Source: Okamejei kenojei
Lineage: Eukaryota
DNA: 64,000 nucleotides
Reading direction: 5' to 3'
Assembly: GCA_035221665.1 (NCBI GenBank)
Contig: CM069167.1
Span: 12,214,001-12,278,000, forward strand
This document shows positions 1 through 64,000 of the stretch, piece by piece (position 1 is the stretch's first letter; every line of letters begins with the position of its first letter). The position numbers and the translations under genes were made by a program. The notes below the pieces were generated by a model. It did not search any database. It saw nothing but the letters and a program-made list of their open reading frames with translations, and had not been told where the DNA came from.

Positions 1-135
1 AGTGTGATGATCTCGGAGAAACCCCACACAGGGTGATGGGGAGAACATACAAACTCTGTACAGACAGCACCTGTAGGATTAAACCTGGCTTTCAGGCGCT
101 GTAAGGCAACAGCTCTACTGCTACGCCACCGGGCC
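1..135 (-). mobile_element. tRNA-derived V-SINE-like element, partial
   Basis: Reverse complement of the head/core seen at 3625, 5375 and 55135; boundaries approximate. Confidence 0.7.
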
Positions 136-398
136 ACCACCGAGGACAGTGGCAACACGTGCATGGGAATACTACCACTTCAAGTACTTCTCCAAATCAT
201 AGACCATCTTAACGTGTAAATATGATTGACAACCCATGAAAATTATGAAGCTACTTGCGCAACAGCACTGAGCAAGTACCTTGTAGCAATTTATTAATAT
301 TTTCAATTAGGAACAGGAAAAAAAGTCTGGCTTTGCCAGTGACACCCATGGAAGAATAATGCTGAAAGAACAAAGCTCCACTTAAGATAAGCACGTAC

Positions 399-487
399 TT
401 TCCAGAACAGTTGTTCGCAATCTCATCAGCTAGTTCATCTCTTTCCTGCTGCATTTGCCGTTTTGCACGCTCGGCTGCAGCAAGTTC
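399..487 (-). CDS. MYH9: Exon 36 (89 nt) [29 protein letters not shown]
   Basis: tag|GAA...GGAAA|gtacgt. Confidence 0.96.
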
Positions 488-1254
488 CTAGATTAATTAA
501 ATGAAAAATTATTCTCGATGTTAGATAATGATACATAACTATTCATGTTACTTGCAATTACTGTGTTGAAATAAAACGGCATTCAAATAAAGCTGGAACC
601 TGCACGTTAAAGGTATATCTCTTCATGCTTCACTGTGGAATGTTTTTCCAGTTCTTCAATTCCAGAGACCACTGTGCGCTTTCACTTAAGTTGAGGTATT
701 CTTGGACTATGCCCAGTTAATATATACACCAGACATGATTTTTACAAAGGGAAGCGCAAATTATTTGCATGAATAAATGTGCCATGCAGAATGCAAAGTT
801 ACACAATCATCTGTTTTGTGAACAATCAAGTTACGTGTTCAGACGGTTTTTGCATATATCAATGTTTTTGCTAACACGACACAAACCAGCATTTTAATTT
901 TCAAAACTATGACCGTCACAATATCTTGTATATATATGACCTTGGTGTTACATTGTACCTGTTTAGGTTTAGTCCTTAATCACTCAAATCATTAATTTTA
1001 ATCTGTTAGATTTCTGACCTGCCCTATTTCAGCCTACCCGTGTCAAAACAGCCATCCATATCTGTATCTCTAGATTCAATGTATACATTATCAGCCTTTC
1101 TTATTGAACCATCTGTTAATGTACAGTTAGCCAACCCCACAGAGGTGACCCCACAAATGGCTTCAACACCCACCCATGCTTGCTAATCAAGATTTTTTGT
1201 TTAAACTTATTGCTGTTTAGAAGGATGATTGGGGGGGGGGGGGGGGGAGAGAGA

Positions 1255-1615
1255 AACCTCCTTGAATAATGAAAGGCCTGAATAGAGTGGATGCAGAGAG
1301 GATGTTTCCACAGTGAGAGAGTTTAGGGCTAGAGGTCATAGCCTCAGAATTACGGACGTTCCTTTAGGAAGGAGATGAGTAGGAATTTATTTAGTCAGAG
1401 GGCAGTGAATCTGTGGAATTCTTTGCCACAGTGGGCTTTGGAGGCCAAGTCAATGGATATTTTTTAAGGCGGAGATTGATAGATTCTTGATTAGTATAGG
1501 GTGTTCGGGGTTATGGGGAGCAGGCAGGAGAATGGGGTTAGGAGAGTGATGGATCAGCCATGATTGAATCGCGGAGTAGACTTGATGGGCCGAATTACCT
1601 AATTCTGCTCCTATC
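1255..1615 (+). mobile_element. CR1-type LINE 3' fragment
   Basis: Shared 3' sequence (gtgaatctgtggaattc...gatgggccgaat..cctaattctgctcctat) also at 2800-3075 and inverted at 43870-44200. Confidence 0.75.
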
Positions 1616-2314
1616 AATTTTGGCCCGTTTTGCAACCCATCTTGCCCACCTGCTTGCAAACCTCATCTGTACTCTCGAAAATTCAGCCTCCTTTGCGTCC
1701 CTGAATTCAACCATACCATTGGAAAACCTTGCATTCATCTACTGGAGTCCTAATGCTCAGGATTTTTTCCCAAATCCATCCACCTTCTTTCAGATGCTCC
1801 TTAAATTGTGTTTGAGCAAGGTATGCTAATCCATTTTAATATTTCAACATTAAACTGAGTGCGTTTCAAGAGATAATACTCATATGAAACAGCTTGGGGT
1901 TTTTGCTACATAAATGTTGTTTTACAAATTTTTAAAAAAATCGCTGTTAGCTTCCAAATTAGAAACTAGACTTTCATATTATTCTACCCAGGGGTCGTAA
2001 AAATACCGACATGCCTCCAAAATAAACTTTGTTTAGCACAGCGACTATTGAGCAGATTATCCTGGGGTCATTACTTGGACAAATTTACCTAGGTGCTACT
2101 CAGATATTGTTATTTGCATGTGGTTAAACAAGTTTGTGCTCACACAAACTTTATTATGCATTGCAAAATGAAGTAATTGCATTTCTGCACAAATCTTTCT
2201 TGCATTTGGAGTGTGAAGGACATCAACTAGAATATACAACTTTAATTGGTGGCAAATGGCAATTGATTATTATATTTCACAACAGGTGGAATTTGGCTTG
2301 TAAACGGGAACGTA

Positions 2315-3078
2315 CAGCTCAGTGTACAGTCATGCACGTCGGTCAAAGGAATAGACCATTTTCTAAATGGGGAGCGGAATCAGGAATGACGAGGTGTAAA
2401 GGGACTTGGAAGTGCTGGTACAGGATTGCCAAAAGTTTAACTTACAGGTTAGGCAGGTAGTAAGGAAGGCAAATGCAATGTCAGCATTCATTTCAAGAGC
2501 ACTAGAATAGAAAAGCAAGGCTTGAAGAGGCACTGGTCAGACCACATTTGGAACATTGTGAGCCCCATATCTGAGGAATGATCTGCAGGCGTGGAATGGG
2601 TCCAGAGGAGGTTTACAAGAATGACCCTGGGGAGGATTGGATTAACGTTTGATGGCTCTGGGCCTGTACTCGCTGGAGTACCAAAGGATGAGGGGCGATC
2701 TCATTGAAACTTGCCAAATAATCAAAGGAATAGATAAATGGAATGGATGTTGAGAGTATGTTTCAAAAAGTGGAGAGTCTAGGACCAGTGGGCACAGCCT
2801 CAGAATTAAACTATGTACCTTTAGAATGGAGATGATGAGGAATTTCAGCCAGAGAGTGGTGAATCTGTGCTATTCATTGCCACACAAGTGTGTGGAGGCC
2901 CAGTCATTAGGTATTTTAAAAGAGGAGATTGATAAGTTCTCGATTAAGAGGGACGTCAAAGGAGACAGGGATAAGGCAGGAGAACGGGGTTGAGGGAGGA
3001 AAAATTGATCAGCCCTGATCAAATGGCAGAGCAGACTCGATCAGCTGAATGGCTTAAATCTGCTCCCATATCTTATAA
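2315..3078 (+). mobile_element. CR1-type LINE fragment (RT C-terminus + 3'UTR)
   Basis: QCTVMHVG motif; same 3' tail as other copies; degenerate. Confidence 0.75.
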
Positions 3079-3217
3079 TTTAAATCCCCCAGTTGCTCAC
3101 GTTTGAGATCAACATCAGTGAGGAACAAAGTAAGAATCGTCTTCTGTCCCAATATCTGCTCATCGTGACTCATGGAATTCCTCAGTTACTCATTCCCCTG
3201 CTTATTTGCTGCCATAC

Positions 3218-3346
3218 CTCCTGAAAATGAATCATTTCAGCCTCGAATTGCTTCAGTTTTTTCTCAGTTTCTTTGGACTGGGTCAGGATTTCCTCTCGAG
3301 AGTTACGAGCGTCGTCCAATTCACGCTGGAAGTCTTTCAGCTGAGC
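3218..3346 (-). CDS. MYH9: Exon 35 (129 nt) [20 protein letters not shown]...IHFQE
   Basis: cag|GCT...GAG|gtatgg. Confidence 0.97.
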
Positions 3347-3624
3347 CTGTAGATGGCAAAGACAATAAAAAATGTTAAAAGATTTCACGTGCAAGACAGG
3401 CACCCAACACGGCACTAGACGTGAGTGAGTGATACTGTATTTAACCCCAGCATTCACACAGTACAATGCTCTTTGTAATTCTGCTGACAACTGGGCAACA
3501 TCTTGGTTCCTTGCATGCAAATGTTTGACAAACAAGATAGATGCCACCTGTCATCTGGGCACCACACGGAAAAGGTAGAAAAATTTAAATATCCAGTCTT
3601 TCATCTGAGCAGGACTAATGAACG

Positions 3625-3915
3625 ATGCTCAGCGGTGGAGTTGTTGCCTTAAAGCGCCAGAGATCCCGACTATGGGTGCTGTCTGTATGGAGTTTGCACG
3701 TTCTTCCCGTGATCATGTGGGTTTACCCCAGGTGCTCCGGTTTCCTCCCACACCCCAAAGACATGCAGGTTTGTAGGTCAATTTGTAGCTTCAGTAAAAC
3801 ATGGAATTTGTCCCTAGTGTTCAGGACAGTGCTAGTGTACGGCGTGATCGCCGGTAGCGGCGCAGACTCAGAGGGCTAAAGGGCCCGTTTCCGCGCTTCT
3901 CTAAACTAAACCTAA
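3625..3915 (+). mobile_element. V-SINE-like (HE1-type) SINE
   Basis: Core gtctgtatggagtttgcacgttctt...ccggtttcctcccaca; ctaaa-repeat tail. Confidence 0.8.
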
Positions 3916-4801
3916 ATGAAACTCTTGCAGTCGCAAGTGTTTCTAAAAGCAGAAATAAATAGAACATAACAATTTCAGAGTAGTTACATTTCCCAGCTGT
4001 TACAATAAATGAACTGAAGGAATGACGAGATGGACGTCTAAAACATTCTAGTTAGATTAAACATACGCATTAAAATAATCATTGTCACCGTTGGAGCTCA
4101 CCAGCACTAATAAATGGCAGGATGTCAAGAGCAATAATAATTTGCCAATTAAAGGATTCCATGTGTGAACTTTCCAAGCCTCATTATCTCTAAATATAGA
4201 CCCCCATATTTTAATTAGTAGTTCAATTAACATACATTACCAAGACATTAATTTCTTGCCATGAAACAGAAACACAGCTGGGTTTTTGCTTGATTGAAGT
4301 AAAACTTGAGTGGCACAATATATGATCACTGCGGACTATGTGTTTAAAAGGCATTCAATGCCAGGTTTGTGTACAGTCATTTTTAATAAAAGTAGCTGGG
4401 TTTTGAACTGAAGCCGATTCAAGTATCATATGCTTGGTCACCGAATCAGGGATATCAGTTTCGAATCTAATACTGCAGCATACAATTATTCATTCTAAAC
4501 GTACAAATACATTTTAATTGTGAGTTATTCAGCTAGCAAAAAGATGATTGTCAGACATGGTTATATTTTAATTGTACCTAACAATGATTTAAGCCTGCAC
4601 ATTTATGTGATTTTTACACTTATCATTAGAAAATGGTGTAAAACTGGGTGTGGTTCCATCTTAAATGAGAAACTGGTATTCATTGTTATATCTGTTAGGC
4701 AGGTGAACTTTCTTCAAGTGTTCCATAAACATCAGTGATCTGGCTTCAGGGACTGGCTTTGAGGGCCTCACCCGTTCCCCATAATAGTTGTTAGTGCTTA
4801 C

Positions 4802-4963
4802 CTGCAGTTTGCGAAGCTGCTTAATGGCTTCATCACGACCCTTGTTCGAAGCTTCAATTTGTCCCTCCAAATCCTTGAAATCCATCTCCAACTTTTTCTT
4901 GGCAGTAACAGCCATTGACCGCTGCTTACGCTCATCTTCCAGCTCTGCCTCCATTTCACGCAC
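4802..4963 (-). CDS. MYH9: Exon 34 (162 nt) [15 protein letters not shown]...QLRKLQ
   Basis: cag|GTG...CAG|gtaagc. Confidence 0.97.
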
Positions 4964-5374
4964 CTGGAACGTGGGAGCAGATTATAAAAGTTACTATTTG
5001 GATTGGATAAAATGTCACAACCAAACCAATTGGGTTTATTTCAACCCACTAAAAGTTTCTCAAAATGACTGGGGAAAAAAGACCAGTTGGTCCAACATGC
5101 GGGTCCCTTTTCTCATAAACCTCAACTATTCAGCACAACTCAGTCAGTTTTCTTTGCAGAGGATCTAATTGTGTTGTTTCAAATGCTTTCCTCAAAAAAC
5201 ATAAATGTTCCCTAATTTTTCTTCAACCATCCTAGATTTTTATATTTGATTATTCATTATAGAATAGCCTGGACAGCTTTATGGATGTTCATAAACTTGT
5301 AAACCCAATCTCCTCTCTCCATTCCTTCCTCCATAGCAAAACAATTCAACATCTCCATCCTTTGCCGATAACTT

Positions 5375-5678
5375 GGCAGCACAGCGACGCAGCGGTAGAG
5401 TTGTTGCCCGACAGCGCCAGAGGCTCGGGTTCGATCCAGACTACGGGCACTGTCTGTACGGAGTTTGTACATTCTCCCTACTACCGTTTGGGTTCTCGCC
5501 GGGTGTTCTGGTTGCCTCCCACACTCCAAAGATGTATAGGTTTGTTGGATAATTGACTTCGGTAAAAAGATTGCAAATTATCCCTAGTGTAGGATAGTGC
5601 AAGCGCATGGGGTGATCAATAGTTGGCACAGATTTGGTCGGCTGAAGGGCGTGTTTCCGCGCTGTATCTCTAAAGTCT
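5375..5678 (+). mobile_element. V-SINE-like SINE
   Basis: tRNA-like head with B-box ggttcgatcc, same core, tail ctgtatctctaaa. Confidence 0.85.
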
Positions 5679-5752
5679 AAGCTTAAATTCACAATCAAAT
5701 TCATGGCCTCTTGAATCAGCACACCCCTATAACCTTATAAAGCCACACTTGC

Positions 5753-5965
5753 CTGCTTAATTAGTTGTCTCCTCTTTTCTTCACTCATTTCATCCTTGCC
5801 CGTCAGGTCCCTATCAAATTGAGCTTTCATGGCTTGCAGATTCACTTCCAGGCGCAGCTTTGCATCTTCAGTGGCCTGGAGCTCATCCTCCAGCTCTTCC
5901 AGCTGAGTCTTCATCTCTTCCACCTGCTGCTCCAAAGCACGTTTCCCCTTCTCCAACTCATGTAC
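5753..5965 (-). CDS. MYH9: Exon 33 (213 nt) [18 protein letters not shown]...QLIKQ
   Basis: cag|GTA...CAG|gcaagt (GC donor). Confidence 0.95.
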
Positions 5966-6063
5966 CTGCAGATAAATAAATAGAATATAAACTAGAGCCA
6001 ATCTGTAACACCGGCATCTTTCAAGTATATTGAAAAATCATATCTACTGCTGAGAACAATACC

Positions 6064-6285
6064 TATGGAACGAGCTGCCGGGGGAAGTAGTTGAGGCAGG
6101 TATTGCCCAGAGTAGAGGAAATCGAGGGGCATGTATTATCACAACATTTAAGAAACATTCGGACAGGTACATGGATAAGATAGGTTTTGGGGGACATGAA
6201 CCAAACGCAGGCAGGTGGGTCGCATTTGTCGGCGTGGGCAAGATGAGCCCACGGTCCCGTTCCCACACTGTATATCTACGAATCT
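6064..6285 (+). mobile_element. CR1-type LINE 3' end
   Basis: Similar to 14340-14520 (gagctgcc...gtagttga.gcagg...gacaggtacatggataag). Confidence 0.65.
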
Positions 6286-6672
6286 AAGACTCCAAAAGAG
6301 CTCATTTATGATCAATATCCCAGCAAGGATTGAAGAAACCACATTTTTTCAATAAATGATCTAGCAGAAAACTAAAACAAATTTGTATACAAAATAATCA
6401 CCATATATTCAAAATGTTGGCAAGAACACTTTGTAGGTTGGGAAGTGAAGTAGCACAAAATCAAATGGAAACGAGCTGTCGGAATTTTTGCACTAAAACA
6501 AATGGACCCTGATAGCAGAAACAGGAGTGTTAGTGACTGGCACAGCCTTGGGAGGATGATCAAGCTTTGATAAATGAACAGCCAAAATGAATAGCGTTTT
6601 GATCTGTAGCCACAAAAACAGTAGAGAAGTGAAAAGGACAGTTGCAACCTACAGCAGGGTCTGTCTACTTAC

Positions 6673-6885
6673 ACTCTTTCCCACATCGTCCTTGGAGCTG
6701 ACGAGGTCTTCCATCTCTGCACGCAATAGCTTATTCATTTTTTCCATCTCGACCTTCTGATCCATCGCCTCCTCAAGGGCACGGGTGAGCGACAGCGTCT
6801 TGGTCTCCTTCTCGCGTGCCTCAGCCTGTGCACGATCCCGCTCCTCAGAGTTCTTTAAGGAGATGTTCTTTTCCTCAGCCAGCAG
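6673..6885 (-). CDS. MYH9: Exon 32 (213 nt) LLAEEKNIS...SSKDDVGKS
   Basis: cag|CTG...AGT|gtaagt. Confidence 0.97.
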
Positions 6886-7662
6886 CTGAAATTTAAAACA
6901 ATGACCCATTTAACATTGAAGCTCTTTCACAGAATAATTGCAGTGCTCAGACTATTCATACAACACCTTAGTGAATATTCTTGGGTTAACCCAAATATGA
7001 CACATTTCAAGTTGAGGCATTTATACATCGAGGACTGCCTGACACTGTAATGCTGCTTTCAATTTCTATTTTCCATCTTCTTTTCTGACCAATTCACATG
7101 GTAAACCCTTCATTCAATGTTATGTTTTTGTTGTATAACACAAAAGGACACAATGCAAGATCAGATCTGCATGTTTAGGGTATGTTATCAATTATGTTAA
7201 AAAATTGGCTTAGATTTCCAAAGAAAGTTGCAAAACAAAAAATATTCCAATTTATTCAATTTAAAACTGAACCATCCTATCAACAGCCCGGATTTATTTA
7301 TCTACTTCAATAGTGACCCTTGGACTATCTTTAATCAGACTTTATTGGACTATCTTGTACTGAACGTTATTTCCTTTATCATGTATCGTACACTGTGGAT
7401 GGCTCGATCGTAAACATGTATAGTCTTTCCGCTGACTGGTTAACATGCAACAAAAAGTTTTTCACTGTACCTTGGTACACGTGACAATAAACTAAACTAA
7501 TATTGGACTGAACACTCCCAATGTTTGGAATGATCTTAACATTTGAGCTTATTTTTGAATCCTCCATTTCCTCTTTCATCACTTTATGTTTGTATTGCCA
7601 AAGAGCAAACAGACGCTGGATGGGTTATAAATTAATTGATGCGCTTGGAGTCTCTCACTCAC

Positions 7663-7911
7663 CTGATCAAATTTCTTCTGTTTCTTTTCAAGATTGGAAA
7701 CAATCTGCCTTTGGTGATCCAGGCCCACAATCACATCATCCAGCTCCTGCTGCAAACGGTTCTTGGTCTTTTCCAATTTATCATAGGCTGATGTTTTCTC
7801 TTCGTAGCGCTGAGTTAGAAACTCCATGTCTTTCTGAATCTTCTTCTTGCCCTCCTCTACACTCTCCAGTGATGCACAGCCATCATCCAGCCGCTTCTTT
7901 GATTCACTCAA
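7663..7911 (-). CDS. MYH9: Exon 31 (249 nt) [10 protein letters not shown]...[11 protein letters not shown]
   Basis: cag|TTG...CAG|gtgagt. Confidence 0.97.
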
Positions 7912-8042
7912 CTGGAAATGCATCATTCAAAGGTCAATGAAAAGTCGCCTTCAATTACTTAGTCTGCATCACGAATTGCATTATTTGATACCAATTTAAG
8001 AATAATTAAATGTACAGAGTATGATCATTATAAACACATTGA

Positions 8043-8077
<35 letters not shown>

Positions 8078-8086
8078 TAAAGACAA

Positions 8087-9058
8087 GGTGGTGTGTTATT
8101 TGGAGGGGACACCAAGATGGGGTGCCAACCTAGTCTGCTGCTTCTTCCTGGATAGTGTTAACACTGAGGTCTCACATCAGCAACCTGTGTTACATGTGAA
8201 CCGCCGTCTCTCCTGGAAGGGCTGCGGGGGTCCCTGGATAGATGTAACCAAGGAGTTGCGGAGGGACGGAAGGAGATGTAATGTTCGTCCCTGTACCTCC
8301 TCCCTCAAATCTATCCAGGACCTACGCAGTCCTTCCAGGTGAGACAAACGCTCACACACAGCTTATATGGTCTATGGTATATATAGACACACTGAACTTT
8401 TATCTCCTGTTCTATATTATGTTTACATATTCTGTTGTGCTGCAGCAAGCAAGAATTTCATTGTCCTATCTGGGACACATGACAACAACACTCTCGACTC
8501 TTCTAACCTCATCTACTGCAGTCAGTGCTCCCAATGTGGCCTCCTTTACATCGGCAAGACCAAACGCAGACTAGACACGTTTCGCTGATCATTTGCACTC
8601 GGTCTGCCATGCCCTGCTGGATCGCCTGGTTGCTAACCATTTTAACTCCCCTTCCTATTCTGACCTCTCAGTCTCAGGCCATTGCTAGAGTTGAGGCCAC
8701 ACGCAAACTTGAGGAACAACATCTCATATTCCGATGCGTACCTTACCACCCAACGACGAGAACAAAGACTCCTCCAATTTTAGATAAATAATTCACAATG
8801 CGTTTTAATCCCCCTTTCTTGTGCCCCACCTGGATTTGTACTCATTTCTCCCTTTCCAACCCCCTCCCACCCTTCAACATGCATTCCTTACTGCCACATT
8901 TCATGCCTCTTCTATCTTTATCTTCCAACAATCTGCCAATGAACCCTCCCCCTCACCTGTATCAGCCTAAGACTTACCAGGCTTTGTCCCGCCCCCTCCT
9001 CCCATCCAGCTTTCTCCCACCCTATTACAAAGAGTCTGAAGAAGTGTCCAAACTGAAG
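8087..9058 (+). mobile_element. Penelope-like element remnant (GIY-YIG endonuclease), rearranged and interrupted by a Rex/Babar-like tail at about 8361-8499
   Basis: SSNLIYCSQCSQCGLLYIGKTKRRL and RKLEEQHLIF peptides; short internal inversion (8177-8280 versus 8284-8360). Confidence 0.8.
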
Positions 9059-9246
9059 ATTGAAATGAAGGAACCTTATAATGTTCAATTGCAATGATGA
9101 TTTGTGGAATCATCTTGTAGAAAAGTTGGTATATGGGCAACAACCTAACCCCCCCCCCCCCCCCCCCCACCGATACAGCAGGGGAGTTGAGGGGCTGTCA
9201 TTGTAAGGTTTCCCATAATAAAAAGGCATCAGGAAATAGTTTTTAC

Positions 9247-9399
9247 CTGTGTCTGGAGGACAGAAAATTGTTTCTCTAAATTCCTCTTTGCTTCCTCCTC
9301 CTCCTCCAATTGTTCATGAATCCGATTATACTCATCTTCAGTGTGTCTCAGTTTGGTACTAAATGATAACTTCTGGCGAGTCTCTTCTTGGAGGAGTTC
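9247..9399 (-). CDS. MYH9: Exon 30 (153 nt) [16 protein letters not shown]...VLQTQ
   Basis: cag|GAA...CAG|gtaaaa. Confidence 0.96.
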
Positions 9400-9687
9400 C
9401 TGTACAAGGGTTAAGAAGATAGAAGTGCAACTTAAGTGTGGGATAACATTAACTTGTGTTTCTGGGTATACTGGTTCCTGAAATACTCCAGTATTCAAAC
9501 CATAAAATCGAACATCAATTGGGTTTTACGATGTGCTGTTACAAACCTGTAAATCAGGCTATCTAAATACTAGTTTTTTAACAATACATTTTCAGCTTGG
9601 CTTCTATTTGCTATTTGAGCAACCACTACACTTTCCCTCTTTTTTCAAATTGAATTTCAAATAATTTTCCCCATCCTGCACCACTGT

Positions 9688-10003
9688 ATTTAGTTTAGTT
9701 TAGAGATACAGCACGGAAATGGGCCCTTCGGCCCACCGGGTCCGCGCCGACCAGCGATCCCCACACATTAACACTATCCTACACCCACTAGGGACAAATT
9801 TTGCATCTACCAAGCCAAATAACCTACAAATCAGTACGTCTTTGGAATGCGGGAGGAAACAGAAGATCTCGGAGAAAACCCACGCAGGTCACGGGGAGAA
9901 CGTACAAACTCCAAACTGACAGCGCCTGTAGTCGGGATCGAACCCGGGTCTCCAGCGCTACATTCGCTGTAAGGCAGAAAGTCTACCGCTGTGCCACCAT
10001 GAC
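9688..10003 (-). mobile_element. V-SINE-like SINE, near full length
   Basis: Closely similar reverse complement of 55135-55443; (tttag)n tail. Confidence 0.88.
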
Positions 10004-10873
10004 TACCCTTTCTGTCAACTTCAGCCAAGTAACATTGATCTCTTGTCCCTCACATTCACACCTAACATTTAACTGACAAAACAGGAGGAATTCACCTGTT
10101 TAGGTTAGCAAGCCTGTTACTCAGATCAGAACTATTATTTGAGCCTCATTAAAACTAGATTAAAGACATGGATGATAGAGTGGAGTGCAGCATCCAATTT
10201 TGAAGCCTAGTGTTGTACTAAATGGGAAAGTGAACTGTGAGGATTGTGCAGAGGGAACTAGGCAAGTTAACTGCAAGAACATTGTTAACAAATGAAGAAT
10301 AATTATAAAAACATTGGCCAAGGATTCCGAATGGAATATGAAATTTAGATAATTGACATAAGTGAAAGCAAACAGGATTGCAAACTGAATGCTGATCTTT
10401 ATTGCTAACACGTCTAACAATTTTAGTGAAACAGATCACAAAGGGCAAATCCGGTTCCTTCGATCGCTTGCCCTACAATTCATGCTAACCATACCAATCT
10501 AAGTAATTTTCTGATATTCCTTAATTCCCTTAATATTCTCCGGAAACAGGGAAGTGAGGGATAGAGGGTTAGTACAGATGAGGTACGGAGTAATAGAATA
10601 GCCATAACCTTACTGTGTGGCCAGCTACTAGTTCCATTCCTTTAGATATTTTATGAAGTATCAGAAGTGCTTTTCTGATATTTTAGAAATCAACTTTACT
10701 TGGAAACAGTGTAAAAAAATTATTCAACAAGATTTTTATTAGCATCTTATTACTTAGAAAATAATATAAAAACTTGAACAGAATTCCTCCTGTTTTGTCA
10801 GTTAAATGTTAGGTGTGAATGTGAGGGACAAGAGATGAATGTTATTTGGCTGAAGTTGACAGAAAGGGCAGTC
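10001..10873. repeat. 93-bp inverted repeat pair (10001-10093 / 10781-10873)
   Basis: Arms match with 3 mismatches by manual comparison. Confidence 0.9.
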
Positions 10874-11015
10874 TAAGCAAACATGTGCATTCCAATTGAT
10901 CATTGATCAAGTAGTTTAAGTGATGGAGCCAGTAGTTTAAAATTAGATATGTCAAGATTCATAATTTTGGGAAAAGGGACGTTACAAAACCAGATCCATT
11001 CTTTCTTTTACATAC

Positions 11016-11120
11016 CTGAGTATCCTGTAGGTGAGATTCCACTGTGCTGTAGTCTTTGGTCAGTTTAATGACCTTGCTCTCCGCTTGATTCATGAGGGTA
11101 GTAACATTTTCCAACTCACT
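11016..11120 (-). CDS. MYH9: Exon 29 (105 nt) [35 protein letters not shown]
   Basis: cag|AGT...CAG|gtatgt. Confidence 0.96.
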
Positions 11121-11569
11121 CTGCACAAAAAAAAAACCTTTCAGTTATCAGGCCTGGAGTACTTCACAGCAGGAAGTGCAAGTTAAGAATGGGTATCATA
11201 TGCCACCCCACCAAATAAAGACAATGTTCCCCCTTTTGCTGACTTCTGGACAGGCAATGCCTTTCAAACCCGAATGCCTTCATTTCTCTAAGTACAAGAG
11301 CATAATTGATAACTTGCTGCAATTGAAGCTGAAAGCATCATCCAATTTTGAAACCTAGTGATTATCTTAAAAATGCTGAGTCCTTTAAAATTATGGCACT
11401 CAGGACTAGTAAACCAAGTTCAACTTACTTAACAAAGACTAACTACAATACTTGAATAATAAATTAGTAACTACTGCTAAAGAGCCCTGACCACCGAGTT
11501 GAATCTGCACACTTGGCTACATTGTATACATCTCAATAATTAAGAGCACTGTCTAGTTTGTGCTTTTAC

Positions 11570-11776
11570 CTGAAGCTTGCCAACTCTCTCAACGAGCTCG
11601 CTTCGAGATCGGTCTCCATCTGTACATTTAACCTGCATCTCCTGCATAATGGACTCCAGTTTTTTGCGTCTGTGCTCAGAATCTGCCTTGGACTGCATCA
11701 GACTCTTCATCTCAATGCTCAGTTCATTGCGCTCACTCTCCAGGACTTGTTTGGTCTTCTCTAATCCGGATTTGAA
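11570..11776 (-). CDS. MYH9: Exon 28 (207 nt) FKSGLEKTKQVLESE...VGKLQ
   Basis: cag|TTC...CAG|gtaaaa. Confidence 0.96.
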
Positions 11777-12638
11777 CTGTGGGAAGAAAAGCAGGTTTGT
11801 TAGAACCCAGTCCATGGCAATACAAAATTAATTGCACAAATGTTAATTGACTCAGTGTTCAAGGTTTTCAGCAATGAGATTATCTACAAGTCAATCAAAT
11901 AGCATAGGAAATCTAATGCTCTGCATGGTAAACCCTTTATCATTTACTGTTCATCTATCCAACTGCTCAAAGGAATACTGTGTCGTTTTGGTCACCAAAA
12001 CGACACAGATATTTCTCCAGTTCTTCGAAGGATGTTGTCATAACTTGAATTTACAGTCACATGGAAATATGCAAGTCTTGAACTTGGAAAAAAGACAACA
12101 GACCATGAGATACCTTTCACATATTCATTATGAATATGTTAAAAATGGTAGATGCAGTAGGAATGCTTCCACTTCAAGTTCAAAAGTAATGGTCACGAAA
12201 AATAAAGTCTATAAAGGAGAAATTTCCTTAGCAAGTGGAATTTAGAAAGTGGAATTATTTGACTGAGAAAGAAGCCCAGGTATTTCAAGAAACTGGGTGC
12301 TAATGGGAAAGGGAGAAAAAAAAATGCTGACAGACAGGATAAATAGTATGCAAGGAAATGCAATTACTCCAGCACATTCAAGCCATCAAATAGTCCCAAA
12401 TGTATTGGTGTTTCCTGTTATTAGTGGATATTTAATGTTTGACTACTTACAAGGTAATAAGTGAACAATGCTTAGTAACTGGGAAAGGAGTGGGAACTGT
12501 TGGTGGGATATTTTCATTCAAGATGGTGTCAGCATGGAGGTAACGGAAGCAATGTGCAGTTTTTTGTTTTTTTTTTGTAAATCGCTTCATTACCGCGCGT
12601 GCATTAGCTTCACTTGATGCCAACAGAAACGAACGTAC

Positions 12639-12783
12639 CCGTTTTGTCTGCTCGAGTTGCTCAGACAGATCCTCCACTATCTGGGAGTGTTTCTGTCTAA
12701 TTTCTTGGATTTGCGCTTCATGGGTTTTAGCTTCATCTTCCAGAACTCTCTTCATCTGGCTCACCTCGTGCTCACGCTTGGTT
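12639..12783 (-). CDS. MYH9: Exon 27 (145 nt) [24 protein letters not shown]...EQTKR
   Basis: aag|A...CGG|gtacgt. Confidence 0.95.
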
Positions 12784-13878
12784 CTTTAGAGATTTTAATA
12801 GAGTGAGGTCAGAACCGAAGGTTAAACATTCTAATACACAGAAGTAGTCACAAACTAATATTTATCTAGATGATGGCACTAATTAAGTTTAGTGTATTTT
12901 TAGTACTCAAAATATCAAAAAGGTTACTATTTATAACAATTATATGGATGTCTATTAAGTCAGAAGATCATTAAGCACATCTGCTGAACTTTGACACATC
13001 ACCAAGGCTGACAATTTAGTGTAATGCCATGGAAGAACCACATTGTCGGTGGTGCCACCTTGCAAATAACAAGCTCGGACCACCCGTCGTACAAAAAAAA
13101 ATCCCTAGGTACCATTCGAAGGGAAGGCAAGCTCATCAGATATTTTGATCGGTGTTTTGCCCTCAACTGACCAGGATAAATTAATATAAATGATGGAAAA
13201 TTAGTTGCTAGGCTCTTCACCTATTACACTAATTCATTCAAAATGGTCAGCTGGGAAAGACAAATGTCCTAAGGATTCAAAAAGCAATGCAAAAATGCTA
13301 GTTCCCTTTCTTTTAATTGATTTTAATGACAGTTGACAGAATTAAGCAATCCAAAAAATTCCAAGTTATAAGCTTTGCAGTGCCTGTTTACAATCTGTAG
13401 CACAAAATAATAGCACCCGGCAGCTAACTTCTAGAAATCAATGCTCGCTATGTTTGATGTTGAATACCCAAGAATATGAATGCAATTGTCACCAACCATG
13501 CAGTGTTCATTAATTTATTCCCCTCACCCCCACCAAAAGACTATCATTTCAACAATCTGAAACACAAGCAGACAATAGGGAATAAGCACCATTGGACTTC
13601 TCTGTTATATCTTGCAGTAAATGGTGTACCCTTTATCCTTGAATTGAATCATTTATCTCTGCACTGTGGACACCTTGATTTTATTAATGTATAGTCTTTT
13701 ACTTGACTGGATAGCACACAAAAAAGATTTTCACTGTGCTTCGGTAAATGTGACAATAATAAACTAAAGTAAAATTTCCAGAGGGAACCCAAGTAACAAT
13801 ACCAGCAGAGACTGCAAGTTCGATGTGCAGGATCTGATCTGCAAGCCAAGCAAATAGTCACTCCCTTTCTAGGATTAC

Positions 13879-14091
13879 CTGAGTTCCTGCTGGGCAGCTG
13901 TTGAATCAAGAGTATCTTCCAGTTCTGTTTTCAAAGCTTCCAGCTCCTCACCCAGGTCTCTCTTCTGTTTATCAGCCTTGATCCTGGATGTCTTCTCAGA
14001 TTCAAGATCCTCTTGCAGCTCACTAATATGAGATTCCAGCTCACGGATTTTCTTTATGGCTGCATTCTTGTATGAAGTTTCCTCTTCCATT
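13879..14091 (-). CDS. MYH9: Exon 26 (213 nt) [14 protein letters not shown]...[13 protein letters not shown]
   Basis: tag|A...AG|gtaatc. Confidence 0.97.
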
Positions 14092-14267
14092 CTATAGAAC
14101 ACAAACAACCAGTTCAAAATAAGGAAGGGGGGGGGGGGGGGGGGAGGGAAATCACTTTAGTTGCTTGTTGGGCTGATCGGCACCAATTACAAATTATTTT
14201 TCTTTGGCTCAATAATTATCTAGAAAGGAGAGTTGAAACAAAAATTAATTATCAGATCAAGAACCAG

Positions 14268-14985
14268 GACAGTTTTAAGGTGAGGGACGAAAGATTTAAT
14301 AGGAATCCAAGGGGTAACATTTTCACACAAAGGGTAGTGGGGGTATGAAACGAGCTGCCAGAGGAGATAGTTGAAGCAGGGACTATTGCAGCATTTAAGA
14401 AACAATTAGACAGGTACATGGATAAGACAGGTTTCGAGAGATATGTGCCAAATGCAGGCAGGTGGGACTAATGTAGATAGGACATGTTGGTCGGTGTGGG
14501 CAAGTTTGGCCGAAGGGCACACTGTATGGCAGGGGTCGGCAATCTACGGCCCCCGGACAGAATGCGACCCGTAACCCGAAATCATCCGACCCACCGGCGG
14601 AAATTGTTTCCCATATTCATCTGGCCCGCCAAGTACGCAGCCGAGCTCTGGCTGTACCGCATCCTGCGCAAAGCTGCCGGCACGGCCACGCACCTTCTGC
14701 GAACACGTTTAAGAAAAAACTGCGGATGCTGGAAAAATCAAAGGTACACAAAAATGCTGGAGAAACTCAGCGGGTGAGACATGCAAGGATTGCATGAGGT
14801 TGCCTCAGCCGCTTAGTTTCTCCAGCATTTTCTTCTACCTTCTGTGAACACGTGATGTGATGCCAGCCATCCGGGGCGGGATCCATGCATACACGTGATA
14901 GATATGGCCCGCCATCCGCTCACAGACATGCGTCCCGACCGCTATGCAGAACAAGGTTGCTGACCCCTGCTGTATGACTATGACG
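14268..14985 (+). mobile_element. CR1-type LINE 3' end hosting a hAT MITE
   Basis: Shared CR1 tail, interrupted at ctgtatg. Confidence 0.65.
14530..14969. mobile_element. Non-autonomous hAT (Charlie-like) DNA transposon carrying a Penelope-terminal fragment
   Basis: TIRs CAGGGGTCGGCAA / TTGCTGACCCCTG; 8-bp TSD ctgtatgg/ctgtatga. Confidence 0.85.
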
Positions 14986-15105
14986 CTATCTTAAATCTAA
15001 AACAGAGTCTCCAGTGGATAAAAGGCCAATGCATGGACAAGTAGTGCAAGACAGTTAAGGAATAAAGGATGAATTTCTCTGCTACATGCTTACTACAATT
15101 TTTAC

Positions 15106-15277
15106 CTGGCCAGTGCTGCTTGAAGTTCCTCCTCTTTCTTGGCCAACTGCGCTTTTAGCTCTGCAATCTGTTGTTGGAGCTCAGCAATTTGGTCATGTAA
15201 ATCTGATGAATCTCCCTCCAATTTACGACGGTTCTTCTCCAGTTCCTGCCTTCCCTTCTCCTCCCTCCTCAGTCGGT
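15106..15277 (-). CDS. MYH9: Exon 25 (172 nt) [21 protein letters not shown]...LQAALAR
   Basis: cag|AC...AG|gtaaaa. Confidence 0.96.
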
Positions 15278-16801
15278 CTGTCAGAAAACAAGCAGTACTG
15301 TAATGCTGAAAAGTTGATACGCCCAGAAAACCCGCTGGAGCCCAAAATCGCGTTTGGGATAGAAACGGTCACTGGATACAAGCAATTTAAATGTTTTTCC
15401 AAAGGGCCATTTATGCTCAAAGGAACCACCAGAAGGAAAAATCCAATATATCTAGTCAACAATGGGATTTTTTTGAAATCTTCCACTATTCCCTTTCAAA
15501 AAATTGAGAACATTTTTTATAGACCATTCTATTTGCATGATGCAAATGTACACCTTTCCCCAATTGAACAAAAACCTGAAATTACTGCAACTATGGGACT
15601 TAAACTCTCAGATTTTATGCTAATAAGCTCAGATTTGGTTACAAAACCACGCAGTTAACTCAATCCAGGATAATTTTGTTATCCTACCTTACTCTAGTTC
15701 CAAAACAAACATCTGCCAGCACAGAACCAAATTTGTCACTGCTCCTATTATTTGGCTTTTATGGCCAAGTATATATTCGATAACAATAATCAAAATGCTG
15801 CATTGACCCAAAATGTGGACAACTCCTCCCCCGAACTGCACGACAAGCTAATAGACCTGAACTTCACTGAAATCAATTTATGGGCACTCTTGGGAACGAC
15901 GAACAGTAATTCATGCTTCGTTATAGTTAGAAAATGCATGCATAGAGGAACTCTGGATATAACTTTCAAATTGATAAGCCAAGTAGCGAGAGCTGATGAT
16001 AAAGCTTATGGAATTCATAAACATGAGAATACAAAAGCAGGAGTTTAGCAACTGGATTAGTTCATCCAATTAATCTAGGATGGATATTAGGATGTGTCAA
16101 GTGTGTAAAAAAAATATTTATGAGAATGGCTCTCGGGTTGAAGAATTTGAACTGTGAACAAGAATTATTCTCCATCCGGCAAAGATTGAGAGGTTTTTCA
16201 TTTGTGTACAGTTTTGTCGTTTGGGTACAAAAATGTTCTTCCCATCAACCAATAGCTCAAGGACTGGGGAATAAAGGCAAAAATTAAAGGGGGGGGGGGG
16301 GGGGGTGCAAGAAACCTCTTTTTTTTAAATAAACACAGACAGTAGTGTTGGTGTGGAACGTACTGCTCAGTGGTATTGGAAATAATGAATTAGGGTTTCA
16401 AAAAGGAAAAGCATTAAAGGAAAATAAAATATTTTGCAATTTTGGGAAATAAAACAGGAAAAGGAGTGGAAATAAAACAGGGAAATAGATTGGTCAAAAA
16501 ACCAGCAGGAACCTACTGCCTCTTGTTCCTTATCCTGGCAATTTTTTGATTCAAGGGAAGTGTGCATATTCTAGATTGGGGAAAGACACATTTAAATCTC
16601 ACAGTGGAGGTTTAAGAATTTGAATTCCATTCTTTAAAAAACTCAGTTAAGGAGATTTGGACCATTAGATTGGCATAAAACACATTGTTTCAATGGAAAG
16701 AAACTTTAGTCCTTATTTAGTATGATGTAAAAATGACTTGTTAGACCTTCCAAAATGGTAAAGCAAATCATTATAGTCACAAACATTTAATTCAAGTTCA
16801 C

Positions 16802-16925
16802 CTTCAAGATCGGAAATCATTGTTTCATGTTTCGCCTTGAGTTTGGCCAGGCTTTTTGACTTTTCTTCTTCTTCAGCAAGATTTGTAGCGTACTCTGCTA
16901 TCCTCTCATCCATAAATTTCTTTTC
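16802..16925 (-). CDS. MYH9: Exon 24 (124 nt) [24 protein letters not shown]...ISDLE
   Basis: cag|GAA...GAAG|gtgaac. Confidence 0.96.
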
Positions 16926-17033
16926 CTGCATAAGACACATGACACAAACACGGTGAGATAAAGAAATTCATTACTCTAGTGTGTGAAAGATTTATTTTAA
17001 AATTAAGTTATTCTGTATGACAAAAATGTGTAC

Positions 17034-17171
17034 CTTTAATAGTTTATTGTTCTGATCATCCAGCACCAAGATATCTTCATCCATTTTCTTCAGCTTAGCT
17101 TCAGCAGTCACTTTCTCCAGTTGTAGTTTTTGTCTAGCTGCTTCTTCTTCTTCCAGTTGTTCCTCCAGCTC
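17034..17171 (-). CDS. MYH9: Exon 23 (138 nt) [26 protein letters not shown]...KLLK
   Basis: tag|GAG...AAG|gtacac. Confidence 0.96.
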
Positions 17172-17937
17172 CTAGAAGTGCCATAGAATCAACATGATCA
17201 TTACTGTCTCATTCTTTAAATGTACAAATTAACTTTCCCCAATCCTAAACTTGTGGATATTATGTGGTTTATCCACACATGATCAAAGACCCATTCAGTG
17301 GTTTATCCTTTCAAAGGTATCAATGCAAAAATATCCAAATAACTTTCACATCCAGGAAAAAAAAGGCACAATTTCTACTTCCCAAATGCTTTATGGGAAT
17401 ATGTGACCCTTGAATTTTGAAGTTTAAAATGTGAACATTTCAATTAACATTTTCTATTAATTTTTAAGCAGGGTACCAAGTGATAAATGTACCAGAATAT
17501 TCAGAACAGGGTTATCTTAAATGCCGCATTATTGTCAGTTTAAGAAATCTACTAGCATAAAGATTGTGAGAATTGACATTAGGACATTTGATAAATTAAT
17601 CTTGAACTTTATGGGTCAAGTAATTTTTCTCAATACAGGATAAAATACAGAATAAAATTTGGGGGCAATTCAACCAAATTTGCTTCAACTCGGTTTCCAT
17701 TGAAAATAGAAAGTTATCCCCAGTTTTGATAGATATAGGCAGTACAAAATAGCATTTCTCACACCAAGGTTAAACTGATCCTACATAGGTGACTTAAGTT
17801 TTCTTCAACTCAACTGCCACTTCTTGGAGATCAAATGATCTCAACATTTTATCCCCAAATTTTTAAGTTTGTGAGGTACTTTGCATTTAATATACCGTTG
17901 TTGCAACCCATACCACATAACTTTAAATGCACTTTAC

Positions 17938-18144
17938 CTGGATATTTTGATGCATTTTTTTCTTATCTGCAAGCATATGTTGGCAGCGCTCTTCCTCCTC
18001 CTCTACCCGTGCCTCGAGATCATGTAGGATCTCCTCTAGCTCCTGCTTCTTAGCTGCCATTCGTGACCGCATCTCCTCTGCTTCTGCACAGAGTTCAGTT
18101 TCAGCCTGCAGCTGCTCCTGCAGCGCAGACTTCTCAACATTTAA
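17938..18144 (-). CDS. MYH9: Exon 22 (207 nt) [24 protein letters not shown]...QNIQ
   Basis: cag|TTA...CAG|gtaaag. Confidence 0.97.
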
Positions 18145-18269
18145 CTGCAAGGCAATAAGGTTTGTCAGCATTAACAGGAAAATCAAAACAAACTCAAACC
18201 ATCACTTCCATTTAGAGGAAGCTCATTCTATAATCAATCTAACCCCAGGAACCTACTCTACAAATAGTA

Positions 18270-21200
18270 TTGGTAGGTCTCCTGCTGCACGTGGGACATT
18301 GAAACTCTTGCCCAATGCTGCACCACCAAGTATGCCATCATCCCATCCCTCGTCCTCATTTCCGCCAATCTGATTATCTGTCGGTGCTCCCTGCTCCCTT
18401 CAGACAGAGTAAAGTGTGAGGTAGCAACGAAAAGATCAATACAGCTAAAGTCCGGGTGGGAGATTGCAACCGTTCATGTGGTCCACCCTGTTTCGACGAA
18501 TGCAATCTACCTGGCGTGCACAATCAAGTAAGATCAAATAGAACAAGTTGTCCTACAACTTTAGGCTGTGCACGCCGTACGCAAGAAGAAGAAGAAAAAG
18601 AGGACAGGGGTTCATACAAAGAGATACTCATTTAACAATTTAACGGCTGTCTAATATAATGTACTCACATAATACTGAAGAAGAACTAGCAATTATGTCA
18701 TTGGATGCAGAAAAAGCTATCGAGTGGCAATATTTATTCAAACTATTGGAAAAATTTAACATGGGAGATAATTTTATTTCATGGGTAAAATTATTATATG
18801 ATAAGCCGACGGCTAGAATACCGACTAATATTATCCCCGAAATTCCAATTAGCAAGGGGCAATAGGCAGGGGTGCGCGTTATCGCCCCTGCTATTTGCAC
18901 TAGTGATAGAGCCTTTAGCTGAAAGTATAAGAAGCCATCCGAATATTCATGGGTATAATACCAAACACGCAAATAATAAAATTTCATTATATGCAGACGA
19001 CATATTATTATATATTACAAATTTGCAAATTAGCATACCATATATACTAAAGTTAATAGTGGAATTTGGTTCTTTTTCATGATATAGAATAAATTGGAAC
19101 AAAAGAGAAATTATGACGATAAAATCTCAAGAGTCGACACATCTGTTGAAATTCCCTTTTAGAATTACGACAGAAAAATTTAAGCATTTGGGCATCCAAA
19201 TTACTAGGAACTATAAATCATTACTCAACGCAAACTATATGCCTATTATTAACTAAATTAAATGGTTTGATTAATTTTTGGAAGACACTGCCGATGTCTT
19301 TAATAGGCAGAATAAATGCGATAAAAATCTTTACCACAAATATTGTACCTATTTCAGTCAATACCAATATACTTACCTAAAAAATTCTTTAAAAAATTAG
19401 ATTCTGATATCATAAATTTCATATGGGATTATAAATCACACAGAATTAAAATAAAACACTTGTGTAAATCTAAAGAATCAGGGAGACTGACACTCCCTAA
19501 CTTATTGTATTATTATTGGGCAGTGAATATTAAAAATATAATCTACTGGTTGGACAGTTCTGCCCAACAGGTAGATTGGATAAGAATGGAGAAAGAGGAT
19601 TGTTCCCCTTATAATATAGGAGCGATCCTTCTTTCCCCAATAAAACTGAACAATTATGATATACAAGAAGAATCCAATTATTCATAGTATAATACGAATT
19701 TGGAAGCAAATAAAATTAACTTTAAAATTAAGAAAATTATTGCTTCTTTCTCCAATAGCTAATCATGCCTCATTCAAACCATCCATTATTGATAAAACGT
19801 TTATCCATTGGGAAAGAATAGGAATTAAAACGATGGGAGATATGTATGAAATGGGAAAGTTTTTATCATTCCAACAACAACTAAAATATCATTTGAAAAG
19901 TAATCAATATTTCAAATACCTTCAAATTCAAGATTTGAAAAAGTATATACAAGGATATCAAACTTTAACCCAAGATTTATTGGAGGAAGGAATGAATAGA
20001 AAGACAGAATCAAGCAATTTAATATCTTACTTATATAATAATTCTAAATATAGAAACACCAACGACAGAGGCAATTAGAAGAGACTGGGAACAAGAGTTA
20101 TGATAAAAATTCCCAACGATAGATGGGATAAAAATTTATTATATGTAAACAAATGTTCAATGAATGCAAGACATAACCTAATTCAATTTAAAATTTTACA
20201 TCGATTATATTATTCGAAAACAAGACTGAATAAAATATTTTCAAAATGTTTCCCCCATCTGTGATAAATGTCTAACTCAAAATGCCACTATAGCGCATTC
20301 CTTTGTCTCTTGTACAAAACTGTATAAACTTTGGAATGAAATTTTTGGAATTTTTACAAAACTATTTAACACAAAATTGAACCCCAATACAGAATTGATT
20401 ATCTTTGGATCAATGGAAGAGGGAAGTAAACTAACTATATTCCAAGAAGCTTTTCTTAATTATGGTCTAATAACAGCAAAAAAACTTATATTTAAATTTT
20501 GGAAAAACGCACCTACGCCAACATTCAAAATGTGGATCTCAAACATGTCTGAAATGCTACATCTTGAAGAAATGAGATTCCTCCTACTAGGCAAAGTAGA
20601 CCAATTCTTAAAGATTTGGTCTCCTTTTATCAACTTTTTACAAGCATATGGTGCAACATAACATAACCTTAGAAATTAAATGGTTTAGAACTGGATAGGC
20701 AAAAATACGAGATAGGTAGATCTCTCCTAATCTCTCTTTTTCTTTACTTTCTCCTTTTCTTTCAATCTTTTAACTTCTCATCTCTGTCCTTAATTTCTTT
20801 TGATTTCTGTTTCTACTCGCTTGTCTATCCATTCCGACACTCTTTATTTCTATTTTTTTTTTGTTCTTTTATTATTGAACCAAAAGTATGAAGTTGTACA
20901 AGAATGAAAATATGTATTTATGTATTAGGTACTTAAGTACCAGACTATTGTACTTACTTCTAACAAAAATAAACAACAACAACAAAAAAAAAAGCTAAAG
21001 TCAGAGGAAGCTGGGGGTCTACTTCAGGACTACCTCGAGTCGGTGGATGGAACATGTTCAAGATCACTTTATCCAGCCTGAATAAGATCACTTTATTCAG
21101 GCTGGATAAAGTAATGAAGCAAGATCACTTGATCCAGTCATCACCAAAATTTACGTGGACGACTGCGTTCCAAAAAAGACAGTTCAGGTCTATCCTAACC

Positions 21201-21325
21201 AGATAGCTTGGATATTCATTTGTCTGCTAAAGTCCAGATCCAAGGCTTTCAAGAGAATGATCCCACACTGTATAAGGACAATCATGAACTTCGCAAGGAT
21301 TACTAGAGATGCCAAGAGAGAATTT
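18270..21325 (+). mobile_element. Old Rex/Babar-like LINE fragment split by a later insertion (pieces about 18270-18452 and 20993-21325)
   Basis: Degenerate endonuclease/linker-like coding, e.g. DDCVPKKTVQVYPNQ; sequence appears continuous across the TSD. Confidence 0.55.
18598..20992 (+). mobile_element. 5'-truncated L1-clade LINE (ORF2 RT/C-terminus with frameshifts)
   Basis: SLDAEKA, RQGCALSPLLF, YADD and YLFQSIPI motifs; T-rich 3'UTR; AATAAA and A-rich tail ending at 20992. Confidence 0.92.
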
Positions 21326-21337
21326 CCCAATTCTTAC

Positions 21338-21469
21338 CTGGTTGTTTTGCTCCTCTATTTCCATTATCCTCTGCTCTGCTAGCAATTGCCTCTCCTTGGT
21401 TTTGTGCAACTCATCCTCTTTGGCAACCATTTCCTCTTCCTGTCGACTCACCTGTAGCAAAGGCTTCAC
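21338..21469 (-). CDS. MYH9: Exon 21 (132 nt) [14 protein letters not shown]...QNNQ
   Basis: cag|GTG...CAG|gtaaga. Confidence 0.97.
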
Positions 21470-22152
21470 CTGTGGGCATAAATAGTGCCATTAGATAAAA
21501 TACTGCACCAGGGTATGCTCAACAATATGAAAGAACAGAACATAGTAGGCATCGACTACAAAACAGATCAGCGTGTTCATATACCATTATATAAATATAT
21601 ACACACATGAATAAATAAACTGATAAAGTGCAATAAGTGCAAGGTCAATTCTACTCGTATACTTTTCTATGAAAATAGAAACATGAAAATTCACCAACGT
21701 TGGAAGTACAAGACAGCCAATGCACTTACTACTGCTGTCGATAGGCAATAATCATAAAAGAAGCACACACAGCCAACAGGGCTTTCTGAAAGAGACATCA
21801 ATCCCCTCCCCCCCCCCCCCATTCAATTAAATTCAGATCATAATCTTGTATATGCCTCATCCTCAAGCATCAATGCAAAAGTTATTTCCACTGCTTTTTC
21901 AGATAGAACAATCCTGAACCCAACAACTCTGAACACATTTTTCATTACCCTGCTAGATTATTTGTCAAATATGTTAGATGTGCACTGGAAATTAACTACA
22001 ACTCAGAAGTATTCTCCACGTGCTGTACAAAATTGTTCATTTTCAGAATCTCAATTATTGCTTTACATTATTTATTTCAAAAACACTCCTAAATATTTCA
22101 ACAATATCTTTCAGCCCAACGTCCATGCCGACCAGGATGCCACATCTAATTG

Positions 22153-22372
22153 TGTAGGAAGGAACTGCAGATGCTGGCTTTAAATCAGATAGGCACAAAA
22201 AGCTGGAGTAACTCAGCAGGACTGGCAGCATCTCTGGAGAGAAGAAATGGGTGACGTTTCGGGTCGAGACCCTTCTTCTGACCAGTCTGAAGAAGGGTCT
22301 CGACTCAAAACATCACCCATTCCTTCTCTCCAGATATGCTTCCTGTCCCGATGAGTTACTCCAGCTTTGTGT
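22153..22372. mobile_element. Short palindromic Penelope-derived element
   Basis: About 90-bp inverted arms; 12-bp TSD cacatctaattg (22141-22152 / 22373-22384). Confidence 0.85.
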
Positions 22373-23107
22373 CACATCTAATTGATTAATTCCCAAGTCA
22401 AGGGTTAGCTATGGAGTAGAATCAATGCCAAATTTCTCATAATCAAGTCCAACATCCATAATAACCGCATCCGTCTTAAAGCAGGGTCTATAGAAATACC
22501 CATATCTCTAGCTGAAATACAATTATCAATTTATACTATTGCTATACCCAATTAACTAACATTTCATGAACAAAAATATATTCAGCAAACCCGTAGATAA
22601 GACTGCCAGCATCTCAGTACCCAACCTCATTTAACAACATTATACCATTTTTAAATGGCCTTTTCAAAATCAGACCTTCCCAAATACATCTCTTTACATT
22701 GTCTTGCAATAAACTCAATCTGTCCATTTTATATTATTCAGAGCAGTGGCAATTGGGCACTGGGATGAGTGGAGCTTTTGGGATTTGAGAGGCTTCTGAT
22801 TTAGGGATCGCAACATAAAGGTTGTATGGAGACAATGGAGAATCCCATCTCCCTCACACCACCAATGTTTCAAGAGGTGAGATTTAGGAATAGAAGAGCT
22901 ATACGTGTTAATACATTCACATGGTAGAAGACCACTGTTTTTTTGTCACGAGTGGAAAACCGATTACACTATCTGTCTGAGTTTAAAGCAATTGATTGAT
23001 TTTTATTTGGAAATAAGAGTACCCAAATATAGAAATGTAATAAATTACCCTACATTTTGATATCGTTAAAGTAAAACAAATTGCATCTTCTGGGGCATCA
23101 TACTTGC

Positions 23108-23216
23108 CTTTGTAAACAGTCTCCACCACTGCCAATTGCGTAGTTTCAGGTAAGCAGCACAGTTCCTTTGAATTACCTTCATGGCATTCAGCTGCTGTTG
23201 GCGTCTGGCAAAGGCC
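23108..23216 (-). CDS. MYH9: Exon 20 (109 nt) [36 protein letters not shown]
   Basis: tag|G...AAG|gcaagt (GC donor). Confidence 0.95.
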
Positions 23217-23540
23217 CTATAATTAGTGGCAACAAGAACAGTTCCATTAGAAGTGGCTCCACGCAAACTTGTACTTTTTAAAATTAGCTGCATGTATCGC
23301 ACAAATACTGAAGTGCAGAATAGGAAAGAATTTTAATTTACAATTTTGGACTGCAAACAAAATATCAGGTCAAATATTTAGCACAAGTCAAACTTTGACA
23401 AAGGATCATATTTCAAGGACAATCCTACAAACTTGAATATAGAAAAGGAATCAGTTGTCAGAAGTTCCGGAATGCTATTTTGCTAGCTCATGTTAACAGC
23501 ATGCTCTACTTTCTTCTGAACACAAAGCTTCAATTGCCAA

Positions 23541-23830
23541 GGTAGACAAAAGTGCTGGAGAAACTCAGCAGGTGCAGCAGCATCTATTGAGCGAAGGAAA
23601 TGGGCAATGTTTTGGGTCGAAACCCTTCTTCAATTGCCAATTCAAGTGAAGACACAAAGTGCTGGAGTAGCTCAGTGGGTCAGGCAGCATCTCTGAAGAA
23701 CATGGATAGGGAATGTTTGGGTTGGGACCCTTCTTCAGGCTCACAAAATGCTGGAGTAAATCAGCGGCACAAACGCTGACGTTACTCCAGTGCTGTCTTT
23801 GTAATCCAGCACCTGCAGTTACTTGCATCA
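23541..23830. mobile_element. Two adjacent Penelope-terminal fragments
   Basis: First flanked by direct repeat cttcaattgccaa (23528-23540 / 23628-23640); same motif family (tgctggag.aactcagc). Confidence 0.7.
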
Positions 23831-24507
23831 CCGATTACTTTCACCAATTTATTGATAACCAATGTAAACAGAAGGACAAATTAAATTATTATTAATGCTC
23901 CTAAATCTAGAATAGCAATCACTTGGCAAATAATTGCCTGGCACCCTTTTGGTTTGTACAGGGAATCCAAACCAGAATAGAACCTTATTTTGTAACATCA
24001 GTATTTCAGGTAATCAAGTAAATGTGGAGCTTGAATGCGGGTGTGACATCAAATTCAAATAGATTTAGTACTAAAGGGGGTGTAAAGATGATTTTACAGC
24101 AAATTTCCATTAGATTACTTGCAATGCAAAATATCATAGATTTTCTTTTTTCTTTGTGTAAAAAGAATAAGGCTAGATTTAATGACTAAGTCAATTGGAA
24201 TAGTGGCAAAACTATTGGATCTCGATGGATCAACATGGGATTAAAAGATTGCCTGGGCAATCTGCAACAGTACAAGTTTCCAGCAAGACTGCAAAGTAAC
24301 CATTACAGAGTTCCAAGAACACTTCACTTTCTAATTCGCGGACACTGATAAAAAGAATGGCTAAATTCCTTGCATTACAAAAGTCAAATTTACTTTGGTC
24401 AAGCAAAAGGGCTAGATTTCAATTTTTCTTTAAAATTAATATGCTTTTAATGAGCTCCCTTGCCTACCGTCATTAAACTAAGGAAACATTCAAAAATTAG
24501 GTTCTTA

Positions 24508-24684
<177 letters not shown>

Positions 24685-25274
24685 TCAAGAAACAGTTATT
24701 AAAGCAGATTAGTCTCACCAGATGGAAATACAAAGTGATAGGGTTGTCAGATCTAGGCAGAATTTGAGTTACCATTCACTAAAGATAGCTACAAAGCATT
24801 GCTCTATGTTTGCTGGTTCAATTAATGCATATGCTCCAGTTAGTCAGTTGGGCATTGTCGTGTAATTTTGTTGGGGAATCCAATTGGAAAATGTGAAATA
24901 CTGTTAATGTATTGCGGTCTTCTAATAAAGAAACATTCGTAAGGCTATTGCAGCAGAGTGCGCCATTCTTGACAGGGGAACTGGTTAGTCATCTCGATAA
25001 TTTTCTAATCTGTGCACTCCTAGCACAACCTCCACCTCCTCCCACTAAAGCAGCGAGCAAATGGAAATTGTCCTTCACGCTTTCATCAGTCAGGTCACAC
25101 TATTCTCAGCGGCTTCGTACATAGGTCAAATGACCAATCACTAAACTTTGTTACATCAAGAATTAGTTCACGTTTCCATTTCTTACCAAGTATCATGCAT
25201 TTGATCAAACAAAACATTTACAATCCAAGCTAGAAATGATTGCTAAATCTAGAAACAGCTTTAAAACTACATAC

Positions 25275-25344
25275 CATGAGTACACAAGCCTGCTTTCCAT
25301 CCATGAAACCTTTGGGAATGGAATTGGGTGTAAGGATTTCATAT
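25275..25344 (-). CDS. MYH9: Exon 18 (70 nt) [23 protein letters not shown]
   Basis: cag|A...ATG|gtatgt. Confidence 0.97.
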
Positions 25345-26024
25345 CTGTAATAGAATCATAGGAAACAAAATTGACATGCAATTAGTAAAGAGCAGTCAAT
25401 AAGAAGGCAATTGAAGGAAGTTGTACCCTAATATTGGCTGCATCGCCAACAATAGCAACCATATTGGTTAAATAAGAATAGTTTTTGAAATATTGGTGGA
25501 AGACATTTCTAGATTAGCACATATAATTATAATAGGTTTATTGCTCTAATTATGCAACTCATGAACCTGCTGGCAAATTTCAACTGGGTTTAATTACGTA
25601 TCTTCATATCCAACACCAAATGAAGCTCAGTTTGGATATTATATTTCAAATAATGAAGCATAAAATGGCTTGCACAGAATAGAATCTTCAAGATAGTTGA
25701 TGTAATGTGGGCAACAGTTACAAGGCAGCACTTACCGCCCATCATTAGTTACCACAAATGACAGATTGGCGTTACATGCAGCTCAGGTGAAGCACGGTAA
25801 TGAAGGACATCAATGGAACTAGTTAGGCCTTAAATGTTAAACCATCATTTTCAAAGCTTTAATTTGTAAGCCAACATTAATAAAAGTCAGAGTTTACTTG
25901 CTGCATATGTTTAGCTTGACAGGCTAGGCGATCAGTATGCACTTCCAGGAGGTGAACATGCACATCCCTGTGCAAAGGATTAACAAATTCACCACTAAAA
26001 AAAAAATAAAAATCAGTAACGTTA

Positions 26025-26150
<126 letters not shown>

Positions 26151-26329
26151 TCAAATAAGGGAATTATTCATTTATTGTACTCCTGACAAAATCTTAAAAA
26201 GCAGGTATTGTAGAATAGTGATAATGGACATAGGCCTTTCGTTACTGAGAAAAGGTTATTGTACACACTGCAATATCCAGAAATAGCTTTCGCCATGGTT
26301 GGCTGTTTACCATCAGAACCATTGAACAT

Positions 26330-27040
26330 ATCCAATAGTTGCTGAATGGACAAGAACTTCAAGTTCTGAAGTAGAAATATCACCAACAACTTGTCCACGA
26401 CCAAACACATTGACACTACGGCCAAGAAAGCTCACCAAAGCCTCTACTTCCTCAGAAAACGTAGCAAGTTCAGCACATCCACATCTGTCACCAACCTCTA
26501 AGGATGCACCACATAAAAGCATTTCCATGGGTGTATCACAGCTTGGTTTGGCAACAGCTCTACCGAAGACAGAAGGACATTTCAGAGAGTGGTGGATGTA
26601 GCCCAGTCCATCACACAGAGCAGTCTCCCGTCCATCAACATTTTACACTGCCATGGAAAAGCAGCCAAAGTAAAGACCATATTTTTTCAGGTCATTCCCT
26701 CTTTTCTATCCCATTTGGCAGAAGATAAGCTTGAAAAGCAGAATAAAAAAGGTTCCAAATTCAGGAATAGCCTCTTCCTTATCCGACTGTGGATGGCCCT
26801 GCCATATGCCAGGGTGAAGTCCAAATCTTCCAACCTACCTCATTGCAGACCTTGCATTTTTTCTTCAAAACTGTATTTTCTCCATTACTATAACGCTGTA
26901 ACACTATATTCTGCACTCTCGTATTTTTACTTTGTTTACCTGTTGTACTTGTGTATGGCTTGTTTCTACTCATGTATTGTGTGATTTCTGGATAGTACAC
27001 AAACACAGCTCTTCATTGTATATTGCATATATGACAATAA
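26330..27040 (+). mobile_element. Degenerate Rex/Babar-like LINE 3' portion
   Basis: Similar to 52150-52820 (ctctacttcc.cagaa, gcccagtccatcac, atgacaataaa). Confidence 0.6.
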
Positions 27041-27075
27041 ACCAATACGTACTGGCAAAGGAGTTTAGCACTCAC

Positions 27076-27269
27076 CTTCTTCTCATGGTTGGGAATAATG
27101 CAACGAACAAAATTAGGGTTGGTATTCCTTAGTGTGGCCATCAGTTTGGAAAGCTGCTCCTTGTAAAGTTGGCTGACTGTACGGAACATGCCCCTTTTGG
27201 TCTTGAACGTACCAGGTAGTACTGCATGGGTCAGGTCTACAACTTGATCCAATCCAACAATGCGGTCCA
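27076..27269 (-). CDS. MYH9: Exon 16 (194 nt) DRIVGLDQV...[14 protein letters not shown]...[13 protein letters not shown]
   Basis: tag|TGGAC...AAG|gtgagt. Confidence 0.97.
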
Positions 27270-27577
27270 CTAAGAAAGGAATTGTTGCAAGGTGGTTAAC
27301 TACGATACAGGTACGAAAAAACTAAAGAGTGTCAGGAGGTCGATTAAACTAGTTGAGACTCTGCAAAGAATTTCAACAAGCAGCATTAAAATATAAAAGA
27401 CACAAGGATCTTGAGTAACCTACACAGGTGATATTTCAAAGCCTTTGGAATTTCTCTTGAATTAAATTGAGTGAAGACAAAAACAAACTCAAAGATATAT
27501 CAAGGTGTTTTACAACCAATTAAGTACCTTTGAACCGTAGTTACTGTGGTAACATGGGAGATGCAGCAGCCAACTTA

Positions 27578-28185
27578 AGGCCCTGTGCCGCTTACGTGTC
27601 CTTGGCACGCAAATTACGCAACCTTGTCATCGCGTTGAGGTGCACGGGTATCGCGCGGCACTCTGGGATTTTGTACCGAACTAAATCTTCGCACGCCACC
27701 GGCCTGTCGCGTAACTGACGGCCAAAGTGGGACAGGCCCAAGACCCTGGCGCGACGCAACGTCACCTCCAACAGCAGCAGAAGCAGGGAAACGATCGTTG
27801 AATTCAGCCTGGGGCTCACGGCCGTTGCGGATCTGGATCCACTTCTACTCCCAGAGCGGGGCCAAGAAAATTTAAGATAGACACAAAATGCAGGAGTAAC
27901 TCAGCTGGACCGGCAGCATCTCTGGATAGAAGGAATGGATGACGTTTCGGGTCAAGACCCATCTTTCAGACTGAAGAGTCTCGACCCGAAACATCATCCA
28001 TTCCTTCCCTCCAGAGTTACTGCCGGTCCCACTGAGTTACTCCTGCATTTTGTGTCCATCTTCAAATGACGTCACGCGTTCCAGACGGCTGTGCGGGCGC
28101 ATGATGTCGCACGGGACCTTCGCGCCTCAACGCGATGGCGAGGTTGCGTAATTAGCGTGCCAAGGACACATGTGGGACAGGGGCT
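27578..28185. mobile_element. PIF/Harbinger-like MITE carrying an internal Penelope-derived palindrome (27870-28067)
   Basis: About 70-bp imperfect TIRs (aggccctgt... / ...acaggggct); TTA duplicated on both sides. Confidence 0.8.
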
Positions 28186-28592
28186 TTACACAAAACTCCA
28201 AAAAACAGTACCATGATAATGATTAATTACACTCTGCTATTTGAAAAGTATTGTTGATTGAGGAATGAATTTCCAAAGTTGATTAAGACACTCCCCTTCT
28301 TTAAAAATGATTTACGAAGGGGAAATCATGCTTAACTAATCTTCTGGAATTTTTTGAGGATGTAACTAGGACAATGGACAAAGGAGGGCCAGTGGAGACC
28401 AAAACTGCACACAATACTCCAGGTGTGGTCCCACCAGGGCCCTGTACAACTGCAGAAGGACCTCTTTACTCTTATTCTCAAAGCCTCTTGTTATGAAGGC
28501 CAACCAGCCATTAGCTTTCTTTACTCCGCAAATATATCATGCACATTTACCGAGTACTACTAACAGCTCAGAACAAGGTAAGATGAAATGAG

Positions 28593-28799
28593 GGTGGACA
28601 CAAAATGCTGGAGTAACTCAGCGGGACAGGCAGCATCTCTGGAGAGAAGGAATGGGTGACGTTTTGTGTCGAGGCCCTTCTTCAGACTGAAAACATCACC
28701 CATTCCTTCTCTCCAGAGATGCTGCCTGTCCTGCTGAGTTACTCCAGCATTGTGTCTACCTTATATTTAAACTAGCATCTGCAGTTCTTTCCTACACCC
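28593..28799. mobile_element. Short palindromic Penelope-derived element
   Basis: Inverted arms; 13-bp TSD aagatgaaatgag (28580-28592 / 28800-28812). Confidence 0.85.
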
Positions 28800-29361
28800 A
28801 AGATGAAATGAGAGTTTAGTTTAAATAGAAGTCAGCACCAATTTTAAATAGTGAGTATTAAACCATCAAATGGCTAAATGAGTAAATGAAAATTCTCTGC
28901 AGCAGGCAAAAGCATTTTGACTGATAATGCTGCTGCTATATATCCATAAAAACTAAAAGGTGCAATTAAAATAATTAGTTTTAACACCTATGTAGGATAA
29001 ACAAATTACACTTCAGCTTTAAACTTCAGCTGTAATTTCTATGCAGTGCTGGATAAACTCTAGACTGAACATGAACATCAAACAATTTAACTTTGTAACC
29101 GCAGGTTCGTTTGATAAACAGACTATGGTCCACCCAAGGAATCTTTATCAGTGCAGCTACTGTAATGATAAAATACATTACAGTGAGAAATTAAAGGATA
29201 AAGGAGATATGCAATTGTTCTCTCACAGCTTTTCTTTAAATTGATTGTCGCTACTAACAGATATAACTGCACTAAAAGCAAATCTCACCCACTACAATCA
29301 AACTAATCCACTCTGCAATATGCATTATAATTTTTTTTAAATCCTTCTGTTATTCTTGTTA

Positions 29362-29782
29362 CTACTCTGTGGATTGTCACCTTGTCGTGGTGGCGAAGTT
29401 TGTGTGGACCTGAGAGCGATGCCGTCTGGAGCCATGCTCCTGGTAGGGCCACCCATGGATGTACGGTCGAGGGGGAGGTCTCTGACAAAGAGCAATCCAA
29501 CCAAGACCTCAACGGTGGAACAGGCGGAGGATGATGGCGGACGTTAGTGGAGTGTCATAACGGCTGGGAAGGCGGATGAAGGCTGCAGCAGAAAAGGGTC
29601 TCCGGTCGTCTTGGACTCCATGCCACTGGACCCTGACCAGATCTGTCAAGGACCGTGGGGTGGCTGTCTGTGCACCAGTTTCCCCACCTTAAACAAAGTC
29701 ACGCACAGGCGTCCTCCACATAGGGAACAGCACCCTGGAGACACCCATGGTCATCCATGACCGAAGGGGGCCTAAGAAGAAC
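29362..29782 (+). mobile_element. Short non-autonomous retroelement with an RTE-like 5' end
   Basis: 8-bp TSD tcttgtta; 5' caccttgtcgtggtg motif resembling RTE/BovB 5'UTRs as recalled; aag-repeat tail. Confidence 0.7.
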
Positions 29783-31213
29783 TCTTGTTAACTGCAGTTT
29801 CATCAGTTATCTGCTTCTTATTTATTCTTTTTCTTTTATATTTTCTACTTAAATTATATTGTTTAATCTTTAAGTGGTTTAAACTGTTTAACATTCATAA
29901 CCACTCACAATAATGTTTATTTACCCTTTTTTTTATTTGAAAAGACATTAGGTGTCCTCAATCCCCTCTTAGAAAAGGTCCATTCCACCCCCACCCCCCA
30001 CAAAGTCTGCTCACTGCACAAACTTTTCATCCATTCCTTGCAGGTAGAATCTTATGCGCAGAGGCCTTTGGCCTATCATGCCTGTAGTTGATTGTTAACA
30101 CTGGGCCTTGACATTCCAGCCACCTTTTGGAGATAAAATTTCAGAGTCCAACAGATCAGTTAAAAAAAACGTCCTTGCCTCCCTTTAAAATCATTGACAA
30201 AAAGTTAGGATTTCTGGTTACTGAACTCATTAATTTAAAACTTTCCAACATATTTTTCTGCAAACCAAAACCTAAACTAAAAGCTACCACTACAGGTAGC
30301 AGCCTGGTAAGCAACCTCTTTACTCAGGTGCGAGTAATGTCAGACGTTCACCAGGTGTGATAGCCAGATTTATTCATTATTTTCCAACAACATCCTAATC
30401 AATTAAAGTTTTAGTACAATCTCTACTTTTAAGTGTTATTATTCTTATGACTATAAATCTAAATAAGTTATATGTATACTTTTAAGTTACCTTTTCAATA
30501 TGGCATGCTATTTTGAGGATATTTATAAGGACACCAAATTCTTTCTGCTCATTAATGCTTTGAAGTATAATTTTCTATTATTGCAATCAAAGGAGTGGAT
30601 AGAATTGAGTTTACAAAAAGTGGTCCAAGGTGAAAAAAAGACAGAAGAGGAGATCTAAACAAGACAATACACTTCTGAGAGGAACTGATAACACTACTAC
30701 TTCTCAGCTATACAAATAGTAATTAACCAAGAACCTTTGGAGATGATGTCATCATTCTAATACACAACCATTATCTACGTTCTGGGAACTTCCATTACAA
30801 ACTTCTATTGGTTTGTTCCCTACAAACATCTGAAGAGATAATAGAAGAGAACAGCTCAGTAACACACCCCTCGGCCCATGATATATGTGCCCAACATAAA
30901 GCCAATTTGAAGTAATATCCAAGATTGACATAAAAAGCTGGAGTAAGTCAACGGGCCAGAAGCATCTCTGTAGAAAAGGAATAGGTGTGGTAGCACCTTA
31001 TGCCTGCATGTGATGCATCTCTCTATTCCCTGCAACTGGTCTAATGCTTAGATAGTCTCCTGACTAAGCTTGGAATGTTAGATTTCTGCTCAACTTTAAA
31101 TCACTAAGAGGCTAAGGGGATCAGAGGGTATTACAGTTGGATGATCAGCCATGATCATATTGAATGGCGGTGCAGGCTCGAAGGGCTGAATGGCCTACTC
31201 CTGCATAATTTCT

Positions 31214-31244
<31 letters not shown>

Positions 31245-31469
31245 TCACAGAATATCAGTTTCATCTTTTGTGGTTTCAGATGGGGTGGAGAACGGATGTT
31301 TAAAAAATGTCTATCAGACAGTAAAACGGGAGGGGTGAAAACAAATCATATTTAAATCATAAAAATTACGTCTGAAGTATTTTCTCATTAAGTTAAACTG
31401 ACTCGGTTTGGCAGCTATAAGGCAGACAAATGCTATGTAGGAGAGGGAAAACAGATTTAAAACCTCCAC

Positions 31470-31762
31470 TGCCTTGTGGGCATATTCAGTCATGGAAAAG
31501 GCTCCAGGAGTAATCCTCAAGAAAATCCGGTCGGAGTCCCTAAAGCCGTTCGTCGTTGTCTACAACCTCGCTCTGGCAGCTCCTGCGACAGCGCTGGTGT
31601 CCAAACTATAACGGCCCTGCTGTTCCTTTGGATCGATCAGCGACGTGGTGAGGGGGGACGTGCTGCATGGGCAACAGCCTGTCCTCCATATGACTTGCAT
31701 CCTCCATCCGACCAGGATGCATCACCCATGGTCAGTCATGACCGAGAGGGGCCTACTATACT
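31470..31762 (+). mobile_element. SINE-like element sharing its 3' end with 29362-29782
   Basis: cacccatggtca..catgaccga..ggggccta at both 3' ends; GC-rich island in AT-rich intron. Confidence 0.55.
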
Positions 31763-33245
31763 ATGTATGGAAAATGGAAAAAAATTTAGAAACTAAAGAA
31801 ATGTTTCCTTTTAAGTCAAAATGTACCATCCATGTTATTTTACCAGAAATCTTCAACTGGTCCATTATATTAGGAAAACTTGATGGAAAAAGGAAAATGG
31901 GTTTAAAGGGAATGATTTTCCATTTTCATCTACCCTCCATAACGTCCCACCTACCTCTGAAAACAACAATTTAAAAATAAAAATACTAGTTCAGCATCTC
32001 TTCTGGTCCTATCAAAATTGTACCTGCAGGTAACTTAAGCTTTAAGCTCTCAGAGAGCATTGTCCAGCTTAATAGCCACAGTACATTGAATTTCAAAGCT
32101 GTTTTAATTGTGCACATAGTAATAAAGCAAATTTTAAAGGAGTTTAAAATTCAAAAATACATCCAGCACAGAAGGTGCCTGGATCGGCAGGAACATTTGC
32201 AGTGCACTTCTCCTACAAAATTTCTGAGAGACTTAAATTATAATGACTTATTCTAATTTAAGTTCACCAGAAGTATTACAGGTAAAAAAGATAGTTTTAA
32301 AATGTTAGTATTAATTATATGAATCTGAAACATGGCATGCTCTTGGAAACCCAGTTCATGCATCGATCTCTAAATTAAGAGGAAACACAACTGTGACACG
32401 TAAATTCTACATTCTTAATGATCAATTGAAATCTTCATTTCATAAAAATAACTGTGGAAGACACTAAAGTGTGTTTCAGGTGATCTGTCAATGAAGGGAA
32501 AGCGTTTAATGCAGGAAAGTTGTGCCAAGGTCAGCCAGGATCCTACTGAAGGACAAAAGAGGAAGGGGGAAGGCGGGGACAAATGCCTGTTCCCACTATT
32601 TTTCTGCTTTAGTTCTCAATCAAAGGTGCAAGTATAGTAGACAGATAGAAAGCTCCATTTTTTTTTTTAAACAGGCAGGGTCCAGAAATTTCAGAAGCAG
32701 AGGATGACGGTGCTTATCTCAGACTGTTTGCATGACCTGCCAGTCCATTCTAGACAAGCCACTTAATGCCATTCCTCCATACTTCTTAGCATAGGAGTCA
32801 CACATAGCATGATAATGTGGAAGAAAGGAGTAAAACTAAAGACCAATGTGGAAAGCCAGAATATAAACTATAATCATAGCCCTTAATTGTCTTGGAGAAA
32901 CTGCCAGGACAAGGGACACTGCAGTGTGCATATCTTAATTTAGGTCCAACAATAGTTATATTTATGAAATAATTTCATTATTGAAAAAAAAACGTACTAG
33001 ATTAGATCAATATTGAAAATTAATTTAATTTCTACTTTTTCCACACAAGTGCATTTTGCTTACGTTGGTGGAACAGATTTCACCACTGCAACACAAGATG
33101 AGGCATTGTTGAAATAGATGAGTTGCATTTAACCTACAGCAGAAGGGAAAATAGAAGGGAAAAAAGCAGGAATGGAGGAGAATGATGAACATTCAAAGCA
33201 GGCAATTCTCAGAAGCAACCAGATCATAGTCTTCTCTCGTGTCAC

Positions 33246-33306
33246 CTGGTTCGATATGTAGAATAGGAAAGCGTGCATAGAAATATGCGAGCTGAAAGCC
33301 TTTTAT
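33246..33306 (-). CDS. Candidate loop-2 cassette exon part B (61 nt) IKGFQLAYFYARFPILHIEP, B2/C2-insert-like
   Basis: ctcag|ATAAAAGGC...GAACCAG|gtgaca; ungapped similarity to recalled MYH10 B2 and MYH14 C2 inserts; lies in the equivalent intron. Confidence 0.6.
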
Positions 33307-34181
33307 CTGAGCAACAAACTGAGACATCGTTAAAAATAAGAATTCAACCCTCAAAGAAAGTAATAACTGCAAGATACACATCTAGTCTCTTTACTAGAAG
33401 CTTCTAAATCCTTCCTGAATCAATGCCAGAATTATCAAAACATGTATCATATCCGCAAAGGTATGAAACAAAACTCAAGTTAACTGGGCATGTAATATTT
33501 GAAAAAATGAGAATGAAAAGGCACTGTTTCAATATAATATAAATCAAGGTTAAATCAGTTTCGATCTCCCTCGAATTAGGAGCACTTGCGATGGATTAAC
33601 AGAAATCATACTGATCCAAATTCCTGGGTGTGAACATCTCAGATTACCTGCACTGAGCGCAGTACATAGGTGTAACAATGAGGATGATGTGCCAGCTCCT
33701 CTAAGTTATTAAAGGTTTAAAGAGAATCTGTCCGTCACCGAATAATCTAAGCAACTTCTACAGATGACCTGAACTACCTTGACTGGTTGTACCACAGCAT
33801 GTTGCAGCAATGCCAACACACAGGAATGCAAAAGGCCTACAAAGTGTTCGTCTCAGCCGAGTCCATCACGAGCACAACCTTTCCACCATTGGAACAAGAC
33901 GATGCCTCAAGAAGATGGCATCTATCAAAGAGGAAGCCTGCCATCTAAGCTTATGCCCTGCTCTTGTTGCAACAGTAGGTTCAAAAGCCTGAAATCCAAC
34001 ACCAACAGGTTCTGAATTGATCTGGGCAACCCCAAACCTACCTCAAAAACAGACTACTGAACTAGCTCTTGCACTATCATAGACTTGTTTTTAATTGTGT
34101 TGTGCACTCGATTTTTTTGCAGACTTTCTCTTTTCACTGTCTGGTAGAATTTTTGTATAATCTATATATAATTTATGCATA

Positions 34182-34434
34182 GGGTACACAAAAGGCTGGA
34201 GAAACTCAGCGGGTGCAGCAGCATCTAAGGAGCGAAGGAGATAGGCAACGTTTCGGGTCAAGACCCTTCTTCAGACTGGTCAGGGATCAGGGAAGTGAGA
34301 GATATAGACGGTGATGTGGAGAGACAAAGAACAATGAATGAAAGATATGCAAAAAAATATCGATGATAAAGGGAACAAGCCATTGTAAGCTGTTTGTAGT
34401 GTGAAAATGAGAAGCTAGTGCGACTAGGGAGGGG

Positions 34435-34502
<68 letters not shown>

Positions 34503-35140
34503 ATGCCAGGGCCCGAGGGCTGAGGGGGAGGTGGGAAGGGGAGGAGACAGCAAGGGTTAACAGAATTGAGAAAATTCAATGTTCCAAGCTTGAACATTGA
34601 ATTTTCTCAATTCTGTTATCAGCACTTCAACTCCCCCTCCCATTCCGTATCCGACCTCTCGGTCCTGGGCCTCCTCGACGGCCAGAGTGAGCAACACCGC
34701 ACGTTGGAGGAACAGCACCTCATATTCTGCTTGGGGAGTCTGCATCCTCTGGGCTTGAGCATTGAATTTTCTCAATTCTGTTAACCCTTGCTGTATCCTC
34801 CCCTTCCCACCTCTCCCTCAGCCCTCGGGCCCTGGCATCCCCTCTCTCTATCCACACCCTAGTCGAACTAGCTTCTCATTTTCGCACTACAAACAGCTTA
34901 CAATGGCTTGTTCCCTTTATCATCGATACTTTTTTGCATATCTTTCATTCATTGTTCTTTGTCTCTCCACATCACCATCTATATCTCTTGTTTCCCTGAT
35001 CGCTGACCAGTCTGAAGAAGGATCTCGACCCGAAACGTCGCCCATCTCCTTCGCTCCTTAGATGCTGCTGCACCCGCTGAGTTTCTCCAGCCTTTTGTGT
35101 ACCCTCGATTCTCCAGCATCTGCAGTTCCTTCTTTAACAC
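34182..35140. mobile_element. Penelope-like element 3' end with inverted terminal duplication (about 350-400 bp arms)
   Basis: GIY-YIG-ORF C-terminal peptide HFNSPSHS..LSVLGL...LEEQHLIFCLGSL; 15-bp TSD tataatttatgcata (34167-34181 / 35141-35155). Confidence 0.9.
34435..34498. repeat. (GA)n microsatellite expanded in one arm only
   Basis: Direct reading; the opposite arm has only a short ctctctct. Confidence 0.95.
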
Positions 35141-35742
35141 TATAATTTATGCATAATTTGCTTTTGTGTGTTGGCCGAGTATGTGCGGTGATACTGCTGC
35201 AAGCAAGATTTCATTGTTCCTGTTTCTCACCGCACTTCTGCATATGACAACAAACATGGAGTTAACTGAAATGATTGGTTGCATCTTCAGGCGTAATGCT
35301 CAGCAGACCGGGGATTCCCCGAGGGGGAAATGAGATATCAAAAAAATGTTTTCTTTTTTAAAACACTCATGAAATAGTATAATCCAGGTCTGTGAACAGA
35401 TTATAGTTCTTTGATTCTCAGAAGATAATCAATCAGGGAGCTGGCAGTGTAAATCTAGCAACTGTCATGGAAAACAATAATATGCCTTAAAATACCATCT
35501 TGCCAGGAGTTATGTTTTTCTATTAGTATTGATTTGAATTAAATTCTAGGATAAATTTCAAAAGATACCATTTAAAAACTAGCAAACCAGAGAAACCAAA
35601 TTAGAGAGAATATATAGCCTGCATTATGATGCTAGATAATGGCCCATCTTGCATTCTGATATCCTACCCTACTTAGCTGAACATTGTACCCTACCTTTCA
35701 AAGATTATCTGAAATATTTAATGCAGATGTCCAATTGCTTAC

Positions 35743-35792
35743 GAAATACTCCTCAGGAATAGATTGCCTAAAGTAAATTTCCATTTCCTCAT
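35743..35792 (-). CDS. Candidate loop-2 cassette exon part A (50 nt) DEEMEIYFRQSIPEEYF
   Basis: tacag|ATGAG...TATTTC|gtaagc; phase 1-0, open frame; complements the 61-nt candidate exon. Confidence 0.35.
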
Positions 35793-36115
35793 CTGTACAA
35801 GCGAAACTCATGCTAGGCACAGAGGAGAGAATTAGTTTGTTCATCGGAAGAAGAACACAAGTCAGCGTCTTCAAGCTCCAGTATGATACTTTTGCATTCA
35901 GGAGCTTGCCCCTACCTGCTAGCACCCTGCAAACCTAGTTATCAGTATACTGAGAGAATTTCAAGATCTTGTGAATAGAAACACTGAAATATGCAAGTGC
36001 TTGATAGTGCCATCAAGCTGAGGCTAGGAAACGCGGGAAGCAGCTGTGTGCCTTGGAAAACAAATTACTGGAGTCACAAAGAGATTAAAAGACTTGATTT
36101 AAAAATGTTACGTAC

Positions 36116-36230
36116 CATCTCTCCAAAGATCAGCTATAAATTTATCGGAAGACTGGTGCAACAATGAAGCAATGTTATCATTTAGTGGGTCCATATTCTT
36201 CATTAGCCATTCAGTAGCTTTGTAATCCAC
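36116..36230 (-). CDS. MYH9: Exon 15 (115 nt) [38 protein letters not shown]
   Basis: cag|GTG...GATG|gtacgt. Confidence 0.97.
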
Positions 36231-36466
36231 CTGCATTGCAAATAAAAGACACCTTGTCTAAATATACATATGTAATATTGAGATCAACTATTAAAAATTG
36301 ATATTTGTTATTTAAAACTACCAAGTCCCATTCACATGTCTGCCGTCCAGATTACAAGTTCATTCATTTTATACAAGAGCACAATAAGCAAAGCCAAGGT
36401 GAAAACAGGTCCGCAAAATTGTGACTGGATTTCCTTACGCAATAGTAACACTAATAGATTAACCTA

Positions 36467-36754
<288 letters not shown>

Positions 36755-36758
36755 TCAC

Positions 36759-36932
36759 GGATTTTTCAATGAGGTCAATGCAAGGCTGCAAGTCAAGGCC
36801 AAAATCAATGAAGTTCCACTCAATTCCTTCTCGCTGGTACTCCTCTTGCTCCAGGATGAACATTGTGTGATTAAAGAGCTGTTGCAGCTTTTCATTTGTG
36901 TAGTTGATGCACAATTGTTCAAAAGAGTTCAA
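36759..36932 (-). CDS. MYH9: Exon 13 (174 nt) [25 protein letters not shown]...IEKS
   Basis: cag|TTG...TCC|gtgagt. Confidence 0.97.
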
Positions 36933-37935
36933 CTGCAAAAAACGTGCAAAAGAACATTACTAAGAAGGGAGCAAGTCAAAGATGGCACTGCACACCAACC
37001 AATAGAACGTTTTGTATGTTAATCTTAAGTAAATTATCACTTTTAATGCAGCCAAGATGAGCAAAATATTGTCATTAACAAAAGCAGGTCTTGCTGGGTA
37101 TATCTTTCTGGCTGAGGTTTAATTCCAACCAGAACTGTTGGTTTCAGCCATTGAGACTTGACATCTTCATACAGAAGTATGGGACTTACCAAGACAGATT
37201 GTATTACAATCTGCCACTACATTGTGCCACTGGACTGTATGGGGAGTCCATCAGCAGAGCTTATTTTTGCTGGGATTTCCCATTGGAAGAAACCACGTCA
37301 TAGGCAGTGAATTATGGTGTGAACATTGAAAGAAGTGCAAACATAAAAATCACCTTGTTCTGCAATAAAATGTTACTTCATCACAGTTGGGAGAGGATTT
37401 AGGATCCTACATGTATCTCTTCTTTTACTGAGTATTATTTGGAAAAAAATGCCATAGGCTTACTCACAGTTCCAGAACTTTCTAATTAAAGCGCTTTGAA
37501 AGCTTAATTTGAAATCCAATATCAAATGTAAGAATACTAACAAAATGAAGCACATCCCAAAATTGCAAATAACCCAGCTTTACCGTTTTAACGGGCTTCA
37601 GTGAAGAATATTTTAAAATCTACGTTACAGTAACTTGGTGGGTCATCTTAGAACTGTGCCCGAGAAACTCTAGTGAGCTTTACATTTATACAGCTAGTTT
37701 GTGTATATTGTTCACCATCCCAGACACAGAATGACTAAGATAGGAGGTCACACAATTTATACTAAAGGGAAAGTGTCTTATTTCAGAGCAAGGGACTGAA
37801 CATTACAAAATACCCATGTAGCATTAGCCAAGATGTAGATACAAGGCTGCTGCATAGATATTTTACTTCACCGAGTCTTTATGAGCAAATTTATACCGTG
37901 GGCCAAAGGAACTGGTCCTGCGCGGTATTGCTCTA

Positions 37936-38175
<240 letters not shown>

Positions 38176-38261
38176 TCAGTTACTTATGTTTAAATACAAG
38201 GCAACCAATAGTAATTGGGTTAGTGCAGGAATAAGACACCGAGGTAAATCAACCTTTTCTT

Positions 38262-38508
38262 TGTCACCTTCTCGTAGTAAACAATGATCTATTCTACATT
38301 TTCATCAATCCCCTTTGATGTCTCATTTTCACACATTACTCTTCCTTATCTCGGTGTCTCCCTCTCCCGTCTCTCAGTCTGAAGAAGGGTCTTAACCCGA
38401 ACAGTCACCCATTCCTTCTCTTCAGAGATACTGCCTGTTCCGCTGAGTTACCCCAGCACTTTGTGTCTATCTTTGGTGTAAATCAGCATCTGTAGTTCCT
38501 TCCTACAC
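38262..38508 (+). mobile_element. Penelope-like 3' terminal fragment, single orientation
   Basis: ctgaagaagggtc...acccattccttctc...cagcatctg.agttccttcctacac, shared with other copies. Confidence 0.75.
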
Positions 38509-38651
38509 TTTTCTTACCAGGTGGTATAGCAGAGACAATAAACTAAATGGCCTTTTCCTACATTATTCTATATTTTCTAATGCTTTCAGTCAGAGCATGT
38601 GCTATTATATGCCCATTCTTGTACAATAAATTGTTTTGCTGGCAAAATCAA

Positions 38652-38950
38652 CAGGGCAGCACAGTGGCATAGCGGTAGATCTGCTGCCTCATAGCTTGAG
38701 AGACCCAGGTTCGATCCGGACTGCAGACTGAACGGAGTTTGAATGTTTTCCATGTGACTGCGTAGGTATTCTCCAGGTGATCCGGTTTCCTCCTACATTC
38801 CAAAGACACGCTGGTTTGCAGGCTAACTGGCTTCTGAAATTTGTCCCTAGTATGTAAGAAGTGAAAGTAGGATAACATAGGACTAGTGTACGGATGATGA
38901 ATGGTTGGTGTGGACTTGGTGGGCCGAAGATCCTGTTTTCACGCTGTGTC
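38652..38950 (+). mobile_element. V-SINE-like SINE
   Basis: Head gggcagcacagtggcatagcggtaga, B-box ggttcgatcc, same core. Confidence 0.83.
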
Positions 38951-39351
38951 CAACTTATCTAACTTACAACTTATCAAACTTCTACTACGCATTCTCTCCT
39001 AAAAATCTATCAAAGTGAAGATGTGAAAATTCCATCATGTTATTTTCACCAGGTGAATTTTTGCATGCTACATTTGCGTTTGTGTAGAGTTTCTGCTAAT
39101 CAAAATTCTAGATGAGTTATATTTATGTGGCTCCAGAGCGCAGCTGTTCCAACTGCATTCAATCTATTCAGGCAAATCATAAGGCTACGAACAATGAAAA
39201 TCATGGTACAATAACTTATCTGAATGCGTAATCTGAGCATAGTGAATAAAATTGTTTAAACAGCTTTGAAACAGTCTATTTTTAGCAGTCTTCACCTTCA
39301 CTCTGATCTAGCTTTGAAAAATATACTCACAGAAACAATGTAAATACTCAC

Positions 39352-39470
39352 CTGCTCTTTGGTCTGAGCTTTCTGAACATAATCCCTCCCAACTTTGATG
39401 CGGGGTGTGAGGATTGCCCTGCTGAAGTCAGTCACATGGATTCCCAGAAGATGGCACACTTTCTGGGCAG
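39352..39470 (-). CDS. MYH9: Exon 11 (119 nt) [39 protein letters not shown]
   Basis: tag|CT...CAG|gtgagt. Confidence 0.97.
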
Positions 39471-40029
39471 CTATGAAGGAAACATCCAATTTAACAAGAA
39501 TCAAATAATGCTTATTGGGACTAGACATTAGTTTCAGTTCTAATATGTGGTGCTGTCAAGATCACCTGTGTAATACAGCCCAACTTCATCACATCCAAGA
39601 TCACTACCAGATAGGATTATTCTAAGACATTCCTGAATAACTTAATTTTTCTAATCTCCATAAAATGAAAGTTAACCGATCATTACTGTCCACATTCCAA
39701 CTTGGACTAAGTCCCATTTCACCCATTGGTCTTATTGTTTGCCGATCTATACATGCTCTTGGTTAAACAATTCACCCATTCCATTTTCATCAGGTGCCTG
39801 CCTTCCTACGATTCTGGTCACTTGCACATCACATATGTCACCACTCCAACATGGTTAGATGAACCTTCATGCACGAAGACCGTGTGCTTCAAAATTCTCT
39901 ATCTCATAACTTCCCCTGTTCCCGTTTCAAGACTTAACTTCATTGTCCAAGCTTGTGTTCATCTAATCTGATATCTCTGTGCCTTGGCAATCTATGGTTT
40001 GATTACATTTGTAACATCTTGGCCAGCAA

Positions 40030-40355
40030 GCACAGGGTTGCTCATCTCCCCGCTACCTTCAGGTAGAAGGTACAGGAGTCTGAAGACTGCAACGTCCAGG
40101 TTCAGAAACAGCTTCTTCCCCACAGCCATGAGGCTATTAAACTCAACTGAAACAAATCTCTGAATAGACCATTATCTGTTTATTTGCACTTTATCTGCTT
40201 CTTTATTGAGGTGTGTATATCTATATATAATGGCATATGAACTCACTGATATGATATGTTCTGTATTCGTGACTACTATATTCCGTTGTGCAGATGCAAA
40301 GCAAGAATTTCATTGTCCTACCTGGGACATATGACAATAAACTCTCTTGACTTGA
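40030..40355 (+). mobile_element. Rex/Babar-like LINE 3' end
   Basis: tcagg.agaaggtacaggag...aagaatttcattgtccta.ctggga...tgacaataaa...cttgacttga. Confidence 0.7.
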
Positions 40356-40991
40356 CGGAACTAGTCAGGGCAAGGACAGTTTAGGTTAAGATGAAGCCTA
40401 TGCATAGCAGTTGAGGCAAAGACAAAATCAAGAATTTATGGCACAATGAGGAGCTACTTGGTCCCTCGCATCTATGGTGGATTTACTCTAGGATCTAAAC
40501 TTTGTGTATATAGATATCCCCTCCTATATGCCAAAGAAAACAAACTTGTTTTACCAGTTTTTCTCGAAAAAAGTAGTCTACCAAGATTAAATCTTTGCAC
40601 CTATTTTTTACCATCAAAATTTAAAAAGGTGAAAAGTAGAGAGCTAACATAGCTACCAAACACTGCCAAGATTATATATTGAAATATTATTAAACAGTAA
40701 CTATGAAAATGTATTTGGGTTATAGGTTTGGCTTCTGGCCAATTTAAAATGCAAATTCTTTAAGTGGTAGAGACTATACAGCTTACACGAGTACAAATTT
40801 CAAGCTAGCAAATACTTTCAAACCAGCACAGGAACCGGCCCTTTGGCCCAAATCATCCAAGCTGCCCATTGGGTTTTCTTGCGCTCATCCCATTCACCTG
40901 CATTTGTCCCATATCCATCATAATTTTTTCTATATATGTATCTGTCCAAATCTCTTTTCAACATTTTCAACTACATTGCTGATCTACTCAC

Positions 40992-41087
40992 CTGTGTTCT
41001 CAGGCATGGTAGCTTGATCAGTATTGCGTTCCTTTTTGAAAATTATGTTCCCAAATTGAAGTACAGCAGAAACTACCTTTAGCATAG
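40992..41087 (-). CDS. MYH9: Exon 10 (96 nt) [31 protein letters not shown]
   Basis: cag|CT...ACAG|gtgagt. Confidence 0.96.
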
Positions 41088-41522
41088 CTGAGAAAGAAAT
41101 TAAAAAGGAGAATCATTAAACAGCCGTGACATTTATTAATTTAGGGAATGAGATATCATCTAGTGATCACTGGATTAGAGAAATATATGGCCTCACATTA
41201 AGTTCTCATGACAGTCAGGCCATTCTGCAATTAGTAGGTCACACAGTATATTTTGCTGTCTGACGAGCAAACTGACAGTCATGAGTTAAGTCATCAGAGC
41301 AATTAAATGTTGATTTTTACCAGAGATGCGCATATTGGCCAGAATTCGTTCCAAAAACTTTTCTTTTCCACTAACCACAAACCCAATGGAAAGAATGTCT
41401 TTGGTTACTCAATATAAGGCGTGCATTAAAATGTCATCATTATGAATCAAGCAATACACTTTATAGTACATCATTTAATGCACTTTATGTTACATCATTT
41501 CTTCCTACTTAATAATGCATAC

Positions 41523-41666
41523 CTATCAGTTCATCACCAGATATTCCCATAATTTTGAATGCCTCCATCGTCTCCTGGAACAATTCTCTATCTTGCTGTC
41601 CAGGAATGGTAATGTGACCATTAGATACAAATTTGTAGTTATTGTAACCCTCCAATAACAGATCAG
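41523..41666 (-). CDS. MYH9: Exon 9 (144 nt) [25 protein letters not shown]...
   Basis: AG/GT boundaries, in frame with neighbours. Confidence 0.96.
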
Positions 41667-42250
41667 CTGCAACCAAAAAGATGTCACACGTTAGTCTTAA
41701 AAATGAAAATGTTAATTATACAGCACATTTGTAATCAAGATTACTCATGATGCTTCAGTCAGTATAGATGAAGATTCTCTGTCTGACATTTCAGACAGAG
41801 CATGAGAATTGCTTCACTCAGAGGGTGGTGAACCTGCATAATTCAAGAGGCCAAGTCACATATATTAGAGGTAGAAATTTTCTACACACAGACGTCAAGG
41901 CAAATGGGTGGAAGTTGGAATATGATGTTGTCATGGAGGATCAGCCTAGATCTTATTATTTGGTGGAACAGGCACAAAGGACCTAATAGTCCAATCCACC
42001 CTCTATTTTCTATGTTTAAATGAAGTATAATCACCGTTGTAATGCTGTGAAATCAACCTACTATATGGTTAGGTTGAGATATCAATGCAAACCAGTCAAA
42101 TTCATAACTAACACCATGTCAAGGAGGAAGCAGTTCATCCAGCTTAAAGTGTTCCCAACACTCATTAGGTCCTTAAAAACAGACCAAATAAATTACTATG
42201 CCAGCATAAATATTTACCAAAGAATAGTAATCAGCAAAGCAAATTAAGTA

Positions 42251-42606
42251 CTGGCCCACCACCAATTTACCGGCACCCTTTCTGAATAATCTATATTTCT
42301 GAGAGGCGTCAAACAGAACCCAAACTGTCCGCCTAGGTGCCGAGATACTGGCCCGCAAAGACAGAACAGATCTGCCAGCTCCAGCCTGGCCAGTGTTCTA
42401 GAGCCACAACCGCAAGGAGCACTTTCAATTCGCCATTCGGCTGCGGAGGTCCCGATGGGGTTGAGATTAGTCGCCTCACCTGGCCTGGGCGCCACATTTT
42501 CAGCGGGGTGGGGGTTCCAGGAGGATTTCAAGTGTGCTCTCGTCATTTTGTCCAGATTAAAGGAGGTGCCAGATCACCAATTACTTAAAAATTGGTGGTG
42601 GACCTG
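42251..42606. mobile_element. MITE-like element
   Basis: Imperfect 18-bp TIRs ctggcccaccaccaattt / aaattggtggtggacctg; GC-rich interior; TSD unclear. Confidence 0.55.
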
Positions 42607-43064
42607 CACTACACTATACCATTAATAGCAATAATTAATTATTGACATACTTCATACCAGTTAATTATTGACATACTTCAGAAACAGTCACACTTAAAAT
42701 ATATGTTGCTCTGGTGGAATTACACACCAAAAATCTAATAATTACTTTGAAAAGGAAACAATTGAGAAAAGATCATGGCATACGCCTGAAGCAACAAGTT
42801 ACATATGAAAAGATCTGGAACACTACTTCAAATCTATTACCCTCAGTAGACTACGGATGTAAATTTTAATTAGTACAAAAAATTAAAATTGGATACCAGG
42901 TACCTTTTGGCACAATTATCAATATCTGTAATCAACCTGTGCTCAAGGTACTGGAGGCAAAAAAGGCATGAAGTTATGCAGGACATAGCTCATGCCATGA
43001 TGCAATCTCTACTTGTTCGCTTGAGGATTACGTTGTACAACTTTCTCATCAGTAAAACTGTTTA

Positions 43065-45382
<2,318 letters not shown>

Positions 45383-45446
45383 AAGTTTCAATATTGGCTC
45401 CAACAATGTAGCCATTTACATCAAAGTTGATTCGAATAAATTTACC
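45383..45446 (-). CDS. MYH9: Exon 7 (64 nt) [21 protein letters not shown]
   Basis: cag|GGT...ACTT|gtatcctt (U12-type donor). Confidence 0.97.
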
Positions 45447-45672
45447 CTGTAAATTGAAGAGTACATGTTAAATACTTGGAAGTAAACATTGCAGAAGAAT
45501 ACAGACCTTACGATTTAAATGTTGTTTGTTTTGGCTACTTTTTCCATTAGATTTTGTTTAATAAACATTTTTGTAGCAAAAGATACTTTAGGAAATAAAG
45601 CCACAGATCAAAGAAACTAACACATAAGTGTCTTAGAAACTTTTCAGTCAATGCCGGTGCTGTTGTTTACTA

Positions 45673-46017
<345 letters not shown>

Positions 46018-48924
46018 CTAAGAACATTTTGAATTTTGGTCATTAATAATCAGACTAAGTTAAGTTTCAAAACTAGGCAGAAGTGGTGCTGTGGCAGTAT
46101 GGTTGGAACTTGTTTTTGCAGCGGGCGAGGAGACGAAGGGTTAGAGGGGCTGACATGAGAGATGCAATTCCAAATATGCACTGAACAACTTCCTGAATAG
46201 AAGTCATAAAAGGATTCCCTCTCTAAGGGAATCACTTTTTGAAAATCTCCATGAAATTTGATGTTGAGGCAGGAAAGTGCTACCCAGAAGCACTAGACAG
46301 GCATATATACCTAGATTTATACCTAGTATACCTTGGCCATTAGTAACATTAGCAAGATCCAACGGCCTCTGCAATTTGTTGAAAGAGTGGCAAGATTTTC
46401 ATCTCACCACTATCCCTTCAGCAAGTCATGCACAAATATGGCATACATGTTTTTGTTGCTCTATACCCTTTTAACACACTTCAATTCACATACTAAGCCA
46501 GAGCTTCTTTAAGCACACAATTTAATAGCTGTTCATGCTCAAAAGGAGTTTACATTTAAAAAGTACTTTAAAACAAGTACTTACTTAAAAACATGATTGA
46601 TAATTACATTAATTTGGAGAGTTTTTCAACTCATGTCCACACATATTTCATTTGAGTCAAGAATGCTGATCTTAAATAGCCTGGAAAGTACACTTCCGAA
46701 CATCCAGGTTTGTGGCTGATGACACCAACTACACAGATGGTCTTACATGCACAAACTGCAAAACTTGGAAAAACAACTCTAGTGAAGATTTATCACCTGC
46801 CCACAGATAATGAAGGTTGTTTTACAAACATTCACTTGTCTTTGATCCAAGGAGAGAAATAATTTCAGAGTCTTTGCAAAAATCACAACACGGCTCAAGA
46901 TTCAGATATTTGGCTTCACTTGATGTCTATAAAATGTCCGTTGAAGGAATTGGGATCAATTTCCATACAAGTATTCGTAGAAGAATGGATGTGAAAAAGA
47001 ATGCAGTATACAGGATGCGAAAAAGTATCACAGGAAGAAACAAATTCAACTCCCTAATTTGAGGCATGCCACACTTAATTTTAAAATGTAATGGACAACA
47101 TACTGAGACACCAATTATTAATTCCACCATTTATAACATTGTTAGAATATGTCAGTAGCTTTCTTTAGCATTAGTGCTACATTAGGCAGGTAAGAAGCAA
47201 GACATGGAAACTGTTCAATCTAGTAGAGCTGTAAAGCAATCCAATAAAATCATTTTAATCTATTTTAGAATTAACCAAATTTGGACAATGGAAATTTTGA
47301 CTTTTTGTAATAATAATGCCTTATTGTCAATTTGAAGTTGTGTTGCATTTACTTCATGGATTTTGAAATGAAGTAATTTATTCCACAAACAGATTTATTC
47401 CATCCATTTTGGTGCGTTATCAATTGATGGTTAGTACACTATTGCAGCTCTACAATGCAATGGTGAGACTTTAATTTTACACAGAATTACGTACACAATT
47501 ATTACAGCACAATTAACAACGTCACAAAGTTGCATTCTGAACAGTCATTTCACATCTGTGCCTCAAGATTAGTGTTCACTATATGGACTCATCCTGGTAA
47601 ATGGCAATCAAGATTATATATTCTGGACAATTTACTTTTAAAAAGTAAAGCTAAAATCCTATTATAGGAATTAAAACTATTTCCTGTGACATGTTAGAGG
47701 GGGGTGGAATCCAGTGATGCACATAACAGAATCTTAAAAATGCAGGCGTAGGTTTTTTTCTACATATTGTTGTCGATTAAATGGAATACTGACTAGAGGC
47801 TAACTGCAAATAAAAAGTTTAATTAAGGGAAATGAAAGGTAACTAGTCAAAATCAAAATTAATTTGACATTCAGTTTGAGTTTTATAACAGTTGGACTGA
47901 ATTCATAGATTTTTAACTGCCCATTTAATAAGAAACTTGTGATGTGAAGAATTTGCACCTGATGGGACATTTTTACTTTAAAAAATGTGAAACATCTCTT
48001 TCCTGGTCAGAGGAACAAACTTGACAGCAGTTGCAAAGACTAAGACAATATACTGGAGGGGAAGCAACTTTTGACAAAAATATTCCCCAATAAACTTATT
48101 TTTAACAGATAATAAAACCACACAAATAAAAATAGTTAAAGTCGCATTAGATGGGGGATAAAAGTTATTTCCTACATGAACACTTTGATTTTCTCTCTTT
48201 TTCACTATATTTTTTATTTTGAGGTTTGTAAAAGTAAGGTTTGGAAACACCTTCAATATTAACATTTAATTTTGTACCACAGAGCTCCCAATCACTTCCC
48301 GGAATGAATGACACAAGGTTCCTTCAGGATGGGAAACATCCCAATTGAGTTATTAAACATTGTTCTATGCAAACACCTCCAATTGTAACAGACCCTTTAA
48401 GAAACACTTACACCACCTTTACACCCAAAGCATGCAACATAAATAATATACAGATCTGAGCTGTAATTTGCTTCCAAATCCATCCAAAGTAGAGAACAGT
48501 CCAGAGAAATGACCAGAATTTCTGAAATTTGAAGTGCTTATCATTGTGGTGACTGCCAGGACAATCATGTTCCTGATATTAAGTAGGATGAATATTTGAA
48601 ATTAGAGTATGCAAATCAAAAATATTATTTTCTGGTCTGGATGCGATCAAATTATTGCATATCAATTCAAGCCAAACAACCGCATTTGCTTAGTTCAATT
48701 TCTTTAGTGGAAAGTACTATTAAGCAAACACTAAACTACATCTGCATCATATCTTCAAGTCCAGGAGTTTGTTAATCAGGGGGAAGTTGCAAATCATGAG
48801 TTTTTATTGCCCAAAAGGCAATTTCCTAAACCAATTGAGCAACTTCCCCAAACAGCCAACAGATCTGTATATAAATGCATAAAAAGTGCAGAATATGCAA
48901 ATCAAATTATAATAACCCACTCAC

Positions 48925-48945
48925 GTATGCTAACACCGTAGACTG
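48925..48945 (-). CDS. MYH9: Candidate loop-1 microexon (21 nt) QSTVLAY
   Basis: tttgcag|CAGTCTACGGTGTTAGCATAC|gtgagt; phase 0-0, no stop, at the loop-1 insert position. Confidence 0.8.
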
Positions 48946-49227
48946 CTGCAAATGTTGAAGGGGGAAAGTGTTATCAACTGCATGCAAAAATATGCAAGAA
49001 ACTTTCAAGAATTTACTTTGTTAAAGGGATTTAACAGGCAGTTATGAAATGTTAAACTATAATTTGATCAGTCATAATTTCAATGATAAAATTTTACAGG
49101 AACAGATTGATCACAATGTTTGGTATTGTATATTTTGAAATCAATTACATATAGATGAATAAAACTATTACAATGACGAGATTAAAAATGACTAAACATT
49201 CACCTATATATGTTAAAGGACACTTAC

Positions 49228-49321
49228 TTGTTCCTTTTTAGACTTGTGTGAAGAGGCAACGTGGGCCAAATACTGAATCACTTTCTTGGTATTCTCTGTC
49301 TTACCGGCACCAGATTCTCCT
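49228..49321 (-). CDS. MYH9: Exon 5 (94 nt) [31 protein letters not shown] (P-loop)
   Basis: cag|...CAA|gtaagt. Confidence 0.97.
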
Positions 49322-50479
49322 CTGTAAATCAAACCATTTACATTTTAACAATTCCAGGATTCAAGAACAGGTTAAAAGCCGTGGAACAGAATTAAATGAC
49401 TTTTAGCAACAACATAGACAATTACCTTCAATTAAAATCATTTTTGAGAACTACCTTTTACCTTTGAGAAATGTACAAATGTTGTACAAAGAATAATTAA
49501 TTGATCTTAAAACAGTTAGAGCATTCAGATTACCTCAACCCCATCTTCATAACCACGTACACTTGAAAATAAATAGATGGTGTACCATGCATTGATAATG
49601 TCTGGTCAAGAACCAACGGGCAGCTAAGTGGCGCTGTGGAATGTGCAGTTATCTCAGCTCCAGAAACAGAGGATCAATTCCGATATTGGGTTCTGCGTGG
49701 AGTTTGCTGATTCACCTTGTAATTGCACAAGTTAGCTCCCTTACTGAAATTTTCCATCTCATCCTAAAGACCGCATGTTAGTTGGCTACCTAAAATTACC
49801 CCTTAAGAGGATGATAGAAGAATCAGGGTGGGGTGGATGTGTTTGCAATAACAGAATAAGTTACTGAGAAATAAGTGGGGGAAGGGAAACGCTCTTTAAC
49901 AAACAGCTTAGAAAGTAGCTATTCCGACCATTGTCTATGTCTAATTACAACCATATCACAAGTAGATGGGAAACAAATTAGCATATTATTAGAAAAATAG
50001 AACACCTGATTATGTCCAAGCTCTCCTTTACTCACAAAATGGACTTGTCATGAAAGAATCATTGTTGAGGTGTTGGCATCAGATGTGATCCGTCTGAAAA
50101 CAATAGCTCCCATAAAGGTAGAAGATCCAAATCAAACAAGACAAACATTACACTACTTGTGGAAGCGGATGGAACTAACTTGTGGCAATTCTTGTTCTAG
50201 GAGTGTCAGTCGGAAGGGTGACTACTATTTCCAACAGCTCTAACTTTCCTGTTAAAAGAACATATTCAACACATTCTCTACAAGAACATTTTATCTTGTA
50301 GCAATTTCTTTGGTTATTTCTTAGGTTGCAAAGATAACCAGGTGTGATAGTATGACATAAAATATCTATAATACATACATGGGCCACGTTTTAAAACTTT
50401 TAAAACTTACCTGCTGTTTAAGAAAACACAAAGGTAATGGAATAACTTTGAAATAGCTTTCAGATAATGATTTATTGGA

Positions 50480-50770
50480 GATAGAAACATAGAAAATTGG
50501 TGCAGGAGGCCATTTGGTCCTTCGAGCCAGCACCGCCATTCATTGTGATCATGGCTGATCGTTCCCAATCAATAACCCTTGTTTCTGCCTGCCTTCTCCC
50601 CATAACCCTTGATTCCACTAGCCCTTAGAGCTCCATCTAACTATCTCTTAAATCCATCCAATGATTTGGCCTCCACTGCCCTTTGTGGCACGGAATTTCA
50701 CAAATTCACAACGCTCTGGGTGAAAAAGTATTTTCTCACCTCAGTCTTAAATGGCTTCCCCTTTATTCTA
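50480..50770 (-). mobile_element. CR1-type LINE 3' end
   Basis: atagaaacatagaaa tail; shared 3'UTR. Confidence 0.7.
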
Positions 50771-50917
50771 ATGTACACTGTACACATTGTACATGTATAT
50801 CGCTGTTTTTTTGCAATGAGGCAAAAGAAGCTCAATGTCCTACAATGTGAAAATTAAACAAAAAAGCTAATTAAACCACTATATATATTTTTTAAAAATC
50901 AGTAAAATGACACTCAC

Positions 50918-50945
50918 GTGCATAGGATTGACTGGTCCTCACGAT
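50918..50945 (-). CDS. MYH9: Exon 4 (28 nt) DREDQSILCT
   Basis: cag|ATCGTGAG...TGCAC|gtgagt. Confidence 0.95.
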
Positions 50946-51159
50946 CTGAAATGAAACAAATCAAATATTAATTATTGATGCATCAGCTTCCATTCTTTAC
51001 CTGGTGCTCTTAATGAGTCCCAACATTGTTGATATTATTAAATACACCCTGCAATCTTAAAAATAATTCTCCAAAGTTGGTGCAATTAGCTGCGAACACT
51101 CATCTCAAATATGTTGCAAATGAAGTTCAAAAATAATTTGGTTTTTTATATTTAAAGAA

Positions 51160-51834
51160 ATATAATGCTGATAAGAGTGCTGTTATGATCTGTAGAACCA
51201 AAGAGGATGAATGTCTAAAATTTACTGATTTTAAATTGTCTGATAATAACCTTAGCGTCTGTAATAAGGCAAAATATCTTGGACTTTTTATTACAGAACA
51301 AATGACAGATGAGGATATTTATAGGCACCGCCGTATGATGTATGTACAAGCAAACATTCTCTTACACAAGTTTAGTGCGTGTACAGATGGAGCAAAGCTG
51401 TCTCTGTTCGGAGACTATTGTACACCATTCTATACTGCACACCTGTGGTCAAACTATAGAAAAGCAAGCTTACAGAGACTTAAAGTAGCTTATAATGATG
51501 CTATGAGAATATTAATTAAGAGACCTAGATGGTGTAGTGCAAGTGAAATGTTTGTGGCTCCCAGATTAAGAAATCTTATGTATAAATTTATTTGCCGGAT
51601 TAATGTCTCTGAAAATAAAATCATCTTGGCTTTATCAAACATAAGGTTTAGCATTACATGCTACCAATCCCATCTGTGGTATAGTTGCCTTTTTGTAGGA
51701 CACTGATTTTTTTTAAATTCTTGATCTTAAACTATGTATTGTGCTTTTGTATGTAATTTATTGTGATTCTGTATGCAACTTATTCTATGTAATGGCTTAT
51801 CTTTTATCTGGACCTTGAGTCTGTAATAAAAAAA
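51160..51834 (+). mobile_element. Non-LTR retrotransposon 3' end (RTE-X-like C-terminus), 173-aa open ORF
   Basis: KYLG thumb motif and YCTPFY..HLW..Y...LKVAYND.MR pattern; AATAAA/A tail. Confidence 0.6.
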
Positions 51835-51909
51835 GTATTCAACATAATCATTTTGAAATATGCAAATTGAGACAAATAAAATGAAAAGAATCTAAAGTTT
51901 GATTTGCGC

Positions 51910-52820
51910 CAATGGTGACTGCGCAGCCGGACATAGTGCGAACTCCATCATCAAGTTCGCCGAAAGCACCACTGTTGTTGGATGAATCACAGATGGTGAT
52001 GAGTGAGATCGACCTATTGACCAAATGGTGCCAGCATAACAACCTGGCTCTCAACATCAGTAAAACCAAGGAACTGATTGCGGAATTTGGTAGGGGAAGG
52101 ATGAGGACCCACAATCCTGTTTACATCAATGGGAAGATGGTGGAGAGGATCAAAAACGTTCCTGGGCGTGCATATTTCTGAAGATCTTTCCTGGACCCAG
52201 CATAGTGATGCAATTATAAAGAAAGCACATCATCGACTCTACTTCCCGAGAAGATTACGGAGATTCGGCATGTCATAAAGGATTCTCCTGAACTTCTACA
52301 TGTGCACAGTAGGAAGCATACTGACTGGTTGCATCGTGGCCTGGTTCGGCAACTTGAACATCCAGGAACGGAAAAGACTGCAAAAAGTTGTGCCCAGTCC
52401 ATCACCGGCTTTGACCGCCCCACCATCGAAGGGATCTATCGAAGTCGCTGCCTCATAAAGGCAGCCAACATCATCACAGACCCACACCTTCCTGGCCATA
52501 CACTCATTTCACCATTGCCATCAGGAAGAAGCTACAGGAGCCTGAAACTGTAATGTACAGATTCAGGAGCAGCATCTTCCCTACAGCCATCAAGCTATTA
52601 AACACAACAACAAATAAGCTCTGAACTGCAACAGACTTTTGTTATTATTGCACTATATTTGTTATTTATTGAGTATGTATGCATGTGTATACACACATGC
52701 ACACTGAAGTTTTCTTCTTCTACCGTTATGTACCATGTTTACATATTCTGTTGTGCTGCAGCAAGTAAGAATTTCATTGTCCTATCTGGGACACATGACA
52801 ATAAAACACTCTTGACTCTT
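51910..52820 (+). mobile_element. Rex/Babar-like LINE 3' part (RT C-terminus + 3'UTR)
   Basis: WCQHNNLALNISKTKELI and HPGH-like..LPSGRSYRSL peptides; shared tail. Confidence 0.8.
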
Positions 52821-55134
52821 GGTAGCAGGATAAGTAAACGCACCAATTTTGTTTTAACAAGCTTAGGTTACATCATAAAGGTTTGAGGATATCAAAATGC
52901 GAACAACCTTTGTCACCTCATATGACTAAATACTTGATTCACTTCCTTGAAATTCCCAGTACACAAGTTAAAACGCCTTTTTTGGTGATACAGATACGGA
53001 GTATTGCATTGATGGGTTGCACACATCATTCGCAACACGTACAGGTCAAAGTGCAATGTGGCCAATGGAGGTAGCAGCAGGGGGAAGGGAGAGAGAAACA
53101 AGGCAAGGTGTTATTTTTATTCTGTACACAACCTTGGACTTTATGATGCAAGAAACAGACTTAGTGGATCAAAAATAAAAAATAGAATCCACAATTCTAT
53201 TTTCTCTTCTTATGATATTGTTCTGAAAAAGTAATACATCTTTCACAAGAGTATATTGTAACTTGCACAGAATGAACGATCGACTCAGAAGACACATCAC
53301 CAAGTTGCCTGCTATTTTGTTGATTATTTATTGGTGGGTGGCATTAATTTTGACAGTTAAACCTGGGGATGAACATAGTCACCAGAGATATAAACATATT
53401 CTTTCATCCCCACATACCTTAAATTCAAAAGGCGTAACAGAACTGTTTAACCCGATTGAGACTTTTTCGGGAAACTATAGGGCTGCCACAACTAGCTTCA
53501 GGGAATTAATATTTAATTTTACTGTACTAGAGGCTCAAAGTCCACTTCTTTGTTTAACTTAAATGGGGGAAACAGCAATGATGTCACTCCTATACTAAGC
53601 TCAGTTACCTGAAGAAATATGGATAGTGAATCAGAGACACATGATTCATTCAGATCCAAGTACATTAATCATTGCCTATTTGAACATTGTAATTACAGTT
53701 TTCATTTAGAAGTTACACTCAAGAGTAAAATGTTAATGATTCAGAAATTTCCTTTTACTCGTCACTAAAATAAATACAAACTACAACAAACTCGAGTTTA
53801 TACTGGCACAGACTGACAACCAGAATCACTTTTGCGGGTATCTCAAGTGTATACAGAAGTCCAGAATGGAGACATTCCCACCCACGGTTATTGCGTCCTT
53901 TCTCCAATGGCAAACGCCTCACTGAACCCATTATTTAAACATTAATTTTCCACAGTTGGAGTACAGGTAAGGTCATACATCTATAGTAACAAGATGTGGA
54001 GGAAGTGATTAAAGGCGCGCACATAGTTGAGTAGTGAGGTGAGAAAATATTTATTCGTCCAAAGGGCAAAGTTCTTTGGAATTTCCTACTGAACAGGGCT
54101 GTGGAGGGTCAGTCTGGGGAAATAGATTGATGGATATTAAAGGAATAAAGGATTATACAAATGCAGGATAGTGGTGCTACAGTAAAATATGACCTTATTA
54201 AATGGCAGAATAGGCTTGAGGAGCTGAAAAGCTTTTTCCTGCTTCTATTTCCTGTGTCCTTATCACTTGACTATCAGGAGTAAACACATGCAGGCAAAGC
54301 AAGATGAACATATGGCTGAAATAATTTGAAGAGAAAGAGGTTCCATTTCATGATATACAAGTACCACCACAAGACAGTACAACATTATAGAGGCAGACTG
54401 TTCGACTACAAATGAAGTCTAAACAAGGACATCAGTAATCACAAGATAAATTATCTAGTAAATGGGAGGAGGGGGTGAGGATAAGAGAGTGCTGGTAATA
54501 GTACTAAAATATTCCAAAGTATGAATTTGAGAGATAAATTTACATGCTCATGCTTTGGTCGTTGTAAATGAAGGAAAATCAAAAGATATTAAACAATTGA
54601 ATTAGGAGAGGAAATAAGAAATATTTGAATGAAAATAATTAAATAAAGTCAAAGATATGGGTTAAGATACACGGCCAAAATATGCATTATTGATACAAAT
54701 ATCTAAAAACACCCGAGACATAAAAATCAAGATAAACCGCAAGACCATTTTGGAGACATCTGCAACAGTCAGATGTTAGATCTTAATGTAATAGATTATA
54801 ATGTCCATGGGACAGATTGGGCAAATGATACCCGGAGGGGGGGGGGGGGGGGGGGCGCTAGCATTGATTAAGGGCGAAAAAGGAGATGAGATGTAGGCAA
54901 TACAATGGTAGATATAGGCAGAAGTTTCCAACAAAGGAACAAATTTCAGACTATTGCGAGTCATGCAAGGGCCTCTTGTTCACAGCTATAAAATAGCACG
55001 GCTGAAGAAATGGAAAAAAATGATTTTAAGATATGAACTTTCATACTAAATGATACTTTATTGTCACATGTACAGAGGTATAGTGAAATTCATTTTTGTA
55101 TACAGTTCAGTACAAGTATCACTACACACTTGCC

Positions 55135-55443
55135 GGTCACGGTGGTGCAGAGGTAGAGTTGCTGCCATACAGCAAATGCAGCGCCAGAGACCCGGGTTCG
55201 ATCCGACGACGGTTCTGTCTAAACGGAGTTTGTTCGTTCTCCCCTTGACCTGCGTGGGTTTTCTCCGAGATCTTCGGTTTCCTCCCACACTCCAAAGACG
55301 TGCACGTTTGTAGGTTAATTGGCTTGGTAAATGTAAAAATTGTCCCTAGTGGGTGTTGGATGGCGTTAATGTGCGGGGATCGCTGGTCGGCGCGGACCCA
55401 GTGGGCAGAGGGGCCTGCTTCCGTGCAATATCTCTAAACTAAA
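55135..55443 (+). mobile_element. V-SINE-like SINE, near full length
   Basis: Head with ggttcgatcc, core, ctaaactaaa tail. Confidence 0.88.
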
Positions 55444-56832
55444 CATTAGCACTTAGATACCTCTTAGATAAGCATCACAGATACAGTAATCTGTCACCTG
55501 TTCATATCATCCAAAGACATATGTTACTCCAGCATTTTGTCTGCTATTTAATATTTTCATCTTTGAGTTATTCCATGCATTAACCTTTCTGTGCCAGTAC
55601 CACACAGCCCTCAATTGGCCATCGTTCAAAGATTTATCTATCACCTCCAGTAATCTAGCCAACAAATCCTCCAAGACATCGAATTACAGATTCACAAACT
55701 TCTGCAAGAAATTCCATTGCATGTTAGCTTTAGGCAACTGCCCCCTTGTTATTATGCTTCGTCATTCAAGACCTCCCACTTGTGGAAAAGTCTTAATATC
55801 TATAACCCCAGTGATAGAGAAGTATCAAGTTACATCGAAATATAGAATAGTCCAAAATTCGTCCCGATATTCCAGTCCCCTCGGATCTTGTAGTTCAATA
55901 AGATTTTTTAATTATGTATTGTATTATAAGTTATAGTATATTATCATTCTTTGAAATTTCAATGAATACAGATCAAAAACTTTTATGATATATACACAAT
56001 GCTCTCAGGAAGCAGCCTGGTAAATCTTTGCTGGACTGCAGACAATAGTCTTGACCATTAAATTCTGGACTATCATGCATTTCAATGAAACTTCATTTGT
56101 CTTTGACTGACGGTAAATCAAATAATCTGTAATGTTAATAAATTTGACTAAGTAAATCATCCCGTTATAAAAAGTCTCTATCTATTTGGATTAGAATACC
56201 AATCTAGTATGAATTTCCCCTCTTATTTAAACAGTCCTGTGATTGGTGTTGCAACCAACACTAAACACAGACAAAGATCTCTTTATTGGTTATTCAATGC
56301 TCAAAATTAAGCTGGGATGTACAAATTCAAGCACATTCAAACTGTTAATGTGCAGGGATAGCTGGTCGGTGCGGACTCAGTGGGAGGAAGGGCCTGTTTC
56401 CGTGCTTTATCTCTAAACTAAAGAGATATAATTAACTAATACCTATAGTAATCTATGGAGCGCCATAGATGCTGCCTAACCCGCTGAGTTTCTCCAGCAT
56501 TTTTGTCTACCTTCGATTTTCCAGCACCTGCAGATCCTTCTTAAACCTACAGTAATCTGTAGCTCATTAACCTTACCAGAGCAACTTTTATGATCTCAGC
56601 TTGTGTTTCTGACTTACTCAAACTTTTGGTTCACTGCACCCTCCAACTTCCTTTTCTCACAAATGTTCCACTAAACGACTGAGGAATTTAATCAGGGGGG
56701 AATTTCTATGCTCCAGCATTTTACATTCTCTGGCACTGGTTTTGACTCAAAGATTCTGCACTAGAAACGTTCAACCTGTAACAGCTTTGCCCAGTTTTAG
56801 CTTTTAATAGTTACAAATGTGCCCGCCAGAAG

Positions 56833-57291
56833 TACGGTTCCAACTTTCTCACTCTCAAATAAGGGACAAAAGGTCAAAATAAGGGACAAATTTCCGATGG
56901 CAATTCATTGACTGACTTGACCGTGGCTGGGTGAATGATGCATTGGCCCAGGTGCTGGACTGCATACAAAGCCCAGCCAGCGGGCCAACTGAAGAGTTTG
57001 TCCACGAGAAGTAGGGGTGGTTGTGTCGGTGGTAAGCGAAGGTACGAAGGTCGGACAGCTGGCCGGGCTGCCGACCGGCGGGGCCATGGGCGAGGTGCTG
57101 CTAATGCACTCCATGGGCTGCGCTACGTCGGGATGGGTGAGACGAGGCCGGACTTGGCGCTCCGACCCAACAGTCCCCTCGACCCGAGTAGTAGCAGTCA
57201 AATACGGGACAAGGATGGTCCCGTATGGGACAAACCAATTTGGCCCAATATACGGGATGTCCCGGCTAATACGGAACGGTTGGTAACCCTA
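56833..57291. mobile_element. Non-autonomous hAT (Tip100-like) element
   Basis: Perfect 8-bp TSD gccagaag (56825-56832 / 57292-57299); ends tacggttccaac / gttggtaacccta; subterminal gggac repeats. Confidence 0.82.
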
Positions 57292-59866
57292 GCCAGAAGT
57301 CTAACTATATAAGCTAAATAAAAGTAGCTGCGTGTTCAAACAGCTTGAATCAATTATGCAATACATGCACCAAAATAAGCTTGGCACAGGCTCTTAAATG
57401 TTCATGAAAAATGACTAGTGATAAAGAGAGACCCACCTAATTTAGTCCAGTGTTGTTCATCTAAGTTATTTAAAAGAAAATTCAAACTATTTAATGTAAA
57501 CTAAACAACGTTAATACAATTGCAAGAAAACATATTGTTGGAATTGGCTGCGTATAAAAATGTACAAATAATCAGTATTTTTGCCAAAGAGGGTTAGTCA
57601 TTTTAAGATACTTTAACTTAAATTCCAAAATGTTTTCCACTGTGATGCATCAGAAGTTGAAGATAATTCTCATAAAAATAGACAATCTGGGCTGCAAGAT
57701 TTGGTGGAAAAAAAATTCCATTTGAAAGTTCTAATTGACACCAGCGATTTTTGCCTACAAATACACCATTGAACAATGTTTCTCCTAATTTCTTGTCATT
57801 AAATGACAGGTGGTTAGTTTGCCGTACTATTAATGTTATTAATTTTATTGACCCACAAAGGTGCAGAAGAAAAACAGATTGTATGGTCCATGGTCCTGCA
57901 TTATATATTTGCTAATAAAATACCAACTTTGTACATTTCTCTTCCCAGATTTGGTCCAGAGCTACTCAGACTGAGATTAAATAAAATGTAAAACACAATG
58001 TGATGGAGGAACTCAACGGGTCGGGCAGCAACCATTGAGACCACCTGAAATGTCATCTGTCCATCTTCCTACCATAGATGCTGATCTGCTGAGTTTCTCC
58101 AGCAGCTTGTTGTTTGCTTAAGATTCCAGCTACCACAGTTTCTTGTGTCTCCATTAAATATGATGATCTGATGTGAGAACAACATTTCCAAAAATAAGAT
58201 TTTTCTTTATAACTTTCTACAATGAAGCCTGATTTTTAATTATAACCAAAAGAAAAAGGGGGAAAAAAGGATTCCACCTTAAAATAGAGAGTATACATAC
58301 CATTAAAAAGCTATTTGCAACTAAAATAAATTATAAGAGGAAACCCACATGTAGGCAACAAAATAATGGCAACAGTATCGACAAGGGCCAAATCTCATCT
58401 AATTGAAAAGGTAGATTCACTGAATCCGAGGAAGCTGGGAACTGGACTTGGGGATAACTGGTCAGCCACAACCTTATTGAAAAGTGGAATAAGCTCAAGG
58501 TGCCAAAATTCCCCTACTCTGATATTAATAAAGATTATCTATCTTCACTACAATAATGACCTTTATGCCGTTATGACCAAGAGACCACCAATCATTTCCT
58601 TGTGGGGAAAACAAAGTTACCACAGATTTATTCCTCACTGTTGGAAATAAATTACAATATGGAGGCTGTGATTGGGATGAGAATGAAGCTGGTGGGAACA
58701 ACAAAAGGATAGGAGAATATTTCCTCAACATTTTCAAACATCTTCAGTTGAAAAGTATGTAAAATGTTTACCATGTGCCATCTTCATTCCCATCTTAAAT
58801 CACTTGCTTGAACAACAAGAAGATGGGAAGCCGAATCTCATATTTTTAGCCATACATAGCAGGGCAGACCACATCACAGGAATAGCCTAATAAATCTCTT
58901 CTGGACTATTTCCAAAGGAGCCTGTACATCCTTTTTTAAATGAGGACCAAAACTATAGAGAATAAACCAGACACCACCTCATTACTTCCCTATACAATTG
59001 TAACAATATTAATTTTGTTTTAACTGCCAATCTCCAAGCAAAGTAAGAGTTTAATACCCTGTTGTTCCTGCATAATAACTTATATTTAATGCACAAGAAC
59101 ACCTAATTTCCTCTGCAATCCACTCATTTATAATCTTTCTTCATTTAAGTAATATCTTCCTTTGCTTATGTCGTTCCACTGAACATGCAACACCCGCGAC
59201 ATTCCTACATTAAGCTCCAGTTGCCATGTTTTGCCCACTCATCCTATCAATATTTTGTCAGTCAATATCCCCAATTGCAGCACCCCTCCATTACATCCTT
59301 CTTGCAAGCGTTGAACTCCCATCGCCACCATATTAATACACTCAAGTTAAAAAGTGATTTTATTGCCTACTCAACACTGAACCCAGTAATCAGTTCACAT
59401 ATATTGAATGCAATTGAAAAGAACACCATATTATCTTCATGCTATTATCTGCAGGCTTAGTTGCCTCATCCAGGGGAAGAGGAGCACAAAAAACAAACAC
59501 CACACTCAATTCAAAACTAAGATCTATTCTTGTTAGGTTTTTATTTTAGTAATGAAACTGGTAACTGTCCTTTAGACTTGTCACAGGCTAGGCTGTACAG
59601 GAACCATGTACCAAGACCTGAGAGCTTTGTCAAAAGATAATTTGAGCTTTTTGGTATAATCTTTCACTGGACAGTTTTGCAACACATTTCATAATTTCCC
59701 TTTCACTAATCTGTTCATGCCATTCCTTCCTTACATATTAACTTGGAACTTACAAGACTTTATTCTTGCATCAAACCAACAATGTTTTGCAATAACATTT
59801 GTCAAACTGCTAATTCCTCATTTATTGGCTGAACAGCAATTGGCTAAATGCAAATATCTCAATATA

Positions 59867-60985
59867 CAGTGCCCTCCATATTGTGTACATTGTCAATTTT
59901 GAATAAAGGTCATTTTTATACACTTTGGTTTCACCATGTAGAAATTACAGCAGTGTTAATACATAGTCCCTCCATTTCAGGGCACCACAATGTTTGGGAC
60001 ACAACAATGTAATGTAAATGAAAGTAGTCATGTTGAGTATTTTGGTGCATATCCATTGCATGCATTGGCTGCTTGAAGTCTGCGATTCATGGACATCACC
60101 AGTTGCTGGGTGTCTTCTCTAGTGATGCTCTGCCAGGCCTGTATTGCAGCCATCTTTAGTTTATACTTGTTTTGTGGGCTAGTCCCCTTCAGTTTCCTCT
60201 TCAGCATATAAACGGCATGCTCAATTGGGTTCAGATCGGGTGATTGACTTGGACCAGTTTTTAGCTTTGAAAAACTCTTTGATGCTTTAACAGTATGTTT
60301 GGGATCATTGTCTTGCTGTAGAATGAACCGCCAGCCGGCCAATGACTTTAGGCATTTGTTTGAACTTGAGCAGATAGGATGGGTCTATACACTTCAGGAT
60401 TCATTATGCTACTACCATCAGCAGTTGTATCATCAATGAAGATAAGTGAGCCAGTACCTTCAGCAGCCATACATGCCCAGGCCATAACACCCCCATGTTT
60501 CAGATGAGGTGGTATGCTTTGGATCTTGGGCAGTTCCTTCTCTCCTCCATACTTTGCTCTTGCCATCACTCTAAGTTAATCTTCATCTCATCTCATCTGT
60601 CCACAAGACCTTTTTTACGGAACAGTGGTTGCTCTTTTAAGTATTCTTGGCAAACTGTAAAGGTGATGGAAAGACTGGAGGAAAGACTAGGTGCTGAGAG
60701 CTCTCTATTACCTGCATTAAGGAGGCAATTAAACACACCTGAGCAATTACAAACGCCTGTGAAGCCAAACATTATGGAGCCATGAAATCGGGGGGGGGGG
60801 GGGGGGGGTCTATAGCTGTAATTTCTAAATGGTGAAACCAAATTGTATGAATATGGCCTTTAATAAAATCGGACAATATGCACTTTAACCACGTGATTTT
60901 TTTCTATTTCAAATCAAAAATTGTGGAGTACAGAGGCAAATAAATAAATGATGAGTCTTTGTCCCAAACATTATGGAGGGCACTG
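59867..60985 (-). mobile_element. Tc1/mariner transposon, internally deleted
   Basis: TA|CAGTGCCCTCCATA...TATGGAGGGCACTG|TA; transposase remnants VMAWACM, QQDNDPKHT, PSQSPDLNPIEH. Confidence 0.93.
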
Positions 60986-61779
60986 TAGCAAAGGACAAAT
61001 AGGAGTGAAATTTAGGAATTCTATTGTATACATTTACTAATCTTTAAAATTTAGAAAAACAAAACGAAGAAAATAACATCTTTCATAGCTACAGGACATC
61101 CCAAACAACAACAGCTTTACTTTTGCAGAGTCTATTGGAACATGAATGAAGCTCCATTTAACACATAAAAGTAGCAGAAACACCAAGATAACCAAACAAA
61201 ACGTGTTTATGATTTTGAAGTCTGGAATAAATATTGTCCTGGACAATATTTCTTTGCATTTCTTCAAATACAAGACATATTTTAAGCACACCTTTCAAGG
61301 CTGGTTGTACATTTATATGACATTAACCCAAAAGTTAGCATCTCATCAATACTGTACCAAAGTTTCAGTCTTGATTATATGCTTTTATCTTCTGACTTGG
61401 AAGCCAGTACACCAACACTGAACTGTGATTGCCATTTATAAAATTATTAATTAAAAGGACTCTGATATATTCATGCAAACTTTCCAAAGATCATTCAGCA
61501 GGAATTATTCAATTGATCTTGCTGCAAGAAGGGACTTGCTCAATCACATGTTTCTGCAGAAGTGAAATTGCAGTATTCAATATCAGGTCATTTTACAGTA
61601 AATGGGATCAGATCTATTCTGTGCCGTAGTGTGAATTGGACATTCAGAACTTTATAGTAGTATTTCACAATCAATTTCCCCTCCCCAGCAAAATATACTC
61701 AATGTTGAATCTGTAGTAGATAGTTCAACAAACCAGGTCATTTGACATTTATGTTGAGCAAGACGAGTGGAAAGCAACT

Positions 61780-62250
61780 GGCCCCAATGGAGTCGCCAGC
61801 CGCATCCTCAGGACCTGTGTAGAACAGCCAGCAGGAGTTTTCACAGGCACCTTTCCTCTCCCTACTCCATTTTTGAGGTTCTCACCTGCTTCAAGACAAC
61901 TACAATCATCCTGGTACCAAAGAAAAGCAGCCCCTCCTATGAGGCAGAAGCTAAAAAAGCTTGAAAGCTTACTACCAGAATCAGGAACGGCTTCTTCCCC
62001 ACCATAACCAGACTTTTGAATGATACTCCCATAAGCTGGGGTCTAATCCCAATTTTCCAACCCATCTTATTCCAATCTTTGCACTTGTTTTATATACACT
62101 TTCAGAAACTCTTATGTGCAATGGAAGTTCCTCTTTGGAATGGCAGTCATATTTGTATAGCTTGATTGCACTCATGTACGTCACAATTTGACTGGATAGC
62201 ATGCAAACAAAGCTTTTCACTGTCCCTTTATGCAACAATAACAAACCATT
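61780..62250 (+). mobile_element. Degenerate Rex/Babar-like LINE remnant
   Basis: TCFKTTTIILVPKK peptide joined to a tail like those at 7315-7505 and 13640-13770. Confidence 0.55.
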
Positions 62251-64000
62251 ACAAATACCATTTTAAGATGTAATCTGAAAGCACATAGATGCATTACATG
62301 AAGAAATGATAGAGCTTCTCCCAACCCATTCCAGAGTGAAAGTTGCCTGTACATGAATTCACTTAATATGGGATGTCCAGCTACCAAACTTGACAAAGCA
62401 TGGTCTTGATCCAATGGCAAGGGTGTCCGAGGTAACAGGAGATTGTCTTGGAACCTCTTGCTTGTGGATCAGCTACATTCTTTGCATTCTTGATGGGTCT
62501 GTCAGGTTTTTCCTTATATGGCATAACTTGTCAGTGTGCTCACACATCCAGGATAATACCTTATTAAAAACCTAGCTTGTCTGAACAAGCTGCTACATTA
62601 CTTCCACTGCAACATGAAACTCCTGGAATGTTAAACCATCAAATTCAGCATAAATGATTAACTCGTGCTTCTGCAAGCCCGGCACAAGCTGCAATGTCCT
62701 ACATGCCTCCAATAAAATTCAATAATTCATCTAAAAATAATTATTTGGCCATGGTCTTCACCATTTTTCATGTCAATGCACAGGCAACTTTTGCCAATAT
62801 CACTCCTCCCAAATCCAACTGAAATTTCGGTCAGAAATAGAGCACAACATTGATGAAAAATGTCCCAACAAACTTATGAATAAAGTAGTTGTTCAAAAGA
62901 TCATTTGAAAGTAAATCAATGTTACATGCTTCTATAGAAGAGAGAAAATGTTTTCTTAATACTGCCAAGAGTCTGCAATTATTTCTTCAGATTTTTCAGC
63001 CCCACAAGTTATATAAATACGAGTTCTACATTAAATTCACTGGACCAGTAATTATCCATTATTTCTAAATTCTTTTCAATCATAAGGCTGTTGCTCGAAA
63101 TACCTGCCTTATTGTCCATCGCTAATCGACCAAAAAGTTGTTGCAAGTTCACCTTGAACACTGAAAACTATGTAATGAAAGTGCCACACATGGCCATTAG
63201 ATAGGGAATTCCAGGCTTTTACCCCAGCAAATAAGCAAAAGTTGGAAGATCTAGTTTAAAGGCAATATGGTCTGTAACTTGGGAGGGGAATTTGAAGATG
63301 GTGCTATTTCCCAAACCTGCTATTTTTGTTCTGTTAGACAGCTTAGAGGTTTATCCGCGATAGTTTGAGGCAGCACCAATTTCTGCATCCATTCCATTTC
63401 ATCACATTCTTGATGCAACTTGTAAGCAATAGGAAGACTCGAGTCATTTGCCTGCCACATCATGACAAATTATATATGCCATTTACCAGCCTAAGCCAGC
63501 ATATTGTTCAAATCCTGCAGCATTCTGTCATAGACTTCATTATCTATGAGAAAATGAACACAGTGCAAACTGCAAACATTAACTTCTGCCTTTCCCCCTG
63601 CCAATACTTCTCAAAACTCCCATCCAAACCTCAACCCCACCATATATATCCCATGATTGCAACAAAGTAAACTACTCCACCTCATCTCAACTATATTCAC
63701 AATACTCAATTTTTATCCATCAACCACAAAAAAAAAATCACATGTAATGGAAATGTTCTACTTCGACATTATTATTCCTCGGGAATACCAACGATCACAT
63801 TTCCTATCCATGTGCTGCCGGCTGCAATTTATTTCCAGCAACAATAAGTTGTGCTGACAATTCCCAGCTCTACGTCGCATCTGGATGAGCAAGGATTTCC
63901 TCCAATATTGAACAGATGACTGATGCTTCCCACTTTATTCTCTTAATCGCAGGCTCCATTTTCTATCCCAGCTCCCTAGCAAATAAACAATAGGTGCAGG

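Follow-up and report, generated by a model that had tools for sequence, protein, structure and literature searches.

An ortholog of the MYH9 loop-2 exon A2 without its acceptor AG in skate myh9: a probable decaying remnant

We found that intron 15 of a myosin heavy chain gene in the skate Okamejei kenojei contains, at 33308-33246 on the minus strand, an exon that is, by its position, peptide, donor hexamer, and acceptor context, the ortholog of the known single 63-nt A2 exon of MYH9, which is optional and, in mammals, brain-specific. All coordinates refer to the window, that is, the whole 64,000-nt stretch of DNA analyzed. The acceptor AG of this exon has been lost by base substitution in all lineages sampled, and the exon is probably a decaying A2 remnant that is likely skipped. 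The A2 exon class is already known and is annotated in the catshark RefSeq, so the effect of this result is modest; what is new is an apparent loss of A2 in skates, together with the depth of A2 conservation.

Host gene and intron

The window contains, on its minus strand, the greater part of a non-muscle myosin heavy chain gene. Its spliced model, which is stop-free over 1,452 residues, was 96.7%, 96.6%, 94.8%, and 88.1% identical to the myosin-9 proteins of Leucoraja, Amblyraja, Rhinoraja, and catshark, respectively, compared with 79.5% for human IIA2 and 75.1% for skate myosin-10; by protein identity, therefore, the host is skate myh9. The best matches of exon 16 were skate, ray, and shark myosin-9 proteins. 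The first-pass annotation had placed an intron of about 8.8 kb between exons 15 and 16, and we confirmed it at 8,846 nt, from the end of exon 15 at 36116 (phase 1) to the start of exon 16 at 27269. The exon under study and its neighbors are as follows.

36116..36230, minus strand: myh9 exon 15, 115 nt, ending in phase 1 at ATG/gtacgt, from spliced alignment to Leucoraja myosin-9
33246..33308, minus strand: 63-nt A2-exon ortholog (remnant), with codons 2-21 at 33306-33247, from peptide identity and a hidden Markov model (HMM)
27076..27269, minus strand: myh9 exon 16, 194 nt, from spliced alignment; frameshifted forms terminate at 27115-27113

High-copy repeats with very high read depth (approximately 27600-29800, 31100-31750, and 33900-35200) fill a large part of intron 15. 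The A2 remnant and a 50-nt stretch further upstream, once proposed as its partner, both lie in unique DNA; a repeat origin was considered for each and rejected, as each is single copy in the genome. When reads of runs X1, X2, X3, and X5 were placed on 27000-36400, exon 16 was left without cover and the 15 joints listed (with 1,115 more beyond the listing) were repeat-derived, which is the behavior of low-coverage DNA.

Identity of the hidden exon

The 20-aa peptide encoded at 33306-33247 (minus strand) and the CCAG/gtgac donor that follows it are present as the first-pass annotation described them. The peptide was identical to the catshark RefSeq loop-2 insert at 16/20 residues, to amniote A2 at 12-13/20, and to the 8 distinct A2 inserts at 12-16/20, versus 6-10/20 for nine distinct 21-aa ray-finned fish B2 inserts. 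On these values B2 was ruled out as the closest homolog, and with myh9 as the host gene the exon belongs to neither the MYH10 B2 nor the MYH14 C2 cassette. The earlier proposal of homology to loop-2 inserts was thus right in that the exon is a relative or relic of an ancestral insert exon, but its closest counterpart is MYH9 A2 and not MYH10 B2. Consistent with this assignment, an HMM of A2 inserts matched the window exon with E=2.1e-9 (the next best of 11,609 open stretches in 264 kb had E=0.44), and a B2 profile gave no match to it at E<=10.

The insert length is uniform: from catshark to human, 84 of the 84 retrieved proteins with a loop-2 insert longer than 3 aa carried exactly 21 aa (8 distinct sequences), although most of this set was gathered by a search with the catshark insert, so that other insert lengths were less likely to surface. 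Among the 51 cartilaginous-fish myosin-9 proteins listed, in which one cluster is represented by 15 of its 19 members, a loop-2 insert was found in at least two, both from catshark and both of 21 aa, and none of the skate proteins listed had one. An annotated loop-2 isoform was present in only 1 of the 21 named cartilaginous-fish species among the proteins listed, and the missing annotated isoform in skates is therefore weak evidence for loss. A search of cluster representatives without a profile returned two matches. One (P0376) was an open frame reading through an A2 exon of amniote type, flanked on both sides by residues as in the window (VA..EPGD); the other, an unrelated repeat protein, was discarded, and this search returned no further cartilaginous-fish A2 copies.

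According to the accessible text of Das et al. (2023, PMC10480317), A2 is a 63-nt, 21-aa MYH9 exon whose inclusion in the mouse is approximately 15% in brain and 5% in muscle; the insert abolishes actin gliding and lowers ATPase, the A2-bearing NM IIA2 motor having no gliding activity, and the exon is called conserved among mammals. The accessible parts of Mallick et al. (2026, PMC13158602) describe A2 inclusion as dependent on a weak GTGACT donor and on RbFox and present an A2 alignment spanning 10 species; the supplement gives tgcag/ag as the mouse acceptor context, with GTGACT as the donor. The skate exon shares with A2 the gene, the exon 15/16 junction, the reading frame, the weak GTGAC donor, and the tgc..ag acceptor context, but differs in that the acceptor AG is absent and two otherwise invariant residues are altered. 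In the catshark (Scyliorhinus canicula) myosin-9-like isoforms X1/X2 (XP_038639471.1 and XP_038639472.1), by comparison, a single in-frame 21-aa insert is annotated and the invariant Arg7 and Leu19 are kept. MYH10 B2 occupies the same junction and also has 21 aa with a related N-terminal half, but as a paralog it is clearly more distant from the skate exon than A2; MYH14 C2 lies at the same junction of another paralog and, in the accessible text of PMC10480317, has 33 aa in human. We counted 54 UGCAUG motifs in the window (51 expected), none of them on the gene strand within approximately 880 nt of the exon; the mouse study (PMC13158602, accessible parts) found none either, and the absence is therefore uninformative. 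A literature search, with most subscription journals outside its reach, found nothing on the state of A2 in cartilaginous fish or on the evolution of myh9/myh10/myh14 in this group.

Loss of the acceptor AG

The sites around the exon that bear on its splicing are as follows.

33329..33334, minus strand: branch-point-like TTTAAC, identified by eye and with a putative role, approximately 21 nt upstream of the lost acceptor
33319..33320, minus strand: AG of a weak CAG acceptor for a 73-nt frameshifting exon, 3.0 bits
33309..33310, minus strand: position of the ancestral acceptor AG, which is TC in the window and X2 and GG in X7 and X10
33307..33308, minus strand: AG of a cryptic CAG acceptor for a 61-nt frameshifting exon, 5.4 bits, GAG in X7 and X10
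33300..33301, minus strand: AG of a weak AAG acceptor for a 54-nt in-frame exon (first base 33299), 3.3 bits, context aaag/GC
33240..33245, minus strand: donor GTGACA, which is GTGACT in X7, the hexamer of the weak mouse A2 donor

At the position where mouse has tgcag/ag, the window reads tgcTC/ag. Four read runs were placed on 33150-33450, three of which covered the exon (X2, X7, and X10; X5 gave no cover). The independent run X2 (depth 2.5) has the same TC without a gap, and X7 (depth 83) and X10 (depth 4.9), which come from two other organisms, have GG. None of the three covering runs has an indel near 33310-33309, and therefore the AG was lost by substitution and not through an assembly error. 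The suspicion raised earlier, that an AG dinucleotide is missing from the assembly near 33308, is largely refuted, as all three runs lack an indel and none has AG. An ordinary 63-nt A2 exon with cag/AG in the true genome would be the simplest route to an intact exon, but with TC found independently in X2 and GG in two other organisms, one of them at depth 83, we give it almost no credence.

Because the AG is absent (TC or GG), the 63-nt exon, which would run from phase 1 to phase 1, cannot be canonically defined, and we class it as an orthologous remnant instead of a working A2 exon; the weak GTGAC donor of the A2 cassette is present. In-frame inclusion through a non-canonical acceptor appears very unlikely, whether that acceptor is the mutated dinucleotide (63-nt exon) or a TG upstream of it (66- or 69-nt exon). 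With the TG at 33313-33312 the 66-nt frame is open, and this TG shows no difference in the three runs; rare examples are known of TG acceptors paired in tandem with AG. Against this, the dinucleotide varies by lineage (TC, GG), the TG of the 69-nt form is altered in X7, such acceptors are very rare in general, and the exon shows signs of drift.

Signs of drift or constraint

Among the relatives, each of the four differences within the exon was non-synonymous (two in X2, one in X7, and one in X10), although the contig depth was 2.5 for the two in X2 and 4.9 for the one in X10, and these three may be errors. The likelihood ratio of neutral over selected evolution ranged from 5 to 1550 depending on the assumed omega and kappa, and from 2 to 39 when X7 and X10 only were used. 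In addition, A2 columns 7 (Arg7) and 19 (Leu19), which are invariant in 8/8 distinct A2 inserts, are altered in the window, and column 8 (Ala8) is altered in X7. Conversely, variable sites numbered 2/63 in the exon versus 13/177 in the flanks, a difference that is not significant (Fisher p=0.20), and neither stops nor indels occur in the exon across the four sequences (window, X2, X7, and X10). The 40 nt upstream of the exon hold 5 variable sites and the other flanks 4/72 and 4/65, so variation is no lower upstream. As a control, the myh9 loop-1 cassette at 48945-48925 (minus strand) has clean splice sites and seven identical residues, the window peptide being the same as in 5/5 isoform pairs from skates, sawfish, and sharks.

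Remaining splice sites and possible fates of the exon

To score splice sites we used a simple weight matrix, with 90 introns of the myh9, myh10, and myh11-like genes of this genome as the training set; true acceptors have a median of 7.2 bits. With the AG restored, the ancestral 63-nt site would reach 7.7 bits and outscore 59% of true acceptors. The sites that remain are weaker. The 61-nt site falls from its window score to −1.9 and −1.7 bits in X7 and X10, where it is GAG. For the 54-nt site, 7% of true acceptors score as low as in the window or lower; X7 and X10 have 1.1 and 0.7 bits, and the overall range of 0.7-3.4 bits corresponds to the lowest 3-8% of true acceptors. Its AG is kept in the window and in all three covering runs. 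The 73-nt site scores 2.4-3.0 bits across the sequences, with its AG kept in 3/3 covering runs, and the 46-nt site scores 0.3 bits. Since the 61-nt and 54-nt scores vary among the window, X7, and X10, the predicted splicing outcome thus differs between close relatives. The branch-like TTTAAC shows no difference in the three covering runs. A difference at 33303 in X2 makes another in-frame acceptor (TAG, 57 nt, 4.2 bits); at depth 2.5, it may be an error.

The first-pass annotation named 46, 61, and 73 nt as the forms given by the three nearest AG acceptors and held that the exon alone must shift the frame. A fourth AG (first base 33299) was overlooked: it gives the 54-nt form, which keeps the frame and has no stop. 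A frameshift is thus not obligatory, although the statement is correct for the 61- and 73-nt forms. The 46-, 61-, and 73-nt forms reach a stop 154 nt into exon 16, 37 nt before its end, and 20 later junctions follow in the window; a premature stop of this kind, with further exon junctions well downstream, is what a poison exon would have.

We favor a decaying A2 remnant because no strong substitute acceptor is common to the relatives, and because all four in-exon differences are non-synonymous and invariant columns are altered. Under this account, the remnant would be ignored and exon 15 spliced directly to exon 16; the AG would have been lost before the split of these skate-like lineages, and the exon would then have drifted unconstrained. 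Leaky use of the 61-nt CAG may still occur as splicing noise, producing a frameshift and a stop in exon 16 and leading to likely removal by nonsense-mediated decay (NMD). The account is weakened by the smaller number of variable sites in the exon than in its flanks and the lack of stops and indels, and also because the GTGAC donor and the branch-like motif are kept and 16/20 residues match catshark.

Rescue of the exon is unlikely. In this case, the AAG nine bases downstream would have taken over as the acceptor of a 54-nt exon encoding a shortened, 18-aa insert, which would still silence the motor in neural tissue. The open frame, the AG retained in the window and the three covering runs, and the kept donor fit this account, as does the deficit of substitutions in the exon, non-significant as it is. 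Of the 90 true acceptors taken from the three myosin genes, 8 are AAG, and the upstream site that would compete with the 54-nt one reads GAG, a poor acceptor, in X7 and X10. However, the 54-nt site is weak in all sequences; CAG acceptors are preferred over AAG, and the CAG located 7 nt upstream, stronger at 5.4 bits in the window and X2, should be chosen there and shift the frame. The in-exon differences are all non-synonymous, the upstream tract is variable, and no 18-aa insert occurs among the 51 cartilaginous-fish myosin-9 proteins listed.

A poison exon is improbable too, with a somewhat smaller chance: the cassette would have been co-opted as a 61- or 73-nt frameshifting exon that lowers neuronal myh9 mRNA via NMD. 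The 61-nt CAG is the best-scoring acceptor in the window, the three frameshifting forms stop in exon 16 with many junctions downstream, and the AG of the 73-nt form is kept in three runs. An exon whose peptide had ceased to matter would be expected to show non-synonymous drift, and a poison isoform would be absent from annotated proteins. Regulatory poison exons, however, usually have strongly conserved flanks. Here the flanks vary at ordinary intron rates, the 61-nt acceptor is not conserved (two relatives have GAG), and the weak 73-nt site lies only approximately 11 nt from the putative branch point.

It is also conceivable, if doubtful, that the A2 exon was repurposed in skates after acceptor loss in both ways, as an AAG-spliced 18-aa insert in some lineages and, through the new CAG, as an NMD off-switch in the present one. 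If true, neural down-tuning of myosin IIA would have been kept by a different route, in animals apparently without B2.

The 50-nt stretch and the two-exon cassette

35743..35792, minus strand: 50-nt partner stretch, acceptor 7.4 bits and donor 2.4 bits, a likely chance pseudo-exon outside the feature

The 50-nt stretch at 35792-35743 does have the splice-like ends described for it, and joined to the 61- or 73-nt form it gives an open frame. On this basis, an obligate pair (35792-35743 plus 33306-33246) had been proposed to encode a 37-aa loop-2 insert. The acceptor of the stretch is good, no other candidate reaches its thresholds in the 2.7-kb interval (five others appear at relaxed thresholds), and one related contig aligns across it over 167 nt, ungapped and with 2 differences. 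Nevertheless, pseudo-exons that restore the frame equally well or better occurred in 12 of 30 same-length control blocks drawn from other introns of the myosin genes (24 in 171 kb, or 0.38 per 2.7 kb), and only 2% of true donors score as low as its donor. The stretch is therefore likely a chance match, a possibility that the first-pass annotation had itself raised. The A2 profile has no match in it, and the 84 retrieved inserts are all 21 aa long. With a partner at chance level and the CAG acceptor to which it must be joined being GAG in two relatives (X7 and X10), so that this internal acceptor is not conserved, the two-exon cassette is most improbable.

Evolutionary meaning

The catshark and skate sequences date the A2 exon, weak donor included, to the jawed-vertebrate ancestor, roughly 450 million years ago. 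Skates appear to be a natural case of A2 loss, and no B2-like exon was found in myh10 of this genome either; skates may therefore serve as a comparative test of whether neurons need motor-dead loop-2 isoforms of non-muscle myosin II. As a decaying remnant, the skate exon would clearly illustrate early decay in an ancient cassette exon. If the 54-nt or the poison form is used, it would instead exemplify an exon outliving the loss of its acceptor.

Paralogs and other features of the gene

A genome search with exon 16 (E<=1e-8) found three genes, myh9, myh10, and myh11-like; a fourth paralog resembling myh14 was not found in this one search, which is a weak negative. Intron 15 of myh10 in this skate (C23, 3,438 nt) contains no B2-like exon according to the A2 and B2 profiles and a listing of in-frame candidates, and 0 of the 25 cartilaginous-fish myosin-10 proteins listed have a loop-2 insert. 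B2 may have been lost in the skate lineage, or it may be younger than the split from bony fish. Given these two results and the recovery of three genes only, skates may lack loop-2-inserted myosin II altogether.

The loop-1 cassette at 48945-48925 is an intact 21-nt exon encoding 7 aa, and in sharks and skates it separates RefSeq isoform X1 from X2; in mouse MYH9, no loop-1 splicing was detected according to the accessible text of PMC10480317. Two introns of myh9 are GC-AG introns, with donors after 23108 (AAG/gcaagt) and 5753 (CAG/gcaagt) on the minus strand. The intron at 45382-43178 (minus strand) has the donor GTATCCT, which we take to resemble the minor-spliceosome (U12-type) consensus and which also occurs in the same intron of the C23 and C22 paralogs.
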